Shown here: positions 1 to 64,000 of the stretch, piece by piece | How the letters are laid out: the number at the start of each line of letters is the position of its first letter | How positions within the stretch are numbered: position 1 is the first letter of the stretch | DNA from: Myxococcota bacterium | GTDB taxonomy: Bacteria; Myxococcota; Myxococcia; Myxococcales; Myxococcaceae | Assembly (NCBI GenBank): GCA_049322255.1 | Contig: JBMORE010000103.1 | Location: 1 to 64,000, forward strand | Direction of reading: 5' to 3' | Length of the DNA: 64,000 nucleotides | Made by a program: the position numbers and the translations under genes | The notes under the pieces: generated by a model | The model's database searches: none | The model's input: only the letters and a program-made list of their open reading frames with translations | Told to the model about the DNA's origin: nothing

Positions 1-44
1 TCGGATTTCGAGGGCTTGATTCGCGGCGACCAGCGGAGAGACAT
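1..44 (-). CDS. 5' end of a gene running off the window (MSLRWSPRIKPSKS...), possibly the next gene of the cytochrome operon
   Basis: On the minus strand GGAGG precedes an ATG at 44; same strand as the 114-6596 operon; only 14 codons visible. Confidence 0.45.
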   Translation of the reverse strand, partial: MSLRWSPRIKPSKS

Positions 45-113
45 GGGCGTTACCTCCGCCCATGACAGATCATTTTTCCACGCCGACGTCGATCCCCTTG
101 GCGCCTAACGGGA

Positions 114-1745
114 TCAGCTCTCTAGCTCCAGGCGCCCCAAGAAGGACGCGCGCACCCACAGGCTGGCGCCCAAGGCGAGGTCGATTCCCAGGTAGCTGCC
201 CAGCTCGCGACCTACCAGCCCGGAAGCGCCTGTTTGCGCGAGCTGCTCGTCGAGCGAAACTCTGGCCATCAGCCGGGTACGGGGCAGCGGGTGGACTGCC
301 GTGTGCAGGTAACCGCTGCGCCCGCGAAACCACCCCACCTCTTCGGCGTAGCCCAGAGAAATTCCTCCCGCGGCGCCGAGCAACCTCGGCAAAGACAGCT
401 CGGGCCCCAGCCGCGCCATGCCCAGGCCGGTATCAGGGTCGATGGATCCTCCACCCCGCACACCCATCACCAGCCACCCGAAGGGCTCGAAGTCCGCCCC
501 GAGGTCTGCGTGCACTCCTCGCAGCCGTGGTGAAAACACCCCTGCGGCCAGCCGCCCGTCGTCGGAGCCAACGTAACGGACACCGCCGCGCACCCGCCAC
601 GCCTGGCTCAGGCGTCCCCCTGCGTCGAGCTGTACGCCGTCGACGCCGAGCCCCTGCTGCCCCGGTCCCACCCCCAACAGAACTTGCGCCTGCGCATCGA
701 ACTGGCGCTGAAAAAAAGCGTGGAGCGCCGCGCCCAGCTCGAGCCGATCGCCGTCTTCGCCGCGCACCCACCCCACCCGCACCTCCGGTTGCCACAGGCT
801 CGGAGTCGAGCCGCCGGTCGTACGCCGCGTCATGAAGTAGCCGCCGACGGTCCAGCGACTCAGCGAAGGCGTCAGGCTCACCCAGTCCGGCAGCGCGCCC
901 GCGTAGACGCCCACCTCGAGGTCTTCACCGTCGTTCTTCCACCCCGCTTGCACGCCGTCGAGCAACGCCAGGCCGGGGGCGAAGCGTGCCCAGGTGCGCC
1001 CCGCGGCAAAAGTCAGCGCACGCTCCGCCGAGCGCATGGCCAGCTCCGCCTGATAGACGTGCAGCTGCGCCAAAGTTCGTGTCGGGAAGCGGTAGGTGTC
1101 AGGCCGCCGCGCCCAGCCAGTGACGGCCAGGCGGGCGCTGGCACGCACTCCTGGCAGAACTTCGACACCCGCCAACCCCAACGACAACCGCTCTCGTTGA
1201 TAGGGACCCTGCGCGGCGGTCGTTGCCGCATAGGTGTCGTGCTGAAGCGACAGCTCCAGACCCCTGGCTCCCCCTTCTCCAAACAAAGAGCCGCCCGCGA
1301 AGTCGACGAGCTCATGCGCTGCGCGCTCGAGGGCGACGCGTTGGCGCGCGAGCTCGGCTGGCGCGGGCGGCGTGGGAAGAATGGGTGGTGGCGGGGGCCG
1401 CGGCGGCTCTTTTACCGCGAACCGGTCTCCCACCTTGAGCCCACCCGCTCCCTCGCAGGTGGCGGAGTGCTCGCTCACCGCGTCGATTCGGCAGGTCGCC
1501 GCCTTGCCCTTTCGGCCGAAGCGGAGCACCTGGTCGACCACCAGGCCCTCGGCGGCGCCCCGGTCGAGAAAAGCGCGCTCGGCGGTGAGGTACGTCACTT
1601 GACCGGTGTTGGGTGACCGCGGCCTGGCCACGAACGTCGCTGGGGTTGGCCGAGCGGGCTTGACCCGGCGCCTCTTCTTCGCCGCCACGGGCGTGGCGAA
1701 CAACACCGCGCACAGCGCCCATGCCGAAAACCACCGGGCGCTCAT
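114..1745 (-). CDS. Secreted protein, probable outer-membrane beta-barrel (porin candidate) with small N-terminal beta domain and Pro linker
   Basis: Start MSARWFSAWALCAVLFATPVAA (signal peptide) overlaps the upstream stop (ATGA at 1742-1745); C-terminal ~370 aa of alternating amphipathic Gly/aromatic-rich strands. Confidence 0.6.
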   Translation of the reverse strand: MSARWFSAWALCAVLFATPVAAKKRRRVKPARPTPATFVARPRSPNTGQVTYLTAERAFLDRGAAEGLVVDQVLRFGRKGKAATCRIDAVSEHSATCEGAGGLKVGDRFAVKEPPRPPPPPILPTPPAPAELARQRVALERAAHELVDFAGGSLFGEGGARGLELSLQHDTYAATTAAQGPYQRERLSLGLAGVEVLPGVRASARLAVTGWARRPDTYRFPTRTLAQLHVYQAELAMRSAERALTFAAGRTWARFAPGLALLDGVQAGWKNDGEDLEVGVYAGALPDWVSLTPSLSRWTVGGYFMTRRTTGGSTPSLWQPEVRVGWVRGEDGDRLELGAALHAFFQRQFDAQAQVLLGVGPGQQGLGVDGVQLDAGGRLSQAWRVRGGVRYVGSDDGRLAAGVFSPRLRGVHADLGADFEPFGWLVMGVRGGGSIDPDTGLGMARLGPELSLPRLLGAAGGISLGYAEEVGWFRGRSGYLHTAVHPLPRTRLMARVSLDEQLAQTGASGLVGRELGSYLGIDLALGASLWVRASFLGRLELES

Positions 1746-2572
1746 GGAACCTCCGCGAAGCGGTGGCAGGAATAGCACTTGGGATCTTTGCACTGGTATC
1801 CGGGCACCGTGCGGTGGCGCTCGTCCATCTTCGCGCACGCGTGCTCGTGGCAATTCGAGCAGGCCGCGCTTTGGGTCTGGCAAGCGCCCGCCCCACCCAG
1901 CCTGGGGAGCGTGGAGTGGCAGCTCAGACAGGGGATGTGCGCATGTTTGCCCACCGAGATTTCGAAGCAACGGTCGTGTGCGGGGAAGCGGCCGGGAAAG
2001 AAGCGCCAGCCGTCGTGGCACGCTTGGCAGTCGGTGCCAAAACCCGCGCGGGCGTGATCGATTGCTCCCAACGCGGTGCGGTCATAGTCGCGCTGATGAC
2101 AGGTGATGCACGGGGCGGCGGGGAGCGCGAAGCGACGACCGGCGGCGTCGGCGTGACACTCCTCGCAGGGCAGCATCGCGTGCCGGCCAATGAGCGGGAA
2201 GCCGGTCTTGCGATGGGCATCCGCTCGAAAAGCGCCCTGCCAGCGAACCTCGTCATGGCAACCCGCGCAGCGCAGACCCAGCTCTCCCGCGTGCACGTCA
2301 CCGTGGCAGCCTGCACAGTCCCGCAGCACCGGTGTCATGAAGTCCGCTGGGTGGCATGCCTTGCAGCTCACTTGGGCGTGCGCCCCGTTGAGCGGAAAGC
2401 CCGTCTTCGCGTGGTTGAAGCGCACCACCGTCCATCCTTGCGCGGAGTGGCAGGCGTCGCACCTGGTCTGCACCACGTGCGCTGCGGGCGGTTTTGCCTT
2501 GCTCGAAGGGCCCGCGCCCAACAGGAGGGCGACCCCCGACGTCAGGGCACCGGCGAGCAGGCGCGCGCTCAT
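1742..2572 (-). CDS. Decaheme cytochrome c (c3/c7-like repeats)
   Basis: Signal peptide MSARLLAGALTSGVALLLGA; 10 CxxCH motifs; HxxTGFPLxGxH motifs; ATGA overlap with upstream gene. Confidence 0.9.
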   Translation of the reverse strand: MSARLLAGALTSGVALLLGAGPSSKAKPPAAHVVQTRCDACHSAQGWTVVRFNHAKTGFPLNGAHAQVSCKACHPADFMTPVLRDCAGCHGDVHAGELGLRCAGCHDEVRWQGAFRADAHRKTGFPLIGRHAMLPCEECHADAAGRRFALPAAPCITCHQRDYDRTALGAIDHARAGFGTDCQACHDGWRFFPGRFPAHDRCFEISVGKHAHIPCLSCHSTLPRLGGAGACQTQSAACSNCHEHACAKMDERHRTVPGYQCKDPKCYSCHRFAEVP

Positions 2573-4371
2573 GGCTCGAACCCCTGAAACTCGCCGCGGT
2601 GGAAGTCGCTGTGGCAGCCCTCGCAGGTGCTGGGGAGCGGCCGGTAACGCACCGCGGTCACTCCCCGCCCCACCTTCACCTCGCGATGGCAAGCCCTGCA
2701 CTCGAGGGAAGCGTGCTTGCCGTCGAGCTTGAACTCGGTGAACGGCACATCGTGCACGAAGAGCGTCTTTGCGAAGCTCTCGGTCTGGTGACACTTCGTG
2801 CAATCGGTGGGCTGCCCCGGCGGAGCGAACTGACCGGCGTGCACATCGGTGTGGCACCCGCCGCACGCCGTCTCCAGCGGGCGATAGCGCACCGTCTTCA
2901 CTCCCTTTTCCACCGAAGGCGTGTGGCAGCTTCCGCAGGCCGCCCGCGTATGAGCACCCGTGAGCGGGAACCGGGTGTCCTTGTCGTGGGAGAAAGCCAA
3001 GTCGCTGAAGGAGGAAAGACGGTGACAACCCGTGCAACCACCCTCGCGCTTGCCGAACTGGCCCGCATGCACGTCAGGGTGGCACGTTTCGCAGCGGTCA
3101 GCACGGGGGATGTCGAGCCGCGCCAAGCTGAAGAGCTCGGCGCGATGGTCTTTGCGAAGTTGTTTGCGCTGCGCCGTCGAAACTTGGTCGGCCAACGGAA
3201 GGAAGCGGGGGTGGCACGCGTTGCACGCCACCGTCTGATGGGCGCCCTCCAGCGGCCAGCTGGTCTTGGCGTGCGCCTCGAGGCCAAAGCGCGCCGGCAA
3301 GAAGCCATCGACGGTGTGACAGTCCTCGCAAAGGGGTCTACGGCCCTTCTTCGCCAGCTGGCCCAAATGCGCGTCGAAGTGGCAGGTGCTGCAGGTGGAG
3401 AAGGCCAGCCCCTTGAACTTGGCCGGCCGGCCCGAGAAAGGGCCGTGGCAGGCGCGGCACTCCACGTCGATGTGCGCCCCCTTCAAGGGGAAGCGCGTCT
3501 TCTCGTGAAAGGAGCGCTCCTGCGCGGCGTTCCGCAAGATGCGCCAACCCGCCACGGTGTGACAGCTGTGGCAGCGGGGGCCGAAGCGGCCTTCGTGCGG
3601 GTCGTCGTGGCAGCTTTGACACGAGCGGTGCGCGAGCGGCGCAAACTCGAGGAAGGTTTTGGCGCGGGGCGCGGGGAAGATGCCTTGGGCAAAATTGGGG
3701 TCGCGTACCGTCTGATGACACTCCTCGCACTTCACCTTCTTGTGTAGTCCTTCGAGAGGGTATTCGGTGTCGGAGTGGTCGAAACCGGGCGCGGGCTTCC
3801 AGGCCTTTTCGTCATGGCAGCCTTGGCACTCCTGTTCCACTTGGCCGCGGTGCTCGTCGAAGTGACAGCTCACGCACGTTGCGCGTAAGCCGAGAAACGT
3901 CGTTCTCCCCGGCTGCTTTCCCAAGAGGGCGACCACCGTCGCGTCCTGTAGGCGTGCCTTGGCGTGACAGTCGCCGCACTCTTGGCGTGCGTGCGCCCCC
4001 ACCAGAGGCCAGCCGGTTCGCTGATGCTCGAAGCCCTTCTTCCCTGCTTTGCCCCAACCCAACAAGTCGAGCTGCTCTCCCTGGTGCTCGTGGTGGCACT
4101 CTTCACAATGCTCTTTCTTCTCCGCGGAGAGCCTCCCGTGCAAACCCTTGCCAGCCTTCAGCCGGGTCTCGATTTCTTTGTGACAGGTCAGGCAAGACTC
4201 GGCAGACAGCTGCTCGCCCGCCGGGTGGCACTGGGTGCAGTTGGAAATTCCCTCCAGGGACTTGTGGGCGCGGCTCAAAGGGCCGGGCGAGAACAGGTCG
4301 CCGAACGCGGGAGACGCGGCCAGCACCAAGGCGAACGCCGTGCTGCGCAGGGCTCTTACGCGAAAATCCAC
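2569..4371 (-). CDS. Large multiheme cytochrome c (20 CxxCH)
   Basis: GTG start at 4371 gives signal peptide ...TAFALVLAASPAFG; 20 CxxCH counted; tandem (F/W/Y)PLxGxH-CxxCH repeats. Confidence 0.9.
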   Translation of the reverse strand: MDFRVRALRSTAFALVLAASPAFGDLFSPGPLSRAHKSLEGISNCTQCHPAGEQLSAESCLTCHKEIETRLKAGKGLHGRLSAEKKEHCEECHHEHQGEQLDLLGWGKAGKKGFEHQRTGWPLVGAHARQECGDCHAKARLQDATVVALLGKQPGRTTFLGLRATCVSCHFDEHRGQVEQECQGCHDEKAWKPAPGFDHSDTEYPLEGLHKKVKCEECHQTVRDPNFAQGIFPAPRAKTFLEFAPLAHRSCQSCHDDPHEGRFGPRCHSCHTVAGWRILRNAAQERSFHEKTRFPLKGAHIDVECRACHGPFSGRPAKFKGLAFSTCSTCHFDAHLGQLAKKGRRPLCEDCHTVDGFLPARFGLEAHAKTSWPLEGAHQTVACNACHPRFLPLADQVSTAQRKQLRKDHRAELFSLARLDIPRADRCETCHPDVHAGQFGKREGGCTGCHRLSSFSDLAFSHDKDTRFPLTGAHTRAACGSCHTPSVEKGVKTVRYRPLETACGGCHTDVHAGQFAPPGQPTDCTKCHQTESFAKTLFVHDVPFTEFKLDGKHASLECRACHREVKVGRGVTAVRYRPLPSTCEGCHSDFHRGEFQGFEP

Positions 4372-6596
4372 CGGTATCCGAGGAACAGCGAGACGGCGAT
4401 GTGCGCGGCAATCATCAGCACCAGAAACACCGCGAGAAGAACGTGCAGCACCCTCCATACAGAAAGAAGCCGGCGCAAGCTCTTGTAGAAACCGACCTGA
4501 GTGCGCAGCCGATCGATTCTGTGGAACGCCTCGGCGAACTGGCGAAAGTGCCCTTTGGACTGGAACAGCGGCCGAATGCGGCGAAGCTGCCGCCGGGTAC
4601 GCCACGCCCGCAAGGGCATTCCTGCGAGCATCACCGTGAGCGAGCCCCCCACCGCCGGAGCCGTGGCCCGTTCGAGCACCGCGTGCACGGGGACGACGTT
4701 GGTCACCCCTTCGAGCAGAGGCTCGACGCGCGACTTGAGGCGTTCCCAACGCGAGAGCACCTCGGCGTACTCGACGGTGTGTCCTTCGTGGGTCGGAACC
4801 AGCCCGTAGACGAACCGGCCGACGATGCCGGTGGCCACCACCACCGCGAGCGAGGCAGCCGTCCCGCTGGCAAGGAAGTTGTTGGACTGAAAGGCCGCGT
4901 GAAAGGCAATGACCAGCGGGCTCATGAAGCCGACGAACTGGTGGAAGGTGAGCCAGCGGCGAATGGGGCCCGCCCCCTTGAGCAGCCTCCAGCGCTTGCG
5001 CACGGCGTAGAGGAAGTTCGACAGCATCACCGCCGTGGCGACGATGCCCACCCCGTGGCCCCAAACGCCTGCCGGGCGCAGCGCCTTGTGGAGCGGCGAA
5101 GCCAACCGGTCGACGACCGATAGGCGGTAGTAGTCGAAGCCGACCACCATCAGCCCGGCGACGATGAGCGCGCCGATGGTGAACAGGCTCAGCACGAACC
5201 GGCGGTGGCGGCGCTTCTCCGCTTCTTCCTTGGCGCTGCCGCGACGGGCGCGCGCGGTGGCCACGGCGGGCTCGTCGACCGCCCCCGGAGCGGTGCCAAA
5301 GTGCCGGCGCAGCCCCACTCCTGCTTTGGAAAGAAATTCGGTGGGCAGCTCCCCGCCGATGCACACCAAGACGAAGTCGTTGGGTAGGCGGACCTGACGG
5401 TCCTTGAGCTGCATGAGGACGTCTTGGGGGCGAACCTCCATCACCTGCGAGGCCATCATCGCGGTCACCGCCCGCTGCTGAATGAGCTCGGCGATTTTTC
5501 GCTTGTTGGCTTCGCGGCACTTCCCGAAGGCTTCGTTGCGGTAACTGATGGTCACCTGCGCGTCGCTCTGCTCGGCGAGCTGAATCGCCGCTTCGAGCGC
5601 CGAGTCGCCGCCGCCCACCACCAACACCTTGGCACCGTCGTACTGCTCCGGGTCGATGAGCCGATAGCTGACCTTCTCCAGCTCTTCGCCTTTGCACCCC
5701 AGCTTCCTCGGCGAGCCGCGCCGCCCCGTGGCGAGCACCACCTTGCGCGCGCGCATCGAGCCCTTGCTGGTCTGCACGGTGAACTCGCCGTCGCTCCCTT
5801 CGATGGTGGTCACCTTCACCCCTGGCTCGATGGAGACCTTCGCCTTGGCCAACGCCCGCTGCCAGGACTCCAGTAGGTCTTCCTTGGAGATGAGCGAGCG
5901 ACCGAACTTTCCGTAAAAGGGAAGCTCCACCCGCTCGGTCATCACCACCTTCTGCCGTGGGTAGTGGGCAATGGTGCCCCCCAAAGACTCCTGCTCGAGC
6001 ACGCGGAACGACAGCCCGGCCTTCTTGAGGCCCAACGCGGTCGCCAGCCCTGCGGGCCCCGCCCCGACGATGACCACGTCGGTCGCTCCGGACACCTGGG
6101 AGCGCTTCATCCGATCGCCCAGGTGCGCCGCCACCTGAAGCCCCTGTGTGATGGCGTTCTTGATGAGCCCCATCCCTCCCAGCTCACCCACCACGTGCAC
6201 TCCTGCACGGCTGGATTCGAAAAATTCGTCGACCTCCGGCAGGTCTTGCCCACGCTGAGCCGTCCCGAAGACGAGCTTGATGGCGTCGACCGGACACTCC
6301 AGGGCGCACTTGCCGTGGCCGATGCACGCCGCGGCGTTGATGAGCGTCGCCCGACCGTCCACCACACCGAGAATGTCTCCCTCGGGGCAGACCTCCAGAC
6401 AGGAAAGGCTGCCGATGCAGATGTCCGGGTCGATGACCGGGTGCAGCGTCTGCGGAATGTGGAGGTTCTGCGCTTCCGCCGAGGCGAGCGCCTCCGCGTC
6501 TCGCTCTTCACGGCGCGCGCGCGCGCGAATCATCCACACGGCCGCCCCCACGAAGGAGGCCAGCACCACCAACCCTACAAGGACGTCGATGACCAT
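4356..6596 (-). CDS. Membrane-bound ferredoxin / TrxR-like FAD-NAD(P)H oxidoreductase with C-terminal His-rich membrane domain
   Basis: N-terminal TM; CIGSLSCLEVCP and CIGHGKCALECP Fe-S motifs; GAGPAG, ATG and GGGDSA motifs; five C-terminal TM helices with paired His. Confidence 0.85.
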   Translation of the reverse strand: MVIDVLVGLVVLASFVGAAVWMIRARARREERDAEALASAEAQNLHIPQTLHPVIDPDICIGSLSCLEVCPEGDILGVVDGRATLINAAACIGHGKCALECPVDAIKLVFGTAQRGQDLPEVDEFFESSRAGVHVVGELGGMGLIKNAITQGLQVAAHLGDRMKRSQVSGATDVVIVGAGPAGLATALGLKKAGLSFRVLEQESLGGTIAHYPRQKVVMTERVELPFYGKFGRSLISKEDLLESWQRALAKAKVSIEPGVKVTTIEGSDGEFTVQTSKGSMRARKVVLATGRRGSPRKLGCKGEELEKVSYRLIDPEQYDGAKVLVVGGGDSALEAAIQLAEQSDAQVTISYRNEAFGKCREANKRKIAELIQQRAVTAMMASQVMEVRPQDVLMQLKDRQVRLPNDFVLVCIGGELPTEFLSKAGVGLRRHFGTAPGAVDEPAVATARARRGSAKEEAEKRRHRRFVLSLFTIGALIVAGLMVVGFDYYRLSVVDRLASPLHKALRPAGVWGHGVGIVATAVMLSNFLYAVRKRWRLLKGAGPIRRWLTFHQFVGFMSPLVIAFHAAFQSNNFLASGTAASLAVVVATGIVGRFVYGLVPTHEGHTVEYAEVLSRWERLKSRVEPLLEGVTNVVPVHAVLERATAPAVGGSLTVMLAGMPLRAWRTRRQLRRIRPLFQSKGHFRQFAEAFHRIDRLRTQVGFYKSLRRLLSVWRVLHVLLAVFLVLMIAAHIAVSLFLGYRWIFA

Positions 6597-6633
6597 TGAA
6601 ACTCGGCCCCGAGGCTGCGGTAGGGTCACATCC

Positions 6634-7239
6634 ATGTCAATCGTGATTCTCATTCGGCACGGCGAGTCGCTCTGGAACCGCGAGAACCGCTTCACCGGCT
6701 GGGTCGACGTTCCCCTCACCGACAAAGGGCGCCACGAGGCCCGGCGCGCCGCCGAGCTGATCAAGGGCTACTCCTTCGACGTCGCCTACACCTCGGTGCT
6801 CAGCCGCGCCGAGGAGACGCTGGAAATCATCCTCGAGGTCTTGGGCAAGCGGCCGCCCGTCATTCGCGACCAGGCGCTCAACGAGCGGCACTACGGAGAC
6901 CTGCAGGGGCTCGACAAAGCCGAGACCGCCAAGCGCTTCGGCGAGGCGCAGGTGAAAACCTGGCGCCGCTCCTACGACATCGCTCCGCCCAACGGCGAGT
7001 CTTTGGAGCTGACCGCCAAGCGCACCCTTCCCTTCTTCGAGCGCGCCATCGGCGGCGACATTCGCCAGGGAAAGAACGTGTTGGTGGTCGCCCACGGCAA
7101 CTCCAACCGCTCGATCGTGATGTCGCTCGACAAGCTCTCCAAGGAGGCAGTGCTCGAGCTCAACATCGGCACCGGGGTGCCGTACGTGTACGAGCTCGAC
7201 GCCGACCTCTCGGTGAAGTCGAAAAAAATTCTCGAGTAG
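6634..7239 (+). CDS. gpmA: 2,3-bisphosphoglycerate-dependent phosphoglycerate mutase
   Basis: LIRHGESLWNRENRFTGW, LNERHYGDLQG, AHGNS motifs. Confidence 0.93.
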   Translation: MSIVILIRHGESLWNRENRFTGWVDVPLTDKGRHEARRAAELIKGYSFDVAYTSVLSRAEETLEIILEVLGKRPPVIRDQALNERHYGDLQGLDKAETAKRFGEAQVKTWRRSYDIAPPNGESLELTAKRTLPFFERAIGGDIRQGKNVLVVAHGNSNRSIVMSLDKLSKEAVLELNIGTGVPYVYELDADLSVKSKKILE

Positions 7240-7241
7240 AG

Positions 7242-7820
7242 CTACTGGTACTCGATGACCTCGTAACCCAAGAAGTCTTTGGCGCCGCGGTTCTCGTAGG
7301 CGTGGGGCACATCGGCGGCGAAGTCGATCGCGTCTCCCTCGTCGATCTCGAAGGCGGTGTCGCTCACCCAGATGGTGAGCCGGCCCTTCACCACCACCAA
7401 GTTCTCTCGCGTCCCCGGAGGGTGCGGCGGCCCCTCGGAACGCGCCCCCGGTGCGAGCCGAAGCTCGTACATCTCCGATTTGCGGCGACTCTGGCGGGGA
7501 AAGAGCGGGCGGCTCTGAAACTTGCCGTCGGCCGAGGAAAGCACCTGCATCTCTTCGCGGCGCACGAGGTTGACGTCGCGCTTGGGCTCCTCCCCGAGCA
7601 TCGCGCTGAAGTTCAGCCCGAAGGCAGTGGAGATTTTCCACAACACGGCGATGGTGGGGTTGGTCTTCCTGGCCTCGATTTGGGAGAGCATGGCGCGCGA
7701 GACCCCGCTGCGCCTGGCCAGCTCGTCGAGGGTCCAGCCGCGGTCCTTGCGCGCCGCCCGAAGCTGCTCGGCCACCTTGGCTTGAAAGGCCTCCGCGCTG
7801 TCCTTCTGCGGGCGCGCCAC
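7242..7820 (-). CDS. XRE-family HTH regulator with C-terminal cupin
   Basis: WTLDELARRSGVSRAMLSQIE...NPT HTH; cupin PH...E...GDAIDFAADVPHAYEN. Confidence 0.88.
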   Translation of the reverse strand: MARPQKDSAEAFQAKVAEQLRAARKDRGWTLDELARRSGVSRAMLSQIEARKTNPTIAVLWKISTAFGLNFSAMLGEEPKRDVNLVRREEMQVLSSADGKFQSRPLFPRQSRRKSEMYELRLAPGARSEGPPHPPGTRENLVVVKGRLTIWVSDTAFEIDEGDAIDFAADVPHAYENRGAKDFLGYEVIEYQ

Positions 7821-7821
7821 G

Positions 7822-8703
7822 CTAGCCGACGACCCGGTTGCGCCCGCCGCGCTTGGCCTTGTACAGGTTGGCGTCGGCGACCTTGATGAACTGCAAAGGC
7901 TCGGTCATGTCGCCGGTCATGTCTCCCACGCCGATGGAGATGGTGACCGGAATGTCCTTGCTCTCGAAGGAGAAGGGGTGGTCTTCCACGAGCTTGCGCA
8001 CCTTCTCGGCGAAGCGGCGCGCGTTCTCCGGGCCCGCCTCGGGCATCACCACCGCGAACTCTTCTCCACCGTAACGGGCGAAGCACTCTTCTTTGCGAAT
8101 ACGCGGCTTGATCAGGCTCGCCAGCTCGCGCAGCACGTAGTCTCCCGCCAGATGCCCGTTGACGTCGTTGACCTTCTTGAAGTGGTCGATGTCGAAGAGA
8201 ATGAGCGAGAGCGAGCGATTGTAGCGGTGGCAGCGACCCATCTCGCGCTCGAGGAACTCGAGGAAGAAGCGCTTGTTGTTCACCTGGGTCAGCCCGTCCA
8301 TGATGGTGAGCTGGTAGATCTCCTCGTGATAGAGGCTCTCGATGTTCCCACCCGAGAGGAACTTGAAGATCGACCCGCCCACCTTGACGAAGTCACCGCT
8401 GCGCAGCGGCGTCTCTTCGAGCACTTCGTCGTCGTTCAGATAGGTGCCGTTGGTGGAGCCCAAGTCGACCACGAAGTACTTTCCCTGGCGGGAGAGGATT
8501 TTGGCGTGGCGGCGCGACACGTTGTCCAGATCGACCACGATGTTGTTCTTCACGTCGCGCCCGATGGTGAACTCCTCGTCGTCGAGGATGTACTTCTTGC
8601 CCAGGTTCGGACCGTGAATCTCCACCAGACAACTCTCGCCACCGGCCGTGATCCGATCCTGCAGCTTCGAGATCTTGGTGACACGCGTTTCCTGGCCGCC
8701 CAT
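7822..8703 (-). CDS. FHA-domain diguanylate cyclase
   Basis: FHA (IGR...VSRRHA...STNGTYLN) plus DIDHFKKVND...GHLAGD...RYGGEEF. Confidence 0.93.
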   Translation of the reverse strand: MGGQETRVTKISKLQDRITAGGESCLVEIHGPNLGKKYILDDEEFTIGRDVKNNIVVDLDNVSRRHAKILSRQGKYFVVDLGSTNGTYLNDDEVLEETPLRSGDFVKVGGSIFKFLSGGNIESLYHEEIYQLTIMDGLTQVNNKRFFLEFLEREMGRCHRYNRSLSLILFDIDHFKKVNDVNGHLAGDYVLRELASLIKPRIRKEECFARYGGEEFAVVMPEAGPENARRFAEKVRKLVEDHPFSFESKDIPVTISIGVGDMTGDMTEPLQFIKVADANLYKAKRGGRNRVVG

Positions 8704-8744
8704 GAACCGGCTCTCCTAGCACATGCTATGGTCCCGAGCCCGCC

Positions 8745-9545
8745 ATGATTCGTCATCCTGCGCGAGGCTTTCTCCTCTGGGCGTTGCTGGTGGCTGGCTG
8801 TGCGACGAAACGAGTCGCGCCTCCCCCTGAACAGACGCTCGCCCTTGGCGGGCACCAAGCTGTGTGGCGCGACTGGAGCAAGGGCGAGCCGTGCGACGCC
8901 GACCCACTGCGGCTGGGCGCCGAGCTCGACGCGATGAACGCGCTTCTGGCCGAGCTCCTCGGAGCCACCTCGGCGGGCATGAACGGCATGTGGGCCGACG
9001 AGCACCTGGCTCTCCTCGAGCAGGGACAACAGGCGCTCCCGGCGCCCTTGGCCGCCCTCGACGCCATGCTTCCCAAGCTTCCTGGTTGCGAGCTGACGCC
9101 CCCCTTGGGCGATCGGCTCACCCGCGCCGAAGAGCTCACCCGCCAGGCGAAGGGCCGGCTGGCCGAGGCCCCTGAGCTTTTGGCCTTCGTCCGCGCCCGC
9201 CGCGAGCTGGAGAACTGGAAGCGCGCCCAGCCCTCGCTCCAGGATGCCGGCCGTGAGCAGCGCTGCCGTGGCAAATCGACCGCCGACGTCTTCTACGCCA
9301 GTGAGGACGAGAAGGGGCGCACGCAGTGGCTCTTCTGCGATGACTCCAAGGTGCTCGCCGAGCCGGGCTCCCTGCCTGTGTTCGTCGCCCCCCCGAACGG
9401 AAGGCGACCGAAGAAGAAGCCTCCCACCTACCTGCAGACGGCGGCGAGGCACCCCTCCGACGCGGTGCAGCGCGCTCCCAAGCTGCCGGTGAAGAAGCTG
9501 CCTCCGAGGGAAGAAGACGTCTTGGCCGAGCCCAAAGACTTGTAG
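8745..9545 (+). CDS. Hypothetical lipoprotein
   Basis: Lipobox LLVAGC; helical body; GC-typical codon use. Confidence 0.7.
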   Translation: MIRHPARGFLLWALLVAGCATKRVAPPPEQTLALGGHQAVWRDWSKGEPCDADPLRLGAELDAMNALLAELLGATSAGMNGMWADEHLALLEQGQQALPAPLAALDAMLPKLPGCELTPPLGDRLTRAEELTRQAKGRLAEAPELLAFVRARRELENWKRAQPSLQDAGREQRCRGKSTADVFYASEDEKGRTQWLFCDDSKVLAEPGSLPVFVAPPNGRRPKKKPPTYLQTAARHPSDAVQRAPKLPVKKLPPREEDVLAEPKDL

Positions 9546-9698
9546 ACCCTCGCTCACCACCGGGCTGAATTTTTCCATCCAGCATCGGCGCAATCGTCTC
9601 GTCTAGGAGCTGATTTCGCGCTTCAACTGCTCCATCGGCGCTTGATGTACTCCCCCGCTTTGGGTCGAGGATGCAGCCCATACCAAGGAGGTGTCTGT

Positions 9699-10481
9699 AT
9701 GCCGAAAACGAAAAAGAACCTGACCGTTCTTTCCACCGCGGCGACGCAGGTCCAGTCCGTGGCGGAGTCGCTGCGTCTACGGCTTCGTTCGAAGCCGCGG
9801 CGGTTTTACATCGGCGGAGCGGTGGTGCTGCTCGGCCTGGTGGCCGTCGGCCTCATGACTTGGCGAGGGCTGCCGGACTGGGAGGCGATCGATCAGCTTC
9901 AGAACGCGGTCGGTGCCCAAGCCAGCCTGCCCGAGCTGATGAAGCGGGCGAAGGAGAACCCGAAGGATGCGTCGATTCAGCTCGACCTGGGCCACGCGTA
10001 CTTCGCGGCCCAAAAGCACAAGTCGGCGCTGGCGGCCTACGACCGGGCGTTGGCGCTGGACAAATCGGTCGCCTCCGGACGGCTGATCGACAACCTGCTC
10101 GCCTGCTACGGCAAAGACGAACAGGGGGCGGCCCACGCCATCCTCGTTCAATACAAGCTGACCCATGCCGAAGCGGGGCTGCGCCAGCTGGTCGACAACG
10201 CGCGCTGGTCGGTGCGCACGGGGGCGATGGACACCCTGGAGCGCTTGGGCAAGGCGACCCGAGAGGACGCGTTCACCGTGTGGATGCTCGACTTGAAGTC
10301 GCCCGACTGTGACGTCAAGCGCCATGCGGTGGAGAAGCTGGGCGAGCTCGGCGACAAACGCGCGCTCGACGCGATTCGCGCCGCCAAGAAGAAGGACGAC
10401 GAGGAAACGCCGTGGTACGCGTTCTCGTGCATCGGCGGCCGCGCCGAGGATGCGCAGAACAAAATCCTCGCCAAGCGCTGA
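9699..10481 (+). CDS. Membrane-anchored TPR/HEAT-repeat protein
   Basis: AAGGAGGT RBS; one TM; TPR (LGHAYFA...AYDRALALD); HEAT-like repeats. Confidence 0.78.
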   Translation: MPKTKKNLTVLSTAATQVQSVAESLRLRLRSKPRRFYIGGAVVLLGLVAVGLMTWRGLPDWEAIDQLQNAVGAQASLPELMKRAKENPKDASIQLDLGHAYFAAQKHKSALAAYDRALALDKSVASGRLIDNLLACYGKDEQGAAHAILVQYKLTHAEAGLRQLVDNARWSVRTGAMDTLERLGKATREDAFTVWMLDLKSPDCDVKRHAVEKLGELGDKRALDAIRAAKKKDDEETPWYAFSCIGGRAEDAQNKILAKR

Positions 10482-10504
10482 AAACCGCCAGCGCCGACCG
10501 TTCC

Positions 10505-10545
10505 AAAGCACCCCACACCGGTCTTTTGGGTGTGGGGTGTTTTTT
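10505..10545. terminator. Probably bidirectional intrinsic terminator
   Basis: CACCCCACACC / GGTGTGGGGTG stem followed by a T6 run, short A run upstream; between convergent genes. Confidence 0.8.
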
Positions 10546-10547
10546 GC

Positions 10548-12101
10548 CTAGCCGACCGCCGCCGCCACGTGCTGCGCGCCCCAGCGGGCAAGGGCGAAGA
10601 TGGTCTCCTGGGGGTTGACCCCCAACCCGGTGGGAAACACCGAGCCATCGACCACGAACAGGTTGTCGAGCCCGTGGTAGCGCAAGCGCGAGTCCACCAC
10701 CGAGGTGTGCGGGCTTTTTCCCATCGCGCAGCCGCCCATCTGGTGCGCGGTCAGCACCTTGAGCCGCAGCTTCTCCCACGGGGCGGCATCGAGCTTGGGC
10801 AGGTCGTTCTCCGACTCGAGCACCACCGGGTCGAAGTGCAGGCTGTAGACCCTCTTCGCTCCCATGCGTAGCTGCAGACGCGCCGTTTCGCGGCAGGCGG
10901 TGCGAAAGGCCTCCAGGTGCCGCTCGGTGAGCGGGTAGTCGAAGCTCACCCGGCCGTAGCCTTGGGTGCGCAGCTTCACCGTGCCGCCCTCGTCGCCCTC
11001 CTCCACCCCGTCGACCAGCGGGCAGCCGATGGCGTTCATGTGCGAAAGCTGCGCCATCATCTCCTGCAGCGGACGGCCGAACCCCGAGGCGAGCACCGCC
11101 ACCGTCATCGGAAAGAGCGGGCCCACCTCGAGGAAAAAGCCCATCTGGCCCTTCTCGCGCTGGGCGAACTGGTGCGAGTACACCGCCTGCGGAGCTCCTG
11201 CGAAGGGCTCGACCGGCTCGTCGAAGATGCCCAGCGTGGCGGTGAAAGGGTGCAGATAGGTTCGCTTCCCCACCCGGCCGTTGCCGGTCAGCTCGGAGCG
11301 CAAGAGCAGCGCCGGGGTGTTGATCGCCCCGCACGAGAGGGCGGTGACCTTGGCGCGTACCACCACCTTGCGGCCGGTGGGCTCGTCACGCTCGGGGTGC
11401 AAGACCTCTCCATGCACCGCCACCACCCGGCGGTGGGAGACCTCCAGGCGCCGCACCGAGACGTTGGCGTAGAGCGACAGCCCCTTCTTCACCGCGTCGG
11501 GAATGACCGTCACCAGAGTCGACTGCTTGGCATCGATGGGGCAGCCCATGCCGCAGTAGCCCAGGTCGGCGCAGTGGCGCACGTTGCGCGAAAGCAAACC
11601 CCGGTGGTAGCCGAGCTTGCCCAGGCCCTCCCAGAGGATGCGGTTGTTGCGGTTCATCCGCTCCTTTGGCCACTCGGCAATCGACAGGCGTTCTTCGATC
11701 GCTTCCCAGTGAGGAGCGAGCGCCTCGTGCGACAGGCCCTCCACACCGAAGCGGTCGCGCCACAACTCGAGAATGCGCTTCGGCGCGCGGAAGCTGGTGC
11801 TCCAGTTCACCGTCGTGCCGCCGCCCACGCTGCGGCCCTGGAGTATTCCCACCGCCAGATCGTCGGTCGTGCGGTTGCCCAGCTCTTGGTAGAAGTGGGT
11901 GAAGGCGTGGGCCTCGTCGAGCTTGAAGTCGCGGCGGGTGAAGTAGCCGCCCTCCTCGAGCATCACCACCGACAGCCCGCGGGCGGAAAGCTCGTGCGCC
12001 AGCCAACCACCCCCCGAGCCGGAGCCGACGATGCACACGTCGCAGCTCAGCGCGAGGTCTTGGGCCAGCTCGTCTCCGGTGTAGATGCGGCCCTCTTTCA
12101 C
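10548..12101 (-). CDS. GMC-family oxidoreductase
   Basis: DVCIVGSGSGG FAD motif, GRSVGGGTTVN, CGAINTPALLLRS, HQMGGC, VDGSVFPT...NPQETI. Confidence 0.92.
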   Translation of the reverse strand: MKEGRIYTGDELAQDLALSCDVCIVGSGSGGGWLAHELSARGLSVVMLEEGGYFTRRDFKLDEAHAFTHFYQELGNRTTDDLAVGILQGRSVGGGTTVNWSTSFRAPKRILELWRDRFGVEGLSHEALAPHWEAIEERLSIAEWPKERMNRNNRILWEGLGKLGYHRGLLSRNVRHCADLGYCGMGCPIDAKQSTLVTVIPDAVKKGLSLYANVSVRRLEVSHRRVVAVHGEVLHPERDEPTGRKVVVRAKVTALSCGAINTPALLLRSELTGNGRVGKRTYLHPFTATLGIFDEPVEPFAGAPQAVYSHQFAQREKGQMGFFLEVGPLFPMTVAVLASGFGRPLQEMMAQLSHMNAIGCPLVDGVEEGDEGGTVKLRTQGYGRVSFDYPLTERHLEAFRTACRETARLQLRMGAKRVYSLHFDPVVLESENDLPKLDAAPWEKLRLKVLTAHQMGGCAMGKSPHTSVVDSRLRYHGLDNLFVVDGSVFPTGLGVNPQETIFALARWGAQHVAAAVG

Positions 12102-12709
12102 GGCCCGTCCTCACCCACCCGCTCGCCACCGCCCTTCCACACCGGAGCATCGGGCTGATGAAAACCCTGCGGAGGCCCCGGGTAACCCACCGCCTGATGC
12201 ACCTTGGACGAGCCGTAGTAGCCCGCGAGCACCAGCGAACGCAGAGCGGTAAAGCCGGTGCGGCGAAGTGTGACCGCGCTGTCTCGCCACTCGGCGAGCA
12301 CCTGGTCTTGCTCCTCCGCCGCCATTTGAGTGAACGGCCGCGTGCGCGCGCCGAAGAGGAAGTTGGGCAGGGCGTTTTCGAACAGGCCGAGCAGTTGCCG
12401 AAGCTCGGCGCGGGCGTCGGTTGGAGCGAGGGCGAGCAACCGATCGACGGCCAGCGGCACGCCGACGTCGGCGATGGTCGGCCAGCCCTCCTGCGGGACG
12501 ATGAAGCGCGTCGCCAGCGCGTGCACCACCGCATACTCGGTGGCGTCGAGCACCAAAAGCCCCTCCACGGGTAGAGGCACCAGCGCGGTGCGGCGAGAGG
12601 CCAAAAACCCGCCTCCGCCGAGAGCGAGCAGCGCACCGCCGACCAACCCCCGTCGAAGAAAGCTGCGGCGGCTATGGCCCGGCGGCGGAATGTAGATGTT
12701 CATCGCCAT
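12098..12709 (-). CDS. Tat-exported gluconate 2-dehydrogenase subunit 3-like partner
   Basis: SRRSFLRR twin-arginine signal; PFTQM...QDQVL and GYY...GYPG motifs; overlaps GMC start. Confidence 0.8.
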   Translation of the reverse strand: MAMNIYIPPPGHSRRSFLRRGLVGGALLALGGGGFLASRRTALVPLPVEGLLVLDATEYAVVHALATRFIVPQEGWPTIADVGVPLAVDRLLALAPTDARAELRQLLGLFENALPNFLFGARTRPFTQMAAEEQDQVLAEWRDSAVTLRRTGFTALRSLVLAGYYGSSKVHQAVGYPGPPQGFHQPDAPVWKGGGERVGEDGP

Positions 12710-12818
12710 CCGCGGGCACCCTACCACCGCCGCGCATCAGTTAGGCTGAAGACGCCCGGAGGCGCAGCGTGTGCTCGACGGGCCCGGCCAGAGGTAGAAA
12801 CAAAAACGCGGAGGGACG

Positions 12819-14048
12819 ATGGCCAAGGTGATGGCGATGATTCTCGCGGGCGGCGCGGGCACCCGGCTCGAGCCGCTCACCCGCGAACGGGCGAAGCCGG
12901 CGGTGCCCTTCGGCGGTCGCTACCGAATCATCGACTTCGTGCTCTCCAACTTCGCCAACAGCGGCATCTTCAAGATCAAGGTGCTGACCCAGTACAAGTC
13001 CGACTCCCTCAACAACCACCTCTCGCGCGCGTGGAGGATGACGGCCTTCTTGGGGCACTACGTCGAGACGGTGCCCGCGCAGATGCGCACCGGCACCGAT
13101 TGGTACAAGGGCTCGGCCGACGCCATCTACCAGAACCTCAACATCATCACCGACGAAGAGCCGGACTACACCTTCGTCTTCGGCGCCGACCACGTGTACC
13201 GCATGGACGTGCGCCAGCTGCTCGACTTCCACATCCAGAATCAGGCCGACTGCACGGTGGCGGCCATCCCGGTGCCGCTGGCGCAAGGCAAGGACTTCGG
13301 CATCATCGACGTCGGCGAGGATGGGCGCATGCGCGGCTTCCTCGAGAAGCCTGAACACCCGCCTCCGATGCCGGGTGACTCCACCCGCTGCCTGGCCTCG
13401 ATGGGCAACTACCTTTTCTCCACCGGTGCGCTGGTGCAGGAAATCGTGCGCGACGCGGCCGACGACAAGAGCGCGCACGACTTCGGCAAGTCGATCATCA
13501 GCGAGATGTACAAGCGCTCGCGGGTCTATGTGTACGACTTCGCGAAGAACACCATCCCCGGCCAGAACGAGAAGGAGCGCGGTTTCTGGCGCGACGTGGG
13601 GAACATCGACATCTACTACCAGTCGAACATGGACTTGGTGGACGTCGACCCCACCTTCAACCTCTACAACGAGGCCTGGCCGATCTACACCCACAACCCC
13701 AGCCTGCCGCCGGCGAAGTTCGTCTTCGCCGACAAGGAGAACAACCGCGTCGGTCTGGCCACCGACTCGCTGGTATCCGAAGGCTGCATCATCTCGGGCG
13801 GGCAGGTGCACCACTCGGTGCTCTCCCCCCGGGTGCGGGTGAACTCCTTCTCAGAGGTGCGAGACAGCATCCTCTTCGAGAACGTGCAGATCGGCCGGCG
13901 CTGCAAGATTCGCAAGGCGATCATCGACAAGAACGTCGACGTTCCCCCCGGCATGACCATCGGCTACGACCTGGAGGAGGACAAGCGCCGCTTCCACGTC
14001 ACCCCCGAGGGCGTGGTGGTGATCCCCAAGGGAATGCGCGTCGCCTAA
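12819..14048 (+). CDS. glgC: Glucose-1-phosphate adenylyltransferase
   Basis: [54 protein letters not shown]. Confidence 0.97.
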
Positions 14049-15217
14049 GCCGGGCGCCTCACCGCCGAGAGCTTGCGCGCGAAGGTCTGCAAGGTCTGGG
14101 CGATTTCGGCGTTCACCTGCTTGAGCACGTCTTGCTTCTCGCGAAAAGGGAGGAACGCGCTCTTGAAGCCCGAGATGATGACGGTGGTGAGATCCTCTAG
14201 CGACAGCCCGCATTCCTTGTGCGCCAGCCACAGCTCGTGGGTCGCCGTGGTGTCGGTGATCAGCCGGTTGTCGGTGTTGATGGTCACCCGAAGGCCGTAA
14301 TCGAAGTAGAACTTCAGCGGGTGGGACCTCAAGTCTGCCACCGCGCGGGTCTGCACGTTCGACTGCAAGCACACCTCGATGGGGATGCGGTGGTCGTTGA
14401 AGTAGTTGAGCAAGTCACCGTCCTCGCGCAGCCGGGTGCCGTGGCCGATGCGGTGCGCTCCGAGGAAGTGAATCGCCTGGGCGATCGACTCGGGGCCGTA
14501 CGCCTCGCCCGCGTGGGCGGTGCAGTTGACGTTGTTTCGTAAGATGAGCTGGAAGGCGTCACGGTGATCCTTGGCGGGGAAGTTCTCCTCCGCCCCCGCC
14601 AGGTCGAAACCGATGACCCCGCGGTTCTTGTAGGCCACGCACAGCTCGGCCAGCCGCACCGAGGTCGCCGGGTCCATGTGGCGAATGCCGCAGATGATGA
14701 CCCCGCACTTGATGCCCGTCTCCCGCTTGGCCGCGCGCAGGCCTTCGAGCACCGAGTCGACGATGGTGGTGAGCTTGAGCCCCTTTTGCTGGTGCAGCAC
14801 CGGCGCGTAGCGCACCTCGAGGTAGCGCACGTTCTCCGCCGCGGCGTCGATCGCCAGCTCATGGGCGGCGCGGTAGAGCGCCTCCTCGGTCTGCAGCACC
14901 GAACAGGTGACGTCGAACGCCACCAGGTAGTCCTCCAGGCTTTGGCACACCTGGCCCTTGTGAATTGCCTTCGCCAGGCCGTCTTCGGTGTCCGCGGGGA
15001 GCTTGATTTCTTGCTGATCGGCCAGCTCGAGAATGGTCGACAGGCGCATCGAGCCGTCGAGATGGCAGTGCAGGTCGGTCTTGGGGAGCGCCTTGAGCAG
15101 CTCTTCGGTGACCTCCACCGGGGGCACTTCAATGACGGTGGGCGGCTCGATGACCCGGCGGGCGGCGCTGGGAATGCCGGTGGAGGCGGGTAGCTCGTCG
15201 TCTCGAATCGAAGCCAT
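14045..15217 (-). CDS. add: Adenosine deaminase
   Basis: [27 protein letters not shown] motifs. Confidence 0.93.
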
Positions 15218-15230
15218 GCCAAACCATAGC

Positions 15231-16982
15231 TCAGGCCGAAACGAACTGCCGCTCGACCAGCCGCCGGTACACCCCCTCTTGTCGCAGAAGGGCCGCGTGG
15301 CTGCCACTCTGCACCACCTTGCCGTGCTCCAGCACCAGCACCCGGGCAGCGTCCTTCACCGTGGAGAGGCGGTGGGCGATGACCAGTGCCGTACGCCCAG
15401 CCATCAGGCGATCGAGCGCCTCCTTCACCAAGTGCTCGCTCTCGGCGTCGAGCGCGCTGGTGGCCTCGTCGAGCACGAGCAGCCGCGGGTCCTTGAGCAC
15501 CGCGCGGGCGATCGCCACCCGCTGCTTCTGCCCCCCGGAGAGCTGAATGCCGCGCTCCCCTACCAGCGTCTGGTAGCCCTGCGGAAAACGGGCGATGAAC
15601 TCGTGGGCGTTGGCGACGCGGGCGGCCGCCTCCACCTCGGCGTCGGAGGCCTCGACGCGCCCGTAGCGAATGTTCTCGGCGATGGTGGTGGAAAAGAGCA
15701 CCGGCTCCTGCGACACCACCCCAACGTTCCGGCGCAGCCAAGAGGGGTCGAGCTCGCGCAGGTCCACCCCGTCGAAGCGCACCGAGCCGCTGTCGGGGTC
15801 GTAGAGGCGCACCAGGAGCGAGGCGATGGTGCTCTTGCCCGCCCCCGAGGGACCGACCAACGCCACCACCTCCCCGGGCTCCACGGTCAAATCGATGCCG
15901 TCGAGCACCACCACGTCGCGGCGGGAAGGATAGGAGAAGCGCACCTGCACCAGCTCCACTCTCCCTGAGAGCGCCTGCAACACACGCCCGCCGGTGGTGG
16001 GAATGGCGGGCACCCGGTCGAGCAGCTCGAACACCCGCTCGCTGGCACCCGAAGCCTTCATCAAGTCCGCCCACAACTCTCCCAGCGAACCGAGCGAGAA
16101 GGCCACCAGGAGCGAATAGACGAGGAAAGAGGCGAGCGCACCCACCGAAAGCGCCCCCGAGAGCACCAGCCGGCCGCCGTACCAGAGGACCAGGGCCGCC
16201 GCGGCGTAGGCAGCGAACGAGGCGGTGCCCATGAAGAGGGCGGCGGTGAAGGCCCGCCTTTTTGCCAGGGTGAAGGAATGATTCACCGCCTGGCCGTAAC
16301 GGGCGGCCTCGGCCGGCTCGGCGGCGAAGGCGCGCACCGTGCGGATGCTCGAGAGGCTCTCCTCGGCGACCTCACTCGAGCGGGCGAGCGCGTCTTGCAC
16401 CTCGCGCGAAAGCTTGCGCACCCGCCGCCCGTAGGCTTTCGCGCCGAAGGCCACCGGCGGCACCACCGCGAGCATCAGCGCCGCCAACACCGGAGAGGTG
16501 TAAATGAGCAGCGCTACCCCACCGATGACGGTGACCAAACTGCGCAAGGCGTGGGAGATGTTTCCACTCACCGTGTTCTGGAGCACCGTGGTGTCCGAAG
16601 CGAGCCGGTTGGTGAGCTCGCCGGTGCGGCGCTCGTCGAAGAACGCCATTTCCTGCGCCATCAGATGTTCGTAGAGCGTGCGCCGAAGCCTCGCCACCAC
16701 CCGCTCCCCGGCGGTGCTGAAGAGCACGTAGCGTAAGGCGATGGACGCCGACTGAAGGAGGAACACCACCGCCATCGCTGCCGCGGCTTTGTCGATGAGC
16801 GCCGCGTCACGCGCGCCCAAGGCGTTGTCGATGAGCACCCGAATGCCCTGCGGATACAAGAGCCCCATCGTGCTACCCAGGGCGAGAAAGAAGGTGCCCA
16901 GAGCCAGCCGCCGCCACTCCGGGCGGGCCAGCAAGAGGAGCCGCTTCAACGCCACGCGGGCGATTGGCGTCTGGTCGTTCAC
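15231..16982 (-). CDS. ABC transporter, fused permease/ATPase (ABCB type exporter)
   Basis: TM domain plus GPSGAGKS, LSGGQKQR, LDEATSALD, AHRLST. Confidence 0.95.
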   Translation of the reverse strand: MNDQTPIARVALKRLLLLARPEWRRLALGTFFLALGSTMGLLYPQGIRVLIDNALGARDAALIDKAAAAMAVVFLLQSASIALRYVLFSTAGERVVARLRRTLYEHLMAQEMAFFDERRTGELTNRLASDTTVLQNTVSGNISHALRSLVTVIGGVALLIYTSPVLAALMLAVVPPVAFGAKAYGRRVRKLSREVQDALARSSEVAEESLSSIRTVRAFAAEPAEAARYGQAVNHSFTLAKRRAFTAALFMGTASFAAYAAAALVLWYGGRLVLSGALSVGALASFLVYSLLVAFSLGSLGELWADLMKASGASERVFELLDRVPAIPTTGGRVLQALSGRVELVQVRFSYPSRRDVVVLDGIDLTVEPGEVVALVGPSGAGKSTIASLLVRLYDPDSGSVRFDGVDLRELDPSWLRRNVGVVSQEPVLFSTTIAENIRYGRVEASDAEVEAAARVANAHEFIARFPQGYQTLVGERGIQLSGGQKQRVAIARAVLKDPRLLVLDEATSALDAESEHLVKEALDRLMAGRTALVIAHRLSTVKDAARVLVLEHGKVVQSGSHAALLRQEGVYRRLVERQFVSA

Positions 16983-17075
16983 CGGCCCTGACCATAACGC
17001 CCACCCCGTTGGAGTGCAGAACGGGAGTGGACATTTCGCGCCGAGCCCAAAGGCGCCCTACGCTTTCCTCTCAAG

Positions 17076-18083
17076 ATGCGCCGTCTCTTCGCCGTCAGCG
17101 CCTTGCTCTGCGCCTGCTGCTCGCCGGTCGAGCGCGTGCACGAGGTGTTCTCCGGCGCGCCCTCGCGTACAGGGTTGACTCCGCTAGAAGGTGGGGCGCT
17201 CTTGGGCAACGAGGCCGGGAAGCTGCTCCATCTACGAGATGGAAAAGTCGCCTGGGAGGCCCGGCTTTCACGCGAAATTTCGGCGCGCCCGGTCGTCGCC
17301 GCAGGCGTGGTGGTGGCCGCGTCAGTGGCGGGCGAGTGGCTGGGGGTGGACGAGCACACGGGCGTTCAACGCTGGCGCGTGGAAGACCGCCCCAAAGCTC
17401 ATGCTCCGCTGGTGGCAAACGACACGCTGGTCTTCGGCCTCACCGACGGCGGCGAAGTCTTGGCCATCGAGGCCGCCTCGGGAACGCTGGTCTGGAAACG
17501 CACCCTCGCTGCCAAACCCGTCTCCGGTCCCCACCCGGAGCCCCTCTTCCACCAAGGGAGCCTTCTTGTGGGCGTTCGCGACGTGGGGCTCTTCGCGCTC
17601 GATGCCGAAAGCGGCGAGGTGCTATGGAAGCACGCCGTGCCCAAGCTGGTCGCCTTCACCACCAGCTCCACGCGCCTCTTCGTGCTCACCTCCCAAGGAA
17701 AAGTGCTCGCCTTCGCCGCGGGCGGGCCGCTGTGGTCACGCACGCTGGAACCCGGCGTCAGCGGCGAGCCGTTGGTGCAGGACGAGACGGTGTGGGTCGG
17801 CCTTTCCAACCGGGCGCTCCTCGCGCTCTCCGTCAAGGACGGCGCCGAGCTGGGACGGCTCACCCTCCCCGCTCCGCTGGTGGGGCGCCTCGCCGCCGTC
17901 GATGGTCAGCTGGCCGCAGCCACCGCCGGCCCCGAGGGCCGCCTCTACGTATTGGGCGCGGGGAAGGCGCGCGCGGTGGAGATTCGTGTCGACAGCCCGC
18001 TGCGCACAGGCCCGCTCTTCGACGGAGAGCTGTGGTGGGTGGCCGCCGGCGACGGCCGCGTCTTGAGCTACCGGCTGCGCTGA
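17076..18083 (+). CDS. PQQ-like beta-propeller lipoprotein (BamB-like)
   Basis: Lipobox-like LLCAC; repeated A(L/I)DxxxGxxxW blades. Confidence 0.8.
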   Translation: MRRLFAVSALLCACCSPVERVHEVFSGAPSRTGLTPLEGGALLGNEAGKLLHLRDGKVAWEARLSREISARPVVAAGVVVAASVAGEWLGVDEHTGVQRWRVEDRPKAHAPLVANDTLVFGLTDGGEVLAIEAASGTLVWKRTLAAKPVSGPHPEPLFHQGSLLVGVRDVGLFALDAESGEVLWKHAVPKLVAFTTSSTRLFVLTSQGKVLAFAAGGPLWSRTLEPGVSGEPLVQDETVWVGLSNRALLALSVKDGAELGRLTLPAPLVGRLAAVDGQLAAATAGPEGRLYVLGAGKARAVEIRVDSPLRTGPLFDGELWWVAAGDGRVLSYRLR

Positions 18084-18111
18084 AGGCTCCTCCCTTGCGG
18101 GACGAACCGCG

Positions 18112-20370
18112 TCACGCGGGCGCGACGAAGCGGGCGATGACGCGCTTGAGGCCCACGGTGCCGAACTTCACCGTCAGCTTGGCGTTGGGACCCACCCCGT
18201 CGACCTCGAGAATGACCCCGTCGCCGAACTGGCTGTGCCGCACGCGCATACCGCGCACCTCTCCCTGGCCGGAGAAGTCGCTCGACTGGTCGTAGCTGCG
18301 GTCGACGTAGGGCCCGCTGTCCTCTTCCTCCCGGCGGCGCAAGCGCGGAGGCGTGGGCGGCGGCACATGTCTTCGCTCGACCGCGGGCGGCCCCTCGAGC
18401 CCGAACAGCTCGCGCGGCACCTCGGCGAGGAAACGCGAAGGCGGGTTGAACTTGAGCTCGCCGAAGAGCGAACGACTCTGCGCGAAGGAGAGGAAGAGCC
18501 GGCGCCGCGCCCGGGTGAAGCCGACGTAACAGAGGCGGCGCTCCTCGGCCATGTCCTCCTCCGAGGCCCGCTCGTCGAGGGCCCGGCTGTGGGGGAAAAC
18601 GGTGTCCTCCATGCCGGTGATGAACACCACGTCGAACTCCAGCCCCTTGGCTGCGTGCAGCGTCATCAGCGCCACCCGCCCCCGGCCCACTTCGGTGTCT
18701 GCTTCGCCCACCAGGCTGATGCGCTCCAGGAAGGCTTGCAGCGGCGGCACCTCGACCGCCAGCGCCTCGGCAGTGGGCGGCGGCAGGGAAGCCCGCTGCA
18801 GGTCGAACTCCTGGGCGGCGCCGTAGAGCTCGCGCAGGTTCTCGGCGCGCGTCTGTGCCTCCACCGTCCCCTCGGCCTGGTAGGCCAGCACCATGCCCGT
18901 CTCCTCCAGCATCTTCTCCACCGCGCTGGCGGCGTCGGGAGCGGCCCTGCCAAAGGCATGCAGGCGGTCGACCAGCTCGCGAAACACCGTGAGCCGTTTC
19001 ACCGCCCCGCTGTTCAGCCGCTCCACCCGCTGGGGCAGCTCGATCGCCTCATAGAGCGAGTAACCCTCGGCGGCCGCGTGCGCCGAGAGTCGCTCCACCG
19101 TGGTGTCACCGATTCCGCGCGCGGGCGTGTTGATGACCCGCAACAGGTCGGCATCCGAGCGCGGGTTCACCATCAGCCGCAGGTAGGCCGCCGCGTCCTT
19201 CACCTCGGCGCGCTCGTAGAAGCTCCGCCCCGACACCAGGGTGTAGGGCAGCCGCGAGAGCCGAAAGGCTTCCTCCAGCACACGGCTCTGCGCGTTGGTG
19301 CGGTAGAAGACCGCCATCTGGTCGAGGTCGGCCACGCCCTCGCGACGCAGCTCGGCGCACACCCGGGCGACCGCCTGCCCCTCGTCTCGTTCGTCGCGGT
19401 GAATGAGCAGCGCCAGCGGCTCTCCGCGCGGACGCTCGCTGAAGAGCTTCTTGGGCATGCGCCGGCGGTTTTTGGAGATGACCGCGTGCGCCGCCTCGAG
19501 AATGGTTTGGTCCGAGCGGTAGTTCTGCTCCAGCTTCACCACCGTGGTGCCGGGGTAGTCGCTCTGGAAGTTGAGAATGTTGTCCACCTCCGCTCCCCGC
19601 CAGCGGTAGATGGACTGGTCGTCGTCGCCCACCACCGCCAGGTTGGAGCCCGGCGGTGAAAGCAGGCGCAGCAGCTCGTACTGCACCGGGTTGGTGTCTT
19701 GAAACTCGTCGACCAGCACGTGCTCGAAGCGATTCTGGTACTTGCGGCGCACCGCCTCGTTCTTGCGCAACAGCTCGACGAGCAAAAGCAAGAGGTCGCC
19801 GAAGTCCACCGCGTTCGCCGCGCGCAAGAGCCGCTGGTAGGCGCGGTAGACCTTGAGCGCCAGCGCTGCCTTCGGCTCGTACCCTTCGACGCGCACCTGG
19901 TCAGGCAGACGGCCCGCGTTCTTGTGCTGGTCGATGCGGGTGAGCATCTCGCGCGGGGTGACTTGGAGGAGGTCGACGTTCACCTCTTTGATCGCCCGGC
20001 GCACCAACTGCAGCTGGTCGGCGTCGTCGTAGATGACGAAGGAGCGGCTCAGCCCGGCGCCTTCTGCCTCCCGACGAAGAATCATCGCCGCCGCCGAGTG
20101 GAAGGTGGACACCGTGAGGTCGCTCGCCCGCGGGCCGAGCAGCTGCAACAACCGCTCGTGCATCTCCCGGGCAGCCTTGTTGGTGAAGGTGACGGCGAGA
20201 ATGCGCCAAGGAGCGACGTCGCGCTCTTGCACCAAGTGGGCGATGCGCCGGGTGATGACGCGCGTCTTGCCCGAGCCTGCTCCGGCCAAGATGAGGAGCG
20301 CCCCCTCGCCGTGCAGCACCGCTTCACGCTGAGGCGGATTGAGGTCATCGAGCAGGGCAGAAGTTTCCAC
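18112..20370 (-). CDS. pcrA: ATP-dependent DNA helicase UvrD/PcrA
   Basis: LNPPQ, AGAGSGKT, TFTNKAA, DEFQDTN, GDDDQSIY, LEQNYRS, TLHAAKGLEF; Tudor-like tail; GTG start inferred. Confidence 0.93.
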   Translation of the reverse strand: METSALLDDLNPPQREAVLHGEGALLILAGAGSGKTRVITRRIAHLVQERDVAPWRILAVTFTNKAAREMHERLLQLLGPRASDLTVSTFHSAAAMILRREAEGAGLSRSFVIYDDADQLQLVRRAIKEVNVDLLQVTPREMLTRIDQHKNAGRLPDQVRVEGYEPKAALALKVYRAYQRLLRAANAVDFGDLLLLLVELLRKNEAVRRKYQNRFEHVLVDEFQDTNPVQYELLRLLSPPGSNLAVVGDDDQSIYRWRGAEVDNILNFQSDYPGTTVVKLEQNYRSDQTILEAAHAVISKNRRRMPKKLFSERPRGEPLALLIHRDERDEGQAVARVCAELRREGVADLDQMAVFYRTNAQSRVLEEAFRLSRLPYTLVSGRSFYERAEVKDAAAYLRLMVNPRSDADLLRVINTPARGIGDTTVERLSAHAAAEGYSLYEAIELPQRVERLNSGAVKRLTVFRELVDRLHAFGRAAPDAASAVEKMLEETGMVLAYQAEGTVEAQTRAENLRELYGAAQEFDLQRASLPPPTAEALAVEVPPLQAFLERISLVGEADTEVGRGRVALMTLHAAKGLEFDVVFITGMEDTVFPHSRALDERASEEDMAEERRLCYVGFTRARRRLFLSFAQSRSLFGELKFNPPSRFLAEVPRELFGLEGPPAVERRHVPPPTPPRLRRREEEDSGPYVDRSYDQSSDFSGQGEVRGMRVRHSQFGDGVILEVDGVGPNAKLTVKFGTVGLKRVIARFVAPA

Positions 20371-20453
20371 GGGCGGCTTGTTCTCAGCGTTCCTCCTCTT
20401 CGTCAACCGCCAAGGGGCCTCGAAACCAGCCAGGGTGACGTAAGGTGGGGGGC

Positions 20454-20921
20454 ATGGCTGAACCATCCCGTCCCACTCCCGAGCAACTCCGCCGCTACGC
20501 CGAGCAGTTCACCCATAGCCGGGTGCTGCGCTACTTCGGCCTCACCATCTCTTTCCCCGACGGCGACACCGTGCAGGTGGACCTCGATCCGCTTCGCCCC
20601 GAGCACCGGGGCGGCCTGGGCACCGACGCAGTGAACGGCGGGGTGCTCGCCGCGATCTTCGACCTGGCCATCGGCTGCACCCCGGCGCTGCTCGACCCTT
20701 CGCGCCGCACCGCCACCGTGCAGCTATCGATGAGCTTCATGCGCCCGGTGACGGGTGCTCGCCTGCGCGCGCTGGCCCGAATCGACCGTGCGGGCGAGGT
20801 GATGCTCTTTTCCTCTGCCCAAATCCTCGACGAGAAGGGCGAGGTCTGCGCGGTGTGCCAAGGCGTGGTGCGGATAAGCAAGCTGCGCTGGGAATCGGGA
20901 GACAGCCCCGCGGTCATTTAG
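20454..20921 (+). CDS. PaaI-family thioesterase
   Basis: VNGGVLAAIFD...TATVQLSMSFMRP hotdog motif. Confidence 0.85.
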   Translation: MAEPSRPTPEQLRRYAEQFTHSRVLRYFGLTISFPDGDTVQVDLDPLRPEHRGGLGTDAVNGGVLAAIFDLAIGCTPALLDPSRRTATVQLSMSFMRPVTGARLRALARIDRAGEVMLFSSAQILDEKGEVCAVCQGVVRISKLRWESGDSPAVI

Positions 20922-20927
20922 CGCCCG

Positions 20928-22109
20928 TTAGCGCAAGCTTCTGCAATCGGCCGCGCAGCCATCGCCGCCCTGAGCGTTCCCGTCGTCGCACACCTCGCCG
21001 CCGTCGAGCACGCCGTCGCCGCAGCGGGGAACGACGCAGGTCTTTCGGCAAAAGGTAGAGGTGTCGAACGCCTCGATGGTGATGGGCTCACCGATGGCCA
21101 GCGGAATGCGGGCGAGGTCGTGCCGCACCCAGCCCCACGCGGTGATTCCCTGGAGGAAACGCGCCGTGGCGGTGACTTTCCACGTTCCCGGGAAAGGCAG
21201 CCCGCCGAGCGCGCCGCCGTCGGAATTCTGGAGAAACCACCAACGTCCCTCGGCGGTGGTGCTCCCGGTGGCGCGAAACTCGCCTGGGTCGTCGGAGAGG
21301 TCGACGGTGAAGCCCGGTGGAATTCCAGTGATGTCCATCTCCACCCGCGCCTCTGGCTGAGGCCGCCCGCTGGAGTCGAAGTCGATGCCGTGGGTCACCA
21401 CCAGGCTGAGCCGTCCCGTACGCGCGTCGACGAAGAGATAGATACGGCTCTCTCCCACCTGTTCGAAGCCGGTGTGCGAGCTGGCCGAGCGGTAGTCGTA
21501 CGATTCCGACGACGTCTGTGAGCGCACCACCGGATTGGTGCCGACCTTCAGGCCCGAGGGTTGGGTGACGAGAAAAGCCGGGCGGTCTCCGTTGTTCGGA
21601 CCCAGGTCGCACTCCTCGGAGCCCTCACGCACGCCGTCGCCACACACCGGAAGCCCACAGGAGTTGTCGCAAGCGTCATCGTCGACTTCATTGCCGTCAT
21701 CGCACTCTTCAACGCCGCGCTGTACGACGCCGTCGCCGCAGCGGGCCAACAGACAACTTGAGAGACACGCATCGCCGTCGTCGGTGTTTCCGTCGTCACA
21801 CTCCTCGTTGGCCGCGCGCACTCCATCGTCGCAACCTGGCAGGCCGCAGCGGCTCGAGCAGCCGTCACCATCGACGAGGTTGCCGTCGTCACAGGCTTCC
21901 ACTCCACGCCGAACGAACCCATCGCCGCATTTTGCGAGGACGCAGCGGATGCAACCGTCGGTGGAGTCGGCGTTGGCGTCGTCGCACTCTTCAGCACCAC
22001 TCACTTCGCCATCGCCGCACACCGGCAGAGGGGACGGCTCGACCTGACGGTCAAAGACCATCGTGCGGCCGCACCCTGCGGCCAAGAGGAGCACCCAGGC
22101 GACGCGCAT
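20928..22109 (-). CDS. Myxococcus Cys-rich repeat (DUF4215-like) lipoprotein
   Basis: Lipobox LAAGC; six CGDGxxxxxEx-CDDGN-type repeats. Confidence 0.88.
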   Translation of the reverse strand: MRVAWVLLLAAGCGRTMVFDRQVEPSPLPVCGDGEVSGAEECDDANADSTDGCIRCVLAKCGDGFVRRGVEACDDGNLVDGDGCSSRCGLPGCDDGVRAANEECDDGNTDDGDACLSSCLLARCGDGVVQRGVEECDDGNEVDDDACDNSCGLPVCGDGVREGSEECDLGPNNGDRPAFLVTQPSGLKVGTNPVVRSQTSSESYDYRSASSHTGFEQVGESRIYLFVDARTGRLSLVVTHGIDFDSSGRPQPEARVEMDITGIPPGFTVDLSDDPGEFRATGSTTAEGRWWFLQNSDGGALGGLPFPGTWKVTATARFLQGITAWGWVRHDLARIPLAIGEPITIEAFDTSTFCRKTCVVPRCGDGVLDGGEVCDDGNAQGGDGCAADCRSLR

Positions 22110-22169
22110 CGCTCGCACTATAACGCTCTCCCCCTGAGGTCCTCGGGTGGAGGGCGGTATGCTCTGTGC

Positions 22170-23816
22170 GTGCTTCGGGTGATTCCCCTGGGCGGACTGG
22201 GAGAGATCGGCCTCAACGCGATGGCGTTCGAGTCGCGCGGGGAGCTGCTTCTCGTCGACTGCGGCCTGATGTTTCCCCCCGCACACCACAGCGGCGTCGA
22301 GCTGGTGCTGCCCGACTTCACCTTCCTGCGTGAAAACCGCGCTCGCCTACGCGGGGTAGTGCTCACCCACGGGCACGAGGACCACGTGGGCGCCCTGCCC
22401 TTTCTCTTACGCGAGCTCGCCGCACCGGTGTACGGCACCCGGCTCACCCTGGGGTTGGTCGCCCGGCGCCTGGAGGAATGGGGCGTCGCTGCCGAGCTCA
22501 AGGAAATCTCCCCGCGCACCCCCTTCCCCGTGGGCAGCGCCTTCGTGGTCGAAGCGATGCGGGTGACACACTCGATTCCCGACGGAGTGGCGCTGGCCGT
22601 TCGCACCGCGGAGGAGCTGGTCGTGCATACCGGCGACTTCAAGCTCGACGGAGCGCCCATCGACGGCCGGCCCACCGACCTGGAGCGGCTGGGAGAGCTC
22701 GGCGAGGAGGGCGTGAGCTGCCTCCTTTCCGATTCGACCAACGCCGAGGTGGAGGAGGACGCAGGCTCGGAGCGTCGCGTGGCCGAGGCGCTCGACCGGC
22801 TCATGGCCGGCGCCGGGGGCCGTGTCATCGTCACGCTCTTCGCCTCCAACCTGCACCGGGTACAGACGCTCCTGGACCTCGCCTTGCGCCATGGGCGCAA
22901 GGTGGTGCTCACCGGCCGCAGCATGCAGCGCAACGTCGAGCTGGCCCGCTCGCTCGACTTCCTCCGCGTGCCCGAGGCGCTCATCGTCCCTACCGAGCAC
23001 CTCGGGCAGCTCCACCCCGCCCAAGCGCTGGTGCTCACCACCGGCGCCCAGGCCGAGCCGCGCTCCGCCCTGGTCCAGATGACCAGCGACGAGGCGGGCG
23101 ATCTGCGCGTGCAAGCCGGCGACCTGGTGGTCTTCAGCTCGCGCACCATCCCAGGGAACGAGCGCGCGGTGTCGGCGCTTCTCGATCGGCTGCTCGCTCG
23201 GGGAGTGAAGGTGGCGTACGCAGCGGTTGAGCCCGACGTCCACGTCTCGGGTCACGCGGGGCGCGGCGAGCTGCGGCGAATGATTCACACCGTCCGTCCG
23301 AAGAGCTTCGTGCCCATCCACGGAGAGCTGCACCACCTCCACCAGCACTTGGAGCTCGCCCGCAAAACCCAAGTGCCCACCGGGCTCCTGCTCGCGCGCG
23401 ATGGCGACGTCATTGCCCTCGAGGAGAACCGAATTCGGATGGACGGGCGCGTTCCGGTGGGGCGCGTGCACCTTGACCGCTACGGCGGAGGAATCCTCGA
23501 TACCACGGCCCTGGAGGAGCGCTCGCGGCTCGCCGAGCTGGGGCTGGTGATGGCAGTGGTGGTGCTCGAGCGTTCGACGGGCGCGCTGGCAAGCAGGGTG
23601 CGGCTCTCCGCGAAAGGCACCGGCGCGGACGAAGCGGCGCTCTTGACCTCTGCGGCCGACGAGGCAGAGGTCCAGCTGCTCGCGCTCTCCGCATCAGTGC
23701 GGGCCGACGAGGCGCTGGTGAGCGAGACGGTGACCCGCGCGGTACGACAGGTGTTCAAGGCGCGTACGGGCAAGCGCCCAGCGGTGAGCGTCATGGTGGT
23801 GAAAGTCCCTCCGTGA
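22170..23816 (+). CDS. rnj: Ribonuclease J
   Basis: PLGGLGEIGLN, THGHEDH, HTGDFK, SDSTNA, HVSGH, PIHGE. Confidence 0.93.
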   Translation: MLRVIPLGGLGEIGLNAMAFESRGELLLVDCGLMFPPAHHSGVELVLPDFTFLRENRARLRGVVLTHGHEDHVGALPFLLRELAAPVYGTRLTLGLVARRLEEWGVAAELKEISPRTPFPVGSAFVVEAMRVTHSIPDGVALAVRTAEELVVHTGDFKLDGAPIDGRPTDLERLGELGEEGVSCLLSDSTNAEVEEDAGSERRVAEALDRLMAGAGGRVIVTLFASNLHRVQTLLDLALRHGRKVVLTGRSMQRNVELARSLDFLRVPEALIVPTEHLGQLHPAQALVLTTGAQAEPRSALVQMTSDEAGDLRVQAGDLVVFSSRTIPGNERAVSALLDRLLARGVKVAYAAVEPDVHVSGHAGRGELRRMIHTVRPKSFVPIHGELHHLHQHLELARKTQVPTGLLLARDGDVIALEENRIRMDGRVPVGRVHLDRYGGGILDTTALEERSRLAELGLVMAVVVLERSTGALASRVRLSAKGTGADEAALLTSAADEAEVQLLALSASVRADEALVSETVTRAVRQVFKARTGKRPAVSVMVVKVPP

Positions 23817-23865
23817 GGGCCTCAACGTGCGACGGGCGCCCAAGCTGTGGTAGGCAGCCCGCGCC

Positions 23866-24363
23866 ATGCCGTCTTTCGACGTCGTCTCGAAAATAAATCT
23901 CCAAGAGCTCGACAACGCGGTCAACCAGACCAAGAAGGAGATCTCCACCCGCTACGACTTCCAGGGCACCCACACCGAGGTGAACCTGGCGGAGGACCGG
24001 GCGAGCGTTCTCCTCAGGTCGGAAAGTGAAGGCAGACTCGACGCCGCCTACGACGTATTGCAAAGCAAGTTCGTCAAGCGCGGCATCTCACTGCGCTGCA
24101 TGACCCGGGGCGAGTTGGACAAGGCGGCGCTGGGCCACGTGAAGCAGTCGGTGGCGCTGCAGCAGGGCATTCCCATCGAGAAGGCGCGCGAGCTGGTGAA
24201 GCTGCTCAAGGAATCGAAAATCAAAGCGCAGGCGCAGATTCAGGGCGATGAGTTACGCGTGAGCGGTAAGAACAAGGACGACCTCCAGGCAGTCATCGCC
24301 CTCTTTCGTGGCCAGCAAGACAAGCTGAACCTCGACATGCAGTTCACCAATTTCCGGGACTGA
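23866..24363 (+). CDS. yajQ: YajQ-family nucleotide-binding protein
   Basis: MPSFDVVS...RYDF...[16 protein letters not shown]...QFTNFRD. Confidence 0.93.
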
Positions 24364-25775
24364 TGCGGCGGGCCGTGAAGAAGAAATCGCTCTACATGAT
24401 GACGCTGGGCTGCCCGAAGAACCGGGTGGACTCGGAGGTGATGCTGGGCACGCTGGCGCAGCGGGGCTACGCGCTGGTGCAAGACCCCGCCACTGCCGAG
24501 GTCATCGTCGTCAACACTTGCTCGTTCATCGGCCCGGCCAAGCAGGAGTCGGTGGACAACATTCTCCAGCTCGCCGAGCACAAGAAGACGGGTGCCTGCC
24601 AAACCCTGGTGGTCACCGGGTGCCTGTCGCAGCGCTACGCGCCCGAGCTGGAAAAAGAGCTCCCCGAGGTCGACCACTTTCTCGGCACCTCGGCGTACGC
24701 GCAGATCGGCGACTTGTTGGCGGCGGAGGCCAGCCCGCGGCAGGTCGTTCCCGATCCCGATTACATTCACGACGCCGCCACCCCGCGCATCAACTCTCTG
24801 CCCGGGTACACCGCGTACGTGAAAATCTCCGAGGGCTGCGACAACGCCTGTGCTTTTTGCATCATCCCCACGCTGCGGGGGGCGCAACGCTCGCGGCCGG
24901 TGGCCGACGTCGTGGCCGAGGCGCAAGCACTCGCCGAAGCCGGGGCGGTCGAGCTCAACCTGGTGGCGCAAGACCTCACCGCCTACGGGTACGACCTTCC
25001 CGGCCGCCCCAAGCTGCACCAACTGTTGCGGGAGCTGGCCCAGGTCGACGTGCGGTGGATTCGTCTGCACTACGCCTACCCGCGGGTGTTCCCCGACGAG
25101 CTCATCGAGGTGATGGCGACGGAGAAGAAAATAGCCAAGTACCTCGACATGCCGCTGCAGCACGCCTCGGACAAGCTCCTTGCCTCGATGAAGCGCGGCC
25201 GCGACTCCCAGTTCCTCGTCGAGCTTTTGGCGAAAATCCGCGCGCGGGTGAGCGGGCTCACCTTCCGCACCTCGCTCATCGTCGGGCTGCCCGGGGAGAC
25301 CGAGGAGGACTTCGAGCTGCTCAAAGACTTCGTGCGCACCCAGCGCTTCGAGCGCATGGGCTGCTTCCAGTACTCCGACGAGGAGGGCACCGCGGCGTAC
25401 GAGATGCCGAACAAAGTGCCCAAGAAGACCATCGAGAAGCGGTGGCGCGAGGTGATGGCGATTCAAAAGCGCATCAACCGCGAGCTCAACCAGACGCTCA
25501 TCGGAAAGAGGCTCGAGGTGCTGGTGGAGGGTGCCAGCCCCGAGAGTGAGCACCTTTTGGTCGGCCGGCACGAGGGACAGGCGCCGGAAATCGACGGACA
25601 GGTGTACATCAACGACGGCTTGGCGTACCCGGGCGAGCTGGTGACGGTCGAAGTGACCGAGGCGCACGACTACGACGTGGTGGCGCGCATCGTCGAGCGG
25701 CCGGATCCAAAAAAGCGAGCGCATCGGCCTCGGGTCGCGCCGCCGAACCCTCCCACCTGGACAGCCCCGCGGTAG
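24363..25775 (+). CDS. rimO: Ribosomal protein S12 methylthiotransferase
   Basis: [40 protein letters not shown]. Confidence 0.95.
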
Positions 25776-25780
25776 ACCCC

Positions 25781-27013
25781 TCAGCCCGCCAGGTTCGTCA
25801 CGCCCACCTTGCGCGCTGGCACGAAGGTGCGGACCGGGTCGGCCTTCCCCTTCACCGCCATGGTTCCCGCTTCGTGGAAGTCGAATCGAGCCGCTGCCCT
25901 TTCCTTGGTCGCAGCCGAGACGAGCACCGGCACCCCTTGTACCTTCGTCAGGCTCTCCATGCGCGAGGCGAGATTCACCGCGTCGCCGATGGCGGTGTAC
26001 TCCCGGCGTAGATCGCTGCCCACGTCACCCACCACCACGCTTCCGGAGTGGATTCCCACCCCCATTCGCAGGGGCCCTTCCCCGCGGGCCGTGCGCCGCT
26101 GGTTGAGGCGCTCGAGCGCGTCCACCATGTCGAGGGCGCAAGCCACCGCCCGTTCGGCGTGGTCGGGCTGCGGCAACGGCGCGCCGAAGTACGCCATGAT
26201 GCCGTCGCCCATGAACTTGTCGAGCGTGCCCCCGTGGCGGAAAACGACCGACACCATTTCGCTCAAGTACTCGTTCAAGAACGCCACCACCTGCGCGCTC
26301 TCGAGTTTTTCCGACAGGGCGGTGAAGTTGCGCAGGTCGGAGAAGAGCAGGGTCACCTCTCGCGTCTCGCCGGCATGCTGCACGTCACCTGAAGAAAGCT
26401 GGAGCAATACCTGAGGGGAAAAGTAACGGCTGAGCCGTTCTCGCTGGGCCACGTCCCGCACCAATCCGACGACCTGGCCCACCACCACCCAGCTCACCGC
26501 TGCAGACAACCCCAGAATCAGCACCGACCCAGCCATCGCCCCGGCGTCGACGTCTGCGCGCCAGAGGATGGTGACCTCGAGCACCGTGGCCACGGCGGCA
26601 GTCACTGCCACGTAGCGACGTTGCAAGGACAGCTGGGTCAAAAGAACCATCAGCGCCAGCACCGCCAAGCTGAACACCGCCACCTGGCCGGGGTTCGGAG
26701 ACACCTCCAGCATGCGGTACTGGATGAACCAGACCATCGGCACGTCCAAAGCCGCGAAGGCGAAGAACGACCAGCGCTGGAAGACCTCGACCCGATGGAC
26801 CATCGCCACCAAGACGGCAGCGGCCCCCGCATACAAGCCGAGGAGCCACGCCACCGAGGCAAGGTCAGGCCGGCTTCCCGTCCGGCCCACCACCAGCGCG
26901 ATGAGAAACCAGACGCCGATTCCCCACAACCGTACCCAGGCCATCGCCTTGGCGTTCTGTGCGCGCCGGGCGGCGAAGTGGCGCGCGAAAAACTCGAAGC
27001 TCGAACTGGTCAT
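25781..27013 (-). CDS. Membrane class III adenylate cyclase
   Basis: About 6 TMs; [34 protein letters not shown]. Confidence 0.92.
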
Positions 27014-27864
27014 TCCTGCTCCTTCGAACCTTCCGACACCAACCCCCGCGGTCGCCGCAGCACCAGGACATTGGAGCCTAAGTCGACGGTGACGTGGAAG
27101 CGTCCCCACACGTCGGCACCCAACACGCCCAAGGCGGTCTGGCTCTCCCAGCCAGGCACCCAGCGCAGCACCACCCGCTCCGCTCCGAGCCCGGGAGCGA
27201 GCTCGACGCGTTCGGCCAAGGTGCCTTGCTCGTCGAAGCGCTCCCCGTTCACGCTCTCCGCCAGCTTCGACTGGGCCTCGGCAGTGGCAAGAATGAACGG
27301 CCCGGTCAGCTGCACACCCGCCTGTTGGATGCGCACGGCCACCAGCGGCCAATCGGCGTGGGGCTCACGGGCGAGCTCGAGGAGCAAAACCTCCTCGCCA
27401 GAGCCTGCCAAGCCCTCGTATGCCTGCCGTGGTTGGCTGGGCCGCAAGGACAGCTCGCGTTTCTCGGGGTCGAGCGTGAGGGCGAAGGGCGCCAGAACGT
27501 CCGAGCCCAAGGTGAGAACACAGGCGTCATCGGGCGCCAATCCCACTCTGCGGGGTGGAAGGTCGACGTCGGCGACGCGCGCTCCGACGAGGTCGACTTC
27601 GGAGAGCGCGCGGTAGGGTCCTTCGGGGGTGGGAACACGCACGGTGGCTCGCGTTTCGAGCGAAGTCTCGAAACAGCCGGTGCTCACCAGGGTCAAGGGA
27701 CTTGCGACCTCGAAGCGGACCTGCGCCGGCGTTTCCGCCACAGCGCCCGCAAGAACGAGCGCCGCTGTGGTGTTCCCCGAAAGGGGCGCGCGCAGCCCAG
27801 CGAGGCTCGTCGCATGCGTCGGCCGCGTCATCCGGGCGCAGCCCAGCAAGAGGAGCACGAGCAT
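27010..27864 (-). CDS. Lipoprotein with degenerate double retropepsin-like fold
   Basis: LLLGC lipobox; two LGxD(V)...D motifs (TLGSDVL...TLD, VLGADVW...TVD); catalytic DTG absent. Confidence 0.55.
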
Positions 27865-27873
27865 CACCGCGCC

Positions 27874-27907
27874 CCCTCTCCCTCTGGGAGAGGGTTGGGG
27901 TGAGGGG
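27874..27907 (-). repeat. REP-like palindromic element, copy 1
   Basis: CCCCTCACCCCAACCCTCTCCCAGAGGGAGAGGG on minus strand. Confidence 0.9.
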
Positions 27908-27914
27908 CGCCAGC

Positions 27915-28748
27915 TCACTGCTTCTTCTCTTGCGTCAAATCCTGAATCTGCGTGCCCGGCGGCGGAGCAAGCTTGAAGTATTTTTCGTCGACGCCGACGT
28001 TGGTCTTCATCTCGAGGAAGGAGATGGCGTTCTCGCTCCCGTCAGGGTCGACCACCACGCTCTTGAGCACCCGAGCCGACTGGGGGTCGACCTCCAAACG
28101 CACTTTCTGAAAACGGGGGTCGGGCACCAAGGGGTCGAGCTCGAGCAGCGTGCCCTGGCACTTGGAGCAGCTCACCTGGGTGATGGCGAACTCGTCGGCC
28201 AGCCGGCCCTTGCCCCACAGGAAAGTGACCGACGCCGACAGCTGGCTGGTGGAGATGCTCGCCTTGGTGAGGGTCATCGCCTCCGGGTCGTGCGCGTAGA
28301 CGCGCTCTCCGGCGAGCACGAAGGTCTTGGGCGAGGGCGTCTGGTACTCCCAGCGCATCAGCGCCGGCTTCTTGAAGGTGACTTTTCCGGTCGAAGTCTG
28401 GGTGCGCTTGAAGGCCTTGTACGTGTAGTCCTGCCGGAAAGAGGCGGTGAAGTCTTGGGTCTTCTCGTAGAAGGCCTGCATGCGGTCGACGAGATCCTTC
28501 ACCTCGGGAGCCATCTTGGGCTTCGCCGCCGTCTGCCCCCTCTCCCTCTGGGAGAGGGTTGGGGTGAGGGGCGGCTTCACCGGCTCGCTCTTGGGCTGCA
28601 CAGGCGCCGGCTCGCGCACCACCTCGGCGGGCACGTCGGCGGCCGCCACCTTCACGGGCAACGCCCCGGTCTGCGCATGCATCGCGGGCTGCGACGCGCA
28701 ACCAGCGAGGGAGAGGCACAGCGCAGCAAAGAAGGATTCGAGGAGCAT
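27915..28748 (-). CDS. lolA: LolA-family outer-membrane lipoprotein carrier
   Basis: FTASFRQ...GKVTFKKPALMRWEY..P, GSENAISF, FKLAPPPG. Confidence 0.85.
   Translation of the reverse strand: MLLESFFAALCLSLAGCASQPAMHAQTGALPVKVAAADVPAEVVREPAPVQPKSEPVKPPLTPTLSQRERGQTAAKPKMAPEVKDLVDRMQAFYEKTQDFTASFRQDYTYKAFKRTQTSTGKVTFKKPALMRWEYQTPSPKTFVLAGERVYAHDPEAMTLTKASISTSQLSASVTFLWGKGRLADEFAITQVSCSKCQGTLLELDPLVPDPRFQKVRLEVDPQSARVLKSVVVDPDGSENAISFLEMKTNVGVDEKYFKLAPPPGTQIQDLTQEKKQ
28538..28571 (-). repeat. REP-like palindromic element, copy 2 (in-frame inside lolA)
   Basis: Identical to copy 1; translated as PLTPTLSQRERG. Confidence 0.92.
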
Positions 28749-28788
28749 GGTGGCTTAGACCCTACGACGAAACCGCCCTGAATCGAAT

Positions 28789-29460
28789 TCAGGACCTCCC
28801 GTAGATTCGGCCGCGCTGCTTCACCGCCAGGAGGTGAAAGCGCTCGCGCAGCGCATCCTTCTCCTCGGAGGAGAGGTCCCCCGCCTCCCCCAGGTGTTCG
28901 ACGCGCCAGGAGATTGCACGGGAGACGCACGCCGAGGCGGCGGCGGAAATGTTCAAGCTCTGAGTGAAGCCGCGCATGGGCAGCCAGAAGCGCCCGTCGC
29001 AACCGTCGAGCACCTCTCGGGAGACGCCGAAACGTTCGTTGCCGAAGATGAGCGCCACCTTCTGGTCGAAGCGCAAGGAGTAGAGACTCTGCGCGCCCTC
29101 GCCCACCGCCGAAGCCCACAGCGCAAAGCCTCGCGCCTTCAGCCCCGCGCGGCAGGCGGCGAAGTCTCGGTGGCGCTGAACGTCGAGCCACTTGTCGCAG
29201 CCCTGGGTGACTTTGGGGTTGGGGCGAAAAGGGACTTTTTCGTTCTCCACCACGTGCACCTCCTGCACCCCGAACGCCTCGCAGGTGCGCAGGACCGCCG
29301 CCATGTTGAAGGTGTCCTCCAGCCGGTCGAGCACCACCACCAGGGTGCGGGTGCGGCGGGCGAGCACCCCTTCGATGCGTTCTTTGCGCGCGTCGAGGAG
29401 CAGCTCTTCGGGCGGAGGTGACCTCTCGAACGTCTCGTAGCGAGGCCCGCCGCCGCTCAT
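28789..29460 (-). CDS. TrmH/SpoU-family RNA 2'-O-methyltransferase
   Basis: NMAAVLRTCEAFG, IFGNERFG, PMRGFTQSLNISAA. Confidence 0.9.
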   Translation of the reverse strand: MSGGGPRYETFERSPPPEELLLDARKERIEGVLARRTRTLVVVLDRLEDTFNMAAVLRTCEAFGVQEVHVVENEKVPFRPNPKVTQGCDKWLDVQRHRDFAACRAGLKARGFALWASAVGEGAQSLYSLRFDQKVALIFGNERFGVSREVLDGCDGRFWLPMRGFTQSLNISAAASACVSRAISWRVEHLGEAGDLSSEEKDALRERFHLLAVKQRGRIYGRS

Positions 29461-30503
29461 CGAACCCTCCCTCTCCCTCTGGGAGAGGGTCGGGGTGAGG
29501 GGCGCGCCCACAGAACTTTCGCCACTTCATCCAACAACACCCCCACTCCCTCTCCGGTCGCCGCAGAAACAGGAAAAACCTTCTTCTTTTTTCGCTTCAT
29601 CGCTGCGGTGAGCTTGGCCAGGTTGGCGCGCGCGTCGGGCAAGTCGATTTTGTTCGCTGCCACCACCTGCGGCTTTTCGGCCAGCTTGGGGCTGTACTTC
29701 TTCAGCTCGGCGTTGAGGACCTCGAAGTCGTGCAGCGGGGAGCGTCCCTCCTCAGGCGCGGCCAGGTCGATGAGGTGAATGAGCACCCGGCAGCGCTCTA
29801 CGTGGCGAAGAAATTGGTGCCCCAGCCCCGCTCCCTCGCTCGCGCCTTCGATGAGCCCGGGGATGTCGGCCATCACGAAGGACAGCCCGTCCTTGTACTG
29901 AACCAGCCCCAGGTTGGGCACCAGGGTGGTGAACGGGTAGTCGGCAATCTTCGGCCGCGCCCGCGACACCTTGGCGATGAGGGTCGACTTGCCCGCGTTG
30001 GGGTAGCCGAGCAAACCGACGTCGGCGAGCAGTTTCAGCTCGAGGCGCAGGTGCCGCTCCTCCCCCTTCGTCCCCTCCTGCGCGAACCGCGGAGTCTGCC
30101 GGGTCGAGGTGGCGAAGTTCATGTTCCCCAAGCCACCGCGGCCTCCCTTGGCCGCCACGAACGTCCGCCCCGGGGCGGAGAGGTCGGCGAGCACCTCGCC
30201 GCTCTCTTCGTCCTTCACCAGGGTGCCCACCGGCACTTTGAGCAGCATGTCTTCGGCAGCGGCGCCGTTGCGGTCGTTGCCCATGCCGTTTTGACCACTC
30301 TTAGCGAAATGGTGTTGCTGGTAGCGGTAGTCGAGCAGGGTGGTCAGCTGCGGGTCGGCGACCAGGAGCACCGAGCCACCGTTTCCCCCGTCGCCCCCCG
30401 AGGGGCCGCCCTTCTCGACGTACTTCTCCCGGCGAAAGGCGACCGCTCCGTCGCCTCCCTTGCCAGCTTTCACCTGAATGCGGACTTCGTCGACGAACCT
30501 CAT
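29457..30503 (-). CDS. obgE: GTPase ObgE
   Basis: MRFVDEV, GGDGG, GYPNAGKST, DYPFTT, DIPG, NKID, SAA. Confidence 0.97.
   Translation of the reverse strand: MRFVDEVRIQVKAGKGGDGAVAFRREKYVEKGGPSGGDGGNGGSVLLVADPQLTTLLDYRYQQHHFAKSGQNGMGNDRNGAAAEDMLLKVPVGTLVKDEESGEVLADLSAPGRTFVAAKGGRGGLGNMNFATSTRQTPRFAQEGTKGEERHLRLELKLLADVGLLGYPNAGKSTLIAKVSRARPKIADYPFTTLVPNLGLVQYKDGLSFVMADIPGLIEGASEGAGLGHQFLRHVERCRVLIHLIDLAAPEEGRSPLHDFEVLNAELKKYSPKLAEKPQVVAANKIDLPDARANLAKLTAAMKRKKKKVFPVSAATGEGVGVLLDEVAKVLWARPSPRPSPRGRGRVR
29469..29502 (-). repeat. REP-like palindromic element, copy 3 (3' end of obgE)
   Basis: One mismatch to copy 1; translated as PSPRPSPRGRG. Confidence 0.92.
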
Positions 30504-30551
30504 GAATGACTCAACACAGAGGCCCTTCGACGTCGTTCAACTACAGCGGTG

Positions 30552-30815
30552 CTACGGGGTCGTGGCGGGATAGACCGAGACCTTCTTGCGGTCGCGGCCT
30601 AACCGCTCGTACTTCACCACTCCGTCGGTGGTGGCATAGAGGGTGAAGTCGCGTCCCAGGCGGACGTTGTTGCCCGGGTGAATCACCGTGCCCACCTGCC
30701 GGACGAGGATGCTGCCGGAATTCACTTCCTGCCCGCCGAACACCTTCACCCCGCGGCGCTGCCCACGCGAGTCGCGCCCGTTGCGCGAAGAGCCTTGTCC
30801 TTTTTTGTGAGCCAT
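30552..30815 (-). CDS. rpmA: 50S ribosomal protein L27
   Basis: [16 protein letters not shown]. Confidence 0.98.
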
Positions 30816-30839
30816 GACGCGTTCCTTCGAAACTGTCCG

Positions 30840-31148
30840 CTAGGCGGAGATGGAGGTGACCTTCACCTCGGTGTACGGCTGCCGGTGGCCGCGCCGGCGG
30901 GTCCAGCCCTCCTTCTCCTTGCGGAAATGGAGGACCTTGCGGTGCTTGTCTTGGGCCACAATCTTCCCCTTCACCTTCGCCCCCGACACCTTGGGTTGGC
31001 CCACCTTGGGCTGGTCGGTGCCGCCGACCAAGAGAATCTCGTCGAACGAAACCTCGGTGCCCACATCGCCGGCAATCTTCTCGATGCGGAGCACGTCGCC
31101 CTCGGCCACCTTGTACTGCTTGCCGCCCGTGCGAATGACTGCGTACAT
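30840..31148 (-). CDS. rplU: 50S ribosomal protein L21
   Basis: [14 protein letters not shown]...GHRQPYT. Confidence 0.98.
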
Positions 31149-31178
31149 CGTCTAAACCCCTGTGGTGAAAGGCGCGCG

Positions 31179-31207
31179 GATCTACGGGACTTGTCGGGGT
31201 GAGTCAA
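31179..31207 (-). promoter_or_regulatory. Sigma70-type promoter of rplU-rpmA-obgE
   Basis: TTGACT-N17-TAGATC on minus strand upstream of rplU. Confidence 0.7.
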
Positions 31208-31225
31208 GCGCGGCCCTCTTGATTG

Positions 31226-31260
31226 CATGTGGTTATTAACGCGGTAAAAATAACCACATG
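31226..31260. promoter_or_regulatory. 12-bp perfect inverted repeat (putative operator) ending on the start codon of the AAA gene
   Basis: CATGTGGTTATT-N11-AATAACCACATG. Confidence 0.65.
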
Positions 31261-32412
31261 GTGTCGCGGTTGTTGGAGCCCGCCCTCCGGGCATCGAAGA
31301 AGAGCGTGCTCCTTTGGGGGCCAAGGCAGGTCGGCAAATCCACTCTCCTCGAATCGCTGCGGCCGGACCTCACCATCAACTTGGCGCTGGAGTCGGAGTA
31401 CTTCCGTTTCTCCAGCCGGCCGGAGCTCCTCGAGTCGGTCATCCGCGACAGGAAGCCCCAGATGGTCTTCATCGACGAGATTCAACGTATTCCGGGGTTG
31501 CTCAACACGGCCCAGGCGCTCATTGACGAGCATCGCAAGAAGGGTCCACCGCTGCGGTTTCTACTCTCGGGCTCGAGCGCTCGAAAGCTGCGCAGGGGAC
31601 AGGCCAACCTCCTGCCTGGCCGGGTCCACACCTATTCTCTTTCCGGCCTTTGTGCCCGGGAGCTCGAATACCGGGTCGATCTCGAGAAGGCGCTTCGTTT
31701 CGGCTTTCTTCCCGAGCCGTACCTCGAGGAGGACGAGAGCACCGCAGCGAAGACGCTCACCTCTTACGCGGCCACGTATCTGAAAGAGGAGATTCAAGCC
31801 GAGTCGTTGGCACGGAACATCCAGGGCTTTGCTCGCTTCCTCGACAAAGTGGCGACCGAATCCGGGAGAGTTCTCGACTTCTCGAAATTGGCTGCCAAAG
31901 CCAAGCTCTCGCGTTCCAGCTGCGTGCGTTTCGTCGAAATCCTCGAGGACACCCTGGTCGCTCAACGGCTGCCCGTGTTCGAGGGCGCTCGGAGCGCAGA
32001 CACCATCCGCCATCCCAAGCTCTATTTCTTCGACTTGGGCGTATGGAACGGCCTTTTGCAGAACTTCACGGCCTCCGCGGACAGGTTGGGGAACCTCTTC
32101 GAGCATTTCGTCTACCAACAACTACGCAACTCGCTCTTGGCCCACGACCTGCCATTCGAGCTGAGCTACTTCCGCACCCGGCACGGGCTCGAGGTCGACT
32201 TCGTCCTGCGCTGCCGAGGGAAGGTTTGGGCCATCGAAGCCAAGGCCGGAGAGGTCTCCGAAGTCGATCTCACAGGCCTTCGGCAGTTTCGCGGCTACTA
32301 CCCGGAAGTTCACGCGTGCATCGCCGTGAGCTCTCGAGAAAACCGGTACCGCACGCGCGATGACATTTTCGTCTGCAATTGGGCCGAGCTTCTTCACGAG
32401 CTTTCTCTTTGA
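31258..32412 (+). CDS. AAA_14 ATPase with DUF4143-type C-terminal nuclease-like domain
   Basis: GPRQVGKST, FIDEIQ, LSGSS, PKLYFFDLG, FEHFV, EVDF...IEAK. Confidence 0.9.
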   Translation: MVSRLLEPALRASKKSVLLWGPRQVGKSTLLESLRPDLTINLALESEYFRFSSRPELLESVIRDRKPQMVFIDEIQRIPGLLNTAQALIDEHRKKGPPLRFLLSGSSARKLRRGQANLLPGRVHTYSLSGLCARELEYRVDLEKALRFGFLPEPYLEEDESTAAKTLTSYAATYLKEEIQAESLARNIQGFARFLDKVATESGRVLDFSKLAAKAKLSRSSCVRFVEILEDTLVAQRLPVFEGARSADTIRHPKLYFFDLGVWNGLLQNFTASADRLGNLFEHFVYQQLRNSLLAHDLPFELSYFRTRHGLEVDFVLRCRGKVWAIEAKAGEVSEVDLTGLRQFRGYYPEVHACIAVSSRENRYRTRDDIFVCNWAELLHELSL

Positions 32413-32510
32413 CGAGGCGGTCTGAGCAAGCACCTCGTCACAGGAGGTATTTTCTCCCGGCCTGCTGCGCCGATCGTAGACAATGGTCGGCCCACAGTAG
32501 CGGAGGCGAA

Positions 32511-34013
32511 ATGTCGGACAGAATCCTACGCTTTCTTTGTGTGGTGCTGGCCTTCAGCGGCCTCGCGCTCGTCGGTTGTCAATGCGGCGAGCCACCTCCG
32601 GTGACTGATGACGCGGGAGGAGGCGCGGAGGAAGACGGCGGCGGTGGAGGCGGCTTCGATGGTGGTGCATGCACCAGGTTCCCCAATGGCGCGTCCTGCA
32701 CGGCCAACTCCGACTGTTGCAGCGACCAGTGCGACGCGGTGACCAGGGTGTGTACCACCGGTGCTGGCACCTGCTTTGGTCTGGGCGCAACCTGCAACGC
32801 CAATATCGAGTGCTGCGGCGGCAAGACCTGTGCGCCCGACGCCACGGGCACCAAGCACTGCACGGACACCTCCTTTTGCGCGGCGAACGGAGCGGCGTGC
32901 ACCGCCCCGAGCCAGTGCTGCTCGCTCTCCTGCGGTGGGTGCACGCCCGCTGCCGACGGCGGTCAAGACTGCACCTGCCAGGGCTCTGGGTCCCTCTGCC
33001 AACCCGAGGGCACGGGCTGCGGTAGCAACGTCGAGTGCTGCAGCAGTCAGTGCAACACCACCTGCTTGTCCTCAGGCGCGGGCTGCAAGACCCTGGGGGA
33101 GCGCTGCGCGACTCCCGGCTACGACGCCAACTGCTGCAGCAAATACTGCGTCGACTTCGGCGGCGACGCGGGGGCGAATCTCCGCTGCGCCCAGTCCAGC
33201 ACCTGCCGGGCGAGAGGGGAAATTTGCACCTTGGCCACCGACTGCTGCGCCGGGGTTTGCGACAACGGCCGCTGCCCCTCACAGGCCCAGCTCGGCCAAA
33301 AGCTGTTCGTCGGTGAGCCTTGCGTTCAGGACTCCGACTGCGCCTCCTACGCCTGTGCTTCCACGGTGCAGGGAGGCCCCAAATTGTGCCAGTTCCTCGG
33401 TGGCTGTCGCCCGGCCGAGGAAACCTGCACCGACGACTACCAGTGCTGCGGCTACCTGGAGCTTTCACAGAGCCGTGACCAGTGCACGACGGCACAGCCC
33501 GTCCCTGGCGTGTGCACCGCGGTCGCCGGCGTCCCGGGCTTGAAGCGCTGCACCCTCCAGCCCACCGACAAAGAGGTTGGAGAGATTTGCAAGAGCGGCA
33601 CCATGGTTGTCCACGCTTGCTGTGGCGGGGAAGCGGTGTGCCGGCCGACCATCACCGGCGTCTCGCGCTGCTTCGGCGGAGCCTTGACCCCTGACGCGGG
33701 CTGCCTCTCCAACGGAACCTCCTGCAGCATCGCCGACCAGTGCTGCTCCCGCATTTGCGCGCCGGGAACCTCCGCCGACGGCGGCCTGGGGTTGTTTTGC
33801 AGAGGCTGCGTGACCGACGGCAATGCCTGCACGACGAGCAATGACTGCTGCTCCTTGGTGTGCACCAACGGGGTGTGTGGAGCGACCGTTGACGGCGGCG
33901 CGACATGCGTACCCCTCGGAGGCGCGTGCACCACGAACGCCCAGTGCTGCTCGACGATCTGCTCGAGCACCGACGGCGGGCCTGGCACCTGCAGCACCGT
34001 CGGCATCAACTAA
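32511..34013 (+). CDS. Very Cys-rich repetitive lipoprotein
   Basis: GGAGG RBS; lipobox LVGC; about 12 GxxCxxxxxCC(S)xxC-type units. Confidence 0.85.
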   Translation: MSDRILRFLCVVLAFSGLALVGCQCGEPPPVTDDAGGGAEEDGGGGGGFDGGACTRFPNGASCTANSDCCSDQCDAVTRVCTTGAGTCFGLGATCNANIECCGGKTCAPDATGTKHCTDTSFCAANGAACTAPSQCCSLSCGGCTPAADGGQDCTCQGSGSLCQPEGTGCGSNVECCSSQCNTTCLSSGAGCKTLGERCATPGYDANCCSKYCVDFGGDAGANLRCAQSSTCRARGEICTLATDCCAGVCDNGRCPSQAQLGQKLFVGEPCVQDSDCASYACASTVQGGPKLCQFLGGCRPAEETCTDDYQCCGYLELSQSRDQCTTAQPVPGVCTAVAGVPGLKRCTLQPTDKEVGEICKSGTMVVHACCGGEAVCRPTITGVSRCFGGALTPDAGCLSNGTSCSIADQCCSRICAPGTSADGGLGLFCRGCVTDGNACTTSNDCCSLVCTNGVCGATVDGGATCVPLGGACTTNAQCCSTICSSTDGGPGTCSTVGIN

Positions 34014-34058
34014 GCGAAGGCTTCTCCACGCCATGCTCGTCATCAACGAGGAGTTCCC

Positions 34059-34324
34059 ATGAGATTGAACTGGACGTGCCTTTTGCTGGCTGTCGCCGGC
34101 TGCCGTGTTCACGTGGGAATGGCTCCTGAATACGGGCCTCCGCCTCCAAGACCGGCGGTCGCGTCGACCGAATCGTTCGTGGACACGTGAAGGGAAAGGG
34201 CTGGGGCGGCAGCGCGATCAAGGCTCCCGAGGTTCAGGCGGAGGTCATCTACGCCAAGGAAATCCATGCGGACTGGCTGGAGGTGGGCGAGGTACATGCC
34301 CACGAGGTAAAAATCGGCCACTGA
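34059..34324 (+). pseudogene. Small lipoprotein gene, frameshifted or split into two coupled ORFs
   Basis: GAGGAG RBS; MRLNWTCLLLAVAGC stops at 34190; protein-like sequence continues in another frame to 34324. Confidence 0.4.
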
Positions 34325-34331
34325 CAGGCGC

Positions 34332-35771
34332 CTACTCTCCGAGCTTCTTCTTGAGCAGCTCGTTCACCAGCGCGGGGTTGCCCCGGCCCTTCATCGCCTT
34401 CATCACCTGACCGACGAAGAAGCCCCACACCTGCTTCTTGCCGGCTTTGTACTTCTCCACCTCCGAGGCGTTCTTGGCGAGCACCTCGTCCACCACCACC
34501 TCGATGGCGCCGACGTCGGAGACCTGGGCGAGCCCCTTCTCCTGGATGATGGCTTCGGGGTCTTTCCCCGTGCGAAACAGCTCTCCGAACACTTCCTTGG
34601 CCGCGGGGGCGGAGATTTCTCCCTGGTCGACGGCGGACAACAACGCCGCCAGCTCCTTCGGTCCGAAGCGCAGCGCGCCCAGGGTGGAGCTCGTTTCCTT
34701 GAGTAGGCGCAAGAGCTCTCCCAAGAGCCAGTTGGAGAGCTTCTTGGCGTCCTTGTAGACCGCGGCGCTCGCCTCGAAGAAGTCGGCCAGCGGCCGCTCG
34801 GCGGTGAGCAGGCGCGCGTCGTAGTCGGGCAGGCCGTACTGGCTCTTGAAGCGTGCCAGCTTGGCGCGGGGGAGCTCCGGCAACTCGGTGCGCACACGTT
34901 CGACTAGGCCAGGTGGCAACACCAGCGGCGGCAAGTCCGGCTCGGGGAAGTAGCGGTAGTCGTGCGCCTCTTCCTTGGTGCGCATCGAGCGCGTCTCACC
35001 TCGCTGGGAGTCGAACAAGCGGGTCTCCTGTTCGACCTTCCCCCCCGACTCGATGAGCTCCACCTGCCGCGCCACCTCGTACTCAATCGCCTGCTTCACG
35101 AAGCGAAAAGAGTTCAGGTTCTTGAGCTCCACCCGGGTGCCAAACTCGCTTGCTCCCTTCCGCATCACCGAGACGTTGGCGTCGCAGCGGAAGGAGCCCT
35201 CCTCCAGATTGCCGTCGTTCACCTCGAGATAGACCAAGACGTCGCGCAGGGCTTTTAGGTATTCGGCGGCCTCGTCGGCGCTGCGCAGGTCGGGCTCGCT
35301 GACGATTTCGAGCAGCGGCACCCCCGCGCGGTTCAGGTCGACCAGCGACCGGCCCTCGCTCACGTCGTGCACACTCTTGCCCGCATCCTCCTCCATGTGA
35401 ATGCGGCGCACCCGCACCACCTTCTCGCCCTGCGCGGTGTCGATGGTCAGATGTCCGTGCTCGCAGATGGGCTTGTCATACTGGGTGATTTGGTAGCCCT
35501 TGGGCAGGTCGGGGTAGAAGTAGTTCTTGCGGCTCCACACGCTGGTGGGGCGAATGTCACAGCCCAGCGCCAAACCGGTCTTCACCGCGTACTCCACCAC
35601 CTTCTGGTTGAGCACCGGCAGAACGCCCGGCATCCCTGAGCACACCGGACAGGTGTTCGCGTTGGGCGCCGCGCCGAACTGGGTGGAGCAGCCGCAGAAG
35701 ATTTTCGCCCGCGTGAGCAGCTGTGCGTGCACCTCGAGGCCGATCACCGGCTGAAAGTCGGCGACGCTCAT
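34332..35771 (-). CDS. gatB: Asp/Glu-tRNA amidotransferase subunit B
   Basis: [43 protein letters not shown]. Confidence 0.98.
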
Positions 35772-37234
35772 AACGCAGGCTTCCTGCCAACGAAGTCGTG
35801 CTCGCGCTCGAAGGCGCAGCCCACTCGCAAGACCTTCGCTTCGTCGAAAGGCCGCCCGAGAATCTGCAGGCCGATGGGGAGCCCGTTGGAGGTGAATCCA
35901 CACGGCACCGACAGCCCCGGCAGTCCGGCGAGGTTGCATGGAAGGGTGAACACGTCCATCAAGTACATCGCCAGCGGGTCGTCGAGCTTCTCGCCCAAGC
36001 GGAAAGCGGGCACGGGTGAGGTGGGGGAGATGAGGGCGTCGACGCCGGCGAAGGCTTTGGAGAAATCCTCACGGATGAGGGTGCGCACCTTCTGCGCCTT
36101 GGCGTAATACTGGTCGTAGTACCCGGCGGAGAGCGCGTAGGTGCCGAGCATGATGCGCCGCTTCACCTCGGGCCCAAACCCTTGGGCGCGCGTCTTTGCA
36201 TACAGCTCGAAAAGCTTCTTCGCCCCCTTGTCGCGCAGCCCGAAGCGCACCCCGTCGTAGCGGGCGAGGTTGCTCGAGGCCTCGGCGGGGGCGAGGAGGT
36301 AATAGGTGGCGAGCGCGTACTTGGTGTGCGGCAAGGAGACGTCGACGACCTTCGCCCCCAGCCGCGCAAAGACCTGTGCCGCCGAGCGCACCGCATGCTC
36401 CACCTCGGGGTCCATGCCCTCCACGAAGTATTCCCTGGGCAGCCCCAAGGTGAGGCCCCTCACTCCGGCCTCCAGCTCGGAGAGGTAGTCGACCACGGGC
36501 AGCTTCGCCGACGTCGAATCGTTGGAGTCGTGACCGGCGATGACCTGGAGCAGCGCCGCCGCATCTCCCACCGTGCGCGTCATCGGTCCGACTTGGTCGA
36601 GCGAGCTGGCAAAGGCGATGACCCCGTAGCGGGAGACACGGCCGTAGGTGGGCTTGAGCCCCACGGTGTTGGTGAGCGCGGCCGGCTGCCGAATGGAGCC
36701 TCCGGTGTCGGTGCCCAGGGCGCCGAACACTTCCCGCGCCGCCACCGCCGCCGCCGACCCGCCCGAGGAGCCCCCCGGGGTACGCTCCAAGTCCCACGGG
36801 TTGTGGGTGGGGAAGAAGGCGCTCCCTTCGGTCGATGAGCCCATGGCGAATTCGTCTTGGTTGAGCTTGCCCACGAGCGGCAACCCCGCCTCCTTGAGCC
36901 TTTGCACCACGGTGGCGTCGTAGGGGGCGATGAAGCCCTCCAGCATCTTCGAGCCGCAGGTGGTGGGCAGCCCCTCGGTGAGGAAGATGTCTTTGAGCCC
37001 CAGCGGCACCCCATCGAGCGGGCTGGCGGGCGATTGGGCCCGTCGGCGGGCATCGGAGGCTTCGGCGGCGGCGAGGGCACCCTTCTCATCCACGTGCAGA
37101 AAGGCGCGCACCTTTCCGTCGACGGCGGCGATGCGCGAAAGACAGGCGCGCGTCGCCTCCACCGAGCTCACCTCCCCGGAGACGAGCTTGGCGGACAACT
37201 CCTGCAGCGTGAGGTCAGTGAGCTCCATCATCAT
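35768..37234 (-). CDS. gatA: Asp/Glu-tRNA amidotransferase subunit A
   Basis: [28 protein letters not shown]; real start may be the third ATG (37228). Confidence 0.98.
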
Positions 37235-37237
37235 CCT

Positions 37238-37279
37238 CCCTCTCCCTTTCTCCCTTTGGGAGAGGGCTGGGGTGAGGGG
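37238..37279 (-). repeat. REP-like palindromic element, copy 4 (gatC-gatA spacer, duplicated arm)
   Basis: CCCCTCACCCCAGCCCTCTCCCAAAGGGAGAAAGGGAGAGGG on minus strand. Confidence 0.88.
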
Positions 37280-37287
37280 CGAAAGCT

Positions 37288-37602
37288 TCAGGGGCTCTCA
37301 CCCTTACCCTCTCCCGTGGGGAGAGGGGTGGGAACCGCGAAGTAGGAACCCACCTTGGCCGGAGCATTGGCGAGCGCCTTCTCCACCCCGATGGACGGCC
37401 GCACCTCGTCGGGCCGAAGCAACGTCTCGGCGAGCGTGGCGTGCGAGGTGGGCTCCACCTGGGAGGTATCGAGCCCCTCGAGGGCCTTCATCGCCTCGAG
37501 GATGGCCGAGAGTTGCTCCTGGTAGCGGCGCTCCTCCTCGGGGGTGAGCGACAACCGGGCCAGGTTGGCGACGTGGCGCACCTGTTCGAGGGTGAGGCTC
37601 AT
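37288..37602 (-). CDS. gatC: Asp/Glu-tRNA amidotransferase subunit C
   Basis: [12 protein letters not shown]...VEPTSH...LRPDEV...ALANAP...FAVP; tail derived from the repeat. Confidence 0.95.
37295..37327 (+). repeat. REP-like palindromic element, copy 5 (inverted relative to copy 4; 3' end of gatC)
   Basis: CTCTCACCCTTACCCTCTCCCGTGGGGAGAGGG. Confidence 0.85.
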
Positions 37603-37929
37603 TTACTTGTTCTTGAACAGCCCCAGCACCGCGCGCATCACCCCGCCCGACTGCTCCGAGCCGGCCTGGAGCAGCTGCTCCAGCTCTCCGGCGTCCAGCC
37701 AGATGCCGTGGCAGTGGAAGCAGGTGTCGATCTCCACCTCGCCGCGGTGAAGCGTCTGCAAGTCCATGCCGCACTTGGGGCACTTCATGTGGTGCAGCTT
37801 CTTGAGCTCTTCACGCTTTTTGGCCTTCGTCTCCTCGGCCTGCTGGAGAGCGAGCTTGCGCTTCTTCTCAATCTCCTCGCGGGCGAAGTACTCGTCCTCG
37901 AGGCTCGAGGGCTTGTCCAAATCCGGCAT
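37603..37929 (-). CDS. zf-TFIIB-like zinc-ribbon protein
   Basis: CPKC...EIDTCFHCHGIWLDAGELEQL. Confidence 0.85.
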   Translation of the reverse strand: MPDLDKPSSLEDEYFAREEIEKKRKLALQQAEETKAKKREELKKLHHMKCPKCGMDLQTLHRGEVEIDTCFHCHGIWLDAGELEQLLQAGSEQSGGVMRAVLGLFKNK

Positions 37930-37944
37930 CGAAAATCCTCCTCC

Positions 37945-39273
37945 CTACTTCAACCGTTCAATGGCGTTTCGCGCGACCGCCGCTTCCGGCCCGCTGGGCA
38001 GCACCTCGAGGTAGCGCTCGTAGTACTTGACCGCCTCCGCGTTCTTGCCCATCGACCGGTAAGTCTCCGCCAAACCCATGATGGCAACTCCATAACGCCC
38101 GTTGAGCTCGAGCGCCCTCTGGAACGCGGCCTCTGCCTGCAAGGTCTGCCCCATGTCCAAAAGCGCCAACCCACGGCCGGCGATGGGCTCGGCGCGGTCG
38201 GGGGAGAGGTCAGCGGCGTTGCCATAAGCGTCGAGGGCCGCCGCGGCTTTCTCCCGCTCGCGCAGCCGGTCGCCCTGGGCCATGTAGAAGTCGAAGTCGC
38301 GCACCGGCTCGGCCTTCGCTGGCTTCACCTCGCTTGCGCCCGCATCGGCCGCCGCCTCTCGCGCCAGCCGTTCTTCCTCTTCCTTCTTGCGCTGGGCCTC
38401 TTGCGCCTCCGCCTCCGCTTTCGCCTTGGCCTCCGCCTCGGCCTTCTCTTGGGCGAGCCGTTGCTCCTCCACCAGCCGCTGGCTTTCCGCCTCCTGGCGC
38501 TGCGCTTCTTCTTGTCGAGGCAGCCAGTAATGGAAGTAGCCGTAGTAGCCACCAGCCCCCAGGGCGACGAGGATAAGGAGGAAGAGCAGCCCCTTGCCCG
38601 CGCCCCCCTTCTTGCGCTGGAAGGCGGCGGCCTCGAGCTCGTCGTCGTCCAAAGGCGGAGGAGCCTTGGGCGCGCGGGTGAAGGCGGGTTCGGGCGAGCT
38701 CAGCCGACCCACCGGAGTGGACCCCGAACGGGGAGCGGGCGCGGGAGGTGGCGGCGGCGGCACCTGGGTGAGGGTCGGCGCGGTCGGAGGCGAAATCACC
38801 GCCGAGGGCTCTTGCGCCGGCGGGTTCACCCGGGTGCCCGCCGGTGGGGTGAGCAGCAACATGCCTTGCAGCTGCTGGGCCTTCTGCGCTTCGTCGACCA
38901 CCTGGAAGAAGCTCGCCAGCTCGGCGATGTTGCCCAGCCGTTTCCAGCTTTCGCCGGTGAGGCTGATTTCATCGTCGCGGCTCACCTTGCGCTCGACGAT
39001 CCACTTCTGGAGCGTGGTGAGCTCTTTGAAGTTGAAGACGTTGCCGCTGGCCTGACGGACCTTCCACTCGCGCGCGCCCCCTACACCGGCCCCGCCGATC
39101 TCGGGCGACGGTTCGCCTTCCCCCGGCCTGACCGGCACCGTCACCACCAGAGCCTTCTTCTTCACCTTGAAGACGTGCCCACACGTGGTGCACTTGACGG
39201 TCACGCCAGCCTCGGTGATGCGCGCGTCGTCGAATTCGTATTCGGTCTTGCACCGCTCGCAGCGGACGTCCAT
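37945..39273 (-). CDS. Zinc-ribbon (MJ0042-type) / TM / TPR protein
   Basis: MDVRCERC...VKCTTCGHVF; GYF-like segment; Pro linker; TM; coiled coil; TPRs. Confidence 0.85.
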   Translation of the reverse strand: MDVRCERCKTEYEFDDARITEAGVTVKCTTCGHVFKVKKKALVVTVPVRPGEGEPSPEIGGAGVGGAREWKVRQASGNVFNFKELTTLQKWIVERKVSRDDEISLTGESWKRLGNIAELASFFQVVDEAQKAQQLQGMLLLTPPAGTRVNPPAQEPSAVISPPTAPTLTQVPPPPPPAPAPRSGSTPVGRLSSPEPAFTRAPKAPPPLDDDELEAAAFQRKKGGAGKGLLFLLILVALGAGGYYGYFHYWLPRQEEAQRQEAESQRLVEEQRLAQEKAEAEAKAKAEAEAQEAQRKKEEEERLAREAAADAGASEVKPAKAEPVRDFDFYMAQGDRLREREKAAAALDAYGNAADLSPDRAEPIAGRGLALLDMGQTLQAEAAFQRALELNGRYGVAIMGLAETYRSMGKNAEAVKYYERYLEVLPSGPEAAVARNAIERLK

Positions 39274-39354
39274 CGAGGGCAAGGCCTACCACGAATTCAC
39301 CGACCTCGTCGCCGAAAGCTCGGGTGCCTCCTTAGGTGGCGGCGGGCCGGAAAA

Positions 39355-39382
39355 TTGACCCCCCTCCCCCCCCTCCTACACT
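39355..39382 (+). promoter_or_regulatory. Sigma70-type promoter of ftsK
   Basis: TTGACC-N16-TACACT about 35 nt upstream of the ATG. Confidence 0.6.
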
Positions 39383-39416
39383 CGACCCGCACAGCTTTCG
39401 ACAGGGGTGTAGTCAC

Positions 39417-42400
39417 ATGGCCAAGCGGGCCAGAAGTGAGAAGTCGGTCCTCTCCAAGCAGGACATCGCCAGCCGCAAGAAGGTGCTCTCCGAGGAGCGC
39501 TTGAAGACCCACGGCGCGGGCAGGCGCGCGCTCTTTGGGGTGTTCGTGCTCGCGGCGTCGGTGATGGCGCTGCTCTCGGTGGCGACCTTCGATGTGCGCG
39601 ATCGGGTAGGCCCGGGCTTTGTCAACGCGGTGGGGCCGGTGGGCCACGCGCTCGCCGAGACCTTGCGCGGGCTCTTGGGCATCTGCGCCTACGTGCTGCC
39701 CGCCTCGGGAATCTACGCGGCGGTGGTGCTCTTCGTGGGCGCGCGTGACCGGCGCCGCTGGCCGCAGCTGTTGTGCCTTGTTCTTCTCTCCCTCTCGGGC
39801 GCAGTGCTCGCGCAGCTGGTGCTCGACGGCACCGGCTGGAGCCACCCCCCCGGCGGCGCGCTGGGCGAGGGCCTGGCCGCAGTGCTCACCGGATTGTTCT
39901 CGGTGGTGGGCACGGTGGTGCTGGTGAGCGCGGTGTGCGTGGCGGCGCTGATCATCGGCACCCAGTTCGCTTTCTTGCGGCTGTGCGCGCTGGCGTGGCG
40001 CGGGGCGAAGCACCTGGGGGCACAGGCGCGCATCGCCGCCTTCGTGTGGTGGGAAAAGCAAAAAGCAGCGCACGCCCTGCGGCGGGAAGCGGCAGCCAAG
40101 GCCAAGGAGCAGGAGGCCGCTTTCCTCGCCCAGCTGGAGGCGGACGAGGCGGCGCTCACCGAGGCCGAGCGCGAGGCGGACGAGGCGGAGAAGATGGCCG
40201 AGGAGGCCCATCGGCTGGCGCGGCAGGCCGAGGAAGCGAAGACGGCAAAGAGGAAGCAGCACCCGAGCCTCGACGTCGCTCGGCCTGAACGGACGACCAC
40301 GCAACCCGAGCTAACAACCGCTCATCCCGAGCGAAGTCGAGGGATGCTGCCCCCGGGAGACCCTGCCTGGGCGCTCACCCTCGCTCCACCCGCACCGAAG
40401 GCCGAGCCGGAGGCGCCCAAGAAGAAGGAGCGCAAGTCGCCCACCCTGGTGACTCCTCCTCCCCCGCCGCCCGCGGCCTTCATTTCCTTGCCCCCCACCG
40501 ACTTGGTCGAGCTCGACGAGAAGACCGCCGCCGCACCGCCCAGCGTGGCCGCTCTCCCAGGGCCTTCTGTGAGCGAGGCGCCACCGGGCGCTTCGCCGCC
40601 GTCGGTTGCCCCCGCGTCCGCCGCGGCGCGCACCCCGGTGATCGTCGAGCCCAAGGCTCCCCCCAAGCCGACGAAGAAGAAGGAGCAAGAGCAGTTCGAG
40701 TTCGTGGGCGACCGCAAGCACTTCGCCGCGCCGCCTCTGGACGTGCTCGAATTGGACAAGAAGGAACGCACCGCCCTGGACAAGGAGGCCTTCTTCTCCA
40801 CCGCGGAGAAGCTGCGCGCCAAGCTGGCCGACTTTGGCATCGACGGCGAGGTGGTGGAGATTCGCCCCGGGCCGGTGGTGACGATGTACGAGTTTCTCCC
40901 CGGGCCGGGAATCAAAATTTCCAAGATCGCCTCCCTCGCCGACGACCTGGCGATGGCCATGGAGGCGATGCGGGTGCGCATCGTCGCCCCCATTCCCGGC
41001 AAGGGCGTGGTGGGCATCGAGGTGCCCAACAAAGACCGCGAGACGGTGTACTTGAAAGAAATCGCCGAGCAGGACGCCTTCCAGAAGTCGCCCTCCCGGC
41101 TGACGATGTGCTTGGGGAAGGACATCGAGGGCATGCCCTATGTGCTCGACCTGGCCAAGGCGCCGCACCTGCTCATCGCCGGCACCACCGGCAGCGGCAA
41201 GTCGGTGGCCGTCAACTCGATGATCATGAGCATTCTCCTCAAGAGCACGCCCGAGGAGGTCCGCTTCATCATGGTGGACCCCAAGATGCTCGAGCTGTCG
41301 GTGTACGAAGGCATTCCCCACCTGCTCTTGCCGGTGGTGACCGACCCCAAGAAGGCGGCGCTGGCCCTGCGCTGGGCGGTGGAGGAAATGGAGCGGCGGT
41401 ACCAGATGCTCGCCGACGCCGGCGTGCGCAACATCGCCGGCTACAACAAGTTGGTGGAGAGCCAAGACGCGCCCAAGACGGAGAAGAAGGAAAAGAAGCC
41501 CGAGGAGGAGGTGGTGGAGGCCGCCGCCGTGCCTGCGCCCAAGCCCCCGCCTGCGCCCGCCGCGCCGTCAAAGAAGCGCAAGCTCCTCATCGTCGACGTG
41601 GCCGACGGAGAGAGCGAGGAGGAGGCGCTGAAGCGTAACCAGATGCCCGCGCTGGGAGTGGCCGCGCCCAAGGACGAGCCCGAAGACGTGCGGGAGGCGG
41701 TCAGCGCCGAGGTGGAGGCGGAGGTGAAGGCCGCCCAGACCGAAGCGGAGATTCGCGTCGACGAGAGCGTTCTTCCCGAGCAGGGCACGCCCGCGGTGGA
41801 GGCCGCCGCCGAAGAGAAGAGCGAGCGGAAGAAGCTGCCCTACATCGTGGTCATCATCGACGAGCTGGCGGACTTGATGATGGTCGCCTCGCGCGAGGTG
41901 GAGACGTACATCGCCCGGCTGGCGCAAATGGCGCGCGCCGCGGGCATTCACCTCATGGTGGCCACCCAGCGCCCCTCGACCGACGTCGTCACCGGGGTGA
42001 TCAAGGCCAACTTCCCCACCCGCATCAGCTTCATGCTGCGCAGCAAGCCCGACTCGATGACCATCTTGGGAACCATCGGCGCCGAGGCGCTCTTGGGGAT
42101 GGGCGACATGCTCATCATGCCGCCCACCAGCGCACACCTGCAGCGCGTGCACGGGGCCTTCGTCTCCGAGACCGAGATCAAGCGCGCGGTCGACCACCTC
42201 AAAGCGCAAGGCAAGCCGGTGTACGACGAGAGCATCTTGAAGGCGCGCGAGGAAGAGTCGGAGGGCGGCGGCGAGGAGGACGAGCTCTCCGACGAGCTGT
42301 ACGACCAAGCCCTCGCCGCGGTGAGCGAGATGCGCACCGTGTCCATCTCCATGCTGCAGCGAAAGATGCGCATCGGCTACAACCGCGCCGCGCGGATGAT

Positions 42401-42506
42401 TGAGCGCATGGAGCGCGACGGAGTGGTCGGCCCCGCCGATGGCGCCAAGCCCCGCGAGGTGCTGATTCGCCCGGTGGGCGAGATGCCTGGCGCCGGAGCG
42501 ATGTAA
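39417..42506 (+). CDS. ftsK: DNA translocase FtsK
   Basis: 4TM N-terminus; PHLLIAGTTGSGKS, DPKMLEL, IDELADLM, ATQRPS; gamma domain LQRKMRIGYNRAAR. Confidence 0.97.
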   Translation: MAKRARSEKSVLSKQDIASRKKVLSEERLKTHGAGRRALFGVFVLAASVMALLSVATFDVRDRVGPGFVNAVGPVGHALAETLRGLLGICAYVLPASGIYAAVVLFVGARDRRRWPQLLCLVLLSLSGAVLAQLVLDGTGWSHPPGGALGEGLAAVLTGLFSVVGTVVLVSAVCVAALIIGTQFAFLRLCALAWRGAKHLGAQARIAAFVWWEKQKAAHALRREAAAKAKEQEAAFLAQLEADEAALTEAEREADEAEKMAEEAHRLARQAEEAKTAKRKQHPSLDVARPERTTTQPELTTAHPERSRGMLPPGDPAWALTLAPPAPKAEPEAPKKKERKSPTLVTPPPPPPAAFISLPPTDLVELDEKTAAAPPSVAALPGPSVSEAPPGASPPSVAPASAAARTPVIVEPKAPPKPTKKKEQEQFEFVGDRKHFAAPPLDVLELDKKERTALDKEAFFSTAEKLRAKLADFGIDGEVVEIRPGPVVTMYEFLPGPGIKISKIASLADDLAMAMEAMRVRIVAPIPGKGVVGIEVPNKDRETVYLKEIAEQDAFQKSPSRLTMCLGKDIEGMPYVLDLAKAPHLLIAGTTGSGKSVAVNSMIMSILLKSTPEEVRFIMVDPKMLELSVYEGIPHLLLPVVTDPKKAALALRWAVEEMERRYQMLADAGVRNIAGYNKLVESQDAPKTEKKEKKPEEEVVEAAAVPAPKPPPAPAAPSKKRKLLIVDVADGESEEEALKRNQMPALGVAAPKDEPEDVREAVSAEVEAEVKAAQTEAEIRVDESVLPEQGTPAVEAAAEEKSERKKLPYIVVIIDELADLMMVASREVETYIARLAQMARAAGIHLMVATQRPSTDVVTGVIKANFPTRISFMLRSKPDSMTILGTIGAEALLGMGDMLIMPPTSAHLQRVHGAFVSETEIKRAVDHLKAQGKPVYDESILKAREEESEGGGEEDELSDELYDQALAAVSEMRTVSISMLQRKMRIGYNRAARMIERMERDGVVGPADGAKPREVLIRPVGEMPGAGAM
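40268..40342. repeat. 75-bp inverted-repeat (MITE/REP-doublet-like) element in-frame in the ftsK linker
   Basis: Arms CCTCGACGTCGCTCGGCCTGAACGG and CCGCTCATCCCGAGCGAAGTCGAGG are reverse complements at 21/25 positions. Confidence 0.75.
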
Positions 42507-42581
42507 CAGGCGAAGCCACCTGGGGTTGCCGCCGCCCATGCGCGTCCTGTTACGATTATCGGCAGACCACGGGAGGGTGTC

Positions 42582-43160
42582 ATGCCGCCGAACAGGATCC
42601 GAATTTCCGATTTCGTCAAGGCCAGCCGAAGGTACGTGGAGAGCCGCACCGCCAAGGCAGACCGAAACCGCGACGGCTATCTCACCGTCTCCGAGGCCAA
42701 GAAACTGCCCAAGGACCTTCAAGACAATTTCCGGAGCTACGTGAAGGGTGCGGCTCCATCAGGAGGCAGCCGCCCCGCGGGGCCGAAGGACCAAACACCG
42801 CAAAGCCGCATCGCCAAGCACCTCGCTGCCTACGGTCAGCACCGCGTCTCGTACCCGGTGGCTTTCCAGAAAGCGGTCGCGGCGGTGTTGACCCAGGAAG
42901 GCGACTCCGAGTCACCGCGGTCGATTCTGAAGGAGTTCTGGCCGGGCGGACGCCGTCCGACCGACGCCCAGCTTCGGGCCGAGCTTCGCCAAAAGCTCAA
43001 GGGGCTGGAGCTCCTGCCGGTGGGAAAGGCCGAGGAGGCCGCAGGCCAGCCGAGCAAAGACTGGATTTTTCGGGTGGACATCGACGTGGGCAGCGACCAC
43101 GGATTCTGGGTGGCGGTGAACCGCCAATCGGGCAAGGCCGTGGTGAACGGCTTCAACTGA
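42582..43160 (+). CDS. Hypothetical protein with EF-hand-like loop
   Basis: GGAGG RBS; DRNRDGYLTVSE. Confidence 0.7.
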   Translation: MPPNRIRISDFVKASRRYVESRTAKADRNRDGYLTVSEAKKLPKDLQDNFRSYVKGAAPSGGSRPAGPKDQTPQSRIAKHLAAYGQHRVSYPVAFQKAVAAVLTQEGDSESPRSILKEFWPGGRRPTDAQLRAELRQKLKGLELLPVGKAEEAAGQPSKDWIFRVDIDVGSDHGFWVAVNRQSGKAVVNGFN

Positions 43161-43291
43161 CCGTCCACCCGCCCACGAGACGCCGAGGGTCAATCACCCG
43201 GTGGTGATTCGCCCCTTGCCGTCGGTGGCGCGGGCCTTTCTGACGCCCTCCACCTCTTGCTATCGTCCAAGGTGCCCGAACGGTTCTTGGT

Positions 43292-44143
43292 TTGAGTTTT
43301 TTCTTCGCCCGGTTCTTCGACCATCGAGGGTGTGCCTTGGCTTCCAAAAAAACGTGGCGCGCGCTGGCCGTGCTGTTGCTCGCGCCTGGGTCTGTGGCTG
43401 CCGGAGTGCGGCCGTATGCGTTCACCTACGGAACGGACATTCTGCCCGACTCGATGATCGAGCTCGAGACCTGGGTCGATTTCAAAGGTCCAAACCTCAA
43501 AAGGAGTCGCGGAACGAGGTGGGATTTTTGGGTCGGGCCGGTCATGGGGTTCAACGAGAATCTCGAGATCGGGTTCTACGCGCTCGTTCGACAAGAGCCG
43601 AAGTCGTTTGCGAGCGATGTCGCGCCCCTTCAATTGAATTCGTTGCGGCTCCAAGTGAGCTACTTGCTCGCTCCCAAGGGGTCCTGGCCGGTCGACGTCA
43701 AGCTGCTGGGAGAAATCGCCGCGCCGGCCTATCGGGGCAAAAGCACTGAAGGGTGGCTCACCGCCATCGTTTCCCGCGACTTTGGCAAGCTCAACCTCAC
43801 GCTGAATGCGGGTTGGTGGGCTGACTTCGATTTCGACGGCGTGCCCTCGAACTTTTACTCGGAGAACCCCGTCATCCACTGGCAGCACAACATGATCGCC
43901 GCGTCCTATGAGCTTCCCTTCGGGGTGCGGTTGGGAGGCGAGTTCTTTGGCGAGTTTCGCTTCGCCAGCGGCGGCTGCTCCCGAGTAGGGACGGGAGTCT
44001 GCCGGACCAGCCGCCCCTACTACCTCGGCCCATCGGTCGGGTACGCGAAGGGACAAATGTGGGTTTCTGGCGCGCTGGGGTTCGCCACCAGCAAAGATGC
44101 GTCGCTTCGCAACGGAAGAATCATTCTAGGGGTGGTGCTCTGA
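43292..44143 (+). CDS. Hypothetical secreted protein, probable outer-membrane beta-barrel
   Basis: Signal-like ALAVLLLAPGSVAA; aromatic amphipathic strands; start uncertain. Confidence 0.6.
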   Translation: MSFFFARFFDHRGCALASKKTWRALAVLLLAPGSVAAGVRPYAFTYGTDILPDSMIELETWVDFKGPNLKRSRGTRWDFWVGPVMGFNENLEIGFYALVRQEPKSFASDVAPLQLNSLRLQVSYLLAPKGSWPVDVKLLGEIAAPAYRGKSTEGWLTAIVSRDFGKLNLTLNAGWWADFDFDGVPSNFYSENPVIHWQHNMIAASYELPFGVRLGGEFFGEFRFASGGCSRVGTGVCRTSRPYYLGPSVGYAKGQMWVSGALGFATSKDASLRNGRIILGVVL

Positions 44144-44198
44144 CGGTTTGGCGGACGAGGTTGCGCCTTGAGGCCCAAGACAGGCACAGTGCCTTCCA

Positions 44199-45452
44199 AT
44201 GCCGCTCAAGCTTCAGCCCAGTCCCTCCCGCGCCATTCGGGCCGCCACCGCCGTTCGTCGCAGCACCGGGCCGGAGGGCATCGAGGCCCTGCTCACCCCG
44301 CGGGAGGTCGACCGGGTGCGCTCCCTCTTCCAGCGCGCACCCAAGGCGGTGCGCGAGGAGCTGCAAAAGTTGCTCGCCGTCCCCCGCGAGGGAGCAAGCC
44401 TTCGACGCGGGCTGCTGCTGCGCGCGATGGCCGCTCGCGCCGACGCGCTTCTTTCCGGCCAGCGTTTGCCCGAGCTGCGCGCCTTCGCCTCCCGCTTGGG
44501 CACGCTGACGGCGGCGAAGCTGCGGGAGAAGGCCACCGCGCTCGACCTCGACTCGCGCCACAGCTCCAGCGCCTTCGACCCTTCCGCGCTCTGGGACAAC
44601 CAGGGGCTCATCCGCGACCGCGGCGGCAACGACCAAGCAACGGACAACGACGGGCTCTTCCAACGCTTCACCGCCTCCTGCGGCCCCACCGTGGTGCAGA
44701 TGATGATCGCCGAGGCCGACCCGGTCGCCGCTTTCGCCCTTCACGACGCCGGGCTCACCTCCGATGCGACCCACGATGGGGTGGCCGCTTTTCAAAAGAA
44801 GCTCCTCCGCGAGCTGGGCGGCGTCGCCATCGGCCGCCGGGAGGTGCAGCTTCGCGCGCGGCTGGGCAATGCGATCGGCCGGCTGCGCCGCTCACGAGAA
44901 TTGAACGCCGCCGAGGCGAACGCCCTTTCCCGCTACGCCCTCGACCAGGGGCCACTCGACGAGAAGGCCAAGCACGCGCTGGGGGTGGTGCGCTCGACGT
45001 TCAAAGGCTTCCCTGACGCCAAGAGCCTGGCGCGGCTACGGAAAGAGTCGCTGCCGCGCTCCGATGAGGGCATCGGCACCGAAGATTTCTTACGCGTGCT
45101 CAACCGCCACGTCGCACCTCTCACCGGCGCTCGGTACGCGCTCACCTCTCCGCCCGACGGCTTCGCCCGCGGCCAAGCGTGGCGCCACCTGGACTCAGTG
45201 GAGAAGGCGCTGCGGCGCGGCTTCGACGTGCCCTTCGGAATCGACGAGCCCGCGCACTGGATGCTGCTCACCGCGGTGCGCGGCAAGGCCCCTGACCGCG
45301 CCTTCCTCGTCTCCGACCCCGACGGCGGCCGCACCACCTGGGTGACGGAGAAAGACTTGGTGAGCGGTGTCTTCGGAGAGCGTCCGTTCCAACTGAACCG
45401 CAAAGGCGAACGGCCGTACGTCGACTGCTTCTTGCTGCCCGTCGTGGGATGA
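44199..45452 (+). CDS. Hypothetical protein with papain/C39-like Cys-His-Asp motifs
   Basis: FQRFTASCGPT, AHWMLL, VSDPD. Confidence 0.6.
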   Translation: MPLKLQPSPSRAIRAATAVRRSTGPEGIEALLTPREVDRVRSLFQRAPKAVREELQKLLAVPREGASLRRGLLLRAMAARADALLSGQRLPELRAFASRLGTLTAAKLREKATALDLDSRHSSSAFDPSALWDNQGLIRDRGGNDQATDNDGLFQRFTASCGPTVVQMMIAEADPVAAFALHDAGLTSDATHDGVAAFQKKLLRELGGVAIGRREVQLRARLGNAIGRLRRSRELNAAEANALSRYALDQGPLDEKAKHALGVVRSTFKGFPDAKSLARLRKESLPRSDEGIGTEDFLRVLNRHVAPLTGARYALTSPPDGFARGQAWRHLDSVEKALRRGFDVPFGIDEPAHWMLLTAVRGKAPDRAFLVSDPDGGRTTWVTEKDLVSGVFGERPFQLNRKGERPYVDCFLLPVVG

Positions 45453-47005
45453 ACCACTTCCTCTCCGGCATTCTCAAGCTGGCGTTGCTCGAGGGCCAGG
45501 CCGCCACCTTGGTGACGGACCGGCTCCTGGGCGAGCGTTTCGTGAAGGGCCGCCGCTGGGCGTTCGTGGTCTTCGCTGCCTTGGCCACCTTCGCCTGGTG
45601 CAACTACGGCGCCTTCCGCGGCAACGGCCAGCTGGTGCACCAGTGGGAGCAGTTCCACTTCTACTTAGGCGCCAAGTACATCGAGGAGGTAGGCAACTTC
45701 GACCTCTACAAGGCGGTGCTCTTGGCCGACCGCGAATCGGCACGCGCGCTGGTCGGCTTGACCACCACCCGTGACTTGCACACCTTCGAGGTCATTCCGG
45801 TGGAGCAGGCGCTGGAGGACGCTCCCCGGGTGCGCGCCCGCTTCACCGACGCGCGCTGGGAGGAGCTCAAACGCGACTGGGAGTTGCTTTTGCGCACTCC
45901 GGCCTCCTGGCCCAACATCCTCAACGACCACGGCAACACCAGCTCCCCGGCGTGGGCCCTCCTCGCCCACCCGCTCGCCGAGCTTTTTTCGCCCACCCGC
46001 GCCGCGCAGGTCTTCTTCGCCTGCCTGGACTTCGCCCTGCTCATCGGCCTGTGGTGGTTTGCCTTTCGCACCTTCGGCACCCAGTTGGCGGCGGTGGCGC
46101 TCACTGTCTTCGCCTCGGTGCCCATCTGGTTCGACTACCTCGCGGGGAGCTTCCTTCGGCAGGACTGGACCTTCGCCATCGGAATGGCGCTGTGCTTCCT
46201 CCACAAAAAGCGTTACGCCACCGCCGGCGCCTTCTTCGGCTTCGCGGTGGCCACCAAACTCTTTCCGCTCTTCTTTGGAGTGGCGCTGCTTTTGCGCGCG
46301 CTCCTCGAAGTGGTGCGGGAGCGAAAGGTTCCTTCCCGCTACGTGCGCTTCGGGGTGGGAGCGCTTTCCTGCCTCGCCACCTGCATCCTTCTCTCCTCGG
46401 CGATGTTCGGCGGGCCCAAGGTGTGGCGCGAGTACAAAGAGCGCATCGACGTCACCCGGGGGGAGAAGTTCTACGCCAACCAGTACTCGCTGCGGACGGT
46501 GTTTCTCCAGGTGGCCACCAGCTCACCGGCGCAGTTCCTCTCCTGGCCCTTCGCTCCCGCCGCCATTCATCAAGGCGCGCCACAGGTGAAGCTCTCCGAT
46601 TTCCGGGTGCGCTTCTTCTTGGTGCAAATGCTCTTCACCCTCTTGGTCGCCCTCACCCTCGCCCGCGCCGACGACGTGAGCGCCTTCGCCATGGGCCCGC
46701 TCCTGGTGTTCACCTGGGTGGTGGTGAACATGTACTACTGGAACATGCTCGGCTTTCTCGCGTTGGGGCTGGCGCGGCGCAAAGACCGCTCTTCGTTCTT
46801 CGCCCTCTTGGGCCTGCACGCCATCCTCGCGCTCTTCTACCTCTACCAGCACACCAACCACGGCTACGCCGAGGGGTACTTCGTCGCTCTCTTGCTGTGC
46901 ATCGGCCTCGTCGGCTTCGCCGCCGCCGAAGTCGTGGTGCTCTGGCGCGAGCGATTTTTCCCGGCGATGCTGCTTCGTCCCAAACCACCCTCACCGCCGC
47001 CATGA
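45449..47005 (+). CDS. Polytopic membrane protein, GT87/DUF2029-like
   Basis: About 11-12 TMs; ATKLFP motif; NQYSL loop; ATGA overlaps at both ends. Confidence 0.6.
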   Translation: MNHFLSGILKLALLEGQAATLVTDRLLGERFVKGRRWAFVVFAALATFAWCNYGAFRGNGQLVHQWEQFHFYLGAKYIEEVGNFDLYKAVLLADRESARALVGLTTTRDLHTFEVIPVEQALEDAPRVRARFTDARWEELKRDWELLLRTPASWPNILNDHGNTSSPAWALLAHPLAELFSPTRAAQVFFACLDFALLIGLWWFAFRTFGTQLAAVALTVFASVPIWFDYLAGSFLRQDWTFAIGMALCFLHKKRYATAGAFFGFAVATKLFPLFFGVALLLRALLEVVRERKVPSRYVRFGVGALSCLATCILLSSAMFGGPKVWREYKERIDVTRGEKFYANQYSLRTVFLQVATSSPAQFLSWPFAPAAIHQGAPQVKLSDFRVRFFLVQMLFTLLVALTLARADDVSAFAMGPLLVFTWVVVNMYYWNMLGFLALGLARRKDRSSFFALLGLHAILALFYLYQHTNHGYAEGYFVALLLCIGLVGFAAAEVVVLWRERFFPAMLLRPKPPSPPP

Positions 47006-47355
47006 ACGACCCCGACACCGCCGCTGAGATGTTCCCTCTCCTTCACGGGCCGCTGGCCGATATCAAGGAGGTCGCTGCCCTCTGCGAAGAGGCGGGCATC
47101 GACGTCGCCCTGGGCAGCGAGGCTTGCGACAAACCCAACTGCACGCCCAAGTTCCAGCTCCTCGCACGCAAGGAAGACGCGCCCCGAGTCGAGGCCCTGC
47201 TGCGCGAACGCTGGACCAAGGGCCTGGAGGCCGACGGACTTTCACCGGTGGCCTACGAGGACTTGGGCGAAGGCGAGCCGCCCTGCCCCGCCTGTGGCAC
47301 CGCGGCGCCGCTGGTGGGTGGAGCGTGCAGCGACTGCGGGCTGCAGCTGGAGTGA
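47002..47355 (+). CDS. Small zinc-ribbon protein
   Basis: CPACG...CSDCGL at C-terminus; CDKPNC. Confidence 0.75.
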   Translation: MNDPDTAAEMFPLLHGPLADIKEVAALCEEAGIDVALGSEACDKPNCTPKFQLLARKEDAPRVEALLRERWTKGLEADGLSPVAYEDLGEGEPPCPACGTAAPLVGGACSDCGLQLE

Positions 47356-47360
47356 ACACG

Positions 47361-47394
47361 CCCCTCACCCCAACCCTCTTCCAGAGGGAGAGGG
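47361..47394 (+). repeat. REP-like palindromic element, copy 6 (between convergent genes)
   Basis: CCCCTCACCCCAACCCTCTTCCAGAGGGAGAGGG. Confidence 0.9.
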
Positions 47395-47396
47395 GG

Positions 47397-48245
47397 TTAT
47401 TGGGAAATGCCGCCCTCGGGGACGAGCTGGGTGCGCAGCTCTCCGCTTGCGTTTCCCACGGTGTGGACGTTGGCGTAGAACAGCCCGGCGTCGAAGGCGG
47501 TCTTTTGCGTCGGCGTCAGCTCCGTCGCGCCTTCGAACTTCCCCGCGCGCAGGCTGGAGTCGGCGTCGACCTTCAGGTTGAAGACGATGGGGCCGTTCGC
47601 GTCCGCCGGCGCCTGGTGCACGTGTGCCGAGCTGCCGGAGATGTCCAACAGGTCGCTCTGCAGATTCTGAAAGCGGCCGGTCACCACCAGCACCCTCCCC
47701 ACCACTTCCACCGAAAGCACCCCGGTGGCGGGAGTGGACACCGACGGCACCTCCTCAGCCCCGGTCAGCGTCGCTTCGAAGGTGAAGCGCGGGGGCTGAA
47801 TCTCGGTGAGCTGCACGCGCAGCTCTCCTTGGGGGTCTTGGGCGCTGTGCACGTCGAGGTACATGCCTCCGTCGCGGAAGGCGGTGACCTGCTCATCGGT
47901 GAGCTCGGCCACGACCCGCAAGGTGCCCGAGCGGCGATTCACACTCGTCACCGCGACGTTGACCGCGATGGGCCCGCTTTTCCCCACCGGCGCCTGGTGC
48001 AGGTGGGCCGCGCTCCCCTCGACGGCGAAGAGGTCGCTCTCCAGGCCGGTGAAGGTGCCGGTGAGCTCGAGCCGTCGGCCCTCGAGGAGCGCCTCCACCG
48101 TTCCCGTCGCCGCCGTCGCCACCGGCGGCACCTCGTTGGCCCCGGAGAGCACCGCCGCCACGCGCAGGTTCTCGTCGCCGCCGCAGCCCACCAAGAAGAG
48201 CACCACGTACGCCACCGCTCCCAGCCACCCGCCGATTCGCAGCAC
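47397..48245 (-). CDS. Tandem CHRD-domain lipoprotein
   Basis: LVGC lipobox; two LSG/LTGAxEVP...AH(L/V)H...GPI...Y(x)(D/N)VH(S/T)...GELR units. Confidence 0.9.
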   Translation of the reverse strand: MLRIGGWLGAVAYVVLFLVGCGGDENLRVAAVLSGANEVPPVATAATGTVEALLEGRRLELTGTFTGLESDLFAVEGSAAHLHQAPVGKSGPIAVNVAVTSVNRRSGTLRVVAELTDEQVTAFRDGGMYLDVHSAQDPQGELRVQLTEIQPPRFTFEATLTGAEEVPSVSTPATGVLSVEVVGRVLVVTGRFQNLQSDLLDISGSSAHVHQAPADANGPIVFNLKVDADSSLRAGKFEGATELTPTQKTAFDAGLFYANVHTVGNASGELRTQLVPEGGISQ

Positions 48246-48342
48246 CGTCCCCTCCTCGCTCACTCTCGTCGCCGGCAAGGCTGGGCACCGGCTTCAGTGA
48301 AGGCAATGCGCCGTGGCCAGCCAAGTTGCGTGAACAACACAA

Positions 48343-48613
48343 TCACTCGTCGCTGTCACCACTCTCCAACCGCTCGACGTCGGCAAGATCCTGAAGCCGA
48401 CCTGTCGCACGCTTGTTTTTGATCAGGAGCCTTCGCGAAAGCACATGATCGGTAGGCGCGGGTCGCATTCTCGCGCGATGGCCGGATCCAAATATCCAGG
48501 TCCTTGGTCGCCCGGATGTGTCCATGCGCAGCGAGCGCGTGCGCGCCGACGACGAGGAAGTGGACCTCAAGGTCGTCGAACGCGCGCAACAGATCGACGA
48601 AGTCTTGGTTCAC
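48343..48613 (-). pseudogene. Nucleotidyltransferase gene with internal deletion/frameshift
   Basis: N-terminus VVGAHALAAHG..RATKDLD in one frame; C-terminus LIKNKRATGRLQDLAD in another; middle missing. Confidence 0.7.
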
Positions 48614-48773
48614 GCTCTTCCTCCGAACGCCACGCGAGGCACTCGACTGTTAGCGTCCACACCGCCTCGATACGCTCTTCCATTGTCGATGGACGCACCC
48701 GGAGAGCCGACGGCTGCGCCTGTCGCCGTTCAACGCGAATCGTCTTCGGGGGGCGCGCATCGTCGTGGAACAC
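48567..48773 (-). CDS. Small partner protein upstream of the nucleotidyltransferase
   Basis: EERIEAVWTLT...EPRLRRSVARVRR overlapping the NTase start; start uncertain. Confidence 0.5.
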   Translation of the reverse strand: MFHDDARPPKTIRVERRQAQPSALRVRPSTMEERIEAVWTLTVECLAWRSEEEREPRLRRSVARVRRP

Positions 48774-48915
48774 CTCAACATCATAAGCAGAAGGAGCCGC
48801 GCTCCCAAGGGCATGGCAGTCTACGAGGGCAGATTGGGTGTCCACCGAAGCACGGGTACGCCTCGGCCGGCGCAAGCGCCTCTCTTCGTAATTGTCGCCG
48901 TGTTAGCGTCTGAAC

Positions 48916-49496
48916 GTGCCTAAGACAATCGTCGTCCTGGGAGTTCTCGTCAGTCTTTCCTGTGCGGCGAAGGACGTTGACCCGTGCGTCGCGAGTCTGA
49001 ATCGAGTTATTGACCGGGATGCAAATGAAGAAGCGCCCAAACGTGCGGTCCACTCTTTGGCGAGGCCGATTTTCGGCGGCATTGGGCGGCATTCGAGCGC
49101 GCCTGGCCTGCGCTGTTCCAGTACGAGCCGCCCGATGAGCGAAAAGAAGGCATGTCCCAGTTGCAGGAATTGTCCGACGCGGGCACGAAAGGCACGTTCC
49201 GCTTGCAGAAACTGCCCGGCGCGGGCCCGGAGGGAATTGTTGTGTTCGGCGCGATACCTCGCGAGGTCGTCGTCCAGCAATTGGAGGGTCTGCGTGATGA
49301 AGCCCGCGCGTGTCACGGTTCCACGGATGGGTTCGAGGTGAAGTTCGTCGTTATGAGTGCCGGACAAAGCACCAGTGGCCGTGTTTCTCCTCCTGCTGCA
49401 AAGGCGGAGGAGTGCATCATGCCTCTGCTGAAGTCGCTCAAGCTGCCAAGGCCCAAGGGAGGCGGACTCACCATCGTGACGTGGCAGGTTCGCTGA
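48916..49496 (+). pseudogene. Frameshifted lipoprotein with AgmX/PglI-like (TonB-like) C-terminal domain
   Basis: LSC lipobox in one frame; protein-like continuation TCGPLFGEADF...LPRPKGGGLTIVTW in another frame from ~49035. Confidence 0.6.
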
Positions 49497-49510
49497 CACC
49501 GAAAGACGCC

Positions 49511-50656
49511 GTGCCCGAACGCCTCCCCCTCTTTGCCACCGCCGCCCGCGGCACTGAAGACCTGCTCGTCGCCGAGCTGGAGGCGCTGGGCGGCAAGAAA
49601 ATCCGCCAGGACCGCGGCGGGGTGCGCTTCTTCGCCAACCTGAACGAGGCGCTGCGTATCTGCCTGTGGACCCGGCTGGCGATGCGGGTGCTCTATCCTC
49701 TGGGTGAAAGCAATGCCCACGGGGCCCAAGGCCTCTATGACGCCGCCGCCCGCGTGCCCTGGGAAGAGCACCTCACTACCCGTTCAACTTTCGCGGTGGA
49801 GAGCACGCTCAAGGACTCGGAGCACGCCCACTCAGGCTTCGTCTCCCTCAAGGTGAAGGACGCCATCGTCGACCGCCTGCGCGACAAGCTGGGCGCACGC
49901 CCCGACGTCGACACCCGCCACCCCACGGTGCGGGTGGTGGCGCACCTCGCCAAAGAGCGCCTCTCGCTCTCGCTCGACTTGGTGGGCGAGCCGCTTCACC
50001 GCCGGGGTTACCGCATCCAGACCACTCCCGCGCCGCTGAAGGAGACGCTGGCCGCCGCGCTGTTGGCCGCCGCTGGCTACACCGGAGAGGAGCCCTTCGC
50101 CGACCCCTTGTGCGGCTCGGGCACCTTGGTCGTCGAGGCGGGCCTCATCGCCACCCGCACCGCCCCCGGGCTGCGGCGTTCCTTCGCCGTCGAGCGCTGG
50201 CCGCACCTGGGCAAAACAGCCCGCGCCGCCCTCGATGAGCTGCGCGCGGAGGCGAAAACGTCGCAGCGTCCCGCGCCCTTCCTCCTCCTGGGCCGTGACC
50301 GCGACGCGGAGGCGCTCGATGCTGCCCGCAGAAACGCCGCCGCCGCCGGGCTGTCAGGCGCCGTCCGCTTCGAGGAGGCCGACGCCACCTTGGCCGCACC
50401 GCCGCCGGGCCCGGGCGGGCTCTTGGTTTCCAATCCGCCCTACGGCGACCGTCTCACCGCCGGCGGACAAAAAGGCATGAAGACGTTCTACTTCAAGCTC
50501 GGCGAGGCCCTGGCCCAATGGAAGGGCTGGCGCATGGAGCTATTGGCAGGCAACGAAGCCTTCGAGAGCGCCTTTCACGCCCGTCCCACGAACCGCCGCA
50601 AGCTGTGGAACGGGCCCATCGCCTGCACCCTGCTCTCCTACGGGCCCCGGACTTGA
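49511..50656 (+). CDS. THUMP-domain SAM-dependent RNA methyltransferase (RlmL-like)
   Basis: LHRRGYR, APLKETLAA, DPLCGSGT, SNPPYG. Confidence 0.92.
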   Translation: MPERLPLFATAARGTEDLLVAELEALGGKKIRQDRGGVRFFANLNEALRICLWTRLAMRVLYPLGESNAHGAQGLYDAAARVPWEEHLTTRSTFAVESTLKDSEHAHSGFVSLKVKDAIVDRLRDKLGARPDVDTRHPTVRVVAHLAKERLSLSLDLVGEPLHRRGYRIQTTPAPLKETLAAALLAAAGYTGEEPFADPLCGSGTLVVEAGLIATRTAPGLRRSFAVERWPHLGKTARAALDELRAEAKTSQRPAPFLLLGRDRDAEALDAARRNAAAAGLSGAVRFEEADATLAAPPPGPGGLLVSNPPYGDRLTAGGQKGMKTFYFKLGEALAQWKGWRMELLAGNEAFESAFHARPTNRRKLWNGPIACTLLSYGPRT

Positions 50657-50678
50657 AATCTCGGGCCGGTCTTCCCTA

Positions 50679-52175
50679 GTGTGCCCCGCCTTGTCCTTCA
50701 CCCTGTCACCACGCCCCGACCTGCCGCCTTTCGCGCTGGAGCCGCTGCCGCAGGAGCTGCAGCTGACCAACCCCGGCTTCGACGTGCTGCTGGGGCAGGT
50801 CATCGACGGCCGTTACCGGGTGCTCGAACCGATCGGCGGTGGAGGCATGGGGCGGGTGTACCGCGCGGTGCAGCTCGAGCTCGATCGCCCGGTGGCGCTC
50901 AAGGTCGTGCACGCCACCGACCCGGCCTTCCGCGACCGCTTCCTCTTCGAGGCGTCGCTGACCTCGAAGCTGCGCCACCCCAACACGGTGACGGTGTTCG
51001 ACTACGGCTGCACCCCTGCGGGCACCCTTTACCTGGTAATGGAGTACCTTGAGGGGCAAACCCTCGCCGAGCTCGTCTGCGCCCAAGGAGCGCTGCCCTG
51101 GCAACGGGTGCTGGGCATTGGCCAGCAGATTGGCCGGGCGGTGCGCGAGGCACATCAGCTCGGAGTGGTGCACCGGGATATCAAGCCCGCCAACGTGATG
51201 CTCCTGTCGACGAAAGAGGACCACGACGTGGTGAGGGTGCTCGACTTCGGGCTGGTGAAGTCGTTCGACCGCGAGCGCGCGCGAAGCGACCGAGCCCTCA
51301 CCGAACAGGGCCTGGTGATGGGCTCGCCCCTATACCTGGCCCCGGAGCAGGTTCAACACCACCCGGTCGACCCACGCAGCGACATCTATTCCCTGGGGGT
51401 GGTGCTGTACGAGGCGCTCTGCGGCACCCCGCCGTTCCGCGGGCGGTACGACCTCGACGTCTTGCTCAAGCACGTGAACGACCCGGTGCCTCCGCTGCCC
51501 GCCAAAGTTCCTGCGGCGGTGCGACGCTTGGTAATGCGCTGCCTGGAGAAGGACCCGGCGGCGCGCTTCCAGACGATGGAGGAGCTGCTGGTGGCGATGT
51601 CCAACGCCCGCGACGCTCGCTCCAAGCTTCTCCGTTCTGTCGTTTTCCTGGGGGCCACCCTGGGCATCGCGGGGGCGGGGGTACTGGCAGGGCGTCTGAC
51701 GGCGGGAACGAAAGTGGAGTCCACCCCCCAAGCGCTTCTTCATGCCGCGGTGCCCGCCGTCACTCGACCGGAGCGCGTTCAGTTCTCCATCGACAGCCAG
51801 CCTTCGGGAGCGCGGGTGATGCTTCAAGGCAAGACGCTGGGCACCACCCCGGTGAAGTTCGACCTCCCGCCGGGAGCCGATGGAGTGGCGCGGGCGGAGT
51901 TGCTGCTGACCCGCCGAGGCTACTTGCCGCTCACCGTCGCCGCCGGGGGAACGGGGCCGCACATCGAATTGGTGCAAAAGCTCCAGCGCGCCAAGACATC
52001 CAAGCGCCCGAGCCGCGTCCACGCCAAGCGCGCGCGTGTGAAGCAACCCCCTTCGAACGAAATCCGCCGGTCGGGCAAGAGGCGGGCATCACACCTTCCG
52101 CTCGGTCCGCCGCCACAGGCGCACGAGGTTTCCCCTGTGGGTGAAGAGCATCAGCGCGAAGAGCAACCCCGCTAA
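50679..52175 (+). CDS. Hanks-type Ser/Thr kinase with TM and PEGA-like domain
   Basis: GGGGMG, VALK, HRDIKPAN, DFG, APE, DIYSLG; SQPSGARV...GTTP. Confidence 0.93.
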   Translation: MCPALSFTLSPRPDLPPFALEPLPQELQLTNPGFDVLLGQVIDGRYRVLEPIGGGGMGRVYRAVQLELDRPVALKVVHATDPAFRDRFLFEASLTSKLRHPNTVTVFDYGCTPAGTLYLVMEYLEGQTLAELVCAQGALPWQRVLGIGQQIGRAVREAHQLGVVHRDIKPANVMLLSTKEDHDVVRVLDFGLVKSFDRERARSDRALTEQGLVMGSPLYLAPEQVQHHPVDPRSDIYSLGVVLYEALCGTPPFRGRYDLDVLLKHVNDPVPPLPAKVPAAVRRLVMRCLEKDPAARFQTMEELLVAMSNARDARSKLLRSVVFLGATLGIAGAGVLAGRLTAGTKVESTPQALLHAAVPAVTRPERVQFSIDSQPSGARVMLQGKTLGTTPVKFDLPPGADGVARAELLLTRRGYLPLTVAAGGTGPHIELVQKLQRAKTSKRPSRVHAKRARVKQPPSNEIRRSGKRRASHLPLGPPPQAHEVSPVGEEHQREEQPR

Positions 52176-52670
52176 CAGCGAATAGGGCAGCAGGCGCTGG
52201 TGGAAGAAAGCCACCGCGACCGCGGTCAGCCCGCCGGCAAGCGAGCCAATCGAGCTCACCCGGAAGGCGGCCACCAGGGCGACGTAGACGATGGCACCTG
52301 CCAACGCGGCCCAAGGGAGCAGCACCCCCAGCACCCCCAACGCCGTCGCCACCCCTTTTCCCCCTTTGAGCCGAAGCCATACCGGGAAGACATGGCCGAT
52401 GAATGCCGCCAGCCCAGTGGCCGCGTGCACCCACGGCTCGGCAGGGAGAAGCCGCGCGGCAACGAGCACCGGGAGCGCGCCCTTGGCCGCGTCGAGCACG
52501 AGCACCACCGCCCCCACCTTCTTCCCCGCCACCCGGGCCACGTTGGTGGCGCCGATGTTGCCGCTGCCCTCGGCCCGCACGTCCTTCCCCTTGAGAGCGC
52601 GGGTGAGCAGCACTCCGAAGGGAATCGAGCCGGCCAGGTAGCCGGCAGCCACCAGGAGCGCGGGCTCCAT
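52089..52670 (-). CDS. plsY: Glycerol-3-phosphate acyltransferase
   Basis: YLAGSIPFG, GSGNIGATN, D..KG, GHVFP...GGKGVA, HRGN. Confidence 0.95.
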   Translation of the reverse strand: MEPALLVAAGYLAGSIPFGVLLTRALKGKDVRAEGSGNIGATNVARVAGKKVGAVVLVLDAAKGALPVLVAARLLPAEPWVHAATGLAAFIGHVFPVWLRLKGGKGVATALGVLGVLLPWAALAGAIVYVALVAAFRVSSIGSLAGGLTAVAVAFFHQRLLPYSLLAGLLFALMLFTHRGNLVRLWRRTERKV

Positions 52671-52672
52671 CT

Positions 52673-53101
52673 TCAGAGCAGCTCGGGGAAGCGGGTGCGC
52701 ACCACCACGAACGCCCAGTTGAGCAACAGCGCGATGACCAACGCTACGCGCAGCACCCGCCACTCTTTGGGCGAGAAGGACACTTCGGGAACGGGCAGCT
52801 TGAACGCCAGGTGCAAGAGGGCGAGCAGCGCCGCCAGCGCGAACGACAGGCCGGCGAGGGTTCCCAGTGGGTTTGCCTCCAGCGCGCCCAAGAGGTTCCC
52901 GTGGGAGAGCCGGTCGGCCGCACGGGTGAGCCCGCAGCCTGGGCACGGCCAGCCGGTCGTCTTTCGCAAGGGGCAACCCCAGAAGGGAATCCACTTCGCC
53001 ACTGGTACGAAGCGGGCGATCAACAGGCCACACAGCCCGGTGATGCCCAGGGCGTCAATGAAGCCGATGGAGCGGTTGGGCTTGGGCCAGGTGAGGGTCA
53101 T
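52673..53101 (-). CDS. DUF2752-family membrane protein
   Basis: CPLRKTTGWPCPGCGLTRA...NPLG. Confidence 0.88.
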   Translation of the reverse strand: MTLTWPKPNRSIGFIDALGITGLCGLLIARFVPVAKWIPFWGCPLRKTTGWPCPGCGLTRAADRLSHGNLLGALEANPLGTLAGLSFALAALLALLHLAFKLPVPEVSFSPKEWRVLRVALVIALLLNWAFVVVRTRFPELL

Positions 53102-53113
53102 CGCGCGCGCATG

Positions 53114-54085
53114 CTACCCACGAGCGCCCGCGCCGACCATCACCGCCACGGCGATGCCTCCTATACACGCGCAGCACGCGAGGATGAGGACGAGGCCCAG
53201 CACTCCGCCGATCGCCCGGGGAATGGTCGTCTCCTGCACGCAGTAGATGCCCCACACCTGGAGCACGATGATGTAGATGCCAAGCAGCCCGCCCACCACC
53301 GGAACCCACGCCAGCACCACCGGAGCGCTCGAGTACCCCACCACCCGCGCGGTGGCGGTGAAGCCGTTCTTCGCTGCCCCGAAGATGAGACAGCCCAGGT
53401 GCACGAACGCTGCGCCGATGATGAACGAGAGCGGATAGAGCAGCACCCCGCCCAAAAGCGCCATCACCGCGAGGGTGGTGGTGTTGCCCATCAGCCACTG
53501 GAGGCCCTGTTCGACCACAGGAGGTAGGTCGCGGGCTTTGTCCAGAATCTGTTCCAGCTGCCCCCGCATCCCGCCCAGGTTGAGCAGGTTCATCGGGAAC
53601 TGCAGCGCCGCTCCGATGACGTTCATCATCCAGCCGTAAAGGAACGCATCGCTCAACGGGCCGTCCGGGCGCACCGAGGGCCAGAATTTCTCCCCGGAGA
53701 GAATGGTCAGCTTCCAGGTCTGCCACAGCGCCTGGAAAAGCCCCAGCTCGCCGCGACGCTCCCACGGGGTGGGCTCCCGCGACACACCGCCACCCATCAG
53801 CGGCTGGCACGCGGGGCAGAAGGCGCTCGTCCCGTTCTGGCTGCACTCGGGGCACATGAAGGTGCCGCAGCGTGTGCAGGTGCCGCTCGCCGCTTTCTCC
53901 GGATGGCGCGGACAGGCGGCTCCCGCGGGAGGAGGTGTGGCGCCCGTCGACGGCGGCGAGGCTCCCGCAGGCGGTTCGCTCGGCCCTGCCGGAACGTTGA
54001 TTTGCTTTCCGCACGTCGGGCAGAACTGCACGCCCCCTTTTTCGGCGGTGAAAATGTGCGTGCAGTACGGGCAGCGAGCCTGCAT
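53114..54085 (-). CDS. Zinc-ribbon / B-box-like / YIP1-like membrane protein
   Basis: CPYC..CPTC; CPRHP...CTRCG.FMCPEC; TPWE; about 5 TMs. Confidence 0.78.
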   Translation of the reverse strand: MQARCPYCTHIFTAEKGGVQFCPTCGKQINVPAGPSEPPAGASPPSTGATPPPAGAACPRHPEKAASGTCTRCGTFMCPECSQNGTSAFCPACQPLMGGGVSREPTPWERRGELGLFQALWQTWKLTILSGEKFWPSVRPDGPLSDAFLYGWMMNVIGAALQFPMNLLNLGGMRGQLEQILDKARDLPPVVEQGLQWLMGNTTTLAVMALLGGVLLYPLSFIIGAAFVHLGCLIFGAAKNGFTATARVVGYSSAPVVLAWVPVVGGLLGIYIIVLQVWGIYCVQETTIPRAIGGVLGLVLILACCACIGGIAVAVMVGAGARG

Positions 54086-54163
54086 GTCCCCTCCACGAGA
54101 GGCTCGCGACTCTACGGGCCGCGGCTTGATCGCTCAAAGTCTTTTGGGCTAACCACCGCGGCC

Positions 54164-54619
54164 ATGAAAACGCTCTTTGCCCTCGTCCTTTTCGCCAGTC
54201 TGACGGCCCTCGCGGGCGCCCCCCAAGCCGCCGAGCCGGTGCTGCGAGGAGAGAAGCTCAAGGGCGCTCCCGGAGTGACGCTGGCCGAGCTCTTGAAGAC
54301 TCCCGAGGCCTACGTGGGCAAAACGGTGGCCCTGGAGGCGAAGGTACAAAAGGCCTGCAGCAGAAAAGGCTGCTGGATGGAGCTCTCCGACGGCGGCAAG
54401 GCCCCCGGCGTGCGCGTCACCTTCAAGGACTACGGCTTCTTCGTCCCGCTGGACGCTGCGGGTTCCTCCGCCAAGGTGGAGGGCGAGGTGAAGATCAGAG
54501 AGCTCTCCGAGAAGATGGCCAAGCACTACGAAGAGGAAGGTGCCACCATCCCCCGCGGCAAGGACGGCAAGCCACGCGAGGTGACGCTGGTGGCCTACGG
54601 CGTCGAGCTGCGCCGGTAA
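54164..54619 (+). CDS. DUF4920-family secreted protein
   Basis: Signal peptide; CSRKGCWMEL...VTFKDYGFFVP. Confidence 0.88.
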   Translation: MKTLFALVLFASLTALAGAPQAAEPVLRGEKLKGAPGVTLAELLKTPEAYVGKTVALEAKVQKACSRKGCWMELSDGGKAPGVRVTFKDYGFFVPLDAAGSSAKVEGEVKIRELSEKMAKHYEEEGATIPRGKDGKPREVTLVAYGVELRR

Positions 54620-55126
54620 TTGGCCCGCAGCTACACCATGCGCGGAGTGCAGGGCGCCGCCGATCGCGCGGTGAGCCTCGCCCACGTCTACTTGCGCGCG
54701 CTCGATCCGCTCTGCCGCATCCACGACGTACAGTCCGACCCGCGCTTCATGCACCGCGGAGTGGATTTGCTCTGGGAGCGCGAAGGCGAGCAAGTGGTCG
54801 GAGTGGAGGTGAAGGGCGACCGCCACGGGCGCAGGGGCAACTACTTCTTCGAGCTGGTCTCCAACCTGGAGAAGGACACCCCGGGGTGCTTCCTCTACAG
54901 CGTCGCCGACGTCCTTTTGTACGTGTTCCTCGAGAAGCGCGAGGTGCACGAGCTGCCCTTGCGCGCGGTGCGGGAGTGGTTCTTGGCGCGGGCGAAGAAT
55001 TACTCGCTCAAGAGCACCCAAACCCGCACCGGCACGGCGATGTACACCACCGTGGGCGCGGTAGTGCCGGTGAAGGACGTGCACGCCGCCGGGTTAGGGG
55101 TGAGAAAGACGCGGGTGACAATCTAG
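54620..55126 (+). CDS. Putative PD-(D/E)xK nuclease-fold protein
   Basis: GVDL...VEVKGD...NYFFELVSN...PGCF; TTG start abuts upstream stop. Confidence 0.65.
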   Translation: MARSYTMRGVQGAADRAVSLAHVYLRALDPLCRIHDVQSDPRFMHRGVDLLWEREGEQVVGVEVKGDRHGRRGNYFFELVSNLEKDTPGCFLYSVADVLLYVFLEKREVHELPLRAVREWFLARAKNYSLKSTQTRTGTAMYTTVGAVVPVKDVHAAGLGVRKTRVTI

Positions 55127-55146
55127 CTCTGACGCCCGCGCTCGGC

Positions 55147-55536
55147 TTACCCAAACCGCTGCGACGCGAGGAAGGCCCTGGCGAGGGACTCGAACTCCAC
55201 GGCCGAAGCGAGCGCTTGCTCCGCCTCTTCTCGGGTGACGGTGATGAAGCGCCGGTAGTCCCCCGCGAGCCGCTGCCGCTCGAGCTCGGCAAAGATTTCC
55301 GCGGCCCTGACCGAAATCCTTCCCCGCTGAACGAGCTCGGACCCGAGGAGCGCCTTGGCGCCTGCGTGCGAGCGAGGCTCCTGACCGACGATCAAGAGCA
55401 ATGCCGTGGTGAGATGGAAGACTGCGTAGTACGCCCGGTTCACCGCGTCGGGGTACCCCTGAAGGTCGATGAGGGCCCGGGCCATCCGCAACAGCCGCTC
55501 CGCATTGGCCAGCTCATCAGCAACGCTCTCTTTCAA
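55147..55536 (-). CDS. HEPN-domain protein
   Basis: AVNRAYYAVFH, RSHAG, RLAGDY; start uncertain (TTG 55536 or CTG 55551). Confidence 0.85.
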   Translation of the reverse strand: MKESVADELANAERLLRMARALIDLQGYPDAVNRAYYAVFHLTTALLLIVGQEPRSHAGAKALLGSELVQRGRISVRAAEIFAELERQRLAGDYRRFITVTREEAEQALASAVEFESLARAFLASQRFG

Positions 55537-55547
55537 GTTCGACGGGC

Positions 55548-55895
55548 TCAGGCAGAAACTCCCTCGCGCGTCACATCGAGCGCGAAGCCGACCTCGCGAC
55601 TCCGCAAGAATTCGAGCTCCTCGGTGGACATCACCTGCAAAGAAAGGGGCGCCCCGGTGTCGAGCATCACCCTGACCTCGATTCGCGTGACCTCGCTTTG
55701 TTCGGCCCGCGTGCATCCACGGATCACCACGAGCACATCCACGTCCGAACCGACGTGCGGTTCCCCTCGAGCCCACGATCCGTAGAGCCACACTCCGGTC
55801 AGCCTCTCACCAAAGCGCGCGGCGAGCCGTCGCTTCAACTCGCGTACTGGCTCGGAGACGATGGGTGGCAAAGACTCGAGAGATCGAGGCTCCAT
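55548..55895 (-). CDS. Minimal nucleotidyltransferase (MNT)
   Basis: LYGSWARGE....SDVDVLVV. Confidence 0.9.
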   Translation of the reverse strand: MEPRSLESLPPIVSEPVRELKRRLAARFGERLTGVWLYGSWARGEPHVGSDVDVLVVIRGCTRAEQSEVTRIEVRVMLDTGAPLSLQVMSTEELEFLRSREVGFALDVTREGVSA

Positions 55896-56085
55896 GACGA
55901 AGAAAGCTAGTCGCTTGCTCGCCAGGACCGCAATGAGGTGTCCGGGACACGGAGCAAACCGAGCTTTCGGGCCGACGCTCGCTCGCCAGGAGGCCCACTT
56001 TCATCGCCCGCCGCCCATTCCCAGCCTTGGGCCATCGCGGCGCGACGAGAGGCCGATGCTTCGGCCTCCAAGAGGAGGGAAAAAG

Positions 56086-56649
56086 ATGAGAGCGAAGACG
56101 ATGACGGGAGTGTGGGCGGCGGTCTTGGTCCTCGCCGCCCCGGCGTGGGCTGCTCAGAAAGAGAAAACCGCACAGAAGGAGATGGAGGCCATCAAGGCGA
56201 CTACCGCCGAGTTCATCAAAGCTCATAACCGGCACGATGCGGCCGCGATGGCGGCGCACTGGGTGGAAGATGGGACGTTCATTCACCCGGATGGGAAGAT
56301 GGCCAAGGGTCGAGCAGCAATTGAGCGCCTCCTCTCAGAGGAGCACGCCTCGCCGATGATGAAGGACTGCACCGCGACAGCCGAGGTGAAAGATCTTCGG
56401 CTGGTTCGGCCCGACCTCGCGTTCGTCGACTTGGAGATGCGGGTTCGGGGGATGAAGCGGCCCGACGGGAGTCCTCTGCCGGAACAAATCAGCCATGTGT
56501 CCCTGCTGGCGGAAAAGAAGGCCGGCAAGTGGCTGGTGCTCGACGCGCGGCCTTACTACTTCGTCGATCTCGCCGCGATGGGCGTCGGCGGAGCCGGTGA
56601 GCAGCCCTACCAGGAAGAGAAGCCGAAAGAGGAGCCCGTGCAGCAGTAG
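56086..56649 (+). CDS. Secreted SnoaL/NTF2-like (SgcJ/EcaC-type) protein
   Basis: AGGAGG RBS; signal peptide; AHNRHDA..MAAHW.EDG...GRAAI...GKWLV. Confidence 0.82.
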   Translation: MRAKTMTGVWAAVLVLAAPAWAAQKEKTAQKEMEAIKATTAEFIKAHNRHDAAAMAAHWVEDGTFIHPDGKMAKGRAAIERLLSEEHASPMMKDCTATAEVKDLRLVRPDLAFVDLEMRVRGMKRPDGSPLPEQISHVSLLAEKKAGKWLVLDARPYYFVDLAAMGVGGAGEQPYQEEKPKEEPVQQ

Positions 56650-56663
56650 CCAGCGCTGGACCG

Positions 56664-56710
56664 GAGACGCCTTCGCCTCCCGTGACGCGGGGGCGTCTCG
56701 CCTTTTTTTT
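56664..56710 (+). terminator. Intrinsic terminator
   Basis: GAGACGCCTTCGC / GCGGGGGCGTCTC stem followed by T8. Confidence 0.75.
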
Positions 56711-57909
56711 CACCGTGACTTGAACACGAAGGGATACGTCACAACTACCCTTCCTCCGCCTGAAGGGGACGGAAAGACCACCTGTGCCATCTGCGCCTCG
56801 ATGCAGGAAGCAAAAGCGAGCGTGCCACCGTCCTGGCTCTTCGAGGTCGAGCTCACCGACTGGACTTGGCCCGAACAACCAATCACGAAGGTGACGACGA
56901 CCTTCCCCTCCGCGTCGGGGTCGCGAAGACGCTCTGCCTCGAAACACACCCGGACCTGCTCGATCCGATCTCTGATTGCCTGCCGAATCGCTTCTCGTGG
57001 GAGACTGCCCAGACCCGAACCTCCGTCGAGCAAAAAACCCCCATCGAGGCTGGTAGTGCCGCAGCCCGCGTCAGCGTTGCCCAGCGCACGCATGCCGCCA
57101 TCGAGCCAGGCCTCGGCGTCGGCAATGACACGACGCCCCAACGCCTCCTCCCGCTCTTGCTTCTCCCTTTGGGCCCCCGTCCGCAGGAGGCTCACCATGA
57201 TTTGTCGATAGCTGGCGTCGCAGAATTTCAACCGCTCCGTTGAGTTCTCCGGGTGCATGACGCATTGGGAGTCGGTGTCGTGTGGCAACCCCAGCGCGTG
57301 TCCCCATTCGTGTAGCAAGGCTACAACCTCGTGGCGAACGGTGCGGCGACCGAGGGCCTCGTACATCTGGTCTCTTGGCACCGTGTCCAGATATTCGCGC
57401 CAGTCACGGACCTCGCCGGGAATGATCGTGGTGCGCAAGAGGAAATGGCGGCCGGACGCAAACCCCACGAACCCTCTCGTTCGATGAGGCAACGGGCCGA
57501 CCAGCCCGACCACGAAATCGACGCCGACCCCAAAATCGTGGGCACGCAGCGCTTCGAGGGCGGCGGCTTCGGTGGCGCCCGCAGAGGCATGGTTCCACTC
57601 AGCCAGCCCAGTGACTTCGAGCTCCACCCCAAACCACGCGCGCGTGAAGAGGTTGGCTTCCCGGACCACCTCCGTGAACCGGTCCGCCCACCGCGGCTCA
57701 TGGGCGCGATACTCGCTACCGGCCCAAACGCGCAATTTGAGCTGATGAATGGGGGCGGGAGGGAGCTCAGGGGGCTTCAGGAAGGGCTTGGGGAGAAGCT
57801 CCTCGAGCTCGTCCCGCTGGTACTCCGCGCGGGTGCGAAACTGGCAGGCCCAGGCCAATAGACACGCGACAGCCAGGAACGGCACGGGCTTCCATGTCCG
57901 GGCGTGCAT
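56710..57909 (-). CDS. Lipoprotein: metzincin metalloprotease fused to AgmX/PglI-like (TonB-like) C-terminal domain
   Basis: AWAC lipobox; HEWGHALGLPH plus Met-turn CVMHP; GKVVVTFVI...FPSPSGGGRVVVTYPFVF. Confidence 0.85.
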   Translation of the reverse strand: MHARTWKPVPFLAVACLLAWACQFRTRAEYQRDELEELLPKPFLKPPELPPAPIHQLKLRVWAGSEYRAHEPRWADRFTEVVREANLFTRAWFGVELEVTGLAEWNHASAGATEAAALEALRAHDFGVGVDFVVGLVGPLPHRTRGFVGFASGRHFLLRTTIIPGEVRDWREYLDTVPRDQMYEALGRRTVRHEVVALLHEWGHALGLPHDTDSQCVMHPENSTERLKFCDASYRQIMVSLLRTGAQREKQEREEALGRRVIADAEAWLDGGMRALGNADAGCGTTSLDGGFLLDGGSGLGSLPREAIRQAIRDRIEQVRVCFEAERLRDPDAEGKVVVTFVIGCSGQVQSVSSTSKSQDGGTLAFASCIEAQMAQVVFPSPSGGGRVVVTYPFVFKSR

Positions 57910-57911
57910 AG

Positions 57912-57944
57912 CCCTCACCCTAACCCTCTCCCGCTGGGAGAGGG
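57912..57944 (+). repeat. REP-like palindromic element, copy 7 (3' end of radical SAM gene)
   Basis: CCCTCACCCTAACCCTCTCCCGCTGGGAGAGGG; contains the stop codon of the 57915-59462 gene. Confidence 0.9.
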
Positions 57945-59462
57945 GGGAGTGACTGAAGGCCACTGGGTAGCGTGCCGGCGGCCGTCGGGCGTTCGCCGCG
58001 CAAGGAAGGGGACGACGTCTCGTTCCTCGAAGGCGCGTTTCCACGCGGCGAAGCTGCCACCGGCCCGGTGGGCGTCGAGCGCTGCCAGTCCCGCCTTCGG
58101 GCCGCTCTGGGCGAGCATGTACTCCACCCATGCCCAGCGCGCGCTGGTGGGCCGCACCTCGGCTTTTCCCTGGAGCTTCTTTCGCAGCCGCGACAGTCGT
58201 CGTTCCACTTCCTTGATGCCGGGGAAAGGTGCGCCATCGAGGGGCGTGTTTCGTTTGGCGACGAAGGGCGCCACCCCCAACACCACCGGGAGGATGCGCG
58301 AGAGCTCGACGGTGAAGCGCGCCATTTCGTCGATGTCCTCGTCGCCTTCCGTGGGCAGGCCGACCATGTTGTAGACCTTGAGCCGCTCCATGCCCGCTGC
58401 TTTGGCGTAGCGCGCAGCGGCGAGGAGCTGCTCTTCGCTGTGCTTGCGATCGACCAAGTCGCGCAGCCGCTGGGAGGCGCCGTCGGAGGCCACGGTGAGA
58501 ATTCTTGCTCCGCCGGCCTTGAGCGCGTTCACCAGCCGCGGGGAGAGACGGTCGGCGCGTAAAGAGCTCACTCCCACCTCCCGGCCGGACGCCACCAACG
58601 TCTCCAGAAGCTCGACGATGCGTGGGTGGTCGGTCACCGCTGCCCCCACCAACCCCACCCGCTTCGCCCACTCGGGGACCAGCGCGAGCACCCGCTCCGG
58701 CGTTACCGTGCGCATGCCCCCGTTGGTGGTGCGCCGCATCACACAGTAATGACACCCGCGCGAGCACCCCCTTTCCGGCTCGATGAGGAACATTGAGCGC
58801 AGCTCGGTGTGTGGGGTGACGATTTGCGAGCGGGCGGGCAGCCGCTCATCCGAGGCCTTGGCCACGTAGAAACGACTCGCCGCCGTCGATTGCCCCGGAA
58901 CCCGAAAGCCCGGCACCTTCGCCAGCTCCGCGAGCGCCGCCGTTCTTCCCTGCGCCGCGGCGTCAAGGAGCACGTGCACCAGCTCCTCCGCCTCCCCCTG
59001 CACGATGACGTCGGCGAAGGGTTCGAGCGGCTCGGGGTTGGAGAAGGTCAGCGGTCCGCCCACCACCACCAGGGGGTGGCCGTTTCCACGTTCCTCGCGC
59101 AAGAGGGGCAAGCCGGCGAGCTCCAGCATGGAGAAGAGCCCGGGTAGCTCGAGCTCGTACGCCACGGAGAAGGCGAGGACGGGAAACGCCGAGACCGGCG
59201 ACTGGGATTCGTAGGTGAAGAGCGGAGCGCGCGCGCGCTGCTGCGCCTCCACGTCGTCGGGTAAGAAGGCGCGCTCGGCGCTCGTGCCCGCGTGCAGGTT
59301 GATTTCCCGGTAGATGGCTTGGAAACCCAGCGAGCTCATGCCCACGTGGTAGGGGCTGGGGTAGCACAGGGCGACCTGGAGCGGGGTCTCCCGGTAGACG
59401 GTGCCCTGCTCGGCAGCGAGGCGCTGCTTCACCTGGTCGATGAGTGCGTATCGGTCATCCAT
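57915..59462 (-). CDS. Radical SAM protein (B12-binding-like N-terminus)
   Basis: YPSPYHVGMSSLG; RGCSRGCHYC; MVGLPTE; FVAKRNTP. Confidence 0.9.
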   Translation of the reverse strand: MDDRYALIDQVKQRLAAEQGTVYRETPLQVALCYPSPYHVGMSSLGFQAIYREINLHAGTSAERAFLPDDVEAQQRARAPLFTYESQSPVSAFPVLAFSVAYELELPGLFSMLELAGLPLLREERGNGHPLVVVGGPLTFSNPEPLEPFADVIVQGEAEELVHVLLDAAAQGRTAALAELAKVPGFRVPGQSTAASRFYVAKASDERLPARSQIVTPHTELRSMFLIEPERGCSRGCHYCVMRRTTNGGMRTVTPERVLALVPEWAKRVGLVGAAVTDHPRIVELLETLVASGREVGVSSLRADRLSPRLVNALKAGGARILTVASDGASQRLRDLVDRKHSEEQLLAAARYAKAAGMERLKVYNMVGLPTEGDEDIDEMARFTVELSRILPVVLGVAPFVAKRNTPLDGAPFPGIKEVERRLSRLRKKLQGKAEVRPTSARWAWVEYMLAQSGPKAGLAALDAHRAGGSFAAWKRAFEERDVVPFLARRTPDGRRHATQWPSVTPPSPSGRGLG

Positions 59463-59740
59463 GGAGCAAAGCAGGCTTCCTTAACAACCGCCCCCACGCC
59501 TCGCCATGGGCAGGTCGCCGCCGAGAAGAGGTCGAGCATCGAGCTCGTCGTCTGGGCGGCCCAGGTTCTCGTTCAGGTCGAGGGCGAAAACCTTCTTGCC
59601 GCCGAAGGTCGAGGTACAAGGATCCCAGCCGACCTGCATTGGCCAGCCTGATTGGCCCGTTGCCGGTACGGCGATTGGCCTGATATCCGTTTCCGCTGCT
59701 GTGCTCGGTACAGCCTCGAGCGCTTGGGAATTTTCTGTTC

Positions 59741-60274
59741 ATGGTCTCCAACCGCTGGTTTTTCGTCTCTACCATCGTCGTCTGCAGCACCTCCTCCTTG
59801 GCTGCGAGGCCCGAGCTCCCGGCAGCCCCAGCCCAGAATGACCGAATCAGGCGGGTAGCGGCGCTACGCCTTGGCATTGGGTCGATGGACCTTGGTCCCT
59901 CGATGTCTCTTTTTGTTCTAGAGCCCCTTGAGCTCGACATCGGCGCAACGTACGCGATCTTCCTCGAAAGCTACTTTGTAAGGCTTGGCCCTTGTTTCGC
60001 ACTCCATGGCTCCCGAGACCACCTTTGGCGGGGCGCGACATGGAACGCTTCATTGCTCTTGGGGACGCGTTGGCTGAATTTGCATGAATTCGAGTTCAGT
60101 CGTTTTTTTCTGGGGCCTGAGCTGTTGGCAACACTCGAGGGAACGTACTGGCTCGGCATTCATTTTGGGCTGACCGCACGACTTTCTCTCGGTGGCGCGC
60201 TGCTGTACGAACGCGTTACCCACTTCTGGACTCCCGCTCCTCAGGCATGTCTGTCTTTGGGTGTCGCGTTCTGA
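59741..60274 (+). CDS. Hypothetical secreted, outer-membrane beta-barrel-like protein
   Basis: Signal-like N-terminus; amphipathic strands; ends SLGVAF; atypical codon use. Confidence 0.5.
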   Translation: MVSNRWFFVSTIVVCSTSSLAARPELPAAPAQNDRIRRVAALRLGIGSMDLGPSMSLFVLEPLELDIGATYAIFLESYFVRLGPCFALHGSRDHLWRGATWNASLLLGTRWLNLHEFEFSRFFLGPELLATLEGTYWLGIHFGLTARLSLGGALLYERVTHFWTPAPQACLSLGVAF

Positions 60275-60433
60275 CCCGAAAACGACTTTGGCTTCTCCGC
60301 TTCGGTGTCGCGCCCGTCTTCCCCTTTGGGGACGGTCGGTCCGTCGCGACGGAGCGACGGGTACGCTCCATTCAACTTCTCGGGTAGCGAGAATCTCCTC
60401 GGAGCGGGGCCCCAAGCGGGGGCCGAACGCGGC

Positions 60434-60449
60434 CGGTATGGAGGTTGCT
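60434..60449 (+). promoter_or_regulatory. Putative sigma54 (-24/-12) promoter upstream of comM
   Basis: CGGTATGGAGGTTGCT = GG-N10-GC with TTGC. Confidence 0.5.
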
Positions 60450-60497
60450 TCGTGTGAGCCCGGCGGGCGCGGGGTTGTCGGGAAACCGAGGAGCGAG

Positions 60498-62084
60498 ATG
60501 CTGGCGAGAGTTCGTTCAGGGGCGTTGATGGGGGTCGACGCGGTGGTGGTGGAGGTGGAGGTCGACATGGCCATGGGCTTGCCCTACTTCAATGTGGTGG
60601 GGTTACCGGACGGGGCGGTGAAGGAGAGCAAAGTCCGGGTCGTGTCAGCGCTGAAGAACTCGGGGTTTCAGCTTCCGCAAAAGCGGATCACGGTGAACCT
60701 CGCGCCCGCCGACATCAAGAAGGAGGGCGCGGCCTTCGAGCTGCCGATTGCCTTGGGGGTACTGGCGGCGGCTCGGCTGTTGGAGGAACAGACTCTGGGC
60801 AGCTACCTCTTCGGAGGCGAGCTGTCGCTCGACGGGTGGGTGAAGCCCATTCGCGGGGTGTTGCCGTTGGCGCTCGCCGCGCGCGACGGCGGCTACCGGG
60901 GGGTGATGGTGCCGGCGGCGAATGCAGGAGAGGCAAGCCTGGTCGACCGCATCGAGGTCATTCCGGTCGCTCACCTGCGCGAGGCAGTCGACCACCTGGC
61001 CGGCATCGCTCCGGTCGCGCCCTTCGATCGGCGCACGGGAGTCCCGGCTCAGGACCCACAGACGCTCGCTCCCCAGGACATGGCGGACGTGCGAGGCCAA
61101 AGCGAGCTCAAAGACGCGCTCGAGCTCGCCGCCGCCGGGGGGCACAACATCCTCATGTGTGGGCCTCCCGGGTCTGGGAAGACCATGCTCGCGCGCAGGC
61201 TGCCGTCGATCATGCCCCCGATGGCGTTTCAGGAAGCGCTCGAGGTGACCAAGATTTATTCGGTCCTCGGGCTCTTGCAGGAAGGCCGCTCCTTGGTGAA
61301 GGAGCGCCCTTTTCGGGCTCCCCACCACACCATTTCGGACGCCGGTCTGGTGGGAGGAGGCCCGCTCACGCGGCCCGGTGAGCTCTCGATGGCGCACCAC
61401 GGAGTGCTCTTCCTCGACGAGCTGCCGGAGTTTCGCAAGAACGTGCTCGAAGTCTTGCGCCAACCGCTCGAAGAGGGAGTGGTGTACCTCGCGCGGGCGG
61501 CGCAGAGCGTGGCGTACCCCTGCCGGGTGATGCTGGTGGCGGCGATGAACCCCTGCCCGTGCGGCTACTACAACGTCCTCGGACGCCAGTGCCGCTGCGC
61601 TCCACACCGGATCAGCGAATACCACGCCCGGGTGAGCGGCCCGCTGCTCGACCGCATCGACATCACCCTCGAGACCCATCCCGTCGAGCTGAGCGACATC
61701 ACCTCCTTGGACCTCTCGGGGAAGCCTTCCTCGTACTACCGCCAGCGGGTGGAGGCCGCACGCGACCGCCAGCGACACCGCTTCGCCAACGAGTCGGGCA
61801 TCTACTGCAATGCGCAGATGACACCGCGGATACTGCGTAAGCACTGCCAGATGAGCCCGCGCTCTCGCCGAGACCTGACGATGGCCGTTGCGCGCTTCGG
61901 GCTCTCGGCCCGGGCACACGATCGAATCCTCAAGCTGGCGCTGACCCGCGCGGACCTGCAAGGCCACGCGCAAATCGAGGACGAAGACATGCGCTTTGCC
62001 ATCAGTTGTCGGGTGATTGATCGCCACAACTGGCTCCCGGAGCAGCCAGCGGTGGCGAAGCTGAACCAGCCGAAAGACTTCTAG
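60498..62084 (+). CDS. comM: YifB/ComM Mg-chelatase-like AAA+ ATPase
   Basis: VGLPD..VKESK.RV, NLAPAD, GPPGSGKT, RAPHHT, FLDELPEF, MNPCPCG, SGPLLDRID. Confidence 0.93.
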   Translation: MLARVRSGALMGVDAVVVEVEVDMAMGLPYFNVVGLPDGAVKESKVRVVSALKNSGFQLPQKRITVNLAPADIKKEGAAFELPIALGVLAAARLLEEQTLGSYLFGGELSLDGWVKPIRGVLPLALAARDGGYRGVMVPAANAGEASLVDRIEVIPVAHLREAVDHLAGIAPVAPFDRRTGVPAQDPQTLAPQDMADVRGQSELKDALELAAAGGHNILMCGPPGSGKTMLARRLPSIMPPMAFQEALEVTKIYSVLGLLQEGRSLVKERPFRAPHHTISDAGLVGGGPLTRPGELSMAHHGVLFLDELPEFRKNVLEVLRQPLEEGVVYLARAAQSVAYPCRVMLVAAMNPCPCGYYNVLGRQCRCAPHRISEYHARVSGPLLDRIDITLETHPVELSDITSLDLSGKPSSYYRQRVEAARDRQRHRFANESGIYCNAQMTPRILRKHCQMSPRSRRDLTMAVARFGLSARAHDRILKLALTRADLQGHAQIEDEDMRFAISCRVIDRHNWLPEQPAVAKLNQPKDF

Positions 62085-62120
62085 GAGCGGGTGCAACGCA
62101 GAGGCGCGCGCCCGAGTGCT

Positions 62121-62723
62121 TCAGCGCCCACCCGTTATCGGTATGTCGGCAAAGACGGTCGCCGCCGCCTTTTCGCTGATGCGCTGGTACTTGGCGTACG
62201 CGGCCACCATCGACTTGCGCATGGCGGGCGCATCCCGCTCTCCGTGCGACGCCACCGCAGTCGCAACTGCTTCGAGCAGATAGGCCTCGGGCGCCATCAA
62301 GGTACGCGTCAGCGCCACCACCGGAATGCGGGCGCTTTTGAAGAGCGGGCCGAAATACGGCTGGCTCACGCACGCGAGTACCGCCACCGGCCGTGGCCGC
62401 GCTGCCTTCTCCACTCGCGGCGTGGGCACATCCATCAGACGGTTATGCCCAGACCAAACCAACAGGTCGGGGCCCACATCCTCACTCGCAGCAGCAAGAA
62501 AGTCGGACAGCGCGTCGTCTATGCGGTCCCCGCGTACGCCCATAGTCGCATGCGCACCGCGTGTTGGCCCTTGCTCGGAGTCCGCTCGAGAACGAGCTCG
62601 CGGAGCACCGCGGGCCGCCTGGCATCGAACCCATCGGTTTTGGCGAGAACCTTGAACCCGGAGCCTTGGAGAGAAACTGCGGGTCTCCGGCTGCTCTGCT
62701 TCCACAGGCAATGAGACCCTCAT
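62121..62723 (-). pseudogene. C-terminal fragment of a hypothetical protein
   Basis: Protein-like LLVWSGHNRLMD...VLACVSQPYF...LMAPEAY preceded by low-quality sequence with no clear start. Confidence 0.45.
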
Positions 62724-63002
62724 CGTTCATTTGCAACACTCCCAGGGTGACTTGGTTACCGGAATATTGACTCTGCGTTGAACGCCTCGCCTGACCGGCT
62801 GGTTCCGCGCGCCGAACGAAGACTTCTCACCCGCCGAGAGACATCGCTGTCGCTCCGCACGGGCGGACGTTTGCGCGCTCGCGAGACGCCCGAGCCCGAC
62901 TTCGTCGCTGGCGATGCGCGCGGCACACCGGTTGCTCGAGGGGTCCGCGCGTGGCGCGGATTTCCCGCGTCCGTCCAACCAACCAATGGGAGAGGTGAAG
63001 AC

Positions 63003-64000
<998 letters not shown>

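Follow-up and report, generated by a model that had tools for sequence, protein, structure and literature searches.

Whether four adjacent genes at one end of a myxococcotal contig could encode an electron wire that links cytoplasmic NAD(P)H with the cell surface and bypasses quinone, as an earlier note on this DNA had proposed, is the question addressed here. The window (the whole stretch analysed, 64,000 nucleotides) starts at the first base of contig JBMORE010000103.1, which leaves no genes to read to its left, and its positions 114-6596 contain four translationally coupled genes, A, B, C and D, all on the minus strand. Their shared orientation and their limits were confirmed from the translations.

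4356..6596, minus strand: gene A, 746 aa, stop included; predicted inner-membrane flavo/Fe-S/di-heme-b protein (translation, Pfam, NCBIfam)
2569..4371, minus strand: gene B, 600 aa, GTG start; secreted 20-heme cytochrome c
1742..2572, minus strand: gene C, 276 aa; secreted 10-heme cytochrome c
114..1745, minus strand: gene D, 543 aa; secreted predicted outer-membrane beta-barrel

The stop of B overlaps the start of C as ATGA at 2569-2572, the stop of C overlaps the start of D in the same way at 1742-1745, and A and B share 16 nt at 4356-4371, all as the earlier note had reported. Since all three junctions overlap, they were counted in favour of an operon.

The full-length homologues of A are 56-70% identical to it, and the only name given to them is 'NAD(P)-binding domain-containing protein'. 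Four parts were recognized in A.

6528..6596, minus strand: residues 1-23, N-terminal membrane anchor (sequence; hydrophobic helix)
6291..6443, minus strand: residues 52-102, ferredoxin-like domain (Pfam Fer4_10, E 4.3e-10)
5301..6080, minus strand: residues 173-432, FAD/NAD(P)H two-Rossmann domain of YpdA/TrxR type (motifs GAGPAG, GGGDSA and VTISYR)
4359..5189, minus strand: residues 470-746, five-helix membrane domain (alignments; helices in the model)

The anchor, which belongs to a helix of residues 2-42 in the structure model, is followed by the stretch RARARREERD, which the positive-inside rule places on the probable cytoplasmic side. The proposed NAD(P)H-type flavin domain was supported by a Pyr_redox_3 match at 175-428 (Pfam, E 2.2e-45), by a profile match to the YpdA (Bdr) structures PDB 7a76 and 7a7b (E 1.6e-40) and by a VIA alignment of 263 residues with 7a76_A (Z 21.2, rmsd 5.7). 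Among solved structures, its closest relatives are NADPH-dependent YpdA (Bdr), followed by TrxR and by ferredoxin-NADP+ reductases of the TrxR type. The best matches by both sequence and fold were PDB 7a76, 7a7b, 3lzw and 3ab1, with which A has the NADPH-type second Rossmann motif in common. The score of A against NCBIfam YpdA was 167, with a cut-off of 340. Unlike YpdA, A is membrane-anchored and fused to ferredoxin-like and heme-type membrane domains, and the redox cysteine of YpdA (GGGPCG) is replaced by Ala (GAGPAG). No CxxC pair occurs among the nine cysteines of A, of which six lie in the Fe-S motifs and the others at 301, 360 and 411. The replaced cysteine and the lack of a CxxC pair fit electron transfer rather than disulfide reduction. 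The Fer4_10 match upheld the assignment of A as an Fe-S protein, with the correction that each of the two non-canonical motifs, C60-x2-S63-x2-C66-x3-C70-P and C91-x2-H94-x2-C97-x3-C101-P, has just three cysteines. All eight motif positions were invariant in the alignment of 33 homologues, and C-x2-H-x2-C-x3-CP was kept in 12 of 12 distant flavoproteins that lack the fusion to a membrane domain.

The membrane domain contains the motifs W548-x3-H552-x13-H566, T589-G-x-x-G593 and W714-x3-H718-x13-H732, with a cytoplasmic helical insert of ~110 residues between helices 4 and 5. The paired transmembrane histidines of the earlier proposal are real: H552/H566 and H718/H732 (each i,i+14), together with H514, did not vary in any of the 33 fused homologues, nor in any of 20 sequences among which were split forms at 25-30% identity. 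Judging from the loop charges, both H-x13-H helices probably run from the cytoplasm to the periplasm and would thus be parallel. The structure model of A is of middling quality (pLDDT 71, pTM 0.40), with the Fe-S part below 50. No Pfam family matched the membrane domain above threshold, the Ferric_reduct family (PF01794) remaining below it (517-578, 17.4 bits, cut-off 28), and an Atlas structure search with residues 470-746 returned unnamed relatives only, with no NOX/FRD-type cluster above TM 0.4. A profile search with the domain collected 4772 cluster representatives at E<=0.001, most of them proteins of 280-310 aa that stand alone. A would share the logic of the NOX/FRE enzymes of the ferric reductase domain superfamily (PMC3591440), in which cytoplasmic NAD(P)H reduces a flavin, then two bis-His b hemes stacked across the membrane and finally an outside acceptor; the histidine pairs on two parallel helices and the weak PF01794 match are in line with this. 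The flavin domain of NOX/FRE is of the FNR type whereas that of A is of the TrxR/YpdA type, two predicted Fe-S clusters are interposed in A, A has five helices and a separate N-terminal anchor instead of six helices, and the predicted acceptor of A is a c-heme wire instead of O2 or Fe(III) directly.

The two cytochromes c were confirmed by their CXXCH counts, exactly 20 in B and exactly 10 in C, with no CX3-4CH in either. These counts are conserved, being 20 in the B homologues of 45 of 48 loci and 10 in 28 of 28 C homologues. B consists of six triheme c7-like units and one diheme unit (30 residues per heme; Pfam Cytochrome_C7, E 1.1e-25 in 4 stretches). It matched MtrC/MtrF_II-IV with 36.4 bits against a cut-off of 30, and was far below the cut-off of the NCBIfam DmsE/MtrA family (30.3 vs 192.2 bits). 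C has 27.6 residues per heme, a Cytochrome_C7 match (E 8.2e-12) and no lipobox. The construction of B and C from c7-type triheme units distinguishes them from MtrCAB.

D has a signal-peptide-like N-terminus and matched no family in Pfam or NCBIfam, nor any other family by sequence. Its AlphaFold model (pLDDT 83.1, pTM 0.65) has a beta-barrel of 21 strands (164-542), preceded by a small beta domain (47-110) and by a helix (129-141). Foldseek found 74 PDB matches at E<=0.001, and those listed were all beta-barrel membrane proteins, nearly all of the outer membrane; the best 50 rows of the VIA comparison were likewise all beta-barrel membrane proteins. They included MtrB (6r2q_B; Z 13.1, 343 residues, rmsd 6.4), with which the barrel aligns over its whole length. 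AlphaFold, Foldseek and VIA thus agree with the proposed membrane barrel, and D is predicted to be a large barrel of the outer membrane. MtrB has 26 strands, against 21-22 here.

When C and D were co-folded, the pair scored 0.62 and the best of three controls 0.00, although this pass may lean on the solved MtrCAB structure. Among 157 solved complexes 116 attained the mark used, and among 215 mismatched pairs 2 did; the C+D runs agreed in at least 73% of contacts, with a partner pLDDT of at least 68. Nearly every strand of D (166-540) contacts residues 58-197 of C, which hold six of the ten CXXCH motifs and are placed inside the barrel. Docking of the decaheme in the barrel, which the earlier note had left to be checked, was therefore supported by co-folding. 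A decaheme inside a large outer-membrane barrel is also the arrangement of MtrCAB of Shewanella (PDB 6R2Q) and of MtoAB/PioAB.

The gene order A-B-C-D occurs in 48 of 79 related loci. In nine more loci with a fused A the contig ends within 311 nt, and in one fused-A locus (L036) the 8 kb to each side contain no cytochrome. Outside Myxococcota, A is split: a flavoprotein of ~450 aa adjoins a separate five-helix protein of ~270-300 aa, and these genes neighbour 16- to 33-heme cytochromes. In two of these phyla the D profile matched what is encoded downstream of the cytochromes, with a probability of 95.5% (E 1.3e-8) for a Bacteroidetes locus and of 97.6% (E 2.8e-12) for a Gemmatimonadales one. 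Carriers were found in Myxococcota, Gemmatimonadota, Bacteroidota and the like, and the design is common in uncultured bacteria. In 26 related loci the cluster adjoins a cytochrome of ~1200 aa with 27-30 hemes, which had lipobox-like signals in three of three N-termini examined and, in one relative, matched domains II/IV of MtrC/MtrF (E 2.3e-30). Within the locus DNA examined, no match to this giant cytochrome was seen in 22 of the 48 loci with the A-B-C-D order.

The case for a wire reaching the cell surface is weaker for the present copy than for its relatives, since no surface cytochrome was found in its cluster and its D lacks the last strand. D covers positions 4-537 of the 561-position profile, ending ~24 positions before its homologues, and its last residue is S, whereas that residue is F, L, W or Y in 42 of 45 complete homologues. 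The copy might be decaying or incomplete, and the system may then not reach the surface or may be inactive in this genome. The early end of D, the odd strand number of its model and the absence of any homologue of the relatives' ~30-heme MtrC-like cytochrome from the 4.85-Mb assembly at E<=1e-8 speak for such decay. We consider it quite improbable, since A, B and C are intact and retain every motif and overlap, since the contig stops 113 nt past D, so that a gene behind D, and the 3' end of D itself, may be mis-assembled or unassembled, and since nearly half of the syntenic loci likewise gave no giant-cytochrome match in the DNA examined. Moreover, contig C140 encodes a 16-heme lipoprotein-type cytochrome related to an extra one of some relatives. 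The host genome has cytochrome c maturation genes.

1..113, no strand assigned: tail from the stop of D to the contig end, in which another frame reads ...ELIPLGAKGIDVGVEK*

By eye, the ELIPLGAKGIDVGVEK* frame looks like the missing last strand of D, and its resemblance to the D profile was not significant in a profile test (E 1.1).

The earlier note had recognized no characterized system with this layout. The layout has a precedent in the predicted PCC3/PCC4 porin-cytochrome clusters, for which a quinone link was assumed (He et al. 2017, PMC5566968); among published systems this is the closest match. Their membrane protein is described there as ~300 aa with five helices, SGXXG and two WX3HX13H, proposed to act as a quinone-reactive cytochrome b, and comes with a periplasmic cytochrome of ~21 hemes, a porin and a cytochrome outside the cell. 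PCC3 is also treated in a Gallionellaceae survey (PMC9900912) and in a preprint on Sideroxydans CL21 (10.1101/2025.02.27.639646). In these descriptions, the likeness to A-D is one of parts and motifs: a five-helix membrane unit with [S/T]GxxG in its fourth helix and W-x3-H-x13-H in both the third and the fifth, as in A; ~21-27 hemes in the periplasmic cytochrome against 20 in B; 22 porin strands in the Leptothrix PCC against 21 in D; and 10-35 hemes in the extracellular cytochrome against ~30 in the relatives of the A-D cluster. The carriers described are Proteobacteria, whereas those of A-D include Myxococcota; and in the A-D cluster the membrane unit is fused, or in other phyla adjacent, to an NAD(P)H flavin/Fe-S protein, a partner that does not appear in the available descriptions of PCC3/PCC4, and an additional decaheme is predicted in the barrel.

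This precedent raises an alternative in which the conduit is quinone-linked and the wire would not bypass quinone, the flavin/Fe-S part of A then reducing quinone with NAD(P)H or having a regulatory or accessory function. The motif set shared with the proposed quinone-reactive cytochrome b (PMC5566968) is consistent with it, as are the extra invariant H514 with conserved polar residues near the periplasmic face and the mostly stand-alone occurrence of the membrane domain. However, in Myxococcota flavoprotein and membrane domain form one protein, and in the other phyla sampled their genes adjoin, which is explained more simply by direct electron hand-over. In addition, no quinone-binding family in Pfam or NCBIfam matches A, and the published quinone link is itself a hypothesis. 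The quinone-linked arrangement thus appears unlikely. The Mtr system differs in its electron supply, as it is fed by the quinol dehydrogenase CymA.

With moderate confidence, we favour direct hand-over, in which A-D form a quinone-independent electron-export chain that oxidizes NAD(P)H at the cytoplasmic flavin domain of A. The earlier interpretation is thereby partly supported: the parts that could be checked in silico (gene structure, motifs, conservation, synteny and predicted folds) held, and from them we infer cofactor binding (heme b included), the NAD(P)H donor, the direction of flow, the acceptor and the quinone bypass. NAD(P)H would reduce FAD in the flavin domain, and FAD would reduce the two Fe-S clusters of A, in one of which a histidine would replace the usual cysteine ligand. 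The electrons would then cross the inner membrane over two b hemes, one near the cytoplasmic face held by H552 and H718 and the other near the periplasmic face held by H566 and H732. The 20-heme B would serve as the wire spanning the periplasm and pass electrons to the 10-heme C, threaded through barrel D as MtrA is in MtrB; in the relatives, the ~30-heme MtrC-like lipoprotein cytochrome would take them beyond the surface. Since electrons would leave a negative-inside cell and no proton would be moved outward, the chain itself should conserve no energy, and it is thus read as a reductant outlet rather than as a respiratory coupling site. Such an outlet may serve as a sink that regenerates NAD(P)+, or may reduce ferric iron or humics much as the eukaryotic FRE/NOX enzymes do. 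Since the host has two heme-copper oxidases, it has no obvious need for an anaerobic electron sink.

The earlier note had also allowed for electron uptake, in which extracellular Fe(II), reduced humics or a cathode would feed the wire, and A would pass the electrons on to NAD(P)+ or to a different substrate of its flavin domain. Heme wires of the Mtr/Mto type are reversible in principle. The first PCC3 clusters came from Fe(II)-oxidising bacteria, and a role as iron oxidase has been considered for them (PMC5566968, PMC9900912 and 10.1101/2025.02.27.639646). However, to reduce NAD(P)+ (about -320 mV) with donors of the Fe(II) type would be strongly uphill, inward electron flow would work against the membrane potential, A bears no sign of an energy-coupling device, and the phyla carrying the cluster are not known lithotrophs. 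Uptake, which would oppose both the redox gradient and the membrane potential, is therefore disfavoured and seems very unlikely. In the Hmc/Tmc complexes of sulfate reducers, a membrane cytochrome b links periplasmic multiheme cytochromes c to cytoplasmic Fe-S proteins, as it would in A-D. Unlike A-D, these complexes contain HdrD-like subunits on the cytoplasmic side and have neither an NAD(P)H flavoprotein nor an outer-membrane part, and their electrons usually flow inward from periplasmic hydrogen oxidation.

The contig that carries the four genes is 117.7 kb long and belongs to an assembly of 4.85 Mb that is 99.6% complete. Its initial 64 kb, the window, has a G+C content of ~66%, and the nearest relatives of the window proteins come from Myxococcaceae/Archangiaceae-type genomes. 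The four genes are arranged as follows.

4356-6596, minus strand: gene A, flavin/Fe-S/membrane protein, 746 aa
2569-4371, minus strand: gene B, 20-heme cytochrome, 600 aa
1742-2572, minus strand: gene C, 10-heme cytochrome, 276 aa
114-1745, minus strand: gene D, predicted barrel, 543 aa

The junctions overlap by 16 nt (A/B) or by ATGA (B/C and C/D), which confirms the positions and overlaps claimed in the earlier note. Since the upstream neighbor of A, a histidine-phosphatase (phosphoglycerate-mutase-like) gene, lies on the opposite strand, A is the first gene of the operon. A scan for promoters and terminators gave nothing above chance (0 promoters, and 6 terminator-like sites versus 5.2 expected). 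Just past the divergent histidine-phosphatase gene are located an HTH-cupin regulator (7242-7820, minus strand) and, next to it, an FHA-GGDEF diguanylate cyclase (7822-8703, minus strand); a link of either to the operon is not shown. A GMC oxidoreductase (10548-12101, minus strand) preceded by a gluconate 2-dehydrogenase subunit-3-like protein (12101-12736, minus strand) forms a periplasmic-type flavoprotein dehydrogenase pair at 10548-12736.

We compared 79 related loci drawn from species-representative genomes. The order A-B-C-D on one strand was found in 48 of them, so that the synteny elsewhere on which the earlier reading depended does exist, and in nine further loci with a full fused A (flavin/Fe-S and five-helix domains in one protein) the contig ended within 311 nt of the last gene seen. 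The heme counts were also kept, at 20 for B in 45 of 48 loci and at 10 for C in 28 of 28. The observation is real and conserved.

Pfam assigned a ferredoxin-like dicluster domain to A 52-102 (E 4e-10) and a two-Rossmann pyridine-nucleotide flavin domain to A 175-428 (E 2e-45). In a profile search the nearest solved relatives of the flavin domain were NADPH-dependent YpdA (Bdr) proteins (7a76, E 1.6e-40), with thioredoxin reductases and TrxR-type ferredoxin-NADP reductases ranking after them, and a VIA fold search that covered only residues 163-436 aligned 263 residues with 7a76 (Z 21.2, rmsd 5.7). The scores of A were under the cut-offs of the NCBIfam YpdA equivalog (167.4 bits, cut-off 339.9) and of the thioredoxin reductase family TIGR01292 (74.6 bits, cut-off 343). 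The Cys of GGGPCG is the active site of YpdA, thioredoxin reductase has a redox-active CxxC in the NADPH domain, and the disulfide reductases of this fold depend on such Cys residues. A residue alignment placed GAGPAG of A on GGGPCG of YpdA 7a76 and 7a7b, and no CxxC pair was found anywhere in the A sequence, whose nine Cys are at positions 60, 66, 70, 91, 97, 101, 301, 360, and 411. A disulfide reductase was rejected because these redox Cys are missing. Judging from its residues, A without them resembles the ferredoxin-reductase kind of electron-transfer flavoprotein, and the missing Cys also argue against a thiol substrate. The motifs GGGDSA ... VTISYR shared with YpdA suggest that the donor is NADPH, with NADH as the alternative.

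The Fe-S motifs of A are noncanonical, C-x2-S-x2-C-x3-CP followed by C-x2-H-x2-C-x3-CP, and all these motif positions were invariant across 33 homologues of A. The His that replaces the second Cys of the second motif (A 52-102, window 6291-6443) was shared by all 12 distant relatives compared, which belong to other phyla; in these the Ser position of the first motif varied (C, S, A, I, or T). Judging from these motifs, the clusters would be 3Fe-4S-like, or 4Fe-4S with a non-cysteine ligand.

In the model, the final 277 residues of A comprise five hydrophobic helices with a ~110-residue helical insert ahead of the last helix. Invariance was judged from two alignments, one of 33 fused homologues and one of 20 sequences including stand-alone forms (25-30% identity). 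Invariant in both were H514, H552 and H566 on helix 3 (14 apart), G590 and G593 on helix 4, and W714, H718, and H732 on helix 5 (the histidines 14 apart); W548 was nearly invariant in both, and T589 was invariant in the 33 fused homologues. From the Arg/Lys-rich loops, we infer that the N-terminal anchor leaves the Fe-S and flavin domains in the cytoplasm and that helices 3 and 5 have the same orientation, starting on the cytoplasmic side and ending on the periplasmic side. With these helices parallel, H552 and H718 would hold a heme near the inner face and H566 and H732 a heme near the outer face. In comparison with the NOX/FRE superfamily, A has invariant His pairs; the ferric-reductase transmembrane family PF01794 was below threshold at A 517-578 (only 17.4 bits versus 28) and the flavin domain is of the TrxR/YpdA type, not the FNR-type FAD/NADPH domain of NOX/FRE.

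No Pfam family covered the five-helix domain, and an Atlas structure search with A 470-746 returned unnamed relatives only. Among 1.84 billion proteins, a profile of the domain matched 4772 cluster representatives at E<=0.001, of which 739 reached E<=1e-30. The best matches were mostly stand-alone proteins of 280-310 aa, and the 10 stand-alone members looked up were all named 'hypothetical protein' only. The metagenome scan found close fused relatives of A only. At one related locus (L036:7539-10088), a full-length fused A homologue with the C-terminus ...GYVWFR, from a subgroup also met in the protein search, had no multiheme cytochrome in the 8 kb to its left or to its right, so that the fused form does not always come with the wire.

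B carries 20 CXXCH in 600 residues (30 residues per heme) as six triheme units and one diheme unit. It matched the c7 family (E 1e-25) and, just over the cut-off, the MtrC/MtrF domain II/IV family in Pfam, and had no match at E<=0.01 among solved structures searched by sequence. C carries 10 CXXCH in 276 residues and had no NCBIfam match. Both have Sec-type signal peptides without a lipobox. The own genome encodes nine proteins with at least three CXXCH, and B is the largest and C the fourth-largest of the multiheme proteins.

D had no match in Pfam or NCBIfam, and no meaningful one among solved structures searched by sequence (E 0.51). An AlphaFold model from a 29-homologue alignment (pLDDT 83.1, pTM 0.65) showed a small beta domain at 47-110, a helix, and then 21 strands at 164-542. 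Foldseek retrieved 74 solved structures at E<=0.001, and the rows listed were all beta-barrel membrane proteins, nearly all from the outer membrane; a fold search independent of Foldseek likewise gave beta-barrel membrane proteins in 50 of 50 rows. The whole barrel aligned with 22-strand TonB-dependent receptors (Z 15-16, ~320-345 residues), with ushers (Z 15), and with MtrB (6r2q_B; Z 13.1, 343 residues, rmsd 6.4). The model and both fold searches led us to reject a soluble protein, and the prediction thus bears out the membrane barrel proposed before. A protein-atlas search with D found unnamed clusters only, from Myxococcota, Planctomycetota, Acidobacteriota, and Bacteroidota. The small N-terminal beta domain (47-110, window ~1416-1607) has the motif G-x-V-x-Y-x-T-x-x-R-A-Y-L-D-R-G and is conserved out to the Bacteroidetes and Gemmatimonadales homologues. 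Its Atlas relatives have AMIN or SPOR domains in front, and its role may be to dock either B or the cell wall.

The earlier note had asked about docking of the decaheme in the barrel, and the predicted C-D complex passed, with a score of 0.62 (0.61-0.64 in three runs) against 0.00 for the best of three controls; among solved complexes 116 of 157 reach the mark, and among mismatched pairs 2 of 215 do. The pass does not show binding and may partly be memory, because the MtrAB complex has already been solved. The runs shared at least 73% of contacts with a partner pLDDT of at least 68. Confident contacts involved nearly every strand of D (166-540) and C residues 58-197, which carry CXXCH at 70, 86, 102, 136, 155, and 182; the CXXCH at 38 lies on one side of this stretch and those at 215, 238, and 266 on the other. 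The predicted arrangement is the geometry of MtrA in MtrB. This likeness to MtrCAB, the Shewanella porin-cytochrome complex, is a decaheme inside an outer-membrane barrel as predicted, and may lean on the solved Mtr structure. Unlike in MtrCAB, D, B, and C are not members of the MtrB/PioB or MtrA/DmsE families; B scored 30.3 bits against the NCBIfam DmsE family, whose cut-off is 192.2.

PCC3 and PCC4 are porin-cytochrome c clusters that He et al. 2017 predicted from genomes alone, comprising a porin, periplasmic and extracellular cytochromes with median heme counts of 21 and 34, respectively, and an inner-membrane protein of ~300 aa (PMC5566968). That protein is described as having five helices, of which the fourth carries SGXXG and the third and fifth carry WX3HX13H, and is proposed to hold two b hemes and to contact quinone (PMC5566968). 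The Leptothrix PCC3 porin has 22 predicted strands, and Supplementary Table 6 adds smaller clusters in which a cytochrome and a membrane protein of this type are accompanied by an unnamed 'other redox protein' (412-805 aa; PMC5566968). Later ranges for PCC3 are 21-27 hemes for the periplasmic and 10-35 for the extracellular cytochrome (PMC9900912), and a 2025 Sideroxydans preprint presents PCC3 as four genes, functionally unverified (10.1101/2025.02.27.639646).

These motifs are present on the five helices of A 470-746, with Thr for Ser in T589GxxG593. B, with 20 hemes, corresponds to the periplasmic cytochrome (~21-27 hemes, low residue-to-heme ratio), and D, with 21 predicted strands, to the porin (22 in Leptothrix). 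A possible counterpart of the extracellular cytochrome (10-35 hemes) would be the ~30-heme one beside the cluster in 26 related loci. Since the membrane motifs and the parts list match, we place the cluster, by motifs and descriptions, with the PCC3/PCC4-type predicted clusters. Unlike PCC3/PCC4 as described, A adds a fused NAD(P)H flavin/Fe-S module. The earlier note had recognized no characterized system with such a layout; the parts list has a precedent in the predicted PCC3/PCC4 clusters, and the fused module is undescribed in the literature found. Our search, which did not extend to bioRxiv supplements or to most subscription journals, found no paper with an NAD(P)H flavoprotein in such clusters, and the words NADH, NADPH, FAD, and flavoprotein are absent from the Desulfuromonadia cytochrome survey.

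Outside Myxococcota, two genes take the place of A, one for an anchored flavoprotein (~450 aa) and one for a five-helix protein (~270-300 aa). This arrangement was seen in one Krumholzibacteriia, one Latescibacterota, one Bacteroidetes, one unclassified, and eight Gemmatimonadota-type genomes. The pair is either divergent or adjacent, with both gene orders represented, and cytochromes of 16 to 33 CXXCH lie alongside. The large protein encoded after these cytochromes was matched by the D profile with a probability of 95.5% (E 1.3e-8) in the Bacteroidetes locus and of 97.6% (E 2.8e-12) in a Gemmatimonadales locus. All parts therefore travel together across phyla. These loci bear on the rival explanation that the membrane domain is quinone-linked, as in the published PCC3 idea, to which its motifs correspond: a flavoprotein that is fused to the five-helix domain in one phylum and adjacent to it in others argues for a direct hand-over between the two.

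The own copy may be incomplete at its outer end. The profile made from 28 homologues has 561 positions, of which D covers only 4-537, so that D stops ~24 positions early, which fits the odd strand count of 21. Outer-membrane barrels usually end in residues such as F, L, W, or Y; 42 of 45 complete homologues do so, and D ends in Ser. Past the D stop, a shifted frame (window 1-200) reads ...ELIPLGAKGIDVGVEK, ending GIDVGVEK, and looks like the missing strand. The shifted-frame peptide gave an E of 1.1 against a profile built without the window sequence, and a frameshift origin of the short D was therefore unsupported. In the 26 related loci, a cytochrome of ~1200 aa with 27-30 CXXCH lies directly past D or ahead of A (e.g., L038:14387-18118). 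Lipoprotein-type signals were present in 3 of 3 N-termini examined, and the one protein scanned matched the outer-membrane MtrC/MtrF domain II/IV family (E 2.3e-30). A search of the window's own assembly found no homologue of it (E<=1e-8), and the window, whose contig stops 113 nt past D, contained no extracellular multiheme cytochrome besides C, itself predicted inside the barrel. The genes left of position 1, which the earlier note had wanted read, are absent from this assembly's contig. In six other loci (L046, L048, L052, L055, L056, and L064) a further cytochrome gene separates C from D. Two of these cytochromes were counted and have 11 and 14 CXXCH, and several have lipobox-like signals. 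The own-genome homologue of this extra cytochrome (L081; ~50% identity, 16 CXXCH) is on another contig, C140 (8.7 kb; 2103-4082, minus strand), among unrelated neighbors, namely a fatty-acyl-AMP ligase/acyltransferase fusion and two proteins without a family. A decayed copy of the system is the rival explanation on which these findings bear; the short D could be genuinely truncated, or it could result from a frameshift or from misassembly close to the contig end.

On the basis of sequence and predicted structure, an NAD(P)H-fed conduit is the best-supported interpretation, and outward electron flow its most economical reading. Electrons would pass from NAD(P)H through FAD, two Fe-S clusters, and the inner heme b to the outer heme b, and from there through B and C in D to an acceptor. 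If electrons leave a cell that is negative inside while the proton of NAD(P)H stays in the cytoplasm, the proton-motive force would be dissipated and not built. Inward electron uptake, a rival reading of the same parts, would be uphill on both counts. Because it would dissipate the proton-motive force, the outward conduit would be a redox valve or an assimilatory/ecological reductase like FRE/NOX, not a coupling site. The host genome encodes two heme-copper oxidases and cytochrome c maturation genes and is thus that of an aerobe or a facultative organism, which suits a valve or reductase role better than obligate metal respiration.

To our knowledge, the characterized Gram-negative routes of extracellular electron transfer begin at a quinol dehydrogenase (CymA, ImcH, CbcL, CbcBA). 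Electron transfer directly from NAD(P)H through a flavin/Fe-S/di-heme-b fusion would differ in its bioenergetics: no energy would be conserved, the flow would be driven in part by the membrane potential, and the route could serve as a redox valve or a ferric/humic reductase. We tentatively propose, at somewhat less than an even chance, that A represents a new class of inner-membrane entry to extracellular electron transfer, namely an NAD(P)H:heme-wire oxidoreductase that is NOX-like and independent of quinone. Together with B, C in D, and the MtrC-like cytochrome of the relatives, it would form a self-contained circuit from cytoplasmic NAD(P)H to the outside, and it would be widespread in Myxococcota, Gemmatimonadota, Bacteroidota, Acidobacteriota, and Planctomycetota. 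The NOX-like entry may also be the unrecognized cytoplasmic end of the PCC3 clusters of iron-oxidizing Proteobacteria. The carriers of the module belong to abundant, mostly uncultured soil and sediment phyla. If this proposal is true, the ability to reduce extracellular substrates could extend to many organisms that are not regarded as electroactive, and the published reading of PCC3 clusters would change.

The distribution within Myxococcota is patchy. D was present in 68 of 301 sampled genomes and in 36 of 137 genera; G195, an unpublished genome, is part of this tally. The family to which the window belongs had D in 19 of 114 genomes, and a family with genomes of 4-6 Mb had it in 28 of 40. 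Apart from the cytochromes, no neighbor was consistent among the related loci examined, and sporadic ones included a kinase, an AAA protein, and a LysM-chitinase. In two loci an ECF sigma factor gene directly follows D (L009:14577-15191 and L012:14662-15240), and its product could be a regulator of the cluster in these genomes.
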